A stretch of DNA of 64,000 nt from Macrostomum lignano (lineage: Eukaryota). The stretch lies in contig NIVC01000671.1 of NCBI GenBank assembly GCA_002269645.1, forward strand, positions 372,001-436,000, in the 5' to 3' direction. The translations under genes and the position numbers were made by a program. Below, one piece after another: positions 1-64,000 of this stretch; the first letter of the stretch is position 1, and each line of letters starts with the position of its first letter. Below the pieces are notes generated by a model. The model ran no database searches. It had not been told where the DNA came from and saw only the letters and a program-made list of their open reading frames with translations.

Positions 1-177
1 CACTGAGGATCATTGAGTCACTGAGGATCATTGAGTCACTGAGGATCACTGAGTCACTGATCATCATTGAGTCACTGAGGATCACTGAGTCACTGAGGAT
101 CACTGAGTCACTGAGGATCACTGAGTCACTGAGGATCACTGAGTCACTGAGGATCATTGAGTCACTGATCATCATTA
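1..177. repeat. 18-bp minisatellite (GAGTCACTGAGGATCA(C/T)T)
   Basis: About 9-10 tandem units, truncated by the window edge. Confidence 0.9.
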
Positions 178-270
178 AGTCCATTACTACTGCGAATGAC
201 GGGAGTCATTGTACAAAAATCCACGTGACCTATTTAATCCAATAAAACGCAACTCCACCCCAACTCGCAG

Positions 271-409
271 ATGCTTCAGCTCAAATGCGACGAGAGGCCC
301 ACCTGCAACCTGACCTCATCGGAGCGCCCAGACTCCTCGGACCCCTACAACTTGCAGCCGTGCTGGCGCCTCATTCCGCACCTCAGCGTCAGCTTCCAGT
401 GCGAGCCAG
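271..409 (+). CDS. lectin-domain protein exon (end of a SUEL-like domain)
   Basis: ctcgcag|ATGCTT...GAGCCAG|gtgag; MLQLKCDERPTCNLTSSERPDSSDPYNLQPCWRLIPHLSVSFQCEP. Confidence 0.7.
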
Positions 410-3400
410 GTGAGTTGCTCGACTGAGCAGCGAAGTTCGCGATCTCAAGTAGCTGTAGTGTAGTAAGTAGAGTTAAACAGAGGACACACGCGAGACCTCA
501 ACAGTTCGCAAAAATCAACAATGTTCCTCAAGTTTTAAAAAGGTATAAAGGCTGCAGCAGTTTTCAAGAAAATGCACAGATTTTACAACCTACAAGATTA
601 AAAAAACTTGCGAGAATCCACAAGATAATCCATTTAGAATCTACAAGAATCCATGTAGAATCCACAATAATCCTCAAGAGTCCCTGTAGAATCCACAAGA
701 ATCCACAAAAATACATGTAGAATCCATGAAGAATCCACAAGAACCCACAAGAATCCACAAGAATCCATGAAGAATCCACAAGAATTCCTGTAGAATCCAC
801 AATAGTCCACAAGAACCCACAAGAATCCACAGAAATGCACCATACACTTCGCAGCCATTCGCGCCAGGCTGCTGTGCGCGGACTCCTACGCCACAATCGG
901 ATGCGATAGATTCGCGGACTCTCCTGGCGACCGGCGGATCCTGCTGATCGACGCCGTGCTCACCGATAGGCACCGGCTGGCGCCGACTGGAGTTGCCGCC
1001 ACCGTCAGCAACGACGGCGCCGAGCAGGTGTGCCCGAACACTGTCAGCCCCGACTTGGGCGCCGGTCGGTGCCCTGACGTTGGCGCCTTCGATCAGGTGC
1101 GGCCGCTGTGCGATGGCAGATCCGCCTGCACGGTCGGCGCCCTGCAGCAGCAGCAGCAGCTGGCCGACAGCGGCTGCGCCAGACCGAACCTGCTGCTGCT
1201 CTACGTCTGCTGTGAGACTTTTGTGGGCTCTGGGTTACTTCCCAGCAGTCTCCCTGCAGCCTCCCTGCAGCCTCCCTGCAACCTCCCTGCAGCCTCCTTG
1301 CAGCCTCCCTGCAGCCTCCCTGCAGCCTCCCTGCAGCCTCCCTGCAACCTCCCTGCAGCCTCCCTGCAGCCTCCCTGCAGCCTCCCTGCAGCCTCCCTGC
1401 AACCTCCCTGCAGCCTCCTTGCAGCCTCCTTGCAGCCTCCCTGCAGCCTCCCTGCAGCCTCCCTGCAGCCTCCCTGCAACCTCCCTGCAGCCTCCCTGCA
1501 GCCTCCCTGCAACCTCCCTGCAGCCTCCCTGCAGCCTACCTGCGGCCTCCCTGCAGCCTCCCTGCAACCTCCCTGCAGCCTCCCTGCAGCCTCCCTGCAA
1601 CCTCCCTGCAGCCTCCCTGCAGCCTACCTGCGGCCTCCCTGCAGCCTCCCTGCAACCTCCCTGCAGCCTCCCTGCAACCCTAAACACCACCCCATTCGCA
1701 GTGCCGGCAGGCAGCGGCGAGCCCGGAGCCCCAGTTGCCAACCGAGTCGCAGCAGAACTATCCAAAGAGTCGCTCAGAAGGCCGACAATTCTCGCCAGCG
1801 GCAAAGACAAAGAAGACAAGCCGCTGACAACAGAACCGACTGGAGAAGCAAAACCAACAGAGCCCAGTGAGTGGACTCAACCCACAGCGCTAATGCAAAG
1901 TGCCTCTGATTGAATCCAAATGATTAGGAAAGCAGCCGGCTGACTCACTGGCCTCGTGGCGCGTCATTCAGGCAATTCCGAACAGTCTTATCCCCCCAGA
2001 TTCCGATGGGATACAAGCGGTGCTCTCGCAAATCGATCTGGTCTCCAATTTGGTCTCGAAAGCCCATCTCCCAGGGAGCCACTTGCAATGCCTGCAGCTG
2101 CTGAGCTTGGAGAACTGTTGCCGATTTCCCTCCTCAGAGCGTCGGTCAATCTCTGCCCAAAAAGGGCTTAGCAGGAAAAACGGAAGAAATTATTCAAATC
2201 TGCTCTGTATGTTAATGCTGAGACTGGCGCACAGGTCTGGACTGGGCGAGAGCAGAAAATTAAAAGCAATAAAAGTTTCTGCCGCATCAGCTGACAACTG
2301 ACTGACTGGTTTTGGCTTGGCTGCTGCTGAAAGCAGTGCACGAGAATTGGGGTTATTCAAGACACAGGCTTCGCTCATTCTGACTACTTCTCCCTTCTAT
2401 CCCTCTCTCCCTCATTCTGACTACTTCTCCCTCCTATCCCTCTCCTCTCCCTCCACTCTCTCTCATTCTGACTACTTCTCCCTCCTATCCCTCTCCTCTC
2501 CCTCCACTCTCTCTCATTCTGACTACTTCTCCCTCCTATCCCTCTCCTCTCCCTCTCCCTCATTTTGACTACTTCTCCCTCCTATCCCTCTCCTCTCCCT
2601 CCACTCTCTCTCATTCTGACTACTTCTCCCTCCTATCCCTCTCCTCTCCCTCCACTCTCTCTCATTCTGACTACTTCTCCCTCCTATCCCTCTCCTCTCC
2701 CTCCACTCTCTCTCATTCTGACTACTTCTCCCTCCTATCCCTCTCCTCTCCCTCTCCCTCTCTCTCATTCTCGCTTCCTTTCTCTTTCTTTCTCCCACTC
2801 TCTCCTCTCCCCCTCTCCCTCTCCCCACCCTGCCTCCCCATCTCTCTCTCTTTCTCTCTCTTTCCTTATCCCCTCTCTCTTCTCCTTCTCCCACTCTCCC
2901 TTTCTCTCTCCCTCATTCACTTTTTCTTCACTGTCTGCCCTCTCCCACTCAGGCCATCACTCTGCCTGTGTCGCCCATTTATCCTGCTCCTATCACATCA
3001 CCTCTCTTATCCTCTCTCCGCCATTGTTTCATCTCAGCCAGTCTCTTTAATTCTTTCTTCTTACAGTTCTCACAGTTTCTAATAAAAGCCACAAGTCAGA
3101 TCAAATACTTTAGGAGCATAACAGTTTTCAGTGCGATCCCAATGTATGAAGTCATATCGATATAATTTTGGTTCCAGCTCAACGCCAGGGGTTATCGGCG
3201 AGGTTAACTGAGGTCAAGCTAAATTGCATGCATACATGTAGGTACCAACTTCTCGCCACTCGTAGCTTCTCGAATATGCCCTCTCGCTACGGCAGCCTTA
3301 GATTTACTGCTCACACAGTGCGCAAACAGACTCTGAGCTCGATTATTCAAGTTCCGCGAGCACCCGCTAATCTATCGAGGGCTCGAACTTGCATGTCTCC

Positions 3401-4865
3401 CCTCCCCACCAACTTTTCATCCGCAAACTAGAAGCGCGAGATATATCTGTATCTCTCGCTTTATCTCCGACTTTATCAAAAAATTACTTCCTAAGTGCCC
3501 TACTGCTGAGTAGAAAGTATGGATTTTTGTACTTGTAATAGATCCTGATAGATGGTCTTGTAGCTCGTAATATGCTTGATTTGATTCTGCACTTTTCAAC
3601 AGTGTCCGAGACTCCAATAGCAAATTTCCAAGCTTCTAATAGTTAGTGTCCGAGACTCTAATATATAGTGTCCGAGATTTTAATAGATACGGTGCCCGAG
3701 ATTTTAATAGCGTCTGAAGACTTCAAAAGCATGCGTCCGAGAATCCAATATCCTGTTTCCGAGAATCCAACAGCATGTGTCCGAGAATCCGATATCCTGT
3801 TTCCGAGAATCCAACAGCATGTGTCCGAGAATCTAATATCCTGTTTCTGAGAATCCAACAGCATGTGTCCGAGAATCTAATATCCTGTTTCTGAGAATCC
3901 AACAGCATGTGTCCGAGAATCTAATATCCTGTTTCTGAGAATCCAACAGCATGTGTCCGAGAATCCAATAGCATTTTTCCGAGAATCTAATAGCATGTGT
4001 CCGAGTATCGAATAGCCAGTGTCCGAGAATCCAATAGCCAGTGTCCGAGTATCCAATAGCCAGTGTCCGAGTATCCAATAGCCAGTGTCCGAGTATCCAA
4101 TAGCCAGTGTCCGAGTATCCAATAGCCAGTGTCCGAGTATCCAATAGCCTGTGTCCGATTATTCAATAGCCAGTGTCCGAATATCCAATAGCCAGTGTCC
4201 GAGTATCCAATAGCCTGTGTCAGTGTATCCAGTAGCCTATGTCCGAGAATCCAATTACGAGTGTCCGAATCGAGTAGTCATGTAATAGCCAGTGGCCAAA
4301 ATTCAAGCAGCCGCCGCTTCATCACAATTCAGCGGCCGCAGACCCTACTGACCAGCCGAAGGCCGATGGCCCGTCAGTCGCCCTCATCACCGGCCTCTCC
4401 GCCCTGCTGCTGCTGCTCGTCCTGGCGGCCACAGCGGCAGTCACCGTTGCCGGCTGTTTGGCCGCTCGACGCTGCCGCCAGGAGCGACACCGACGTCGCG
4501 ACGAGCACCTGGCCCGGGTGAACCTCAGCAAGCAGATCCGGCCACCGCCCACCAGCCTGATGGTGCCGCCTCCCGCAGCCGAGACGCTGCTGAATCTGCC
4601 GGCGCCTAAGGCGCCGCCTATGTCTCTGTCGGTCTGCATGGCGACCTCCGGCCAGCCGCCGCCGCTGCCGCCGCTTCTCAGCAGCGGCGGCCTGGAGATT
4701 CTCGGCTGCAGCGACCGGCAGTCGTCGTCGAATAATTCAACAAGCGGCACGTCGACTTTCCTCACAGGCACCGGGTCGATGCCGTCGCCCAGGGAGTCGC
4801 TGGCGGCATTCGTCCATCAGCAGTCGGCGGCTGCTCACGCGCACAGCGGGGCACCGCTGCTCTGA
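271..4865 (+). CDS. SUEL/rhamnose-binding-lectin domain single-pass membrane protein (EVA-1-like), 5'-incomplete spliced gene
   Basis: Exons 271-409, 855-1211, 1702-1866 and about 4333-4865 have AG/GT boundaries and join in phase. Two Cys-patterned lectin-like units (KCDERPTC...QPC...VSFQC; LCADS...LCDGRSACTV...GC...LYVC), then a hydrophobic TM segment VALITGLSALLLLLVLAATAAVTVAGCL, basic stop-transfer residues and a Pro/Ser-rich tail. Extra exons within 1867-4332 cannot be excluded. Confidence 0.7.
610..832. repeat. degenerate AGAATCCAC(A) tandem repeat
   Basis: Visible 9-11-bp periodicity in intron 410-854. Confidence 0.85.
855..1211 (+). CDS. lectin-domain protein exon (SUEL-like domain)
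   Basis: cttcgcag|CCATTC...GTCTGCT|gtgag; phase 1 to phase 1; Cys spacing typical of SUEL lectins. Confidence 0.75.
1246..1681. repeat. 11-bp minisatellite (CTCCCTGCAGC)
   Basis: About 39 units filling intron 1212-1701. Confidence 0.95.
1702..1866 (+). CDS. lectin-domain protein exon (stalk)
   Basis: attcgcag|TGCCGG...GAGCCCA|gtgagt; 165 nt, phase preserved. Confidence 0.65.
2372..2950. repeat. 51-bp pyrimidine-rich minisatellite plus CT-rich tail
   Basis: Unit translates as HSDYFSLLSLSSPSTLS; about 7 copies, then (CT)-rich sequence. Confidence 0.9.
3600..4265. repeat. 22-bp minisatellite with 44-bp dimer variant (GTGTCCGAGAATCCAATAGCCA)
   Basis: Tandem units with a gradient of variants. 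Confidence 0.9.
4333..4865 (+). CDS. lectin-domain protein last exon (TM helix and cytoplasmic tail)
   Basis: Phase-1 acceptor acaattcag| (an alternative in-phase acceptor lies at 4342); TM helix; TGA at 4863-4865. Confidence 0.7.
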
Positions 4866-6354
4866 TTGGCCAGCAGGCTTAAGCATAGCACATGTACATC
4901 GCGTTGAAAAATTTCAATGATGCTAACCAGAAAAGGAATTGCTGTACTGCAGTTACTATCATGTACATGAAGTCACCGCGCTCGCCTCATCCGCTCATCG
5001 TACAGCAGTATGTACATGTACCTACTGTACTTACCGCGCAGTGCAAGGATTTCCTACGACTGAAATTAAAATACGAGGAATTCAGTACATCTGATTCGGC
5101 TGTCCGTGATACAGTATGTACATGTATTGTGCACTTTTACATGTACAGAGTTCGAACTAGCACATCCGAGAGTGCGATCTCTGGGCTCAAAATCTTTGAT
5201 TGAACTGGCCTTTTCCCATTTCTCTAAAAGACCCAGAAGCCATGGACATTCAATGCAGGCCAGCCGAGCCAATTTAGGGGTCCTCGCCCCCCCCCCCTGT
5301 TAAACCTGCGCGTACTAGTGTGCACAATGCATGCACATGTAGACTTGTATTAGAAAAGCATGTTTATCACCGATTTCGTCTATACATACTCGTTTGTACA
5401 TCTTGTTTGTGTAATTTTTTTAATTTTCTAAAAACAAGATCCCAAGTTGATTAACTTAAAGAAAACTAAACATTTAACTTCTTCCTGTTACAAATTCAGA
5501 GAGAAATTCGGCCTTCAAATACTGTAACGTTTCTAATGCCCATTTAATTTTGGTAATCGTTATGCGCTTTGATGCTACTTACTGTACAGACTACTTAATA
5601 GTAGTAAACAGTGAATCAGGGAAACAACAAATAAGTAAAACTTCCACATTTCAGTGGTGTGTCATTTAATACAGAGAAAAATAGGCTTCACAAATTGCAC
5701 CGCGGCTGCAGCGATTTACCCCATCCTACTACTAATAGACAGGCAGTAGTAAGAGCAGAGCATTGGGCGCTGCAGTGCAGAATTTATTTATTTCAATTTT
5801 AGCGTGTCCAAAAGACGCATAACATACATGTAAGAACAGATAAGTAGTAAGACGCACGCATTTCAGTAGTCTGAAACGAGCAAAAAACTTTCCAAAGATG
5901 GTGCATTTAATACAAAAGCCAACGCAGTTGGGCATACTAATTGGTTATAGATTTAACTATTAAAATAGTTTTAAATACAACGAATCCACAGGGCCCAGCC
6001 AACACTTATCAATACCCGCATAACTGGTACTCATAGTAGCACACAAGACAACAGCAAATTGAATTGAAAAGGAAAAATAATAAATATATAAGAAGATACA
6101 AAGCCTAGCACATACGATCAAGCAGGTTTAGAGCTTTGAAAATAAAATAGATAAGCTTAGTTGACAATTGACAGCTGTGCAATGTCCGTCCAGAGCAAGG
6201 CTTGCACAAAGTGCTTTTCGTTGGCAAATACAAGCAGACGGGAAAGGAGAGAATTCGCGAATAATCGATTCTAAAGCATTAATTCGAAATCTATTTTGAT
6301 ATTGATTTCTGTATACAACGGATTCTAAGAATTGAACTGCAAAAAAGTAGTACT

Positions 6355-6800
6355 TTCGATACATATCGGGGTCATTGAATTGAATTTGAATTAAACCTAG
6401 TATCAATATATATCGGACTCATTGATTTCAATTAAACCTATTATCGATACATATCGGATTCATTAAATTGAATCTGAATTAAAGCTATTATCGATACATA
6501 TCGGATTCATTAAATTGAATTTGAATTAAAGCTGTTATCGATACATATCGGATTCATTAAATTGAATTTGAATTAAAGCTGTTATCGATACATATCGGAT
6601 TCATTAAATTGAATTTGAATTAAAGCTGTTATCGATACATATCGGATTCATTAAATTGAATTTGAATTAAAGCTGTTATCGATACATATCGGATTCATTA
6701 AATTGAATTTGAATTAAAGCTGTTATCGATACATATCGGATTCATTAAATTGAATTTGAATTAAAGCTATTGTCGATACATATCGGATTCATTGAATTCA
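6355..6800. repeat. 47-bp tandem repeat
   Basis: ATCGATACAT recurs at 6631 and 6678 (period 47); about 9 copies. Confidence 0.9.
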
Positions 6801-7969
6801 ATTAGAATCAAATGTACTTTTGAAAAATGTTAGACTTTAAAAAAGAATTGTACATAGATTAAAGCTAATGTCAATAGAAATCAATTAGGAAGTTCTGATA
6901 TTTTTACTAAGAAATCCTCCAAGACGTCAGTTGTCTACAGTACAAACAGAAAGCAACATATTCAGATAAATAACACAATTAGAATAAAAAAATAAAAAAG
7001 CATTATTGGCAACAGCGAATGCAAACTTAGCAATTAGTTTTATTTTAATCGTGACTAATAAGCGACAACGCTACTGCGAGTAGAAAGAGCGGAAAAAGCG
7101 TGCTATAGAAAGTTGATAGTATTAAAAATATGCGCATGCGTGCAGTACAATACGGGCAGAATGGGGCGCCAGGCGCTCAAAGTTAGGACGCAGTGAAAGA
7201 GTAGCGGTAATACGATAAGCTGTTTAGTGGCGAAGGAGAGTGAATATTTAACAATCAAGTTATTGTTTATTTAAAACGGGAAGATTAAATAATAATTAAA
7301 TAATAATTCGGATATGCAAGAAGTGAAACTGACCGCCACAATGCCATCTAGCAAGTTCGCGGCGAAATCGCAACTTGTACTTTTACGTAAACTGATATCT
7401 GCTTTTGAAATCAAGAAACTCCCAGAGTTGACAGGAACATGGCTGGTTGACAAACGGGACACAGTGTACTTTGGAGAACAGAGCTATTAGTAAACAATGA
7501 ATATAGCACAATTAATAACATACTTACTGCGATAAGAGCAGCTTTCAAGTACAATACAAAGTACTAATGCAATGCTTACACATTTGCACGCGCGCTGGAG
7601 AGAGAGAGAGAAAAAGAAGCGGATTGTCGCCCTCGCTGTGCCTACTAACAGTAGCAACCAGGCTTATGTACAGCTATTGCCAGTCGGATTGCTCGAATAC
7701 AAATGAGATTAATAGCGGCCGCCGCGGGGGTGACGGAGGAGCGCAAGCAGCGAACGCAACAGATTCACAGAAGAGAAAAAGCCAGAGAAACTGCAAGCCA
7801 AATAACAGAGACGCTACATCAAATCATTTTTGCATTTAAATTTGTTTAAATAGGCGTGTGCACACGGGCCTTCGTGCCCAGGTGTGTCTGAATTATGAAT
7901 TGTGTCGATAAGAACTTACTTTAGTCATAAACACTTCAATTATAGATGAGTAAAAGGTGTGACTTTTGG

Positions 7970-8653
7970 ACTAATTAAGGTGCGCCTGCGGCAATAAAAC
8001 ACCTCTGCTATAGAGTAATTAGGGCGCGCCTGCAATAAAACACCCCTGCTATGGACTAATTAAGGTGCGCCTGCAATAAAACACCTCTGCTATGGACTAA
8101 TTAAGGTGCGCCTGCAATAAAACACCTTTTGCTATGGACTAATTAAGGTGCGCCTGCAATAAAACACCTCTGCTATGGACTAATTAAGGTGCGCCTGCAA
8201 TAAAACACCTTTTGCTATGGACTAATTAAGGTGCGCCTGCAATAAAACACCTCTGCTATGGACTAATTAAGGTGCGTCTGCAATAAAACACCCCTGCTAT
8301 GGACTAATTAAGGTGCGCCTGCAATAAAACACCCCTGCTATGGACTAATTAAGGTGCGCCTGCAATAAAACACCCCTGCTATGGACTAATTAAGGTGCGC
8401 CTGCAATAAAACACCCCTGCTATGGACTAATTAAGGTGCGCCTGCAATAAAACACCTTTTGCTATGGACTAATTAAGGTGCGCCTGCAATAAAACACCCC
8501 TGCTATGGACTAATAAAGGTGCGCCTGCAATAAAACACCTTTTGCTATGGACTAATTAAGGTGCGCCTGCAATAAAACACCCCTGCTATGGACTAACTAA
8601 GGTGCGCCTGCAATAAAACACCTTTTGCTATGGACTAATTAAGGTGCGCCTGC
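7970..8653. repeat. 41/42-bp tandem repeat (GGACTAATTAAGGTGCGCCTGCAATAAAACACCCCTGCTAT)
   Basis: About 16 contiguous units, no spacers. Confidence 0.95.
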
Positions 8654-8869
8654 TTTTCAGTCTGATTTAGGTATTCCAACAATTTTCTTATTAATCAGAA
8701 ATAATATTTTAATAATCAAGACACACCTGTGAGACGGGTGAACACCTACTGAACTGCCCAAGTTTGTTTATCATTTCTCAGTATTCGATTTTTAACCTGC
8801 AGAACGCAGAGCCGCGATCAGGAGAAATGCTTCTAGCAAAAAGCAGAGCGTCGGGCAAAGTGGCGGTCA

Positions 8870-9052
8870 CTAGGACGCCATCCAGTTGTTATTGCTGCTG
8901 CGGGATTGCATCTGGCGCATCTGATGCTGCTGCTGCTGCTGGGGGGCTCTGGCTGAGGATTTCCTGCGATTGCGGCCCCGACGCCGCCGAAAGAAGCAGC
9001 ACTTGGCGTCTGACGCCGATACATCGTCGTCAAAGTCGATGTCGCCGAACCT

Positions 9053-9090
<38 letters not shown>

Positions 9091-9154
9091 GCACTGATGG
9101 CCCGCCTGCGCCACCGTCGGACGGCTGCTGATCGAAGGTCATCGAAGCGGCAAC
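8870..9154 (-). CDS. CSNK1G: CK1 gamma last coding exon (palmitoylation motif)
   Basis: ccctcag|GTTGCC...; poly-Gly then [18 protein letters not shown], matching the CK1 gamma C-terminal Cys/basic motif. Confidence 0.88.
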
Positions 9155-12100
9155 CTGAGGGCAGTGATGATGATGATGACATGCCGGGTCAAAATAGCGA
9201 TATGAAATATGGCGAGTTTTATACAGGGCGAGATTAATCAGGCAAGCTAAATTACATGATTGAACTGATGGAGTTTTGATCGGACTGCTTAAAGATAATA
9301 GAAAAATTCCAAAGCAATACAATTTTTTAGGCTAAAAATTCGAGCTTTCCAACAACAGATACAGAAAGTCAGACACCCAGAAAGAGAGTCAGACATCTCA
9401 GAGTTAGACAGCCAGACATGCAGACAAAGAGAGTCAGACATGCAGACAAAGAGTCAGTCAGTTATCCAGACAAAGAATCAGAGAGTCAGATATTCAGACA
9501 AAGAGTCAGATATCCAGACAAAGAGTCAGATATCTAGACAAAGAGTCAGATATCCAGACAAAGAGTCAGATATCTAGACAAAGAGTCAGATATCCAGACA
9601 AAGAGTCAGATATGCAGACAAAGAGTCAGATATTCAGACAAAGAGTCAGATATTCAGACAAAGAGTCAGATATCCAGACACAGAGTCAGACATGCAGACA
9701 AAGAGAGTCAGATATTCAGACAAAGAGTCAGATATTCAGACAAAGAGTCAGATATTCAGACAAAGAGTCAGATATTCAGACAAAGAGTCAGATATTCAGA
9801 CAAAGAGTCAGATATTCAGACAAAGAGTCAGATATCCAGACACAGAGTCAGACATGCAGACAAAGAGAGTCAGATATTCAGACAAAGAGTCAGATATTCA
9901 GACAAAGAGTCAGATATTCAGACAAAGAGTCAGATATTCAGACAAAGAGTCAGATATTCAGACAAAGAGTCAGATATTCAGACAAAGAGTCAGGTATCCA
10001 GACAAAGAGTCAGATATTCAGACAAAGAGTCAGGTATCCAGACAAAGAGTCAGATATCCAGACAAAGAGTCAGATATGCAGACAAAGAGTCAGATATTCA
10101 GACAAAGAGTCAGATATTCAGACAAAGAGTCAGATATTCAGACAAAGAGTCAGATATTCAGACAAAGAGTCAGATATTCAGACAAAGAGTCAGATATTCA
10201 GACAAAGAGTCAGATATTCAGACAAAGAGTCAGGTATCCAGACAAAGAGTCAGATATCCAGACAAAGAGTCAGATATGCAGACAAAGAGTCAGATATTCA
10301 GACAAAGAGTCAGATATTCAGACAAAGAGTCAGATATCCAGACACAGAGTCAGACATGCAGACAAAGAGAGTCAGATATTCAGACAAAGAGTCAGATATT
10401 CAGACAAAGAGTCAGATATTCAGACAAAGAGTCAGATATTCAGACAAAGAGTCAGATATTCAGACAAAGAGTCAGATATTCAGACAAAGAGTCAGATATT
10501 CAGACACAGAGTCAGACATGCAGACAAAGAGAGTCAGATATTCAGACAAAGAGTCAGATATTCAGACAAAGAGTCAGATATTCAGACAAAGAGTCAGATA
10601 TTCAGACAAAGAGTCAGATATTCAGACAAAGAGTCAGATATTCAGACAAAGAGTCAGATATTCAGACAAAGAGTCAGATATTCAGACAAAGAGTCAGATA
10701 TCCAGACACAGAGTCAGACATGCAGACAAAGAGAGTCAGATATTCAGACAAAGAGTCAGATATTCAGACAAAGAGTCAGATATGCAGACAAAGAGTCAGA
10801 TATTCAGACAAAGAGTCAGATATTCAGACAAAGAGTCAGATATTCAGACAAAGAGTCAGATATTCAGACAAAGAGTCAGATATTCAGACAAAGAGTCAGA
10901 TATTCAGACAAAGAGTCAGATATGCAGACAAAGAGTCAGATATTCAGACAAAGAGTCAGATATTCAGACAAAGAGTCAGATATGCAGACAAAGAGTCAGG
11001 TATCTAGACAGAGAGTTAGATTACGCCAACACGGATGAATAATAATGAACCTAGCGCAAAATCACGAATCAGTGACAAGTTAATGGACAAAAAATGATTG
11101 AACCAATCACCAATCACCAGAAATGAGTTAATCAAGATCCTGACAAGCATATAGTGCGAAGATGTACACAAAACAGATGGATGAAATTATTTTTTTTTGC
11201 GCTTTCAATTTGCCACCAGCTGATACGCATTAGTATTTCTGCACCAAAGTTAATTAAAAAAAACAAACTGCAAGCAGAAAGATGTTAGATGGGGGCCGTA
11301 GCCCAGCGGTCTGGCGTGGCGCTCTGGTGTGCCAGCGGCCCAGGCTCGATTCCAAGTGCAGTCGCATTAATTTGGGGCTAAATTGGAATTACGGCTTGGC
11401 TCTGCTCGTTACGTCCTTGAGGGCCAACCCCCAAGGCACAGTGAAGTGTGCATGTCTAACAATAAAGGAATGTAGCCCAGTGGTCAGAGCGTCCGACTCA
11501 CGACTTGAAGGTCGGGGGTTCGATGCCCGATTCGACTCGAAACAATTTGTGTCCTTGAGCAAGACACTCAACTCTGAATTGCTTCAGTTCACCCAGCTGT
11601 AAAATGGGTGCCAGCATTAGCTGGGATAGTTCAGGGTGTGTGTGGCGACCCCCCAGTCCTTGGACTGAACAGCCGTACGCAGCCTTCAGATGCGCCGCGC
11701 AATAGCTGCGGCTGAGCTGTCGGTTGCACATCTGGCCCAATTAGGGCAGATGTAATCAATTATTATTATTATTATTATTACTAACGATAAATAAATTAGG
11801 TCCGCTGTACACTCCTGTGTGACTGTGTGTGCCTGCTCAGGGGAGTCGGTGGAATGGGCAGTAATGCCTCTCGCCGGTTGTGTGACAATGTCTGTACACA
11901 GACCCCCTATCTTTAAGTCTTGTCTTGGTTAATCAAGAGCGGAAAGTGACCACACTGAGATTAGACAGACCAAAGCCATGGCTGCAGTTGCAGAAGTTTG
12001 TTAAAGCAGATGCACGCAAGAAATAGACAAAAAGAGGGTGGGCAGAGACCAAGAGGTCACAGTTAATAATATTACACGCTGCATACATCCAGTAGACTTC

Positions 12101-15100
12101 TGTCTGTTTGCCAGACTAATGTCAGATTAAAATTTTACCAATTGACTGACACTGGGTCTCGGCCGGTGCTGCTGCTGCTGATGTTGATAAGCTGACTGAC
12201 CGTTGCTGCTCTGCTGCATCGGCTGATAGCTAAACTGCCGTTGATTGGCTGCCGGCTAATTCAAATTACCAAGCAGACAGGGGGTTGGATGCAGGGGTGA
12301 ATGAGAGGCCGCAGTGGGAGACTTGCTTTGCACTTTTCATTCGAGCTATTAGCAGTTCTTCAAAACATGCAGTGACGCAAAATAAAATAACACTTTATAG
12401 GGTGTCAACGTCATGGGGTGTCAGGAGTCAGGATAAAGCAGAATCCCATGGGGTGTCAGGAGTCAGGATACAGCACAGATCCCATGGGGTGTCAGAAATC
12501 AGGATAAAGCAGAATCCCATGGGGTGTCAGGAGTCAGGATACAGCAGAATCCCATGGGGTGTTAGGAGTCGGGATACAGCACAGATCCCATGGGGTGTCA
12601 GAAGTCAGGATACAGCAGAATCCCATGGGGTGTCAGGAGTCAGGATACAGCAGAATCCCATGGGGTGTCAGGAGTCAGGATACAGCACAGATCCCATGGG
12701 GTGTCAGCAGTCAGGATACAGCAGAATCCCATGGGGTGTCAGGAGTCAGGATAAAGCAGAATCCCATGGGGTGTCAGGAGTCAGGATACAGCAGAAAGTC
12801 CTATGAGCATCTTCTCCATAGATAGGGATATTAAACAAGTCTTTAATATCCTATAGTTGCCATGGCAACGGGGGAACAGGAACAACAGCCACAAGTGGTA
12901 CATGAAGTGGTACACAAATGCAAATGCACAGTCTCTATGCTACTTTACTGGAAACTGTAGCCCTATGAAGTACACATGCGTGTATTAATATATAATCAGT
13001 AATACTTAGCACTAACTAAACATCTGCAAATTAGGTGCAAAGTGCAAAATCACGCACACACGATAGCAAACACTGATAGCATATTCTTGAGCAATAACAA
13101 AATACAAAGCAGGTGCGGCCTGTGAACGCCTGTTTCTGGCGCCAATTTAAATTTAATAAGGCGTATTTAAATCCGATAGCAAGCACTCGGACTGAACGAT
13201 CAATTTAACTACCTGAACAGAGGCATTCTGGCCCGCATCCCGATCGGCCTGCGTCAGTGTCAAGCAATAAATATTTGAAAAAACAACCACAACAATAGTA
13301 CTCATTTATAAGCAACTTTGATAAGTAGTATAGTTAGTAGAAAACTTGAACATGCAAATAGTTATTAGGCTGATAATTTCGGTGCAAAAAATTAAAATAA
13401 TAAATGGTACATGGCAATAGAAGGATTAAAACAGAAGACAAGAAGCTGATATTACCTAATAAATAGCGATAACAATTAAATAGGACGGATAATGCTAATC
13501 CTCCTCCTCTCACCTTGGGCTGCAGGTGCGCGGCGGCCGGCTTGTTTCGCTCCCCAGTTGCGTTGGCAACGCTGACAGGCGTGCCCTGCGAATTAATTCA
13601 TTTTTTAAATGCGATTATTTTGTTTTTCTACGCTTCTGTTTGTATCTGTTAGCGCTAATTTAAATTGATTTCTATTCTTAATGCCAAATTGAACTACACA
13701 CGACGCAAAGGCGCTACAGCCTAAAGGCGCTAAAGGCGCTAGACGAAATTAACTCACCGTTCGATCTTGACGAGACACCCAGTCAAAGTCCCAATCGCAC
13801 TGCCAGCCTCTCTGCTCCATCAGTTTTAAGAATAGGCCGCGAGCGTAATTATAATCGGGAGTCTCGAAGAAGTCCAATTGTCTAGCGTAGCGCAGGTACA
13901 TGGCCAGCTCCTCTGCGAGGGGACCGGAAGTGAGGAGGAATATACACAATCTGGACCGGAAGTGAGGAGGAATATACACAATCTGGACCGGAATTGAGGA
14001 GGAATATACACAATCTGGACCGGAAGTGAGGAATATACACAATCTGGACCGGAAGTGAGGAGGAATATACACAATCTGGACCGGAATTGAGGAATATACA
14101 CAATCTGGACCGGAAGTGAGGAATATACACAATCTGGACCGGAAGTGAGGAGGAATATACACAATCTGGACCGGAAGTGAGGAGGAATATACACAATCTG
14201 GACCGGAAGTGAGGAGGAATATACACAATCTGGACCGGAAGTGAGGAATATACACAATCTGGACCGGAAGTGAGGAGGAATATACACAATCTGGGACCGG
14301 AAGTGCGGAGCAATACACACGACCTAAGACCAGAAGTGTGGAGCAATATACGCAATCTGGGACCGGAAGTGAGGAGGAATATACACGATCTGGGACCGGA
14401 AGTGCGGAGCAATACACACGATCTAAGACCAGAAGTGTGGAGCAATATACGCAATCTGGGACCGGAATTGAGGAATATACACAATCTGGACCGGAAGTGA
14501 GGAATATACACAATCTGGACCGGAAGTGAGGAGGAATATACACAATCTGGACCGGAAGTGAGGAATATACACAATCTGGACCGGAAGTGAGGAGGAATAT
14601 ACACAATCTGGACCGGAATTGAGGAATATACACAATCTGGACCGGAAGTGAGGAATATACACAATCTGGACCGGAAGTGAGGAGGAATATACACAATCTG
14701 GACCGGAAGTGAGGAGGAATATACACAATCTGGACCGGAAGTGAGGAGGAATATACACAATCTGGACCGGAAGTGAGGAATATACACAATCTGGACCGGA
14801 AGTGAGGAGGAATATACACAATCTGGGACCGGAAGTGCGGAGCAATACACACGACCTAAGACCAGAAGTGTGGAGCAATATACGCAATCTGGGACCGGAA
14901 GTGAGGAGGAATATACACGATCTGGGACCGGAAGTGCGGAGCAATACACACGATCTAAGACCAGAAGTGTGGAGCAATATACGCAATCTGGGACCGGAAT
15001 TGAGGAATATACACAATCTGGACCGGAAGTGAGGAATATACACAATCTGGACCGGAAGTGAGGAGGAATATACACAATCTGGACCGGAAGTGAGGAATAT

Positions 15101-18100
15101 ACACAATCTGGACCGGAAGTGAGGAGGAATATACACAATCTGGGACCGGAAGTGCGGAGCAATACACACGACCTAAGACCAGAAGTGTGGAGCAATATAC
15201 GCAATCTGGGACCGGAAGTGAGGAGGAATATACACGATCTGGGACCGGAAGTGCGGAGCAATACACACGATCTAAGACCAGAAGTGTGGAGCAATATACG
15301 CAATCTGGGACCGGAAGTGAGGAGGAATATACACGATCTGGGACCGGAAGTGTAGAGCAATTTACAAAATCTGGATTGGAAGTATGAAGGAATATGCACA
15401 CTGCAACCGGAAGTGAGGAGAAATATACACGATCTGGGACCGGAATTGAGGAGGAATATACACAATCTGGGACCGGAAGTGCGGAGCAATACACACGACC
15501 TAAGACCAGAAGTATGGAGCAATATACACGATTTGGGACCGGAAGTGAGGAGGAATATACACGATCTGGGACCGGAAGTGCGGAGCAAGTTACAAAATCT
15601 GGATTAGAAGTATGGAGGAATATGCACACTGCAACCGGAAGTGAGAAGAAATATACACAATCTGGGACCGGAAGTGAGGAGGAATATACACAATCTGGGA
15701 CCGGAAGTGCGGAGCAATACACACGATCTAAGACCAGAAGTGTGGAGCAATATACACGATCTGGGACCGGAAGTGCGGAGCAATACACACGATCTAAGAC
15801 CAGAAGTGTGGAGCAATATACACGATCTGGGACTGGAAGTGTGGAGCAAGTTACAAAATCTGGATTAGAAGTATGGAGGAATATGCACACTGCAACCGGA
15901 AGTGAGAAGAAATATACACAATCTGGGACCAGAAGTATGGAGGAATATGCACACTGCAACCGGAATTAGGAGAAATATACACTATCGGGACCGGAAGTGT
16001 GGAGGAATAGGTGCAATCTGGAACCGGAAATGTGGAAGAAACACAGTTTGGGACCGGGTGTGGGGAGGATTAAAAACTATTTGGGACCAGAAGCAGTTGT
16101 GAATGCACAATTTAGAGCCGGAAGTGATCAGTAATACATAAAAAATGGAAGCGAAGAAAACACAATGACGATGAAGGATAGATGCGGGGCTGAAAATGGA
16201 TGCAGCTACGCACCTGGAAATCCGTCACAGAGCACCTCAACAGGTGTAGCCCGTTTTGTGTCGCCAATTTTCTGATAGCGCTCCTTCAAGTTGTCGGCTT
16301 TGAGGCCCTGCCAGGGCAAGCTGCCGCGCAGGAAGTACATAAACATGTGGCCTAGAGCTTCCAAGTCGTCTCGTCGGGACTGTTCTGGAACAGAATAGTT
16401 GAAAACTTCACTGAGAATGTCTTTCAACCCACAAGTGAAAATCGTATTTCCAACACACAATTCGCACTAACGCACTAAACGGAATACTGCAAGTTCGCAT
16501 ATAATTATTGTTAGACTAGTGCACACTTATGCTAGCAAATAAGTTGTGCGCCACAGCACCGTTAAAAGAAATTTTCACTTAGCTGTTTACAATGAAATTT
16601 TGAAAGAAGAAAGTTTCCTAGAAAGTGCCTAGCTAATCTAAATAGAAGACATTTCATTAGTCTAGCAGGCCAGATTCAGCAATTTATATAATCTTTATAA
16701 TAGTAATTAGTAAATAACATACATATACGCAAAATCCGATAACAAGGGATGCAGATAAATGTACACATAACTTGGTACCGGAAGTGGGGGGGAAACAGAA
16801 TATACTATGGAAAGAATACACATGACTTAGGACCAGAAGCGGGAAGGAATAATCATAACTTGGGACCGGAAGTGGGGAGGAAAACTTAAAACTTGGGACC
16901 GGAAGTAGGCAGTAATACTCATAACTTGAGACCGGAAGTAGGGAGTAATACTCACAAACTTAGAACCGGAAGTAGGGAGTAATACTCTCAAACTTAGAAC
17001 CAGAAGTAGGGGGTAATACTCTCAAACTCAGAACCGGAAGTAGGGAGTAATACTTACAAACTTAGAACCGGAAGTAGGGAGGAATACATAACTTGGGATC
17101 AGAAGTTAGGAGGAATACACAACCTCTAGGACCAGAAGTTGAGAGCAATATACATAACTTAAGCACATGTTATGCACAATTACGAGCACTCCAACTCACC
17201 TTTGCCTAAATGCGTGTTAATACTCATATACCTGGCCGTGCCAGTCAGGCTTTTATGCTCCCTATAGGGAATATGCCGGCCAGTCTCGCGATCTCTGTAC
17301 TCTTTGGCTAGGCCGAAGTCGATTATGTGAACAAGGTGCTGCTTGCGAGTGGACTGTCGGCCGATAAGAAAATTTTCCGGCTTTACATCTCGATAGATTA
17401 GGCTGCGACTGTGCACGTATTCCATGCGGCTGATCTGCGTGTGGGTTCGATTAGGTATGGGTTCTGAACCTAAATTCAACTGGCTCTGAACCTAAATTCA
17501 GCAGGTTCTGAACCTAAATCCAGCGGGTTCTGAACCTAAATTAAACTGGTTCTGAACCTAAATCCAGCGGGTTCTGAACCTAAATTAAACTGGTTCTGAA
17601 CCTAAATCCAGCGGGTTCTGAACCTAAATCCAGCTAGTTCTGAACACAGGGACAACTAAAACTACCGGGACGCGAAACAAGGCAAATCATGGTGAGAAAA
17701 GTTGGGGGCTCGTTTGAAAGCAGTGTTCTATGGCCGTTCCAACTAAGTTGTCCCTGTCTGAACCTAAATCCAGCGAGTTCTGAAACTAAATTCAACTGGT
17801 TCTGAACCTAAATCCAGCTGGTTCTGAACCTAAATCCAGCGGGTCCTGAACCTAAATCCAGCGGGTCCTGAACCTAAATCCAGCGGGTCCTGAACCTAGA
17901 TCCTGTTCGTTCTGAACCTAAATCCAGTTGATTTCTGAACCTAAATCCAGTTGATTTCTAAACCTAAATCCAGTTGATTCTGAACCTAAATCCAGCGGGT
18001 TTTGAACCTAAATTCAACTGGCTCTGAACCTAAATCCAGCGGGTTCTGAACCAAAATCCAGTTGATTCTGAACCTAAATCTAGTTGATTCTGAACCTAAA

Positions 18101-19012
18101 TCCAGTTGATTCTGAACCTAAATCCAGTTGATTCTGAACCTAAATCCAGTTGGTTCTGAACCTATCTGTAAATCCAGCAGGTTCTGAACCAAAATCCAGT
18201 TGATTCTGAACCTAAATCCAGTTGGTTCTAAACCTATCTGTAAATCCATTTGGTTCTGAACCTAAATCCAACAGGTTCTGAACCTAAATTCAACTGGTTC
18301 TGAACCTAAATCCAGCAGGTTCTGAACCTAAATCCAGCGGGTTCTGAACCTAAATTCAACTGGTTCTGAACCTAAATCCAGCTGGTTCTGAACCTAAATT
18401 CAACTGGTTCTGATCCTAAATCCAGCGGGTTCTGAACCTAAATCCAGCTGGTTCTGAACCTAAATCCAGCGGGTTCTAAACCTAAATCCAGCGTATTCTA
18501 AATGTGAAAACAATTTAGATTCTAAACCCAAAACCAGAGTGCATCATCAATCAGCATATTCCTAAACAAGCGGACAGGCGCCTCACCAGCTGTATGGCAA
18601 TCATGCAGACAGTCTTGAGCGTGAACCGCCTACTGCAAGTATCGAACAGATCCTCTAGAGACGGTCCCAGCAGCTCCAGCACCAGCGCATTGTACTTGTG
18701 AGTCGGGCCAAAGTAAAACACCTGCGGCAGGCCTTCGGGGGAGCCGAGCTCCTTATAGAACCTGTACTCAAGGTGCAGCTGAGGCGCCCGCGACTTCAGC
18801 GGCTCCAGCTTCACAGCCACGTGCTCGTTATTGTAAAGATTCTTGCCCAGTCGGAGTTCGCCAAAATTTCCGCTACCAATTTTTTTGCCAACTTTAAAAT
18901 TCGGCCCAACCATTAAGAAGGCGGACTCGGAGCGACAGGGCAGGTAGGAGCTGTTGGCTCCGCCGCCTGCGCCGCCAGAAGCTGGGAGGCGCGGATTGCC
19001 TCCACTGTTCAT
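8870..19012 (-). CDS. CSNK1G: casein kinase 1 gamma (gilgamesh/CSNK1G-like), spliced, about 482 aa
   Basis: Minus-strand exons 19012-18587, 17434-17200, 16384-16214, 13912-13758, 13585-13514, 12255-12151 and 9154-8870 all join in phase. CK1 motifs [57 protein letters not shown], plus the gamma-specific C-terminal [10 protein letters not shown]. Confidence 0.95.
9360..11022. repeat. 20-bp minisatellite (CAGACAAAGAGTCAGATATT)
   Basis: About 80 units with periodic 22-bp variants. Confidence 0.95.
11292..11925 (+). mobile_element. tRNA-headed SINE-like element (outer) interrupted by a second SINE
   Basis: A-box TAGCCCAGCGG and B-box-like GGCTCGATTCC at about 11298-11352. The sequence resumes after the inner SINE. 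The 3' boundary is approximate. Confidence 0.5.
11467..11780 (+). mobile_element. tRNA-derived SINE with CORE-like domain and (TTA)n tail
   Basis: A-box TAGCCCAGTGG, B-box GGTTCGATGCC; TGTGTCCTTGAGCAAGACACTCAACTCT...CAGCTGTAAAATGGG resembles the MIR/CORE block; (TTA)n tail; flanked by CTAACAATAAA / CTAACGATAAA (11-bp TSD, 1 mismatch). Confidence 0.8.
12151..12255 (-). CDS. CSNK1G: CK1 gamma probable Q-rich tail exon
   Basis: gaattag|CCGGCA...CCCAGT|gtcagt; 105 nt, phase 0; [35 protein letters not shown]. Confidence 0.65.
12411..12795. repeat. 35/37-bp minisatellite (CCCATGGGGTGTCAGGAGTCAGGATACAGCAGAAT)
   Basis: About 10-11 tandem units. Confidence 0.92.
13514..13585 (-). CDS. CSNK1G: CK1 gamma small tail exon
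   Basis: ttcgcag|GGCACG...CCCAAG|gtgaga; 72 nt, phase 0; [24 protein letters not shown]. Confidence 0.75.
13758..13912 (-). CDS. CSNK1G: CK1 gamma exon (end of kinase domain)
   Basis: cctcgcag|AGGAGC...CGAACG|gtgagt; [21 protein letters not shown]...WDFDW. Confidence 0.93.
13921..16130. repeat. complex 29-33-bp GGACCGGAAGTG minisatellite with higher-order duplications
   Basis: Fills intron 13913-16213; identical ORF translations recur at a 532-bp offset. Confidence 0.95.
16214..16384 (-). CDS. CSNK1G: CK1 gamma exon ([12 protein letters not shown]...)
   Basis: ctgttccag|AACAGT...TTTCCAG|gtgcgt. Confidence 0.95.
16780..17160. repeat. degenerate relative of the CCGGAAGT minisatellite
   Basis: Repeated (GG/GA)ACCGGAAGT(A/G)GG units in the neighbouring intron. 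Confidence 0.75.
17200..17434 (-). CDS. CSNK1G: CK1 gamma exon (catalytic loop, DFG)
   Basis: cacgcag|ATCAGC...GGCAAAG|gtgagt. Confidence 0.95.
17458..18500. repeat. 22-bp minisatellite (TTCTGAACCTAAATCCAGCGGG)
   Basis: About 42 units, interrupted by a MITE. Confidence 0.95.
17646..17757. mobile_element. 112-bp MITE with 12-bp perfect TIR inserted in a minisatellite
   Basis: ACAGGGACAACT (17646-17657) ... AGTTGTCCCTGT (17746-17757), with CTGAAC duplicated on both sides. Confidence 0.8.
18587..19012 (-). CDS. CSNK1G: CK1 gamma first coding exon (kinase N-lobe)
   Basis: ATG at 19012 (acceptor-like tttacctgcag| 26 nt upstream, at 19038); donor CAGCTG|gtgagg. Confidence 0.92.
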
Positions 19013-20419
19013 AGGCGGAGCTCTGCTGGCAATGGGTTCTGCAGGTAAAAATATTCAGGTAAGCTATTTTATTCCAACTATTATAACTATGCAATGAAAT
19101 AGTAAACCTAGCCAGCCAGTAACTGGGTTAATTAGTGTAACCAAAAACAGATTATCCATTGTTTTTACATTAAGTAGTACTATGACTTTTAGACTGGGTA
19201 GAGTCACTTTTTAGTTGTGCAAAAGCTTTTTGGAGATGTACATGTACTTTATGTCAATCTTTATATAGAAAGCTGGTGATTACATTATAACTATGTGATG
19301 TGAGCACAAACTAACATGTACTACTAATGTAATATGCATATACAAGTGAACAAAAAGCACAAGTTTTTTGTCCCAAGTTTACTTCAATGGCAGCATATAC
19401 AATGTACTACACAATAAATTTTATGTATGCCAACATATCATGACATGGGGCAAGTGCATACCAACTATATCTATATGCCAACACTTACAGCTCCAATATC
19501 AATGCATACCTATTTTTTTAAATATATGCTATATGATCTTAACTAGATTATAACAATTAACAAAAATCAAGTAAGCAAATTCTAGCCTTGTTTTTGTTAT
19601 ATATAATTTCTTATATATTAAACTTGTATTTTGCAAAGTCTTAAAATATGCATTCTAATAAAATTTATATTATAAAAAATTATATATACATATTTATTAA
19701 AAGTTAAATCTAGCATTTATATAATAAAAAGAGTGGGTCACTACATTATATATACTTAACCTTTGCTACCTAGCCAATAAATGATAATAATAGACAAAAG
19801 GATCCATTATACCAAGTTGTTTTGTATGTACACTGAAATAGAACATTTTGTCTTCAGACTTTTCATCTAGGTCATTTTTTCCATAGGCATAGAAAATATT
19901 TTATTTAGATATTGTACCCATTAGGTCATTTTGACCAAGACAAAATGTCTAATTTATAGGATAATGAAGGTTAATGACAGGATTATGTACATAGCTTAAA
20001 TCATGTGAATATAGGACTTATCAAATTTTTATCAAACAGACAAATATAATAATAGTCAATATGAATGGACCCAGTGATAGACAAAATAGGCTAGAATCTA
20101 GATGATAAAAGAACCAATATTAATTAGTAAATTTTAGGAAAAGGCATATATAACTTCAGTACCATTGTCATCAATATTATTAGCTACTATGGCTGAGAAG
20201 TCTACTGCTATTAATAATAGCAAATACATTGATAGGAGCCAATGCCACAACTGAGCCAAGACTTGTAAAACAATTGAAGTCAATGGCAATCAAATGGAAT
20301 GCCTTTGGAGATATATGCAAAGCAAAGTAGCCTGCCTTAAGAAAATAATCATTGGTGCCACATGATCCAGAGGCAAGAATACAACTCTTAAATGCCGCCA
20401 TGACCTGATCATTTGTTTG

Positions 20420-21070
20420 GGGCATGCTGCAGCTGGCAGATGCCTTTGTCTAGCCCTAGGTGATATCTTAATGGAGGAACTGCCAGAAGCGGCCATCCTG
20501 ACTAACAACCAGGCCACCATCCAAGCCATCCAAGCTGATTGCACCACTATGCTCATACTAACAGCCTCCTAGAAACACTCAAGAATCTCATCTGATGTGC
20601 TATCTAGGTCATAGCCATTACTATCCAGTGGATCCCTGGGCATGTGGGCATTAGTGGAAATAAGCTGGTCAACCTGGAGGCCAAGTGGGATATGTGCCTG
20701 CCTCAACAGCACATCCCCCTTGCACTCACTACATCCAAGAACCTACTGCGCAAGTCTGTTGGGTACCAGCCTATATTGGAGGGCAGGAAGTCTTAGTCTT
20801 GTAGGTCCATACCAGCCACTACCCAGTATCAGTCTACTACAAAAAGTGCATTGGGACAACCAATGATGCCACCTGCAGGCTATGCAAGGATGAAGTTGAT
20901 CAATTTTACCTGCTGACTTGTCTTGCTTTAGAAATGACTTGCCTCTTAATTGGAGTCCAACATCTCAATGACCTGGCCAATGGTCCCTTAGTGGTACAGC
21001 TCCTAGGTGCCCTTGACTGGGTCCCCATCTAATGGAGCCACACTCCACAAAAAACAACAGCATCAGCTTC
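20420..21070 (+). pseudogene. decayed 3' fragment of an RNase-H-bearing non-LTR retrotransposon (I-group-like)
   Basis: Frameshifted motifs AILTNNQATIQAI (cf. TDSQ), QWIPGHVGISGNKLVNLEAK (cf. WxPxHxGIxGNExAD) and CRLCKDEVDQFYLLTC (cf. CCHC knuckle), followed by a CAA-rich end. Confidence 0.75.
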
Positions 21071-22921
21071 CTTGGTACTACTAACCATGATACCAACTCA
21101 AGAACTACCATTGAGGATACTAAGGCTAGCTCAGATGCAACTGCAGAAATGCAACCAATGCAGAAACTGACTATGATGTTTTAGCCTAGAATAGATTAGC
21201 TAGAAGTGACATTAGAGTTAGGCACAGATTTTTTCATTATCCTAGAAAGAATCCCAAGACATTAATATAAAAAAAGTATAAAAATATTCATTAAAATGCT
21301 AAAATGTTAGCAAGTTAAGATGGTCTATCTCTAGAGTCTAGATAGATTAACTTATACCATGTAGATATACATATGTAGGGGGTCCAGTGAGAAAATTTTT
21401 TTTTCAAAATCCAAATTTTTAATCATGCCATGTTGTAGTTTTAGATGTTATGAGTGAAATGACACTTGACTTTTGAAAATTGATCAAGTAATAAAAAAGT
21501 TATGAAGTTTTTTGTTTCAAAAAAATGGTGTTTTTTTCCCATCTCAAATACACTGAAAACTGTGCCATTTTTGGGCAAAAAAGCATGTTTTTTACAGTAA
21601 AATGTCTGTAACTTTTTTATTTCATAACCGATTTTTGTGTTTTAGGTGTTATTTTGTAGATTTTTGTTACCATAACATTTTCTAATATTTTTGTACATAT
21701 ATACCATTCTATAAATGCAGATATCTAGGGATTAAGACAAAAAAATGAAGCAAAAAAATGTGTAGGAGTACCATTCTTTGGCTTTGTCATGGTATACTTA
21801 CCATTTACCTTATTTTTACTATTGTCATATCAAAGCAATACTTATATACTATAATTGGTAAGATTCTTATCTTCCTACTGTTAGTAGTATGCAAATGATC
21901 GACCATTATTTTAATGAAAATGGGTCTTCCAAAGTACCACTCTAGATGTCAATGGTGTCTAAAAATCTATGTAGCTCATGCCAATCTTAACCTGTTGAAA
22001 ATGATAATGTGACAAGAGTCGCTAAAAAGTAATTGCAAACAACTCTTTAACTCTTGGCGAAAAAGTCGTCCAAGAATTGTTATGCTGACGTTTAACTTTC
22101 TACTAACTCAGTAGGCTAGTTAGAGTGCAATTAGAGTTCAATAGGCTAACATTGTGTCTATTATTGTCTAAGAAACCCATGTACTCACTTTTGCAGCTTT
22201 TATACAGCGACAGGGTTTGTCCCAACTGTCACTGGTAGAAGGCCAACGTTGGACATTCCTTTAACTGGACTATGGTTTGTACGGTGCAGGGAAGCGTGTT
22301 GCGGAGAAGATTTGTGACTTCTATTTGCTACCTAAATACATTGTCGTTTTGTTAGCAATTATTGTAGGTGTCTGATCTGTTGTAATTTAACGTTTGGTGC
22401 GTTTTAAAATGTACTTGTAGACTGTAGGTAAATATGTATATTACAGGAAAGTGAAGAGTGTAGTAAGGTTTGAATTAAGTGTGATGTATAAGATATAGCA
22501 TAAACCTCAACTCCAGCTTCTGAATGCCTGCACTGTTTGCTTCTGTATGTAAAAGACTTTTTATTTCAAGAGAAATTAAATGCAAACTCAGAAAAGAGCT
22601 GTTTGCTTCAAAATGTTTTATACCTACAGTTAGCCAGTTTGGCAACTGCCAGCACTCGATGTGCTTTTTAATCCTGATCGATTCTACTTTTTTTCGTGCG
22701 TTGTTCATTTTATCCCATGAAGGCTTCGTTGCATGTGCACATGTGATTCCGGCTGCTTGATTCGGCTGCACCAGTTGAACTAGGGAGGTGAGAGAAGTTT
22801 CTCAGCTAGATTGCAAATAGTTGATAAATAATGGTCGGGTACAGCCTCAATGGTGGGAGATATATGTAATCAGGACAGCAATACTACTGCACAGCTGCAT
22901 TTTGCAGCTATATAGGTACCC

Positions 22922-23419
22922 ATGGATCGACATAATGAGCAAGAGGAAGAGGACGTGATGGAGGACGAGGCACCCGAGGTTCTGATACCTTATCTGGAGG
23001 ACCTGCGGGAAGAGTTTGGGGAGAAACAGCGGCTGGTAATTGAGCAGCTGCAGGTGAACATGCATCAGCAGCAGCAGTTACTGCAGCCGCATAATGTACA
23101 TAACCCCAGCGTGCAGCAGCAGCAAGACAGGCTTGCTGCATTAGACCGGCTGTTCGGGGAGCAACAGCGGCTGTTGGAGCGACAGCAACAGCTACTAGAG
23201 TACCAGCAAATGGGCGTGCGGAGGCAGCAGGAGGTGTTGGAGCTTCAAAGGCAGCGACAGGCTGCAGCAGAAGAAGAGGATCAAGAGGAAGAAGATGATG
23301 ATGAACTGGGCGAAGATTTTTTTAGACTGCCCCTGCTCCCGCATCGTCGCAGTCCTCCACCGTCTCCGCCCCCCTCCCCACCCCCTCCTGCACCAGTACG
23401 CATGCCGCAGCAGGGTTAA
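22922..23419 (+). CDS. transposon cargo ORF, 165 aa, acidic/Q-rich coiled coil with Pro-rich end
   Basis: Clean ATG-TAA ORF, GC-rich against its flanks, preceded by acceptor-like ttttgcag; internal repeat FGEKQRL/FGEQQRL; no recognised family. Confidence 0.6.
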   Translation: MDRHNEQEEEDVMEDEAPEVLIPYLEDLREEFGEKQRLVIEQLQVNMHQQQQLLQPHNVHNPSVQQQQDRLAALDRLFGEQQRLLERQQQLLEYQQMGVRRQQEVLELQRQRQAAAEEEDQEEEDDDELGEDFFRLPLLPHRRSPPPSPPPSPPPPAPVRMPQQG

Positions 23420-23690
23420 CTAATTACTTGTATGTACATTTATAACACAATTCGTATGTTCGCGTCTGTGTCGTGTAGTTTTTGTGGTAAAATAAAATTC
23501 TACTGCATGTACATGTAATAGTGCGCATGTGTAGATGCAGGGTCTGTTTGGGTTGTTCCCAGCTATAGTATCCTAATTGAGGTCCTGCTAAGGTTGGTAT
23601 GGTATATGTCGTGTAGCTGTATGTAGCGATGTTGATGCTATTGTAAGTGTTTGTCACCTGCATATTTGACTTACAGCCTGGAAAATTAAA

Positions 23691-23912
23691 ATGAGTGGTG
23701 TCATAAATTGGTCTGTTCTGTTGGACAATGTCCTAACAGCCTCAGCTTTAACCAGCAGGATTCCTGGTTACTACGAGGACGAGGTGAACAACCGGGTCCT
23801 CACCCTTGCCCAGCCTTCTTCAAACAACGAAGAGCCAGCTCCAAATCCCATTAACTGGTCTGCCTTGCTAGACAGCGTACTTCAAACATCATGTACTCCA
23901 CATGAGGAATAA
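23691..23912 (+). CDS. transposon cargo micro-ORF, 73 aa, with duplicated INWSxLLDxVL motif
   Basis: Acceptor-like gacttacag| at 23677, then AAAATG; the two motif copies differ mostly at synonymous positions. Confidence 0.6.
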   Translation: MSGVINWSVLLDNVLTASALTSRIPGYYEDEVNNRVLTLAQPSSNNEEPAPNPINWSALLDSVLQTSCTPHEE

Positions 23913-24547
23913 CTGCTACCTCCGTTCGAGTGTATATACATGTATGTATGTGACGCCGGTGGACGTCTGGCTGATGTGGAAGTGTTTGTACCAAAGGACC
24001 ACTAGAATTATGTAGATTTAACGTGAATCAAAGCCTTAACAACGTATGAGTACATACGTACATGTAAACGAGTAAGCCTTCAAAAATGTGCAACAATTAC
24101 GTGTTACCTGATTCAACTAAGTTCTAGTGGTCTTTGGTTCCCACTTTAAGATTGCAAGTAATATACAGCTGTGTACGCACATTTCTGGACTGCATGTGGA
24201 TTTTTTAAGTCTCATGTATTGTCGTCTTAATTTTATTTTTGTACCCGTTTGAGTCAATATAGCTAGTAGTTGTTGTACGAACACTGGCAGTTTAGAGTAG
24301 GAGTCTATTTATTTATCACAAAAAAAACTTGTCCGAAAATGTCTGCAGCGCTATTATGGCTGACAGGGAGGAATTCACACTTTAATACATGTAAGTAGTA
24401 TGTTACTAAATCATAAAATTTCATGTTTGAAAAGGCCCCAATTCTGCAATAGACTCTACCTTTACAGTTTACCTGCATCATTTGATTCATAGAAATTGTT
24501 CACTGTAACCACTCTTCAGTGCAATAGAGCAATACAAATTCAGTGCA

Positions 24548-25261
24548 ATGACTGAGCCAGTTACATGTACCAACGGTGTGATGCTTGCCACCCTGGAGGC
24601 ATCCATCAAGGCCAAGTTACCCAGCTCCGAGGTGCGGAAAGCCTTGGCAGACTGTCTTAGTCTGCCTGCTGAAACTGAAGCAGGTGTGCTAAGTAACTTG
24701 TTTCGAGCAGCAACGAAAGTGAAGGCAAAGGCGCGGGAACTGGAGAGGTCGAAAGTGCGCGAGGAAGCTGCTGGCAAGCAGAGTGCCTGGTCCATCTACA
24801 TGGACAAAGCGTTCGCCTTTCCTGCAGTGGTACCAGTCTCAGCTGCAAATGTGCCACAACCGACTCCTAGCACGCCAACCCGAACTTCTTCTGCTACTGC
24901 TGCTGCCCGGTCCCCTGAAGAGGAGCGGGGCGTCGATGTAGGCCTTCGAGAAGCTGTACGCGATCTTCGGGCCCAGCTGGAACGGTCAGAAGCGACTGTA
25001 CGAAAGCTGCACGATGAGCTAGCCAAGCGTCCACAGCGGAAGGTGTGGTTGCAGCGTGTCCGGCGTCTGCAAGATCGGCTGTACGTAGTTCGACGGCAAT
25101 TGAGCAGCAAAAGCCGGCAGCTGGTGGAGACGAGTGAGGCCAAGCTGGCCAAGAAACGTCGCCAGGCTGCTCGAGCGGAAGCTGCTGCTGAGCGCAGAAA
25201 TGCCTCGGTACGTGCCGAGCTGCGCGAGATGCACGAAATGCTGGCTACCTCGAACAGTCGC
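24548..25261 (+). CDS. transposase exon 1 (N-terminal coiled coil)
   Basis: ATG at 24548; donor AGTCGC|gtaagt. Confidence 0.75.
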
Positions 25262-28200
25262 GTAAGTTGCATGAGTAACAGATTGTTGTTCACTTGTCAT
25301 TACGTCGTATATGGTGCATTGGATATGGTGCAAGGGTGGGGTATCAGATTGGGAATGACAGAGATTGGGAAGCATTGTTCTTCAAACGTACAGTACTCTA
25401 AACACCAAACAGATCCAACAGCTCCAGGCCACATTCCAAGCGGGCCAGATGCGTGTACTGCAGACGCGGGAGCCGAGAGGTGCTGGTGGAAAGCAGTACA
25501 CCAACCGCGTCATCGCCACCTGCACGAATCTGGTGCTGAAGTGCCACGTCCCTGTTCGAGCCGTCCGCGACACTATTGTCACTGTCGCCGAGCAGCTCTG
25601 TGAGTTGCAGATGGGCGACAAGCTGCCCTCGGACTCGCTTATCAGCTCGGTCACGTACGGCGTTGGCAACAGCCTCGCCAAGGCGAAGGCCATGGAGAGC
25701 ATCCTGCTCGCATCAGAGACGGACAAACCGTTGACGCTGATGACCGATGCTACGAGCAAACGGGGCGACCATTGGAGTGTTCTGCAGGTAGAAATGAGAA
25801 AAGACACGGGGTATTCCAGTTAGTCGCGTGTGTATGGGCAGATTCAACTTTATAATTATAAAGTAAACGTTCCAGAAAACATAGAATGTTAGAATAGTAC
25901 TACAAACCGTTTTCCTTTTACACGTACAGGCCGATACTGGTGACGGCCAGGTCGCACTGACGCTCCGACAGGTCGAGGGCGGCACGGCGCAGATGTACGC
26001 CCGCGAGATGGACACGTCCATCGACCAGCTTGTGGACGCATTTTGTGACATTGTCAAGCCGGTGCGAGACGATGAACAGGCTCGACGGGAGATGAAGCGC
26101 AGCGTTTTTGTGCGGGTAAACTTTTTAATGACGGACCGCCATGTCGTAAACAAATGTCTGCTGCAGCTGCTTAACGAGATGCGTGCGACGTTGACGTCCC
26201 AGGACGGTTTGGCTCATCCGGAGGTGACCGCACTGTTCTGTGGCATGCACGTCATCGTTAACCTGGCTGCTGCGGTGGAGAAAGGCTTGAGTGACTGGGA
26301 ACGCTGCGTATCGGCCGCACCGCTTGGTGCAGCAGCTGTACCGGGGTATAAAACCGCCAAGGCAGAGTCAGGTAAGATTCTGAAGGCAATTTATAGTAAA
26401 AAATTGCTCAGTATTTCACCTTTATTACTTGTAAACAGGCAGTCAGCGGCTCATCAGAACGGTCAGCAAGGCCTTCCATCGCCTGGGGAACGAGCAGTGT
26501 GGCGTCGCCGTTCCTTTCGAGGTCTATTTGCAGTCGCGCGGCGCAAAGCCCTTCGAGATGGAGGACTTCAGAGGCAACCGTGCGTACGTCCTCTTTCCCA
26601 ATGGCGGCCACGTGTTTTCCCAGCGAGAGCTGCTCACAGCCTTCCTGGACGAGTACCCGTGCAGCAATCGCCTCCTCGTAGCCGTGAAGAACGACTTGGC
26701 GTCCAACGTCCTCCTCACTGGCTGTCGCGCGTTGGGTGTCCTTGACTTCCTGGTCATCCGGCCCCTGTGGTTGCTTCTCCGGAGCCCTAGGTCAAAAGTC
26801 AGCCTCATAGACATGAACGGCCGCTATGAGCAATTGTGTGAGTGGCTCAAGGAGGTGGTCTCCACAGATACTATCCGCTTCCCAGAGGACCTCAGCGGGC
26901 CATTCCCTGACCTTGCCAATGCCGTGCTGGAGCCGCAGGATGCCAAGGCCATGTGGGCAACCCTCAGCTCCGACGCCTCGGAGCTGGACAATGACCTTCT
27001 TGGCCAGGCTCTGCAGGTGAGGCAACAACAAAAACAGTACAACCCACTGCGTGTCACTGACTGAAAGAAAAACTGTGACCTACTAACACCCATCCTCCCC
27101 ACCATTTGTACAGGTCGCTGCGGCGCACATGTTGGTCCTCGTCCGCCGTGAGGTGGTTGATCACCTGCCAGGTGGTGCGCTGCGCAATCTGGCAGACGAC
27201 AATTCCCGTTTGGCTGCCGCTGCTCCCAAGGACAATGTCGCGTGTGAGGTGTCTTTTGCAGTACTGGACAGCACTGTAAGGTCGAAGCCCAACATGCGGC
27301 CCCTGGCTCGCGAGACGTTCGTGCTCTTTAAACAGAACGGGACGAGCGAGTGGCTTCGCCAGAAGTCACTGGAAGAGCAGGACGCAATGCTGTCGCGAGC
27401 ACGGCACATCGCGAAGAAGGTGGAGATGCAGGCCAAGGCGGATGCCAGGGCTGTTCGAGCTGCACAGCAGCACCAGCAGCAGGCTCGAATCGCCCAGGAT
27501 CAGCACAGAAAGATCGCCAGGGAGAGTTCGCTCCGCGACCTGATCAACGCGGTGCAGGACTACGGTGGCCTGTGGCTCACAGTTTCCGAGATGCAGAACA
27601 GGCTTCAGGACCTGCCTGAGCGGCTGCATGAGCCAGCCGTGCTCTCCCAACTGCGACTGCACAAAGCAATGAGTAATATATATTTATTACTGCCTGCGCT
27701 CATACATACCCCACTCTTAGGATTAATTGTCATTACTGAATGCGCATTCCCTACTAACACCCTCCCCAAACAGAGCCAACGATCCCCAATGACATGGCAG
27801 GCTGCCTGAACCTCACCGATTCTGGCGCAAAAAGGTCAGTGCAGCTTCTCACTGACAACCTGCAAGAATTTCTGGCCCATCTACAGAGGGAAAAGATAGC
27901 TGCCACAGCCAAGGAGGATGACGCGCAGGCTGTATCGATGCGATCTGCCAATGAGCGTGCTGATCGTGTTAAGGCAGCAATTGCAAAGAAGCTGGAGCCT
28001 GCGCGAACAGCCTCATCTGTAGCTGCCGGATCGCGTGGGCGTGGGACGAGGCGTGGTCGTGGCCGAGGTAGAGGCAGAGGCAGCGCAGGCAATGGAGCTC
28101 AGGCTCAGGGCACCAGCGAAGGCGGACATGGAGGACGGGGACGTGGGCGTGGGCGTGCGCGTGGTCGCGGGCGTGCAGGTATACATCCAACTACCAAGCG

Positions 28201-28522
28201 GCCTCACGACTCGACCTCCGAGTCCGAGCGCGAGTCGGATGCCGAGCCCGAGGCCCAACCCAGGCAGGCACCATCGCTTCAGAACTTACCAGTCCTCGAG
28301 TGTCGACGCATTGAAATGCGATTTGGCTATGCTGATGGTTCTGAGCAATGGGAGGAAGGCTACGTTCAGCGTCGACTGCCATGCGCCAGCCATGATGTAC
28401 TTTCATGGAACTTCGAGGTCACCTTCGATGAGACTGGCCCAAATGAAGTTTTTATCTACAACCTGTACAAGGACTACTTAGACAATGACCTCCATGTGCT
28501 AGACGATGAAGACATTGAGTAA
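24548..28522 (+). CDS. spliced DDE transposase (hAT-like, about 1138 aa) with C-terminal RG tract and Spindlin-like Tudor domain
   Basis: Exons 24548-25261, 25413-25787, 25930-26371, 26439-27016, 27114-27672 and 27774-28522 give 3417 nt in frame without internal stops. Candidate catalytic residues LMTDATSK (D), LMTDRHVVN (D), FCGMH (CxxH), KDNVACEVSFA (E). An upstream exon is possible. Confidence 0.85.
25413..25787 (+). CDS. transposase exon 2 (first Asp)
   Basis: caaacag|ATCCAA...CTGCAG|gtagaa. Confidence 0.85.
25930..26371 (+). CDS. transposase exon 3 (second Asp, CxxH)
   Basis: cgtacag|GCCGAT...GAGTCAG|gtaaga. Confidence 0.88.
26439..27016 (+). CDS. transposase exon 4 (insertion domain)
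   Basis: gtaaacag|GCAGTC...CTGCAG|gtgagg. Confidence 0.85.
27114..27672 (+). CDS. transposase exon 5 (catalytic Glu region)
   Basis: TACTAAC branch point, tgtacag|GTCGCT...GCAATGA|gtaata. Confidence 0.8.
27774..28522 (+). CDS. transposase exon 6 (RG-rich tract and Spindlin-like domain)
   Basis: TACTAAC branch point, caaacag|AGCCAA; phase matches exon 5; TAA at 28520-28522. Confidence 0.78.
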
Positions 28523-30534
28523 CATACTGTTCCGTAGGCTTAAATTTTACCAGGCGCGGATCCAGAAAACTTTGAATGGGGATGTAGAGTACAGGTACAT
28601 GCAGTATATGTACTTCATGTATATGTATATGTACATAATAATGTACTACCCATAGAGAAAGTGAGAAAAGCAAAATCTCTGGGAAGGCGCGCCCTTTGTA
28701 CTACCACCCAAAATCCAATACTGAGTTTAACTTCTAAGATGTACTGTACAAACAATGTATATACATGTAGGTTGCCCTACCAGTAACTGTTTTTTAAACT
28801 TCCTTCATTATTAATAAGTTATACAGTTTGTAAAGTCATATCAGAAAGGTCAATTAGCATTGACAAGTTGAACAGACAAATGCCAAAGATGGCTTGTTGG
28901 GATAGCTTTGCTAGGGTCCATTTCCAGCATTTCCACAGTGGAAGCCTTCCTTTTGACCTCCATCTTTCCATGTATAGAAATATACATATGTACAGTACCA
29001 ATAATAGCAGTCATCTGAAACAAATAATGTGTTAACATAATTTAGTCATTACATTTTACCTCAACAAACATCATATCATAGGTGCAGGAACCACAGCATA
29101 TATTAATATGTGCATCTCTTCTCACTATACCCATTCTCCGTATTTTCATTCAACCAAGCCCTATATTTACTAGATATAGTTAATTATACAATGGATTGGT
29201 GAGATGTGCATAAAGGATGAAGTATATCGTGAGTCCATCTATCCTCTTTTGAAAAAAATTACATGTGTGACTGATTTGTGAAGCATACAGCCCCTCAATG
29301 TACATTTTTCCTATCTCCATAGTGTATTTGCCTGTACTGCTGTGCCAAATATGCTTCATAACTTTGGTGCGGCAAAAGTTATCAGGATGTGCCTTTAGGA
29401 CAAAGAGTTTGGCCTGTTTTGCTATCATTTTATCAAAGAAACTAACTGGCCATTCTTTTGAGCTTCAAAAATTTCCCGATTTTTATGTCCCTTATGGGGA
29501 TTTGCATGCATTTTGGCGATTTCCATTAGGCATACTGCGGCAAGAGTTACACTCATCCTGTCTAGCCTAAAAGTTTTATTTTGTCATTAAAAGTAAGTAG
29601 CAAAAAGAATTAGGGTGGCCGCTCTTTCCATTCAAAAGTTATGGCCATTTTAAATTTTACATGTACATGTATATGTACATGTACATATTTTTGAACAAAA
29701 AAAGTTCACTTAAAATGACCTCCAGGAAGTTACCTACACTCAGTATGCAATCATTCTTAGTAGTTATGCACTCATTTACTAAAAAACGAATCCTCCCGAT
29801 CCCATATTTTCAAGCAAATTCGGCACAGTTTTGAAAATGTACGAAAATGTACACGATGTTTGACAGGCTGTATCCTTGTAATCGTATGTCCTAAACGTGT
29901 AAACTATATGTCGTTTGAAACATCTGTTTGCCTTCTTTTCAATGAATATAAGAACGTGGTCATATCTCAAATATTTAAAAAGTTACAGACGTTTAAAGAA
30001 GACCACTTTTTTACCGTTTTTCGGTTTTGCACATGCTAAAAATAGGCTCGCTGGACACCCTAACATATGCAAAGCTAATATTAAGACTAATGGTTTAGTA
30101 GTATTTACTAAAATTATGAATTGCAGCTTGGCAATGAGCTATGCAGTTATACAGTATACATTGCACAATCTATATTAAGCCAGTCTAATATATCATTAGA
30201 TGCTATTTATAGATTAAAGTTTGAGGAATAGACAATTAGGCCTATCATAATGTATCTACAATGCATGAAAAATATCAATCAATTAAAAAGTCATTCAGTT
30301 TTTTTATTTGAATTTTTAAAAAAATTAAATTAAATTAAGTTTTTAAGAGTAACACAAAATCTGGAAGTTCAGCCGCAATCATATATAAAAAAGAAACATT
30401 TTTTGATACATATCAGCCACACTTTAAGATCAAGTTTATTCTTATTAAAAATAAATTTAAATTTTTTTAACTAAAACCCTGAAAAAATTCAAGGTGGAAA
30501 AATTTCTGTTTGCTAAAAAATTTCAAAAAAAAAT

Positions 30535-30612
30535 CTCTGACCACTTGGGATTCAAACCCTTGCTGCACGCAATCACAAGGAAATCAATATATCCACTAAG
30601 CCACCAATTGCT
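30535..30612 (-). mobile_element. tRNA-like SINE head remnant
   Basis: Minus strand TGGCTTAGTGG (A-box) ... GGTTTGAATCCC (B-box with CpG decayed). Confidence 0.45.
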
Positions 30613-33600
30613 TGTGAGAAAGCCCGACAGAACACACATTTTATATTGATGATTATTGCTGTGCCTATAAGCTCAAATATTATAGACACGGCCGCCATGT
30701 CTATAAGTACTCCATAAATAAAAAGCTAGGTCTATTAGATAAAGATTAACACCCAGTGCCCTTAGCACAATAGCACTCTTCTTAACCAAGGCCAAAGGTA
30801 GGCTAGAATTATAGACTTAAATAAGGCCTATAAGTATAAGTTAACAAATTTAAGTGTCATTTTATAAATATAAAAAAATTGTAATTGTTGAAATAGGTCA
30901 ATATATAATTTCTGTAGTCTTTGGATTGAATATATTTTGTAAAAAAGTTGAAAACTAAATGCTTTTTAATAGGCCTACGCCTACCTAGGCCTAGGCCACC
31001 TAAGCCCCTAATAGGCCTAGGCGGCCTATTAGCTATATTTGAAGGTAAAAAAATTAGAAAAGCTTAAGTTGTAAGACTTTATGTCTTCCCAGTCTTACCA
31101 TGTTATTGTTAGAGTAGTCTATTTTTCATGTTAAATTTGAATAATAACTAATTTACCCAAGGGGGCATAGGCCAAAGCCAAAGTTCCAACTCACCCATTT
31201 TTTAAGAGGACTAGGGCCAATGCCAAATGGTCAGGCAATTAATTAACAACTGAATATGTGCTATTAATACTATACAGTATAGTTAGCCCTACACTACAAG
31301 CTACAAATAACAAAGATGGGCCTACAGTACAGATTCTTGCTTGCTACAAATTGCTATGTATGAGATTGATATATCAATATCATTTGGACATTTGAGTTTG
31401 GACATTTGGACATTTTGAACATTTCAAATTTTGAGATTGATGAGATCTTGATGTATTAAATATTTGGAATAAATTTTTAGCGTAATAATTATGAATTAAC
31501 AAACCGGATAATAGTATTTCAATTCAATTGGTATGAAAATGTGAGAAATCACTTTGAAAAATTGCACTTGTCTTTGCCATGCCCAAAACTGCCGAAATCA
31601 ACAAACTGCCTAAGCCTAAATTTAGTTGCTCAGTTTCTAAGAAAACGAAGAAAATTAATTCGTTTCACGCTGCAAAATCGAAACATTTACTCTTCAGTAA
31701 GTAATCTGATAATACGGGGCTATTAAACTCCTTTTATGCGCTACCCACTTTTTATTCTATCTGTTAATATTTGTACAACTTTTTGAAAAAACTGTTAAAG
31801 CAAAACTTTGAAACTTGAAACTTTTTGAAAAAAATTCATGTATTAAGCGCGAGTAATATCCCGTGTTCTAAAATTGGCCAGAATTGGAAGGGAGAAGAGG
31901 TCTCGTGTTTCAATTAAAAGCAACGAAGTGATCGACAGAGCCAGCGATGTGTGCCAGTAGCAGTAGTTCAGTTAAATAATATTAGTACTTTTATTCTAGT
32001 ATCTGTGACAGAAAGTGTATCGGTAGAATCAATTCACATACATGTAAAACGCTAAGTAGTCAACAAGGCAGTACTAATACATGTAACTGCATATATACCT
32101 GCAGGTTCAAATTTTTTAGTCCACAAAAATCTACAGAAAAACTGACGACTCAACTTCTACTTCAATACTCGGTACTCGGTTGGATCATCTGCTTGCTCAG
32201 TATATGAGCGTACATACATGTACTTACCTGTACATTGCACGTGAAACTGGTTGTCGTTACCTATCGACACTGATAGGGTGATTAAACAAGCCCTTAACTT
32301 CATCATTGAGGCAAATCAAAAGCAACGGTTGAGTATAGAAGCAAGCATTCAATTAATTTGACAAATAATAGCTTTTTTAACTGCCGATATTTTCTGAATT
32401 TATGTTTATTGTAGAGATCCAAAACTCGCATGCTCTATCAACAAGCACAAAAACGATTAAAGAAAATAATAGGGCTATATGTACTGCAATATATACGAAT
32501 ATTAAAATAGAACGTTTAACAATAACTTCTAGAACTAAAACGCCCGATGCAAGAATAGGCAAAACAATACCAACTTGTTGGGAGCTAAAGAACAAAGGCA
32601 GTACTGTACACTGCAAACTGGCGAACTAATCGAGAGTAAGAATAAGAATACTTACTTAATGATAAATGTATAATCTAAACTATAGGAACAGACTGTTCCA
32701 CCCATAAGCCGTGACTGTCAAGGCTGAAATCAAGGCAACAAAAGCGAGAACGCGCAATGAAAAAAAACAAATTAACAAGCCAGTTAAGTAACAACTTGTG
32801 CACACATAAGCCTAGGCCACATAGGCAGTATTATTGAGACAGCGAGTAGTGCAAATGCACAACTGTACACGGGCCAGGACAAAAGAATGTTTGATTAAAA
32901 TCAAATTCCAGGCGTTTTAAGTAAGTAGGCCTACTTCAAGTAGGCTACCGCTGGATCGCGTAGCAGTATTGCAACTTATACAATACTTCGAAGAACGCAC
33001 TATTGCACATTGTTCGATTTTCAGTTCAATTCTAAAGAAACTTCAGTACTCGACTTCCTGCGCATTTTCATTCACGGCAATTTATCATAGAAAAACAGAA
33101 GCCAAAGCAGCTGGAAAGTGAATGATGCAGCAAGTGCGACCAAAAAAAGCAGAGAGATTAGCTATAGTAAACATGGCATAGACTAAGCTAGCAAAAAATA
33201 AGACCCAAAAAGCGTCGAAAATGCGCAATAAACAATACAGATGCAACAGAGAAGATTCGCACACTAATTTTATGCATAATAAAAACCCTGAAAAAAGTGA
33301 AGATTCTATTGAGGACACGATATTGTTCTGGCTAAAGATGAGCGAGTTGCTGAGTACAAATTTGTGCAGTGCAGAATGAAAATAATCGGTATCGTGCAGA
33401 TGCAGGCCAGGCCTTTTTCAGCTGTTTGCTGATTTTATGCGAATAATCGATGGAATGAGACGCAAACTGAATCAATGTATGCACACATATTTAGCTATGT
33501 GAGCTATACTTAGTCTAAAAGTGATTGCGATGGAAGAATGACATTAATGTGTAATCATGGCTTGTCAGTTAAAACTTAGCTTTTTAATCCCTCGTTAATG

Positions 33601-33654
33601 GAAGGCAGACCGGAAAACTCTGAATAAAAATCGATATTATAATTTGTAAGGGCT

Positions 33655-34340
33655 AAAATGTGTCAAGAGTGTCAGTCAATCTAAAGAACAATTGAGTGTC
33701 AATCAATCTGACACTGAAATGTGTCAAGAGTGTCAATCAATCTGACACTGAAATGTGTCAGGGGTGTCAATCAATCTGACACTGAAATGTGTCAAGAGTG
33801 TCAATCAATCTGACACTGAAATGTGTCAGGGGTGTCAATCAATCTGACACTGAAATGTGTCAAGAGTGTCAATCAATCTGACACTGAAATGTGTCAAGAG
33901 TGTCAATCAATCTGACACTGAAATGTGTCAGGGGTGTCAATCAATCTGACACTGAAATGTGTCAAGAGTGTCAATCAATCTGACACTGAAATGTGTCAAG
34001 AGTGTCAACCAATCTGACACTGAAATGTGTCAGGAGTGTCAATCAATCTGACACTGAATTGTGTCAGGAGTGTCAATCAATCTGACACTGAAATGTGTCA
34101 GGAGTGTCAATCAATCTGACACTGAAATGTGTCAGGGGTGTCAATCAATCTGACACTGAATTGTGTCAGGAGTGTCAATCAATCTGACACTGAAATGTGT
34201 CAGGGGTGTCAATCAATCTGACACTGAAATGTGTCAGGAGTGTCAATCAATCTGACACTGAAATGTGTCAGGAGTGTCAATCAATCTGACACTGAAATGT
34301 GTCAGGGGTGTCAATCAATCTGACACTGAAATGTGTCAGA
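33655..34340. repeat. 34-bp minisatellite (GTGTCAAGAGTGTCAATCAATCTGACACTGAAAT)
   Basis: About 20 units; each contains AGTGTCA...TGACACT inverted repeat. Confidence 0.95.
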
Positions 34341-34420
34341 AGTTCAACCGGTCGCCAAAACCCCAAGCTACTGAACTGTTCAAAGTGTACATTTCTATTA
34401 TTTTTCAAATAAAATTTGTT

Positions 34421-34968
34421 TCAAGTCTCGACTTCACCGTTGACACTTAGCAACGGGCTTGAGACCTGGACAGCCGGAGCGGCCGCGGCCGAGGCGGCGG
34501 TGCCACCAGCTGCTTCATCGCCAGCCGGACCGACGCTAGTCGGAGTTGTCGGCTGAGCGACGCCAGCGCCGCCGCTGTCCAGGCTGGCCGTCGACAGCAG
34601 GCGATTAGCGGCGGCGCCGCCGCTGAGCGAATGATGCGAGTGCGGCCGCCTGACGCCGGCTGGCTGGGCGCGCTGGCGCGGGAAGTGCGCGGCGAACAGG
34701 GCGTTCAAGCGTTCGTCCAGCTCGCCGGGTCCGAGGAGGTCGCTAGGTGCACCGGCGGACGCGGCGGCGGCGGTGGCTGCAGTGGCGCACATGTCGCGCA
34801 GCGAGTCGGAGATGCGCAGCAGGGTGGCGTACTGGGCCTGCGACAGTTTCAGGTACTGCAGGTTCTGCTTGGCCCTGCAGGTGTAGTCGGGCGCGAATTG
34901 GACGAGGCGGCGCAGCTCGGTTGGATCCGTGACGCGGTCGGGACTGCGCCTGTGCAGTTCAAGCACAG
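34421..34968 (-). CDS. CNNM: CNNM last coding exon
   Basis: cattgcag|CTGTGC; [23 protein letters not shown] then an Ala-rich tail; TGA at 34421-34423. Confidence 0.8.
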
Positions 34969-37900
34969 CTGCAATGCCGGGGGGGGGGGCGTTGTACCGT
35001 TGTGGACTTTAAAGTACTTGGTAATTTTTCTTAAATATTGGGTGGTAACTGACTTTTGAATTAGTATTACTACCATAGGGGAATTCTCGGATGGGTATTA
35101 GTACCGTAGGGGAATCCTCGGATGGGTATTAGTACCGTAGGGGAATCCTCGGATGGGTATTAATACAGTAGGGGAATCCTCGGATGGGTATTAATACAGT
35201 AGGGGAATTCTCGGATGGGTATTAGTACCGTAGGGGAATTCTCGGATGGGTACTAGTACCCTAGGGAATTATCAGATGGGTTAGTAACCTAATAGGGGAA
35301 TTCTCGGATGGGTATTACCGTAGTGGAATTTTCGGATGAGTATTAGTACCTAGGGGAATTCTCGGACGGGTATTAGTACCATTAGGGGAATTCTCGGATG
35401 AGTATTAGTACCTAGGGGAATTCTCGGACGGGTATTAGTACCATTAGGGGAATTCTCGGATGAGTATTAGTACCTAGGGGAATTCTCAGATGGGTATCAC
35501 GGACACTGACTAAGCTGCAATGCTGAGAATGTGAAATGCACAGAGAAAAAGATGACATAAACTCTGTACAGTATTGAATAAAAGGTGCAGCCTTTCTATA
35601 CTAGATGCTAATACCCAAATTGAAGCGTCCCATGCATGCGTGGACACAGGTTTCAACTGGACAAGAGAGACAATGCGTCAATTTTTCTCTGCCTTTGATA
35701 GAAAATCGCATTTAGACCCAACCGGGTGGTAATTGGAGTGAAATCCAACACCGATTAGTAGGGAACTCGGTCGGGGATTAAAGAATCGAATCCCACCTCA
35801 CACGCGCGGCAAAGCAAGGGGTAGGCTTATGTATCCCATGCAGGCCACCCACCCCATCTATTAATCCTTTCGAATCCAGCGCGAACTCAGGTACAGCACC
35901 GAGGCGCAAATCAGCCACGCCCAAACATGCGCACATGAGAACACTCAGATTGCATTCACTCTGCTCTTCTTCTCCTCGCCTTGAAGATTAACATTCTCCC
36001 GCTGCATTCAAGCAAGCTATTCGGCTACTGTTAATGTAGGGCGCAGGTGAAAGAGGAAGGGAGAATGGGATTGAAAGGAAAACATAGGGAAATTGGAGAG
36101 CAGAGCAGCATTTTTGCCTGTGGAGAAAAAAATCTCCTAGGGGAATTGTTTTGGGATTAGTGGGGGCTCTCGAGTGCAAAAAGGTGACATTCTGTGGGAA
36201 TTGTAATTGTAGCTTTCCCTAAAGCTTGGAAGACTTTGAAATTTTCAAAAAATATAAAGAATTTGTGGAGGCATGAGTTTCAGGTTCTAGGGGAATTATT
36301 GGATGGGTGTTAAGATTGTAGGGGAAGTATTGGATGGGCATTAAGATTCTAGGGGGAATTATTGGATTGGCATTAGGATTCTAAGGGAATTATTGGATGG
36401 GCATTAGGATTCTAGGGAAATTATTGGATGGGCATTAGGATTCTAGGGAAATTATTGGATTGGCATTAGGATTCTAGGGGAATTATTGGATTGGCATTAA
36501 GATTCTAGGGGGAATTATTGGATTGGCATTAGGATTCTAAGGGAATTATTGGATGGGCATTAGGATTCTAGGGAAATTATTGGATGGGCATTAGGATTCT
36601 AGGGGAATTATTGGATGGGCATTAAAATTATTGGGGAATTATTGGATGGGCATTAGGATTCTAGGGGAATTATTGGATGGGCATTAGGATTCTAGGGGAA
36701 TTATTGGATGGGCATTAGGATTCTAGGGGAATTATTGGATGGGCATTAAAATTATTGGGGAATTATTGGATGGGCATTAAGATTCTTGGGGAATTATTGG
36801 ATGGGCATTAAGATTCTTGGGGAATTATTGGATTGGCATTAGGATTCTAAGGGAATTATTGGATGGGCATTAGAATTCTTGGGGAATTATTGGATTGGCA
36901 TTAAGATTCTTGGGGAATTATTGGATTGGCATTAAAATTCTAGGGGAATTATTGGATGTGTATTAAGATTCTTGGGGAATTCTTTTACGGGTACTAAAAC
37001 CCTTGTGAACTATGTGATGGGTATGATTCTGGAGGAATTCACAGACTATCCCCCAGAGGAGAATTCTAGGATTGATATTAAGAAGCTTGGGAAATTCTCG
37101 TCTGGATAATAAGAATCTGTGGAAATTTCTGAATGCAAGAATCAATGAACCAGTGAATTGCTCTAGCTGGTTAAATGCCTTGATAGGAATTGAGAATTCA
37201 TTAAACGAACCAGTAAGCGCTTTGGCGCCAAGAAAAGTGAAAGCGCTGGCCTCGAATTCCAGGTCCTCGACTCCGATGCCGAGTACGGCGCGGCCCTCCA
37301 GCAGGAAGATGCCAAAGTCGCACGGCTGGTTGCGCCGGAATATCGTGTTGCTCTCCTCGTCGCCGTAGCTGAGAAATATATTTATATTGGACATACTGCA
37401 TTGTAGCTCGTAGCTTGCGCATTTACCTGCTCAATTGAGCTGCTCTCTTGTTTTATGTGACTGACCTTTGCTGTTCATATAATCTCTCTTGATCGTTATC
37501 TCTCATGTTCATAATCTCTCATGTTCATAATCTCTCATGTTCATAATCTCTCATGTTCATAATCTCTCTTGTTCATAATCTCTCTTGTTTATAATCTCTC
37601 ATGTTCATAATCTCTCATGTTCATAATCTCTCTTGTTTATAATCTCTCATGTTCATAATCTCTCTTGGTGATACTCTCTCTCTCTTGTTCATAATCTCTC
37701 ATGTTCATAATCTCTCATGTTCATAATCTCTCTTGTTCATAATCTCTCATGTTCATAATCTCTCATGTTCATAATCTCTCATGTTCATAATCTCTCATGT
37801 TCATAATCTCTCATGTTCATAATCTCTCATGTTCATAATCTCTCATGTTCATAATCTCTCTTGTTTATAATCTCTCATGTTCATAATCTCTCATGTTCAT

Positions 37901-40900
37901 AATCTCTCTTGTTTATAATCTCTCATGTTCATAATCTCTCTTGGTGATACTCTCTCTTGTTTATAATCTCTCATGTTCATAATCTCTCATGTTCATAATC
38001 TCTCATGTTCATAATCTCTCTTGTTTATAATCTCTCATGTTCATAATCTCTCTGGTTCATAATCTCTCTTGTTCATAATTTCTCTTGTTCATAATCTCTC
38101 TTGTTCATAATCTCTCCATTGGTTATTAATTACTCTTGGTCATTAATCTCCTTCTTGGTCCTTAATCTCTTTCTACGTAATTTATCTCTCTTGGTGATCT
38201 CTTGCTATTTAATTATAGCGTAAATAGAAAAGAAAGAACTTGCTTTGACTTGAACAAAGCCAACTCACATGAACATGTGACGCACAAGGATTTTCTCTTC
38301 GAACATTTTCTCCAACACCGGTTCCATAATTACGTTGCGGCCAAACAGGTCGCTATGCACTGCAGATGGGCAAAGCAATACGATTTAATAACTTTAACTG
38401 CTTCCATATCTATGTAGAAAGACTTTCTACTCACGCATAGCGAGGCTCTGGGTGGCGGCCATTCTCAGCTGAACTGGGATTTGCATGCCGGAGGTGCCGC
38501 CAAAGGCCAGCTCCTTCCACAGGCCCTTCAAAGCTCGCGCATTTTGTCGAGTGATTGCGGTGGGATTCTCTGAAATTTTGAATGCGAGAATTGCGGGAAT
38601 TTAGGCAGAAAGGAGATGGCAGAGGGGATGGAGACACGGAGGGAGGAAAATAAGCGCAGGTGGTAGGAGAGCGAAAAGGAGAGAAGACGGGGGGAAGAGG
38701 ACTGGGAGGGGAGCACAGGGGAGGGGAGCACAGGGGAGAAGAGGACCGGGGAGAAGAGGACCGGGGAGAAGAGGATCGGGGAGAAGAGGACCGGGGAGAA
38801 GAGGACCGGGGAGAAGAGGATGGGGAGAAGAGGACCGGGGAGAAGAGGATCGGGGAGAAGAGGATCGGGGAGAAGAGGATCGGGGAAAAGAGGACCGGGG
38901 AAAAGAGGATCGGGGGAGAAGAGGATCTGGGGAAAAGAGGATCGGGGAGAAGAGGATCGGGGAGAAGAGGATCGGGGAAAAGAGGATCGGGGAGAAGAGG
39001 ACCGGGGGAGAAGAGGATCGGGGAGAAGAGGACCGGGGGAGAAGAGGATCGGGGAAAAGAGGATCGGGGAGAAGAGGACCGGGGAAAAGAGGATCGGGGA
39101 GAAGAGGACCGGGGGAGAAGAGGATCGGGGAGAAGAGGATCGGGGAGAAGAGGATCGGGGAGAAGAGGACCGGGGAGAAGAGGATCGGGGAAAAGAGGAT
39201 CGGGGAGAAGTGGACCGGGGAAAAGAGGATCGGGGAGAAGAGGACCGGGGGAGAAGAGGATCGGGGAGAAGAGGATCGGGGAGAAGAGGATCGGGGAGAA
39301 GAGGATCGGGGAGAAGAGGATCGGGGAGAAGAGGATCGGGGAGAAGAGGATCGGGGAGAAGAGGGTCGGGGAGAAGAGGACCGGGGAAAAAGAGGATCGG
39401 GGAGAAGAGGACCGGGGGAGAAGAGGACCGGGAGAAGAGGATCGGGAAGAGAGGGGAGATGAGGATGGGGAGAAGAGGATCGGGGAGAAGAGGACCGGGG
39501 AGAAGAGGATCGGGGAAAAGAGGATCGGGGAGAAGTGGACCGGGGAAAAGAGGATCGGGGAGAAGAGGACCGGGGGAGAAGAGGATCGGGGAGAAGAGGA
39601 TCGGGGAGAAGAGGATCGGGGAGAAGAGGATCGGGGAGAAGAGGATCGGGGAGAAGAGGATCGGGGAGAAGAGGATCGGGGAGAAGAGGACCGGGGAAAA
39701 GAGGATCGGGGAGAAGAGGACCGGGGGAGAAGAGGATCGGGGAGAAGAGGATCGGGGAGAAGAGGATCGGGGAGAAGAGGATCGGGGAGAAGAGGACCGG
39801 GGGAGAAGAGGACCGGGAGAAGAGGATCGGGAAGAGAGGGGAGATGAGGGTAAGAGTGGAAGAGTGGGAGGAAAAGAGCAGATGGGGAAAAGAGAAAGAA
39901 AAGGCAGATGAGTAGGAGCCAGAAAGGTATTGAGTACCGGGAATATCAGTCTCGTCCTCAATCTCCTGCTGAATAATCTCTTCAAGAATGTCCTCAAGCG
40001 TCACCAGGCCGACCGTGACCTCGTAAGGATCCTTCTCGTTGCCTTCCTCTTCGCCAACGTGATGCTTCACAATAGCCAGGTGAATCCTGTTGCTAAGGAA
40101 CAGCTTCAGCGCATTGTCCAGCGTGTCTGTATCGTACACAATCTGCAGCTGGCGGTTGAAATACTCGCAGATCAGATCAGCCCGCATTGGCGTGTCCCGG
40201 TTAACAATAGTGAGATCTTTGAAATTCAAAATGTTAATAATGTTGTGGCGCTCCTTCTCATAGATGGGGATCCGGGTGTAGCCGGTCTCGCGGATCTGGT
40301 CGATAGTGAAGGAGTCGATGAGGGTCTCAGCCGGCAGCATGTACACATCGCTGAGGCCGCGCATAACTTCGCCAATAGTTTTATTTTGAAGCGAAAGCGC
40401 GCCCAGGATTATATTGGCCTCGGTGCGCTCCAGGCCCTGCGCGGCTATGAACTCTTTGAGCTTGTTTCGGTCGAACACCTGGGGAGATGGGCAGATTGTT
40501 CGGGTCAGTGTGGGATATTTCTAGCCAAAACACCTGTGATCCCAATAGGATATTTTCTGAAACACCTGTGATCTCAATGGGATATTTTCTATTAAAGCAC
40601 CTGTGATCCCAATGGGATATTTTCTATTAAAGCACCTGTGATCCCAATGGGATATTTTCTATTAAAGCACCTGTAATTCAATGGGATATTTTCTATTAAA
40701 GCACCTGTAATTCAATGGGATATTTTCTATTAAAGCACCTGTGATCCCAATGAGATATTTTCTATTAAAGCACCTGTGATCTCAATGGGATATTTTCTAT
40801 TAAAGCACCTACCTGTAATTCAATGGGATATTTTCTATTAAAGCACCTACCTGTAATTCAATGGGATATTTTCTATTAAAGCACCTACCTGTAATTCAAT

Positions 40901-43900
40901 GGGATATTTTCTATTAAAGCACCTACCTGTAATTCAATGGGATATTTTCTATTAAAGCACCTACCTGTAATTCAATGGGATATTTTCTATTAAAGCACCT
41001 GTGATCTCAATGGGATATTTTCTATTAAAGCACCTACCTGTAATTCAATGGGATATTTTCTATTAAAGCACCTACCTGTAATTCAATGGGATATTTCCTA
41101 TTAAAGCACCTACCTGTAATTCAATGGGATATTTTCTATTAAAGCACCTACCTGTAATTCAATGGGATATTTTCTATTAAAGCACCTACCTGTAATTCAA
41201 TGGGATATTTTCTATTAAAGCACCTGCGATCCCAATGGGATATTTTCTATTAAAGCACCTGTGATCCAAATGGGAATATTTTATACCGAGACACCTGTGA
41301 TCCCAATGGGAATATTTTATAACAAGATACATGTGATCCCAATAGGATATTTCCTACTGAAACACATTGCGAATATGGAAATAGACTCTAGTAAACAGTT
41401 AATATTGACCATAACACACCTGACGAAACTCTTCGCCCAGCACTTTGTCCAGCACAAAGCTGAGCGGATAGCTAAGCGGAGAGGTGAGCGCCATGAAGAA
41501 CATTGTAATAGGCATAGTGCTGGCCCCCACAGCCAGGCCGTGCCTCGAGCACAATGCCTGAGGTATAATCTCGCCAAAGATGACAATGCCAATAGTGGCC
41601 GAGATCACAGCATAGATGCCGTCACCGATTAATGCGTCCAGCAGCAGAGACAGGGTGGTATTAACCATAACATTGCCCAGCAACAGGCTGCAGAGTAGCC
41701 AGTTGCCCTTCTTTCGCACCGGTATGATCCGCTTTGCGTAGGACTTCTCTGAGGCCGTCCCGGCCCGGCAGATGATCTTCAGCTCGGCAATGTCCAGCGC
41801 CATCAGGCCCAGGTTCAGGCCAGAGAATAGGCCTATGGTAAGTCAGGGACCGGATCAGTGAGTCAGGGACCAGATCAGTGAGTCAGGAAACAGATCAGTG
41901 AGTCAGGGAACAGATCAGTGAGTCAGGGACCAGATCAGTGAGTCAGGGACCAGATCAGTGAGTCAGGGACCAGATCAGTGAGTCAGGGAACAGATCAGTG
42001 AGTCAGGGACCAGATCAGTGAGTCAGGGAACAGATCAGTGAGTCAGGGAACAGATCAGTGAGTCAGGGAACAGACCAATGAGACAGGGATCAGATCAGTG
42101 AGTCAGGGAACAGATCAGTGAGTCAGGGAACAGATCAGTGAGTCAGGGAACAGATCAGCGAGTCAGGGACCAGATCAGTGAGTCAGGGACCAGATCAGTG
42201 AGTCAGGGAACAGATCAGTATGAGTCAGGGACCAGATCAGTGAGACAGGGACCATATCAGTGAGTCAGGGACCAGATCAGTGAGTCAGGGAACAGATCAG
42301 AGGGTCAGGGAACAGATCAGTATGAGTCAGGGACCAGATCAGTGAGACAGGGACCAGATCAATGAGTCAGGGACCAGATTAATGAGACAGGGACCAGATC
42401 AGTGAGTCAGGGAACATATCAGTATGAGTCAGGGACCAGATCAGAGTCAGATTGTGTCAGCATGTTAGACTTGAGAAAGGTGAAGACAGGAGTAAGACAT
42501 TTTAGGCTGGAAGATATGCATAACAAGAACCTGATTTAACACAAAATTCTCTCACAGGGTGAATGCATCTATCCAGCAGAACTGACAGGTGCCAATTTGA
42601 ATTAGGATTTGTCAATACTGAAGCTATATTTCAGAATCATGACAGACAGGAAACGCAACTCAAGACAGTCTCAAAAGTCTCAAGACAGTCAGCATTTCCT
42701 ATCCTGACGATTTCTCAAACTCTCATTTGGAGTCTCAGGACAGAACTGACAGCGCTTGACTTAGAAATGGTTGAGTGAACAACTAGAACTTTAAAATTCT
42801 TTTCTGACACTTCAGCAGGCTCAAAATGACACTATATGGGTATGATACTGGTATGAGCATATGCATTAATATGTGAGTTTCCTAGTTCACACCCAATGAA
42901 TGATAATTGGACGCTAACGCATTCCAGCTCATATCGATGGGAAATGCAGTGAGATTCCAGCTCATCTCAATGGAAGATGTAGTGAGATTCCAGCTCATCT
43001 CAAGGGAAGATGCAGTGAGATTCCAGCTCATCTCAAGGGAAGATGCAGTGAGATTCCAGATCATCTCAATGGAAGATGCAGTGAAAATCCAGATCATCTC
43101 AATGGAAGATGCAGTGAAATTCCAGCTCATCTCAATGGAAGATGCAGTGAAATTCCAGATCATCTCAAGGGAAGATGCAGTGAGATTCCAGCTCATCTCA
43201 AGGGAAGATGCAGTGAGATTCCAGATAATCTCAATGGAAGATGAAGTGAGATTCCAGATCATCTTAATGGAAGATGCGGTGAGATTCCAGATCATCTCAA
43301 TGGAAGATGGAGTGAGATTCCAGATCATCTCAATGGAAGATGAAGTGAGATTCCAGATCATCTTAATGGAAGATGCGGTGAGATTCCAGATCATCTCAAT
43401 GGAAGATGGAGTGAGATTCCAGATCATCTCAATGGAAGATGCAGTGAAATTCCAGATCATCTCAATGGAAGATGCGGTGAGATTCCAGATCATCTCAATG
43501 GAAGATGAAGTGAGATTCCAGATCATCTCAATGGAAGATGCAGTGAAATTCCAGATCATCTCAATGGAAGATGAAGTGAGATTCCAGATCATCTCAATGG
43601 AAGATGGAGTGAGATTCCAGATCATCTCAATGGAAGATGTAGTGAAATTCCAGATCATCTCAATGGAAGATGCAGTGAGATTCCAGATCATCTCAATGGA
43701 AGATGCAGTGAGATTCCAGATCATCTCAATGGAAGATGGAGTGAGATTCCAGATCATCTCAATGGAAGATGCAGCGAGATTCCAGATCATCTCAATGGAA
43801 GATGCAGTGAAATTCCAGATCATCTCAATGGAAGATGAAGTGAGATTTCAGATCATCTCAATGGAAGATGCGGTGAAATTCCAGCTCATCTCAATGGAAG

Positions 43901-44692
43901 ATGAAGTGAGATTCCAGATCATCTCAATGGAAGATGGAGTGAGATTCCAGATCATCTCAATGGAAGATGCAGTGAAATTCCAGCTGATGCTGCTGATCTC
44001 AATTCCAGCTCATTACAGAGCTACTCAATCGATTCACGCTAACAAGATGGCTAAGCACATCCTGCAGCTGTAAACGTTAAAAAAATTGAAATTTAACGCA
44101 AATTCAAAGGCAGCAAAGCCTCACCAGACAGCAGAAACAGGCCAATGATGAACAGAATAGAGACCCAGAGCGGTATGATAGGCCGGGTTACGTACACCCT
44201 CAGCTCAGGCCCGTAGTACACCCAGGCTTCGGTACTATCGCCCCGTCTAGCCTTGGCGCACAGATACAGGTGGGAGGTAACTGACGAGCTGACTGGCACG
44301 GAGACCGTGCTCACAGCAATATTACCATCCTTTGCAACAATAGGAAATTTTATAGCCATCTTGCTGTCTTGACAGTCGGCCAGGGAGCCATTGAGCTCGC
44401 GCTCCGTGAAGCCGAGCAGCGACAAGTTGAATAGGTCTCGGCCGAATAGCTGGAATTCGTAGATCTTGCCAACCAGAATCTCCTGGTTCGCCCCCTGCCA
44501 GCCCGGCTTGTTGGATCCGGCCAGCGGTCGGACAGTCAGGCCGAACACAATTGGTTGGGCCAGGCTGGCCGAGTCAACAGTCTGAGCATTGGTTGGTGGC
44601 AGCGCCAGCAGAACAGCTAGTGTTGGGATTAGCAAGCAGCAGGCGGACTGCAGAGACCAATGTTGGATGCCTAAACTAACGTCGGCACCCAT
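34421..44692 (-). CDS. CNNM: CNNM-family metal (Mg2+) transporter (DUF21-CBS pair-CNBH), spliced, about 817 aa
   Basis: Minus-strand exons 44692-44125, 41832-41420, 40478-39938, 38569-38435, 38359-38269, 37368-37211 and 34968-34421 join in phase (2454 nt). Motifs [77 protein letters not shown]. Start codon and last exon end are less certain. Confidence 0.93.
35075..35495. repeat. about 31-bp minisatellite (GGGAATTCTCGGATGGGTATTAGTACCGTAG)
   Basis: About 13 units. Confidence 0.9.
36285..36975. repeat. 31-bp minisatellite (GGGGAATTATTGGATGGGCATTAGGATTCTA)
   Basis: About 22 units; related to the 35075 array. Confidence 0.92.
37211..37368 (-). CDS. CNNM: CNNM exon (CNBH domain)
   Basis: atttctcag|CTACGG...CTTACTG|gttcgt; [17 protein letters not shown]...[10 protein letters not shown]. 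Confidence 0.88.
37500..38115. repeat. 16/18-bp minisatellite (TCTCATGTTCATAATC)
   Basis: More than 30 units. Confidence 0.92.
38269..38359 (-). CDS. CNNM: CNNM small exon
   Basis: catctgcag|TGCATA...TTCAT|gtgagt; phase 1 to 2, matching both neighbours. Confidence 0.78.
38435..38569 (-). CDS. CNNM: CNNM exon
   Basis: aatttcag|AGAATC...GCTATGC|gtgagt; 135 nt; [13 protein letters not shown]. Confidence 0.82.
38700..39845. repeat. 15/16-bp purine-rich minisatellite (GGGGAGAAGAGGATC)
   Basis: About 70 units; source of the GEKRI/RRGSG/GEEDR pseudo-ORFs. Confidence 0.95.
39938..40478 (-). CDS. CNNM: CNNM exon (CBS pair)
   Basis: ctccccag|GTGTTC...ATTCCCG|gtactc. Confidence 0.93.
40530..41350. 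repeat. 35/39-bp minisatellite (GTGATCCCAATGGGATATTTTCTATTAAAGCACCT)
   Basis: About 21 units. Confidence 0.92.
41420..41832 (-). CDS. CNNM: CNNM exon (DUF21)
   Basis: accatag|GCCTAT...CGTCAG|gtgtgt. Confidence 0.93.
41841..42445. repeat. 20-bp minisatellite (AGTCAGGGAACAGATCAGTG)
   Basis: About 30 units abutting the CNNM acceptor. Confidence 0.93.
42915..43985. repeat. 33-bp minisatellite (ATTCCAGATCATCTCAATGGAAGATGCAGTGAG)
   Basis: About 32 units; 11-codon period explains the long open frames on both strands. Confidence 0.95.
44125..44692 (-). CDS. CNNM: CNNM exon 1 (signal peptide, ectodomain, TM1)
   Basis: Hydrophobic N-terminus; [20 protein letters not shown]|gtgagg. Confidence 0.85.
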
Positions 44693-44960
44693 TAAATTGC
44701 ATGGGAAAGTTTAATTAAAAGTGAAGTAGTATCACCAATATGCACTAAGAGCCATGCCATGTTTGAGAAGGCTTTCAAACATAAAAAAGTGTCATGACAA
44801 ACATAAAAGCATCATTTCAAAAATGAAAAAAGCATTATGTACATTCATTGGGGAATTGCTAGGATGTCAAGGCCTAGAGGTTAGAAGCTACACATAGTTT
44901 ATTTAAAAAGTATATTACATACTTTACTTCCTCTTCAATAGTCACAAATGGTCACTAATC

Positions 44961-45336
44961 TACAAGGGGTGTCCCAAAGTTCCCAGAGTGTTTGATCTAG
45001 CTCCTAAGTACCATGACCATTTTTTGTTTAAAAAAACAATTTTATGGTTTCATCCATAGATGTTTCCACATCTTTCTGATAAGCTCAAAGTTAACTTTTG
45101 CAAAAAAATTGATGATGGAAAAGGACACTACAGACATTTGAGGTTGTGTAACACTAATATTGACCTTCCTTTATATTTCCTAGTGTAACTCCTAACTGAA
45201 ACTAGATAAAAAGGAAATTTAAATGACAAGTTTTTTGTTGAAAACTTATCCTTAGTTTGACACAAAACATAAAAATTGGGCAAGGTACTAAGGAGCTAGA
45301 GCAAACATTTTGGGAACTTTAGGGACACCCCTTGTA
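44961..45336. mobile_element. Tc1/mariner-type MITE with about 50-bp TIRs and TA ends
   Basis: TACAAGGGGTGTCCC-AAAGTTCCCA...AGTACC at the left end; near-identical inverted copy ending GGGACACCCCTTGTA at 45336. Confidence 0.8.
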
Positions 45337-45994
45337 GCAAGCTATTTATTACATTAGCTCTACCTAGGCTGAGCTAATGGTCTTCAACAGTGCAATCAAT
45401 CTTATAGCCTTCAATCTCAATCAATCTTATGCAAGGCTTCTTGATTAATAATATTGATTAATAAAAGTTCTTATTTAGTTAAACACTAGCCCATTCTATT
45501 AGACCTTAAATATAGTCAATCATTGCTAGGAAGAATACCTAGAAGAGACTAGCATTTATAGCCACTACTTTGTTTAGGAATAAGCATATTATTACATTAA
45601 TGGCAATGAGGCCATTAACTATTGCTAACCAAACTAATATAACAAATATTACTCATCTTGATTATTTTATTCTAGGTAAGAAGATAGCCAAAGCCATTGT
45701 CTATCATAATTTATATATATTTATAATAAAGAATAGGCCATCTTTGGCTATAAAACACTATTGCCCTTTCCTAACAATTTTTCTCATTAGCAATAGCCAT
45801 TTATCAATGCTAATGCCTTTATAATACGTTGGTATTTAAATTCTAAGGCTAATATGGTTTAAACCTAGTTTAGAAACTAAATGGTTTAGACCTTGGCTGC
45901 AATAGGAGTATTTAATAACTTAGACTATGCCTAGGTATTGTATCTCCTTTATTTCTTAAAACATTCAAGTGTTTGCCTAAAGCTACTATATGTA

Positions 45995-46470
45995 GCATCA
46001 TCCACCCAGATATTGTAAAAGCATCCACCCAGATATTGTGGAAGCATCCCTTAGATAGCAAGCATCCTGCAGATAGCAAGCATCCTGCAGATAGCAAGCA
46101 CCCCGCAGATATTGTGGAAGCATCCCCCAGATAGCAAGCATCCCATCAAATAGCAAGCATCCACCCAGATATGATAACAAGCATCTACCTAGATAGCAAG
46201 CATCCTGCAGATAGCAAGCATCCTGCAGATAGCAAGCACCCCCCAGATATTATAGAAGCATCCACCCAGATAGCAAGCATCCTGCAGATAGCAAGCACCC
46301 TGCAGATATTGTGGAAACATCTACCTAGATAGCAAGCATCCACCCAGATAATAAACATCCTCCAGATAGCAAGCATCCCCCGAATATTGTAGAAGCATCT
46401 ACCTAGATAGCAAGCACCCCGCAGATATTGTGGAAGCATCCACCCAGATAGCAAGCATCTTGCAGAAAGC
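45995..46470. repeat. 18-bp-based compound minisatellite (AGATAGCAAGCATCCTGC)
   Basis: Interspersed with AGATATTGTGGAAGCATCC variants. Confidence 0.88.
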
Positions 46471-46529
46471 AAAAATCCCTAAATAGCAAGTATCCCTGGA
46501 CCCTGGATACAAAGAATCTCATACACGTA

Positions 46530-46955
46530 GCCAAGCTTATCAAGCGCAGTAATCCTTTGTCTGCCAAGTGAAATAATAGTTGGTTTATCAAGCGCAGTAA
46601 TTCTTGGTTTATCAAGTGCAGAAATCCTTGGTTTATCAAGCGCAGTAATCCTTGGTTTATCAAGCACAATAATCCTAGGTTTATCAAGTGCAATAATCAT
46701 TGGCTTATTAAGTGCAATAGTCCTTGGCTTATCAAGCGCAATAATCCTTGGCTTATCAAGTGCAGTAATCCTTATTTTATCAAGCACAGTAATCCTTGGT
46801 TTATTAAGTGCAAAATCCTTGGCTTATCAAGTGCAATAATCCTTGGTTTAGCAAGTGCAGTCATCCTTACTTTATCAAGCGCAGTAATCCTTGGTTTATT
46901 AAGTGCAATAATCCTGGCTTATCAAGTGCAATAATCCTTGGTTTAGCAAGGGCTA
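46530..46955. repeat. 24-bp minisatellite (TTATCAAGCGCAGTAATCCTTGGT)
   Basis: About 17 diverged units; many differences are GCG to GTG/GCA. Confidence 0.88.
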
Positions 46956-47469
46956 TAATCTAGGTCTTTTTAATTAGTTCTTTAATAAAAGCTTTCAATA
47001 AAAAAAATTATGCTACTTTTATTTTTTTATACACTACTAAGATTCAAACCTAGGTTGCTGTATACTGCATTAGCAGTCAAGTGTGTTCATATCTAGGCTA
47101 GCTCTCACTGAATTTGTAAGTGAATATGTAGCACTTATAATTCAACACTCACACCAAGTCAATTGAGTAAAAGTTACATGAAGCAGTTATGACATAATCA
47201 ATTTATAGGCAAGTCAGTACTAGTCTCTATTAAAGTTAGCAATGTGGTTACGCAATATAAATCAAGTATTATGCTATGCTTCCACACTACGTTTTCAATA
47301 CTGTGACGCAATTCAATTCAGTGTCAAAATTTAGCCAGTACATAGACTGAATAAATAAAAAGCCTATTGTGATGTAATCTATTTTAGAATCAGAATTCAA
47401 CTAGTCAGTTTTTTCTCTAGCATTCTTACAATGCATTTCAAGTGGAAAGAGCTGCTTGACCTTTGCAAA

Positions 47470-47670
47470 AAAGCATGTTTTTTTATATTTAATCCCTTTA
47501 ACATTGAGTAATTTCTTAGCCACAATGCATGTACTGTCACAGAAAAATTTCTGATTGAACAGTGCAAGTGCAAGCAAAATCGGTTGAGCTTTTTCTAGAA
47601 TTGATCACACACATACCGACAGACCATTTTTAGTATATTGGACTAGCCATTTAGCCCCCCCCCCGGGTGG
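47470..47670. mobile_element. possible non-autonomous Helitron/HINE-like end fragment
   Basis: AAAATCGGTT...ACAGAC...TTAGTATATT motif order shared with 50200-50330; family assignment from memory only. Confidence 0.3.
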
Positions 47671-47904
47671 CTTCTTAGCAGTTTAGCGCTTGTCTATAAG
47701 CAGTTTTGCACAGTCGCTGAGCAAATCTCACTAATCTCCGAGAAGTTCTGCAGTAGCAAATCTAAGCAGTTGTACACCAATTTTACTGAGACTAAAAAGT
47801 TCTAGAAAGTTACATTTCTTAATGTTTGAAACTTTGCAACGTCAATTCATTTATAGTTCTTTTATGATTATTCGTTATTTTCAAATCCTCACCAGATTAG
47901 CACT

Positions 47905-48700
47905 ATTCTCTCACATTAGCCCTACACCCCCAGATTAGCCCCACTTCCCCCAGATTAGCACTACCCCCCCATATTAGCCGCACACCCCCAGATTAGCCCC
48001 ACTTCCCCCAGATTAGCACTACACCCAGATTAGCACTGCGCCCAGATTAGCACTCAGCCCAGATTAGCACTCAGCCCAGATTAGAACTCAGCCCAGATTA
48101 GCACTCAGCCCAGATTAGCACTCAGCCCAGATTAGCACTCAGCCCAGATTAGCACTCAGCCCAGATTAGAACTCAGCCCAGATTAGCACTCAGCCTAGAT
48201 TAGCACTCAGCCCAGATTAGCACTCAGCCCAGATTAGAACTCAGCCCAGATTAGAACTCAGCCCAGATTAGCACTCAGCCTAGATTAGCACTCAGCCCAG
48301 ATTAGCACTCAGCCTAGATTAGCACTCAGCCCAGATTAGCACTCAGCCTAGATTAGCACTCAGCCCAGATTAGCACTCAGCCCAGATTAGCACTCAGCCC
48401 AGATTAGCACTCAGCCCAGATTAGCACTCAGCCCAGATTAGCACTCAGCCTAGATTAGCACTCAGCCCAGATTAGCACTCAGCCCAGATTAGCACCGCTC
48501 CACAGATTACCGCCGCTTCCCAGATAGTTTCACCTTCCCAGATTAGCACTACTTCTCCAGATTTGCACCACTCCGCAAAAATTCGCACCGCTACTTCCTC
48601 CAGATTAGCCCCAATCCCCCAGATTAGCCCCCCCCTCCTTTATATTAGCCCCACTCCCTTAGATTAGCACCGCTCCCCAGATTAGCACCACTCCCAAACT
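47905..48700. repeat. 17-bp minisatellite (CCCAGATTAGCACTCAG) with degenerate flanks
   Basis: Homogeneous core about 48040-48495. Confidence 0.93.
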
Positions 48701-49211
48701 GCTAAAAGGTGACTACTATTATCGCCTCAGAAGTTTAAAGTTAAACCCTCCCCAGAAATTGGCAGTTATCCCCACAACAACCTGAAGTTATCCCTTCTAA
48801 TTCCGCAAAACAGACTGCAGTCATACAACTCATTTGCACTCTACAACTTTTATTATTATTATTCATTTATCCCTCAGGGACCCAGAATTGTCCCTTCTGC
48901 AAGCTACAATTATTCACAGTTAGATATCCTCCTCAGAAGTCTGCCATTATTATCCTAGCAGTCTGCAGCTATCCACTCGGCAGTTTGCAGCTTATACGCT
49001 CATAAGTCTCAACTCGAGAAACTAACCAACGTCAGCAGTTTGCAGTTTGTCCCCTTTGCAGTCTGCAATGATCCCTTCAACAATCTGCAGTTCCCCTCAG
49101 TAGTCTGCAGTCAATTCATTTGCAGTCAGCAAGTGTTTCCTTAATAATTCTCATTTATCCCCTCAGTAGTCTGTAGTTCTCTCAGCTGGCCCCTCAGTAT
49201 TCTCAGCAAAC

Positions 49212-49480
49212 TGCAATGATCTTTTCAATTATTTAAAAATTTGTTCAGCATTTACGACAGCGCACTAATCAATTTTCGATACATATTGGCAGTCTTGCGC
49301 AACTCAGAATTTAGCAATACCTCAGCAGTTTAGCAGCATCGTCTACTGCAATGATCCTTTCAACAATGTAGAAATTAGCTCAGCATTTTATGGCTAACTA
49401 ATCGATTTTCGATACATATCGGCAATCTCTTGCACCACTCAGCATTTAGCAATACCTCAGCAGTTTAGCAGCATCATCTG
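49212..49480. repeat. about 135-bp tandem duplication
   Basis: CTGCAATGATC...TTTTCGATACATAT...CTCAGCAGTTTAGCAGCATC occurs twice in tandem. Confidence 0.75.
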
Positions 49481-49567
49481 CAGTTTAGTAATTTAATCCC
49501 CTGCAGTTTACTAATATCTACTTCTATAGACCTAGATAATAACAATTAATAGGATCTTAGGATTTTA

Positions 49568-49799
49568 CAAATCAAATCAAATTTGTTTAGTGGCTTGTGC
49601 AAGTAGCAAAAATAATTTATTGTAATTAATAAAAAAATTAATTACAATTAATCAAAAAATGTTCAAAATAGTCTTGGCAGAAGCTACTAATGAATGAATT
49701 TATTTAATTTTAATTAGCCGCTGGGGAGGCGGACTTGAACCTTGGACCTTACGCCTAGCCTAAACCTAGTCCTAGTGCCTACACTGCGGCTATTCCGCC
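49568..49799 (-). mobile_element. tRNA-derived SINE remnant with (ATTTG)n tail
   Basis: Minus strand TAGCCGCAGTG (A-box-like), GGTTCAAGTCC (B-box), ending AAATTTGATTTGATTTG. Confidence 0.55.
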
Positions 49800-49939
49800 T
49801 ACTGATCGGAGGGCGCAAAAATCAGCCATATATGCTTCGGCACTGCAGTCAAATACATAGCAGTGATAGGCTGCTCAGTGTGCACAGGCACAGGTTGTAT
49901 GCAGGCAGAGCCAATGCACAGTTGAGTGAAATCTATTAA

Positions 49940-50330
49940 TAGCAATTGTCTATGCAGTCCGCCAGTCAGCCAGGGTCAGAATGTACACACGCAGCCACTG
50001 AGCATTATTTTCCTCTCCCTTATTGCAGCCAGTATTGAGGCGTACACAGTGAACAGAGAAAAGTTGTGGCGCAATCTTAATTGGAATTGAAATTCAATCA
50101 GTGAGATTTTGACCTTTTCTAGCCTCCCATTGAAAGCATTAAAAAAAAACTCGTTTTTCGAATATTTAACCAACTTTTCATTCGAATTTTTCAATGCAAT
50201 TACACCCACACAATCTCACAAGAATTTGCAATTGAATAAAGCAAGTTTGAAAAAAATCGGTTCAGGCATTCAGGCTGTGGACTGGAATACCGGTCAGACA
50301 GACAGACCTTAGAGATTTAGTATATTGTGA
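49940..50330. mobile_element. possible non-autonomous Helitron/HINE-like element
   Basis: AAAATCGGTTCAG...CAGACAGACAGAC...TTAGTATATT near the right end; left boundary uncertain. Confidence 0.3.
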
Positions 50331-50904
50331 TGTGATGGAAATGGAAAATAGATTAAAAGGCATTATAATGGTTTTGATTCTTTTTTGTCATTATACCTTA
50401 GAAGCTAGAATAGCCAATGGCAAAAGTAATTTAAAGAGGTTAAAGTTTTTTCTCTTTGCATAAGCTAATTTAGATTAGAGCAATGTTTATATTATGGCCA
50501 CTTTAGTATATGGCCATTTTGTCTTTAAACATACATAATGCCCCACCTATTCTATATTATCAACTCATTAGACATTATGTAGCAACATTATGTAGTAGGC
50601 CTATATAGGCTTTATGTCTATTTTACATATTATCATATATATGGTAATATAGCCTACTTAAAAAAGGAAATGCTTAGAGCCTAGGCTTATGCTTATCTTT
50701 ATCATAGTCCCATGCCAAATAATTCTAACTTTACTCATACATAGGCCTATCTATATAAAAAAATTTCAGCTTATCCTTTTGGCAGCTTATTAAAATAGCT
50801 AGTACCATTTAAGTCTATAGGCTATGTCAATAATAACATGGATAGGCCTATATGTTAATAACTTTAAGACTAGAATAAAGCACCTTTAAGGCTTTAAATA
50901 TCTA

Positions 50905-51421
50905 TGTCCTAGTAAAATGTGGAATCCGCAATAGAATCAGAATAGAATAGCTAAATAGAATAGCAGAATCCACTAACTTGAAGTAAAATGCAAAACATAA
51001 GAATCAAAAAATGAAATTTTAAATATATTAGCTTTGCCTACAGCAATGTAAATATGTAACTATATAAAAAAGATATTTAAAGAAATTTTAGTATGATTCT
51101 ATATTAATGCAAACTGAACTAGATTCTAGAAATAGCAGCATCTATTGGACTTTACTCAAAGTAATATTATAGGCCTAGGTTCTCTCATGAATAATATAGC
51201 TGATAAGTGGTTTGGTAAAATTTTGAAAGCTTTATTGTTATATAATATAAGAATTATATATAATAGATCATAATGCACTTAGGCTACTTTGCATTTGAAT
51301 TTTAGTTGAAGTTATTGGATTCCGTTGCTCTTTCTGCATTATAACATTCTACTGCAGATTCTGCATTTTACCAAGCTATTCCATTCTAATTCCGCTGCGG
51401 ATTCCGCATTTTACTGGGTGC
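50905..51421. mobile_element. MITE-like foldback with 42-bp inverted arms
   Basis: 50911-50952 versus reverse complement of 51374-51415: 36/42 identical. Confidence 0.7.
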
Positions 51422-52678
51422 CCAGTGCCCTTTAAATGAATTTGTTCAAGGACCCTAAAGGTCCTTCTTCATTTGGACTTTGGTATTTATATATATTTTA
51501 TTAGCATGCATGTAGTTTCAAAAATCTTATTGTATTTTTTGTTTTGAGTGTTTATCATGGCTGAGGCTGAGCCTATAGTATAGTATAGGCCTAGTATAGA
51601 GTCCAGACTTGCAACTATTTTAATTTAAGAGGCCATGGGGATAAGCTGATAATTATTGACACAGATCCATGTGGATAAATTAGAATTATTGACACGACCT
51701 ACAGACTTGAATGGTGGCAGCTATTACAATAGGCTGCCATAAGGATAAGCTGAAATTCTAAAAATTATTGACCCAAGGGGACCCAGATCAATGTGGATAA
51801 AAATAAAATAGGAATTAATGACACGGCCTACAAACTTAAATGGTGGCAGCTTTTTAAATAAGCTGCCGTGGGGATACGCTGAAAATAATCGACACGGATC
51901 CGTGTGAATAAACTTGGAATTATCAGCACAGGACTGTAGGATGGAGCATGGAGATAAGCACTTCCTTTAAAAAAGCTATTTTTCATGTATAAGTTCGGCC
52001 TCGTGCACTAGGACATACGACTGCAAAGTCAGTATAGGCGTCACAGATGAGTTTCTTAAGTTTGAGTTAGCACTGGTGGATGATGGAAGTGTTTAATCTT
52101 GAATGGATGTAGGATTCTAGAATCTTTAGTAATCCATGCGCGCAGTCAGTAGTCTGATGTTGAGATGTGTTCATTAAACAATTTAAATTCGCACCAAAGT
52201 AAACACATTAAACAATCGTTTCGACACACTTAACATTACTTTTAGTAGTTTTAGACACCAAGAAATGCAACACTGGGGTGTAAATAATCACGTTCCAGCT
52301 TCAATACCCAATTTCGCTTGGTTTAAGAAGTATACGGTTTTAGCCCTCTTTGGCACGAATTTGAAACGGAATTAGAGAAAACGATATTAGTAAGTAAGTA
52401 AGGATAAGCTGCTATTAAAACTACAAGAAAACGAAAAAATAAGAAAAAATCATGCATGGTTGATTTCAATTATTTTATCAAAAATACAATAATAGTGAAT
52501 AGTGGTCTATATTTCATGACATCGACGACAGTTAGGCCCTACAAAAAAAAGTAAGAATCAACGGCATAATCCTAGTTTCCCGCGTTAAAAAAAATTGAGT
52601 TAAAAATCGACTGAATAAGTTAAACCAAGTTAGTCCAAAGCAGTCAATCGTCTGCTGAGCTAACTAAATTGCATAATA

Positions 52679-52745
52679 ATGAGCAACCTAGAACAAGAAG
52701 TTGCCGAAAGTCGAAAGACTTCTCTGAGTAAAGGTGGCGCCAGAG
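52679..52745 (+). CDS. candidate remote first coding exon of the PP2A B56 gene
   Basis: ATAATAATG context; MSNLEQEVAESRKTSLSKGGAR then G|gtaaac (phase 1), compatible with a phase-1 acceptor gctatgccag| at 59084; sits in a CpG-retaining patch. Confidence 0.35.
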
Positions 52746-55700
52746 GTAAACCCTAGGCCTACGCCTACCCATCAGGTGCGAATCTAATAGGCAAATACAT
52801 TTCATTAGACATAAAAAGGCTATATACCATAGAACTTCCAAGGTACAAGGTAGGCTATGCTATAGGTAATAGACATATAGTTAATTGTGTATCTAGATTC
52901 TAGGCCTATCTATAAAATTGTTAATAATGTAGTTTATATGTCTTAAATATTTTTTAATTAAATTTAAATCATAACTTAATATTTTTAAAGTTTAGAAGGG
53001 CTTAAATGTCTTTAATTTTTATATTTTAATTGTAATCTCAAGTTTTATATGTAAAATAGCATTTTTTCAACATAAAAAATAAAAAAATACTTTTTCTATT
53101 GGTCAAATTATTTAATAAGATTTTTTATCATTAAATAATGTTTAAGCTTTATAAAGCTTTACTAGGCCTAGTTCAAGTGCTAATTAGGCCTATCATATGT
53201 AATAGATATGATTGCTCTCATTGAAATTATCCTACCATTGCAACCAGCTGTTATAGGGCTAGGCCTACTTTTCTAATTCCTATTATTGAATATCCTAAAG
53301 CTGCTACCAAAGTTGTCAAAGGCGTGATTACTCTCACTGAAATTATCCCACTGCTGCAACCAAGTTGTCAAAGGGCTGATTCTTTTGTCTTCAAAAAATT
53401 GTTTTTATGTTGGTAGCTGCCACCAAGATTATTCTAATAATAAATTGAGTTTATTAATCTTAGGCTCTAGAATAAGTCTGAGAAATGTTTCTTGGAATTA
53501 GTCTGAGCATATATCTGAGTATTTGTCTGAGTATATATTTGAAAATTTGTCTAAGTATATTGTTCTTAGAATACTATTTAGCCCTTATAAGTATTGTTCT
53601 TCTGTTATTCCGGTAGCATATCCTATTATTAGCCTATAATAATATCCTACTATCCTATTAATATAGCCTATTCCTATTATTCTGATAGTGTTTACTGTTA
53701 TTCTGGCCTAAGTGGTATATTGGCTTACTGGTAAATATATTGTATATACTTCCAATCCTAGGTATTACTGAGATCAGAGGGTCATAGCCTCTAGTTATTC
53801 TTTCATGTATCAATTTAGGATCTACTTCGTAGTCTCTTACTATTTCCACTTCTCAATAATATATAGGCTACTGTATGTGTTCTTTGCCACTTCACTTCTC
53901 TTCTGCAATTGAAAAACTTGGAAAACAATCTTCAATAATGTTTACTTGGAACTCTTTCTATTTGATACTGGCTTTCTTTCTTAAAGAACTGCGATGTGCA
54001 AGCTTGGTCTCTCCTCTGCCAAAAATTATCTATTTAATACTAAAATTTATTGTTAGTTTAAACAAAAATTAGTTCGCATAAAATATTATGAAAAATATGT
54101 ATACTATAACAAATGTGTTTTCTAGGATTCAGCACACATTCAAAATGAGTTATACCATTATCAATTTCATAATATAAGAATCAGGAGGGACCCTACACAT
54201 ATAAGTGCTATTGACATTAATACTATTTTCTCTAGTTCTTTAGTGAGCTCTGCAAAACCTACAAACCCAATGACATGCGCAAAGTGCATATCTTTAGGGT
54301 TATAGGGTAAGCAAAGTGAACATGTAAGGCACAAAGTGCATTAGGTGGTCTTGGTTATGACAAATATAATAATATAAGATATGTGCATCAAAAAATTAGC
54401 AAAAAATCTCACAAAAACTGCTATAACTTTCAAAACTACAAGAGCAAATTTGACAAATAAGGTAGGGGCCTATCATTTTAAAGAGAAAAATCTAATCTAT
54501 TTAACAAGTATAGTTTTGTATAGATTCATTGCGGAAGAAAGGAACAAGCTCTAGTTGAAATGTTTGTCTTAAGATTATATCTTTACAAAAGTGCATTTCC
54601 TCGTGCATATTAAAACTGGTGCTAAAAATGTTTGAGGGTTATAGGTACCCCTTACTAAGATGCATAACATTATTTGGTTGTTTTTTTTCAATTGTAACAA
54701 AAAGTTAGCACTATGGTAGCAAAAAATGCAAAAATTAGGAATGTACTTTTATTGTTTTTTTGCATTTTTTCTATACTGCTAATAGTTAAGCATACATATT
54801 ATGCACCAATCAATGCACAATTCAAAGATATACAAATGTGGAAATTTTCAATTCTTAAACATTATAAATAAGAAAGTTATAGACAAAGAACTACAAATCA
54901 TGATTTCAAACTGCTTTGAAGAAAAGTGCTCATTATAATTTTTGGAATATGGAAGAAATAATTTAACATCGTCATTTAATTCCAAACTAACTGTACTTTA
55001 AGATACTGCATGATTTTTTCTTGAAAGAGCAAAACCTATTTAAACATACATGTCCAACCTTGAAATTTTACTTGTCTAGTGCAACTTAGTTTGGTCCAAA
55101 TTTGTAACATCACCTTACAGCAGTAGGCTAGCCTGGAAAAAAGATCAAAATATCTCTAGGCTAGTCTATTGCCATCATAGGTGGCAACATAGTTCCTCCC
55201 GATTGTGACTTAGTTCTTGATTGCAACTTAATTCCCCCAATTGCAACTTAATTTTCACTTTGTATGACTTCTTTGCCTTTTTCTCTTTTCATCTCCTTCT
55301 CTTTCTCTTTTCTCTTTTTGCTCTCTCTTTTCTCCCTCCTTTCTTTTCCTTTTTTCTTCCTCTCCTTTATTTTTTTCTTCAATTTTTTTGTTTTTTTTTT
55401 TTATTTTTGATTGTGTAACTTACCTTGGCCAGCGGCCTTTTCACCCATCCGGTTCAGACAGGTTGGATGGGTGTTGGGCATGTATGTATTACATATGTAT
55501 TACATTTATATACAAGTAATACATGTATATAAATATTTGAAAAAAGGAAAAAAGTATCCTTTTCATAGAAATACACTCTTTTGATTGCTTTATCTAATTT
55601 CCAACAACAAAATAGTTACTTTCCAGCTAGAGAAAATAATTATTAGGGTAATTTTCAAAATTGCATACTTTGCAAAAAGTAAATTGAAGTTTAATATTTA

Positions 55701-58549
55701 TAAACATTAGAAATGGGACCAGGATGACTAATGAATGGATATTTTACTTTGGTTACCTACTATAATGGACTAAACTGGCACTGGCAGAGATAGATTTGAA
55801 AGAAACTAATCACTCCATTGTATTTGGCTCCAATGTTACAATATATTAGGGTATAATCAGCTAAGTTATCAAAAGAAACTAGATACCAATCACAAGTTTC
55901 ACCATCCCATACCTACTACAATTTTAGTCACATGCAACAGTAATACCCTTCCCTAAAAGTTTTCAATATGTAAAATTCTGTGTTAGATTATATAAAATTT
56001 CATATATAGTGAAATTTTAGCTGTTTACATGTTGGTGGTTTGAAAGTAGCTATTTTTGTACAAAAATACACTGTCATTAATACTATACCTATTGTAACTT
56101 TAGTATATGACCTATGAAAGTTGAAGCATAAATTGTACTTTTCTAATTTTATTTTGTCATTCCTTTGTATGCTTAGGTTGGCTTGCCTTCCTTGTGGGGT
56201 GAGGCCTTGGCCACTTTCTCCCTTCTATTACAATCAAAGCACATTTAAAAGCTTGCCACAAGTGTACATTCAATATTATCAATTGATTATTTAAAACAAG
56301 CTTCTAGTGGTTAGTGTTTAAAAGTGAATGGCCTTGAGTATACACGATTGTGAGAAGAAATATAAAGAAATATTGTTAGGAAACTTGTTAGGAAATATCA
56401 CAAAATATTAGGAGCATCAGCATTAATAATGCCTTGGAAGTCTTTAAATAATCAATTCAACACTAGGTATTATAAAATTCTAACCCCAAGCTCACTAGGG
56501 CAAAAAGACTTTGTTTTCATTAACTATCTCAAAAGCTAAAGTTTCAGTTGCTAATGTCTCTTGCACTAATATCCTAAGCACAAATAGTCACAAAAGCTTA
56601 ATTCTTAACTTTCCACTACTACTATCATTAAAGAAAGTTGTTGCTTGAATATATATTATATATGTAGAACAAGCAAAAAAACAAGCAATAGCAGCCTGAA
56701 GGGTCAGTTCAAATGTATACAAGTTAGCAATAAGGCAGTCCATTAGAGTGGCAATGGGGGCCTAGCCGCAGCATAATTGCTTAGTTGGTTAGTGCAACAT
56801 GGCCAAGGCTAGAGAGACAAGCATACTGTGACCTAGGGTTTATAGGCAGTGTTGGCAGTAGCCTAGTAGTATCTGGTAGCATTGGTATGGGATAGCACTT
56901 AAAGGCAAAGTTCCAGTGTGGGCTATCAGAGCATTGGTCAGTAGGCATTCTAGGTAATGCAGGTGTTGCACGTAGTATAGTAGCAATCAATAAAGTGCAT
57001 CTAAGGCTCACTTTTGCATCTTGGTTAGCAACGTGGCTTCTATGCCATTGCTTAAGGATATTGTCTCTATTGCTAATGTAATGTCTATCATTATTATTAA
57101 CAAAATACATTATTACCAGAATAACTTATTTTTATTTCAAATGCAGATATTTGATATCAAAATATCAAAGAGAAAGCTTAGGCTAAGGCAGACAAACAAA
57201 CCCTAGCCAATTAGAATTTAGTAGGCTATATGCATTATTAAGATAAGAAAAGCCAATGTACATATTAATAATAATAATATATATTTTTTATATAAAGAAG
57301 TATTATTTTATAGTATTACTTTATAAATTTTCTTGTCTAATTTATATAAGCCTAGTTTACAATATAAATGTAAGATAGTTACACTCTCTGTATAATATAG
57401 ATGATTAGATAAATATAGCTTAAATAGCCTATTATGAAATAAAAAGGCTAGCAAATATAATGAAACTAAATAACTTAAAAGACTTCAATTACAAAAGGCA
57501 ATTCTATTAAATATTTAATTTTTAGCCAAGTAACAAGTAAAGCTGATTTCATTATCATATGTTACAAACTTTCAAAAAACTTAAAGATACATATCAAACA
57601 AAGTGCATTAAACAGTATCTGCTGCATTATATTGAGGAGCAAGCCAAATGTTTTGGCAACTCATATATACACTATCCTAGGATAGTATAAAAGTAAAAAG
57701 AGAAATATTACAAACAAACCACTTATTCTCTTTCCAAACAATATGGTAAATATGCCCTAGAAGTTCAAGTATTCTACAAAGCATTCTCTTTATAGTCTCT
57801 CTTTTAGTATTAACAGCCTATAATAATAGAAAGAAGTAGTAAGCTACTTTATATTGTCTTGATACTTAAAAATTGTAAATAGTGGCTTTCTTACTATATA
57901 CTAGATGGAATATATAAAATTCTCTCTTTTACCCAATATTTGGCTATAGCCAAGTGCTATATCTTACTATTTTGCTATTAAAAAATCAATATATGCCATC
58001 TATGCCAATATATAGCCATCAGCAATTTACATTGCTCACATTTAGTCAATTAGGTATTGTAGAATATTCAATTACAAAAAACATACTTATTGGTTTCTCA
58101 GATTGAACCTTGTCTTGCCCTTCTCTTCAATTATTACATTCTAAATTTTGAGGATTTGGTATCTTAAATGCCCCTTTACCTAATAGCCTTGAATACTTTA
58201 GCTACAATTTTAGTATATTGGATTAAAAACTTATATATGTGTATATTTATTTTAATTTTATTAATTTTCTTAGTCAAAAACTCTAGAATTCAAGGCAAGA
58301 TCTTTGTAGACTAGTGGATCTCTATTAAAATGGTCCTAATCATATTGATATCCATATACCAAAAATTTATTGACTTCACTAACTTAATTGTACCTGATTG
58401 GACATGATCTGTATCCTGTATTAGGAATTATGAATTCAAGCAGTAGTATTTTGGCTGTTAAAAGCCAAGTACAATAGGTGAGGACATCTAAAGGACATCT
58501 GGCAGTCATACTAGTCATAGGTTAAGTAGGTGTATGCATAAAATCCTAG

Positions 58550-58620
58550 ATCAAGGGCCAGAAAACTCCAGCCTGTGGGCCACATGCAGCCCGTGAAGCC
58601 TTTCTATCTGGCCCAGTTAC
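58550..58620 (+). mobile_element. hAT (Charlie-type) terminal fragment, CpG-decayed
   Basis: AAACTCCAGCCTGTGGGCCACATGCAGCCCGTG resembles the recurrent AAACTACGGCCCGCGGGCCACATGCGGCCCGCG terminus. Confidence 0.5.
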
Positions 58621-58629
58621 AGTTGGTTT

Positions 58630-58860
58630 CTCTTTTCAGTTCTCTTCTTTTCTCTCTCTCCCCTCCTTTCTCCCTCTTCTCGCTCATCTCCACTCTCTCC
58701 CCTCTCCTCTCTCCACTCTCCCCTCCTCTCTCCCCTTCTCCACTCTATCTCCCCTCTCCTCTCTCCTCTCGCTACCCTCTCCTCTGCTCTCTCCTCTCCC
58801 CTTTTTTCTTTCCTACCTTCTTCCTTATCTCTACCCTCCTCTCCTCTTTTCTCTTATCCA
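58630..58860. repeat. CT-rich low-complexity tract
   Basis: Almost exclusively pyrimidines. Confidence 0.8.
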
Positions 58861-59076
58861 GAAACTTAAATAAGCAAAACAATGTCTGAATATTATTGTG
58901 CAAGTAATGCATCGAATATGTTGGCTTATTTTTCACTTGGTTCTTTAAACTTTCGGAAATTTAGGCTAAAAACAGTTTCTTATGTCCTTTTCTATCGTAT
59001 GATTTACCTTACAACTGAGATACATGAGAAGCAACAAAAAATTCCCAAAAATTTGCATGGACCCATCAGCCCGGCT

Positions 59077-59936
59077 ATGCCAGTAGCTGGCAGCGATCAA
59101 AAGCTGGCGCCAACTCCGCCACCATCCTCAGCCCAGTCCCAGTCTCCTCCATCGTCAACAACAGCAATAACAACAACATCGTCTTCCTCGGTTGCATCAT
59201 CTGCGGCGGCCTCCATTGCCGCAGCCTCCGCGGCCGCTGCAGCCAAGCCGCTGGAACAAGCCAAGGCCAGTTCGCCAATCCCGGCAGCCACGCCGCCGCC
59301 TCTGTTGCCTAGCAACGCAACGCGGGAAGCCCGCAGCGGCAGTTGCAGCCATCAAGTTAGCAAGAATCGCGAGCTGTTAGCTTTGCCAGCGCTGAAGGAT
59401 GCCGCTAACGAGCAGGAACGGGAGGCTCTGCTGTTGCAGAAACTGCGCCAGTGCTGCGTGGTCTTCGACTTCGCCCAGGACCCGCTTTCCGACCTCAAGT
59501 ACAAGGAGGTGAAGCGCCTGGCCCTCCAAGAGCTTGTAGAATTCGTCACGGTTGCCCAGGGCGCCCTGACCGAGCCTGTGTACACCGACGCCGTCGCCAT
59601 GTTTGCCGCCAACGTGTTCCGCACTCTGCCGCCGCCGTCCAATCCTCTCGGCGCGGAATTCGATCCGGAAGAGGACGAGCCCAATCTGGAGGCGGCCTGG
59701 CCGCATCTGCACCTGGTGTGCGAGTTCTTTCTGCGTTTCTTAGAATCGCCCGACTTTCAAGCGTCGCTGGCTAAGCGGTGCATCGATCACGCCTTCGTGC
59801 TGCAGCTGTTGGACATGTTCGACAGCGAGGATCCGAGGGAGCGCGATTTTCTTAAAACTATTCTGCACAGAATCTACGGCAAGTTTGTGGGCTTGCGCGG
59901 CCTGATTCGCAAGCATATTAATAATATTTTCTACAG
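59077..59936 (+). CDS. PPP2R5: PP2A B56 exon
   Basis: Low-complexity N-terminus then HEAT-like core; TTCTACAG|gtaagt; 5' boundary uncertain. Confidence 0.88.
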
Positions 59937-61959
59937 GTAAGTCATTCTTTGTAAATTAGGTCTGCTTATTTTCTTGTAAGGCTTTTTGAAATTCATTTTT
60001 AATGCTCACTTGTAGTTTACTGATATAATATATTGTCAATGCAATTTATTTCTTTATTGCCTCCTACATCCCCTCCCTTCATTCTTCCCTCCCTTCATTC
60101 TTCCCTTCCTTCATTCCCTCCCTTCATTCTTCCCTCCCTTCATTCTTCCCTTCATTCTTCCCTTCCTTCATTCCCTCCCTTCATTCTTCCCTCCCTTCAT
60201 TCTTCCTTCTCTTCATTCTTCCCTCCCTTCATTCTTCCCTCCCCTCATTCTTCTCTTCATTCCTTCATTCTTACCTTCATTCCTTCATTCCCTCCCTTCA
60301 TTCTTCCCTCCCTTCATTCTTCCCTCCCTTCATTCTTCTCTTCATTCCTTCATTCTTACCTTCATTCCTTCATTCCCTCCCTTCATTCTTCCCTTCCTTC
60401 CTTCATTCCCTCCTTTCATTCTTCCCTTCATTCCTTCATTCCCTCCCTTCATTCCCTCCATTCTTCCCTTCATTCCCTTTTTTCCATTCATTCATTCTCC
60501 CCTTATTTCTTCCCTTCAATCTCCTACCCGAATCGCAGGTTCATCTACGAAACCGAGCGCCACAACGGCATCGCCGAGCTGCTGGAGATTCTGGGCAGCA
60601 TCATCAACGGTTTCGCCTTGCCGCTCAAAGAGGAGCACAAAGTGTTCCTGCTGCGCGTCCTGCTGCCGCTGCACAAAGTGAAATCGCTGAGCGTCTATCA
60701 CCCGCAGCTGGCCTACTGCGTGGTGCAGTTCCTAGAGAAGGACCACACCCTCACCCAGCCTGTGCTGCTTGGCCTGCTCAAATTCTGGCCAAAAGTTCAC
60801 TCGCCCAAAGAGGTAATGTTTCTCAACGAGCTCGAAGAGATCTTGGACGTTATCGAGCCGGCCGAGTTCCAGAAAGTCATCCAGCCGCTTTTCGGCCAGC
60901 TGTCCAAGTGCGTCAGCTCGCCTCACTTTCAGGTGAGTTAAATTGTCCTCACGACTGAACTATAATTCAGAATATCCTATTCGACATCCTTACTGTTCCG
61001 AACTAATAAATCCCATGTGCCATTGTCCCGTTCCAAAAATCCCTTTACTGAAACTCAAATATCCCATTAGTCACCGTCCTACTCCTGGCATCCAAAAGAT
61101 GCCATTCAGCATTATCCCAACTGGAATTATCAATATCCCATTCAGCATTATCCCAACTGAAATAATCATATCCCATTCCAGAATTATCCCAACGGAAATT
61201 ATCAAGATCCCATTCCAGAATTATCCCTAGAGAACTTATCAAGATCCCATTTAGCATTATCCCAATGGGAGTTATCAAGATCCCATTCAGCATTATCCCA
61301 ATGAGATTTATCAGGATGCCATTCAGCATTATTCCAATGGGATTTATCAAGATGCCATTCAGCATTATCCCAATGGGATTTATCAAGATCCCATTCAGCA
61401 TTATCCAATGGGATTTATCAAGATCCCATTCAGCATTATCCCAATGGGAGTTATCAAGATCCCATTCAGCATTATCCAATGGGATTTATCAAGATGCCAT
61501 TCAGCATTATCCCAATGGGAGTTATCAAGATCCCATTCAGCATTATCCCAATGGAATCTATCAAGATCCCATCCGGCATTATCCCAAACCCAGGTGGCCG
61601 AGCGCGCCCTGTACTTCTGGAACAACGAGTACGTGCTGTCGCTGATGTCGGAGAACGTGCGCGAAGTGCTGCCTATAGTGTTCCCGGCTCTGTACCAGAC
61701 CAAGCAGCATTGGAACAAGACAATTCATGGACTGATTTACAATGCGCTCAAGCTGCTGATGGAGATGAACCAGCGCCTGTTCGACGAGTGCACCAATCGG
61801 TACAAAGAGGAACGGCAGCGCGAGGCACTGGAAGCGGCCAGGAGAGAGCAGGCCTGGGCAGCCATTAACAGCAAGGCGATGCAGAATCCTCTGTTTGATA
61901 ATTTCTCCGGACCCGCTGACGGTCAACTGGACGGCATGGGAGACAATGGGAGCGCCTGA
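59077..61959 (+). CDS. PPP2R5: PP2A 56-kDa regulatory subunit B'/B56 (gamma/delta-like), spliced, about 539 aa
   Basis: Exons 59077(or 59084)-59936, 60539-60932 and 61594-61959 join in phase. Motifs [91 protein letters not shown]. Confidence 0.95.
60060..60520. repeat. CCTTCATTCTTCCCT-type pyrimidine minisatellite
   Basis: Fills PP2A intron 59937-60538. Confidence 0.9.
60539..60932 (+). CDS. PPP2R5: PP2A B56 exon
   Basis: aatcgcag|GTTCAT...TTTCAG|gtgagt. Confidence 0.95.
61095..61590. repeat. 35/36-bp minisatellite (CATTCAGCATTATCCCAATGGGATTTATCAAGATCC)
   Basis: About 14 units grading into the acceptor at 61593. Confidence 0.9.
61594..61959 (+). CDS. PPP2R5: PP2A B56 last exon
   Basis: aaacccag|GTGGCC; [13 protein letters not shown]...; TGA at 61957-61959. 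Confidence 0.9.
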
Positions 61960-62904
61960 GCTTGGGATTAATTTTCGGTGTGCCAAAAGGCATTAATGAT
62001 TAATAATAATGCCGGAAGATTGCTTTTTCAAAAAGATTTGGATGGCAGATACATTGGTCAGTTAGCACTTTTTACAGTTTCCCTGCGTGTGACTACTCTC
62101 TGGTCAGTAGTATAATTTGCATATAAAATTCAGCTGATAAGATAAGAAATAATTATATCTTCAATTTTTGTTATTTTTATACTACTCACAGCTGCTCCCC
62201 TAAGAGTAGTATGAGCGTAGTGATTCGGGCTAAATTCATCGTAAGCAAACCGGCTCTTCTTGATTTTGTTTCAAGACAAAGCTAAAAAATTTTCTGTCTC
62301 AAGTTTATCTCACATTTTTGTTTACCTCAAGTCTCAGTTCTGTGTGCAATTATTTTCTAAATAACAGTTTGTTTCATTTTTCCGCTTACCTACTAAGTTC
62401 CCAATGTGTCTGGCCCTTCAAATACAAATACTTTTGCGCACTCCAGTAATATTTGCAAAATTGTTTCATTTGTAATCTATCTAATCCAAGAGTGCGCACA
62501 TGCTGGTAGCTACTTTCGAGTAGCTAGTTGCGCGCGTCAATGGAGTTTCTTTCTGTAAAACAAACTGATCTCTCGCTTCTGTTTTTTGTGTCTTAATCTA
62601 TAGAATTGAATTTATTTTAGAGCGATTAACAGTGTATTTTAGTTTGCTCAAAGCTGCCTATTATATAGTAATTAAAATATGCAGTATGTTTGCGTTCTAT
62701 TGATTAATTTCATTTCTTTTCATTCTCAGTTCCAAGCTGCTCTCAACTGTTGTTTCAAAGTTCATTCATTGATGCCATGTGTTTGAACCTTTGAGCTTGG
62801 CTCTGTTCTCGAATAATTTTCTGTGAATTTTATAAACCTTTTCAAAACTGTTTTGGCTACTGATTTGCATTGGCATGGAGTGTGCCATTCCTTCGCACCT
62901 ATTC

Positions 62905-63290
62905 CCCCTCTCCCCTCTTCCTTCCCCCTCTCCCCTCTTCCTTCCCCTCTCCCCTCTTCCTTTCCCCTCTATTCCTTTCCCCTCTCCCCTCTTCTTTCCA
63001 TTGTCTTGAGGAAGATGGGAGAGGCCCCTCTTCCTTTCCCCTCCTCTCATTTCCCCTCTCCCCTCTCACTTTCCCCTCCTCTCATTTCCCCTCTCCCCTC
63101 TTCCTTTCCCCTCCTCTCATTTCCTCTCTCCCCTCTCACTTTCCCCTCCTCTCATTTCCCCTCTCCCCTCTTCCTTTCCCCTCCTCTCATTTCCTCTCTC
63201 CCCTCTCACTTTCCCCTCCTCTCATTTCCCCTCTCCCCTCTTCCTTTCCCCTCCTCTCATTTCCTCTCTCCCCTCTCACTTTCCCCTCTC
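62905..63290. repeat. about 35-bp pyrimidine-rich tandem repeat
   Basis: TTCCCCTCCTCTCATTTCC(C)CTCTCCCC units. Confidence 0.85.
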
Positions 63291-64000
63291 GTCAAGCAAT
63301 CTCTCAAGACGGTGTAATTAGAAATTGTTAACTTGCTGCTGCTGCGACTATAACATTTATATTATTGAGTGTTACGTATTTGATAAGATTGCTTTCTTTT
63401 TGCAGTTACAGTCGGTGTCGTTAAGCACATGCATTGTATAGTGAAAATTAGTATTAGTAATAAACATACTACTATTGGTGCGCGTAGCGATGAGCTGCAT
63501 TATAAATTGAAATATATATATCGAAGCTATGCTAAACTCTTAGTTAAATAGTTGGATACGGTAGTCAAACACAATGCTTAATTTAGTAGCTACGCGAGTT
63601 CTCGCTAAGCAATTATATCCAATTATTTTATTTACACTGTCAAACAAAGCTCTCAGCCTGCCTGCAACCCGTGCGATTTCAATCAATAAAATTTTAATTG
63701 TATGTAAAAATTAGCGTTATCATATATGCATTCGTTTACTTGTTAGCATCTAATATATGGGCATGTATGCGAATATATATTACAATTGATGTATTGATTT
63801 ACTACTGAACAGTTAGTAATATATGCCAGGTGTTTGCCGTGATGCGCATGAGTTAATACTATTATTATTATGTCTCCAAAAATACATCCGATATGCTGCA
63901 TAATCTTCTTTGTCGCTAAGATTGGCTTCTCAGTATGTTTATTCTGAATGATAAGTGCACCGGCTTTTCCCGACCTCAAATTTACGGGTTAAACATTTGT

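Follow-up and report, generated by a model that had tools for sequence, protein, structure and literature searches.

The locus examined here raises the question of why a transposon would encode a 73-aa acidic micro-protein (9 D/E against 2 K/R) that holds the same 11-residue motif twice, and what that motif might dock on. The protein is encoded by ORF B, 73 codons plus a stop at 23691-23912 on the plus strand of the 64,000-nucleotide stretch of Macrostomum lignano DNA that we analysed (the window, to which all coordinates refer).

The doubled motif of ORF B

Motif copy 1, INWSVLLDNVL (23703-23735, +), and motif copy 2, INWSALLDSVL (23850-23882, +), have 22 of 33 nucleotides in common. Three codons are identical, six differ synonymously and two replace the residue, 7 of the 11 nucleotide differences fall on third codon positions, and the likeness drops away beyond the motif boundaries. 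We confirmed the ORF, the motif coordinates and the six synonymous and two replacement codons reported in the preliminary description of this DNA. When a duplicated 33-mer was given 11 differences under four mutation models, one of them with CpG decay, at least 9 of the 11 residues were kept in 2-4 of 8000 neutral simulations, a frequency that is not a genome-wide p-value, as the motif pair was chosen post hoc. A six-frame scan of 18.5-33.7 kb of the window found the ORF B pair to be the sole pair of such kind. The standalone CACTA copy L064 encodes INWSALLDDVL and INWSALLDSVL (10 of 11 residues at 23 of 33 nucleotides), and since standalone copies have INWSALLDDVL as their first motif, the V/A difference in the window's copy 1 is a recent private change.

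A low-confidence AlphaFold2 model of ORF B (mean pLDDT 58, pTM 0.22), made from a 6-row alignment, predicts helices at residues 7-22 and 56-67 and a loose linker between them. The core W-S-x-L-L-D-x-V places hydrophobic residues at 0, +3, +4 and +7 of a two-turn predicted helix. The docking motif proposed earlier, a hydrophobic helix present twice, therefore stands as to its two copies and tentatively as to their helicity.

A splice-acceptor-like site at 23665-23676 (+) lies 14 nt 5′ of the ORF B start and 13 nt in standalone copies, and so is not a frame-preserving coding junction; it is a candidate for a 5′ UTR intron or a leader trans-splicing site. We considered whether ORF B is a coding exon that is joined to ORF A by splicing, and rejected this on the 1-nt difference between lineages, with no good in-phase donor seen. 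AG acceptor-like sites occur a few bases 5′ of each ORF start (22900-22921, 23665-23690, 24340-24355 and 24535-24547). Leader trans-splicing is reported for about 30% of M. lignano genes (PMC8629364), and since acceptor-like sites precede the ORF starts, polycistronic expression of the element's ORFs is possible. In contigs of the 8 of 24 runs guessed to be RNA, none of the joints listed is a predicted intron and none of the loose ends listed is leader-like. Two X3 contigs beginning at 23678 were considered and are accounted for by the 1-nt difference in standalone copies.

A CACTA-like segment nested in a hAT-like carrier

ORF B lies inside an 8687-bp DNA transposon (21376-30062, +) with ends TAGGG(G/T)GTCCAG and a 7-bp target duplication, ACATATG. 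The transposase of this carrier (24548-28522, +) is predicted to be spliced from six GT-AG exons into an open 1138-aa frame, in which we read by eye the pattern D350, D432, C467xxH470 and E748. The six exons matched no Pfam family and exon 4 had no PDB match; one relative of the transposase is labelled DUF659-containing in UniRef. Among five two-ended elements the 7-bp duplication is perfect in three (window, L089, L097), imperfect in L088 and absent from L059. We call the carrier hAT-like only, because its duplication is not the 8 bp of hAT elements and Pfam is silent. The label hATw, which we take to denote a 7-bp group, was not applied to the carrier, and our literature search found no definition of such a group.

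Four sister carriers (L088, L089, L097 and L105) have the same ends without the segment that holds ORF A and ORF B, and the joint 21990>24403 is present in contigs of two runs. ORF B as original cargo of the hAT-like element was rejected on these sisters and on the existence of the segment in a separate CACTA-like element. The composite of carrier and segment is found at 10 further loci. L059 (G000:C1072) is a second young composite copy at another site, 99.3% identical, with transposase and ORFs open and no clean target duplication. A 967-bp internal transposase deletion (window 25553-26519) marks one composite lineage (L060-L062, L072), and its joint is also seen in runs X1, X2 and X5.

The nested segment (21991-24371, +) is the 3′-truncated left end of a CACTA/EnSpm-like element. 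It begins with a decayed terminal repeat at 21991, has a short internal deletion before 22057, and retains about 2.4 kb with ORF A, ORF B and the first transposase codons. ORF A (22922-23419, +), an accessory ORF of 165 aa, is rich in Gln and Glu, resembles a coiled coil and ends in a Pro-rich tail, and the CACTA transposase survives as a first-exon stump (MADR..., 24356-24371, +) cut off at 24371. The stretch 22057-24371 occurs without the carrier at seven near-complete and several partial loci, which run on both sides into another element, 10,540 bp long at C228. Since the segment starts at a decayed CACTA end, stops in the first transposase codons and exists without the carrier, these arrangements indicate that a CACTA-like element inserted into the carrier and lost its 3′ part, and that the composite then multiplied. 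That ORF B is transposon cargo, as first described, is borne out; its CACTA origin had been missed.

This donor resembles the CACTA/EnSpm (CMC) group in its 3-bp target duplications (ATA at C228 and TCT at C111, 2 of 2 checked), its short, matching terminal inverted repeats, its CxxC-bearing predicted transposase and its second large gene. It differs in its CCCG...CGGG ends, in the extra ORFs A and B, and in having sister families with SAE2-domain genes. Plant CACTA elements are defined by termini that start CACTA or CACTG, and the donor termini do not. By eye its transposase carries DAPQRA and GCDKC, which we take to be CACTA-type transposase motifs. The sister L133 matched DUF1258 (E 5.8e-6) and DUF4218 (E 0.023), both below the cut-off, and Pfam returned no transposase family for the donor transposase pieces or two other sisters. 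The donor's second gene has weak B-box and BEN matches (BEN-like E 0.044). Near the right end of the standalone copies L064 (oriented 8860-9700), L069 and L063 is a common remnant, presumably mariner-like.

Copies and selection

A protein search of the genome gave 28 matches at 22 places. M. lignano is reported as a hidden polyploid (PMC10468722), so these copies are not all independent. We aligned 19 copies and left out four further fragments; ORF B is open in 7 of the 19, and ORF A and ORF B are both open in 5. Between the standalone CACTA and hAT-borne lineages dN/dS is 0.10-0.26 in the motif codons and 0.7-1.5 in the rest of ORF B, which leaves the linker unconstrained. These lineages are recent, and under CpG-aware expectations the synonymous excess in their motif codons was not significant (P 0.05-0.27). 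Of twelve branch tests, the one on the CACTA branch stands out alone, with 3 motif changes that are synonymous and none that replaces a residue (P 0.02). The earlier description had named a disrupted ORF in most copies with no dN/dS signal as a result that would count against it; ORF B is indeed broken in 12 of the 19 and recent lineages give no significant dN/dS, which partly bears against it. Selection on the motif is old and clear, and we are highly confident that the motif is real and selected.

Whether the window's own hAT-borne copy still works is an evenly balanced matter. It may be an unused passenger, picked up by the hAT-like carrier through nesting after the motif had been selected in CACTA ancestors, a reading that we think could go either way and that is independent of, and compatible with, any mechanism proposed for the motif. 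The four sister carriers without the segment fit it, as do one hAT-borne lineage with a stop at the W of motif 2, another with stops in ORF A, and the window copy's own branch, with 0 synonymous and 1 replacement change and thus no signal of selection. That branch is short, however (24 of 856 non-coding sites), and hence of low power. Also against a passenger, ORF A and ORF B are open in each of the two young composite copies; between the standalone CACTA and window lineages no indel falls in the 222 nt of ORF B, as opposed to 20 in about 960 nt of flank; and purifying selection acts on ORF A, with P 0.001-0.004 if the decayed lineage is excluded and 0.04-0.10 if it is included.

The motif in other CACTA families

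From 154 matches we fetched 36 loci around sister transposases, 9.9 kb each; all motif counts given here refer to fetched loci only. The consensus is [IVPM][ND][WF]Sx[LI][LFM]D. One family (L108, transposase 57% identical) has a stand-alone 93-aa ORF with IDWSALLDDVI beside an ORF A homolog; the order of these two ORFs in L108 (3029-4002) is opposite to that in L064. In the stretches examined neither the ORF B nor the L108 element has an SAE2 domain, and ORF B itself has no Pfam match. Other CACTA families carry the motif at the N-terminus of 240-310-aa proteins encoded downstream of the transposase, whereas ORF B lies upstream. These longer proteins are CtIP/Sae2-like, and we refer to them as mini-CtIPs.

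CACTA-borne CtIP/Sae2-like genes gave 50 matches in the genome (among them L148, L156, L159, L164, L169, L174, L178, L175 and L186), from which we examined 41 loci and grouped them into families by eye. In 7 of the 12 transposon-type families 0-13 residues separate the motif from the first Met, and all 7 are downstream of a CACTA-type transposase; two families have a CxxC-coil start and three have neither. In those two (L175, L186) the protein starts DHWSH, followed by CxxC and a short coiled-coil-like stretch in place of the motif. A CACTA-type transposase lies upstream in 9 of 10 loci with long context. In L136 (oriented 9451) and L186 a weak motif match, IDWTDILGSIL, runs across the end of the SAE2-like ORF in a different frame and lacks a Met.

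A matrix built from the 7 N-termini only scores the window motifs 21.0 and 25.7, against 17.6 for the best of 583,984 control windows, and in leave-one-family-out matrices each motif scores above all 583,984; the controls include stop-containing windows, and the motifs were first found by likeness to ORF B, so that the test is partly circular. Across eight families the motif residues hold while the codons vary freely, the flanks are unrelated, and residues 26-110 have no blastp similarity. This fixed peptide with free codons, together with the neutral simulations, upholds the earlier claim of selection on the peptide and not on the DNA. The top PDB match of the motif profile, IDWSRILDSV in the insulin receptor (E 0.05-0.4), lies in an extracellular folded domain and was treated as chance.

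The motif is thus common to ORF B and to CACTA-borne CtIP/Sae2-like proteins, which the preliminary description had not seen, and this points to DNA-break repair rather than chromatin silencing; no direct support for anti-silencing emerged.

The SAE2-like domain and the host-like CtIP gene

When the C-terminal domains were aligned, Pfam SAE2 matched 10 of 10 at E<=1 (best E 5.1e-7, with L178 above the cut-off), one of these rows being the host-like gene; whole-protein Pfam scans of three mini-CtIPs were weak or blank. The CxxC and the HR are invariant, and an R precedes the HR in 9 of 10. The domain profile retrieves 390 proteins, named CtIP/RBBP8 included, and the ESM Atlas search retrieves SAE2 clusters. 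No homolog was found for the L178 SAE2 region, none for the SAE2 alignment in metagenome and viral contigs, and no CtIP C-terminal match in the PDB. A Pfam scan of the genome gave nothing for CtIP_N and one transposon-linked locus for SAE2.

On G000:C176, C3324 and C2929 (L204, L206 and L207; P0156) there is a spliced, host-like CtIP gene whose product starts with a coiled coil and which has no CACTA transposase in its vicinity. In the domain tree the transposon copies group with this gene (100/98, with the bootstrap not fully settled), and it nests among them (96/97), so the tree is compatible with capture in either direction. We searched for a host 5′ exon with the motif and none scored well at the three host loci.

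At the position of the CDK site of CtIP, which rat P0028 has as T-P, L174, L175, L178 and L186 have D, whereas four transposon families and the host-like gene have A, with a one-residue gap in the alignment; the D may be phosphomimetic. Two SAE2 proteins, P0148 from Orchesella dallaii (TDWNTLFESLL) and P0090 from Ignelater luminosus, have motif-like N-termini and no T-P site. Among 80,817 windows from 149 proteins the P0148 stretch, at residue 7, scores highest, and P0090 is outside the top 15. ESM Atlas match 3 for L148 is a cluster of SAE2 proteins of ~190 aa; 12 members have a phylum on record, Nucleocytoviricota is the most frequent taxon, and the cluster thus hints at short CtIPs carried by viruses.

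Comparison with the CtIP tetramerisation helix

CtIP is described as a dimer of dimers formed through a short N-terminal helix (PDB 4D2H) in which F20, L23, W24 and L27 take positions 0, +3, +4 and +7 (PMC7895427). The motif has the same hydrophobic positions, in a short predicted N-terminal helix, in proteins that end in SAE2, as do CtIP, Ctp1 and Sae2. A stapled copy of the CtIP helix, SP18-28, is reported to bind, aggregate and inactivate CtIP and to impair repair (PMC7895427, PMC8205527), a precedent for a motif-only peptide. The transposon motif differs in its W at 0, its conserved D at +5 and the lack of a coiled coil after it; ORF B and the motif-bearing mini-CtIPs, as read from their sequences, have acidic or repeat linkers instead of the dimeric coiled coil. 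Unlike SP18-28, ORF B is natural, doubled and transposon-encoded.

Direct comparisons gave this likeness little beyond spacing. The motif matrix gave the tetramer helix the highest rank in none of 34 cellular CtIPs; the helix reached the top 1% in 5 of them and the top 5% in 20, and a register shifted by four did equally well (8 in the top 1%). With a reverse matrix, neither P0001 nor any of 8 transposon ORFs had the motif as its best stretch in that register, and a motif HMM found nothing significant among 150 SAE2 proteins. The host gene's candidate helix, VSDLLSRRI, scores -2.4 in a gene model without its start. A complex modelled from ORF B and two host CtIP-like N-termini (P0156 residues 8-72) scored 0.02 and was counted neither for nor against binding. 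By the profile comparisons the likeness to the cellular CtIP helix is no better than helical periodicity, and no sequence homology was detected; the spacing 0/+3/+4/+7 fits many helical motifs.

Proposed function and alternatives

Our best explanation, which we hold tentatively and at somewhat less than an even chance, is that ORF B is a bivalent, stand-alone version of the docking helix found in mini-CtIPs, and that its targets are CtIP-type assemblies at the breaks which excision leaves. The motif would be an N-capped helix with hydrophobic residues at W0, +3, +4, +7 and +8, and in mini-CtIPs it would replace the N-terminal tetramerisation helix and coiled coil of CtIP; we infer a docking or assembly role from its spacing and its position in SAE2-bearing proteins, both of which match those of the CtIP helix. 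With no Sae2 domain, and with two such helices joined by a linker that is acidic and flexible, ORF B would mimic the helices of one CtIP dimer and might cross-link or cap host CtIP or the mini-CtIPs, so that end resection at the donor site would be shifted, for or against. The rationale is that breaks left by excision, those of CACTA elements included, need processing. In hAT excision, hairpin ends are formed, and their repair in yeast is reported to involve Mre11/Sae2, although most of the hairpin opening is credited to Pso2 (PMC3299998). The least secure step is the identity of the partner; that it is CtIP-related is plausible and falls a little short of an even call. In a wider scenario, which we regard as possible and on the doubtful side, CACTA-like elements captured CtIP, split it into mini-CtIPs and docking peptides and choose their own break repair, and a hAT-like element later took the cassette.

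Other partners have to be weighed against this. The motif might dock on the element's own machinery, whether the CACTA transposase, the coiled coil of ORF A or the B-box/BEN-like protein. The mini-CtIP would then be anchored to the transposition complex, with ORF B as a bridge or a competitor at that site; we consider this rather doubtful. It would account for cellular CtIPs without the exact motif, for the near confinement of the motif to CACTA-type elements, and for the joint travel of ORF A and the motif ORF, in swapped order, in two distant families. The motif is, however, near-identical across transposases that are ~40-57% identical, as would be expected of a conserved host partner, and the CACTA transposase is deleted in the window. 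The chromatin partner suggested in the preliminary description, in which an acidic W/L-rich helix brings in or sequesters a cofactor of transcription or chromatin, as in anti-silencing, seems unlikely. An acidic protein with WxxL[LF]D does resemble activation motifs such as the WxxLF of Gcn4 and the LSDLLD of E-proteins, and the weakly BEN-like protein of the donor would suit such a role, but ORF B has no DNA-binding part, and where we found the motif fused to a domain, that domain was SAE2, which serves in repair.

A turnover or localisation tag, either of the Atg8-interacting WxxL type or a degron, is improbable. The LIR core is an acidic or polar residue followed by WxxL, and the N-terminal motif matches it; yet the conserved +4, +5, +7 and +8 positions and the predicted helicity exceed that core, and it is hard to see what a doubled tag without cargo would be for. 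A chance likeness, or a repeat at the DNA level without a coding role, would agree with the finding that whole ORF B has no homolog in Pfam, the protein collection or the ESM Atlas; we strongly disfavour it and think it very improbable in view of the neutral simulations, the score matrix and the same peptide written in different codons in eight families.

Cut-and-paste transposons depend on host repair of the donor break, and sister-chromatid repair of that break is thought to raise copy number. If the docking of ORF B on CtIP-type assemblies is true, elements with their own CtIP derivatives and motif-only peptides would steer the choice of donor-break repair directly. ORF B would also be a small testable peptide, a natural parallel to the designed CtIP inhibitor, in a flatworm with transgenesis. 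The CACTA-borne CtIP-like genes stand as a finding even if the partner of ORF B is a different one.

DNA transposons are known to carry accessory proteins: maize Spm TnpA and Arabidopsis VANDAL VANC bind element DNA and counter silencing. ORFs A and B are likewise extra ORFs beside a transposase that may tune host responses, but ORF B, at 73 aa, is a motif-only peptide whose link is to a repair factor that elements have captured. MicroProteins are dominant regulators that consist of an interaction domain only, and ORF B, too, would be a small protein with only the interaction part of a larger multi-domain relative. It differs in being a doubled 11-residue motif with no folded domain, encoded by a mobile element, and in having a candidate target only. 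In titles and abstract openings, a scope outside which lie most subscription journals, repeat databases and supplementary repeat annotations, the last of which may already include these elements, we found no description of CtIP/SAE2 genes in CACTA/EnSpm elements, and nothing like these genes under BEN with EnSpm or viral Sae2.

Surroundings of the transposon

The whole window is rich in minisatellites (91 Tandem Repeats Finder rows), and many of its long ORFs are repeat artefacts. A remnant at 20608-21032 (+), with no Pfam match, is presumably an RNase H-like retroelement, and 44093-44710 (-), likewise without a Pfam match, encodes what we take to be a CNNM-like membrane protein. A kinase host exon lies at 18551-19054 (-; Pkinase E 7e-5), which we assume to resemble casein kinase I gamma, and host exons of a PP2A B56 gene lie at 58870-61959 (+; Pfam E 2.8e-33).
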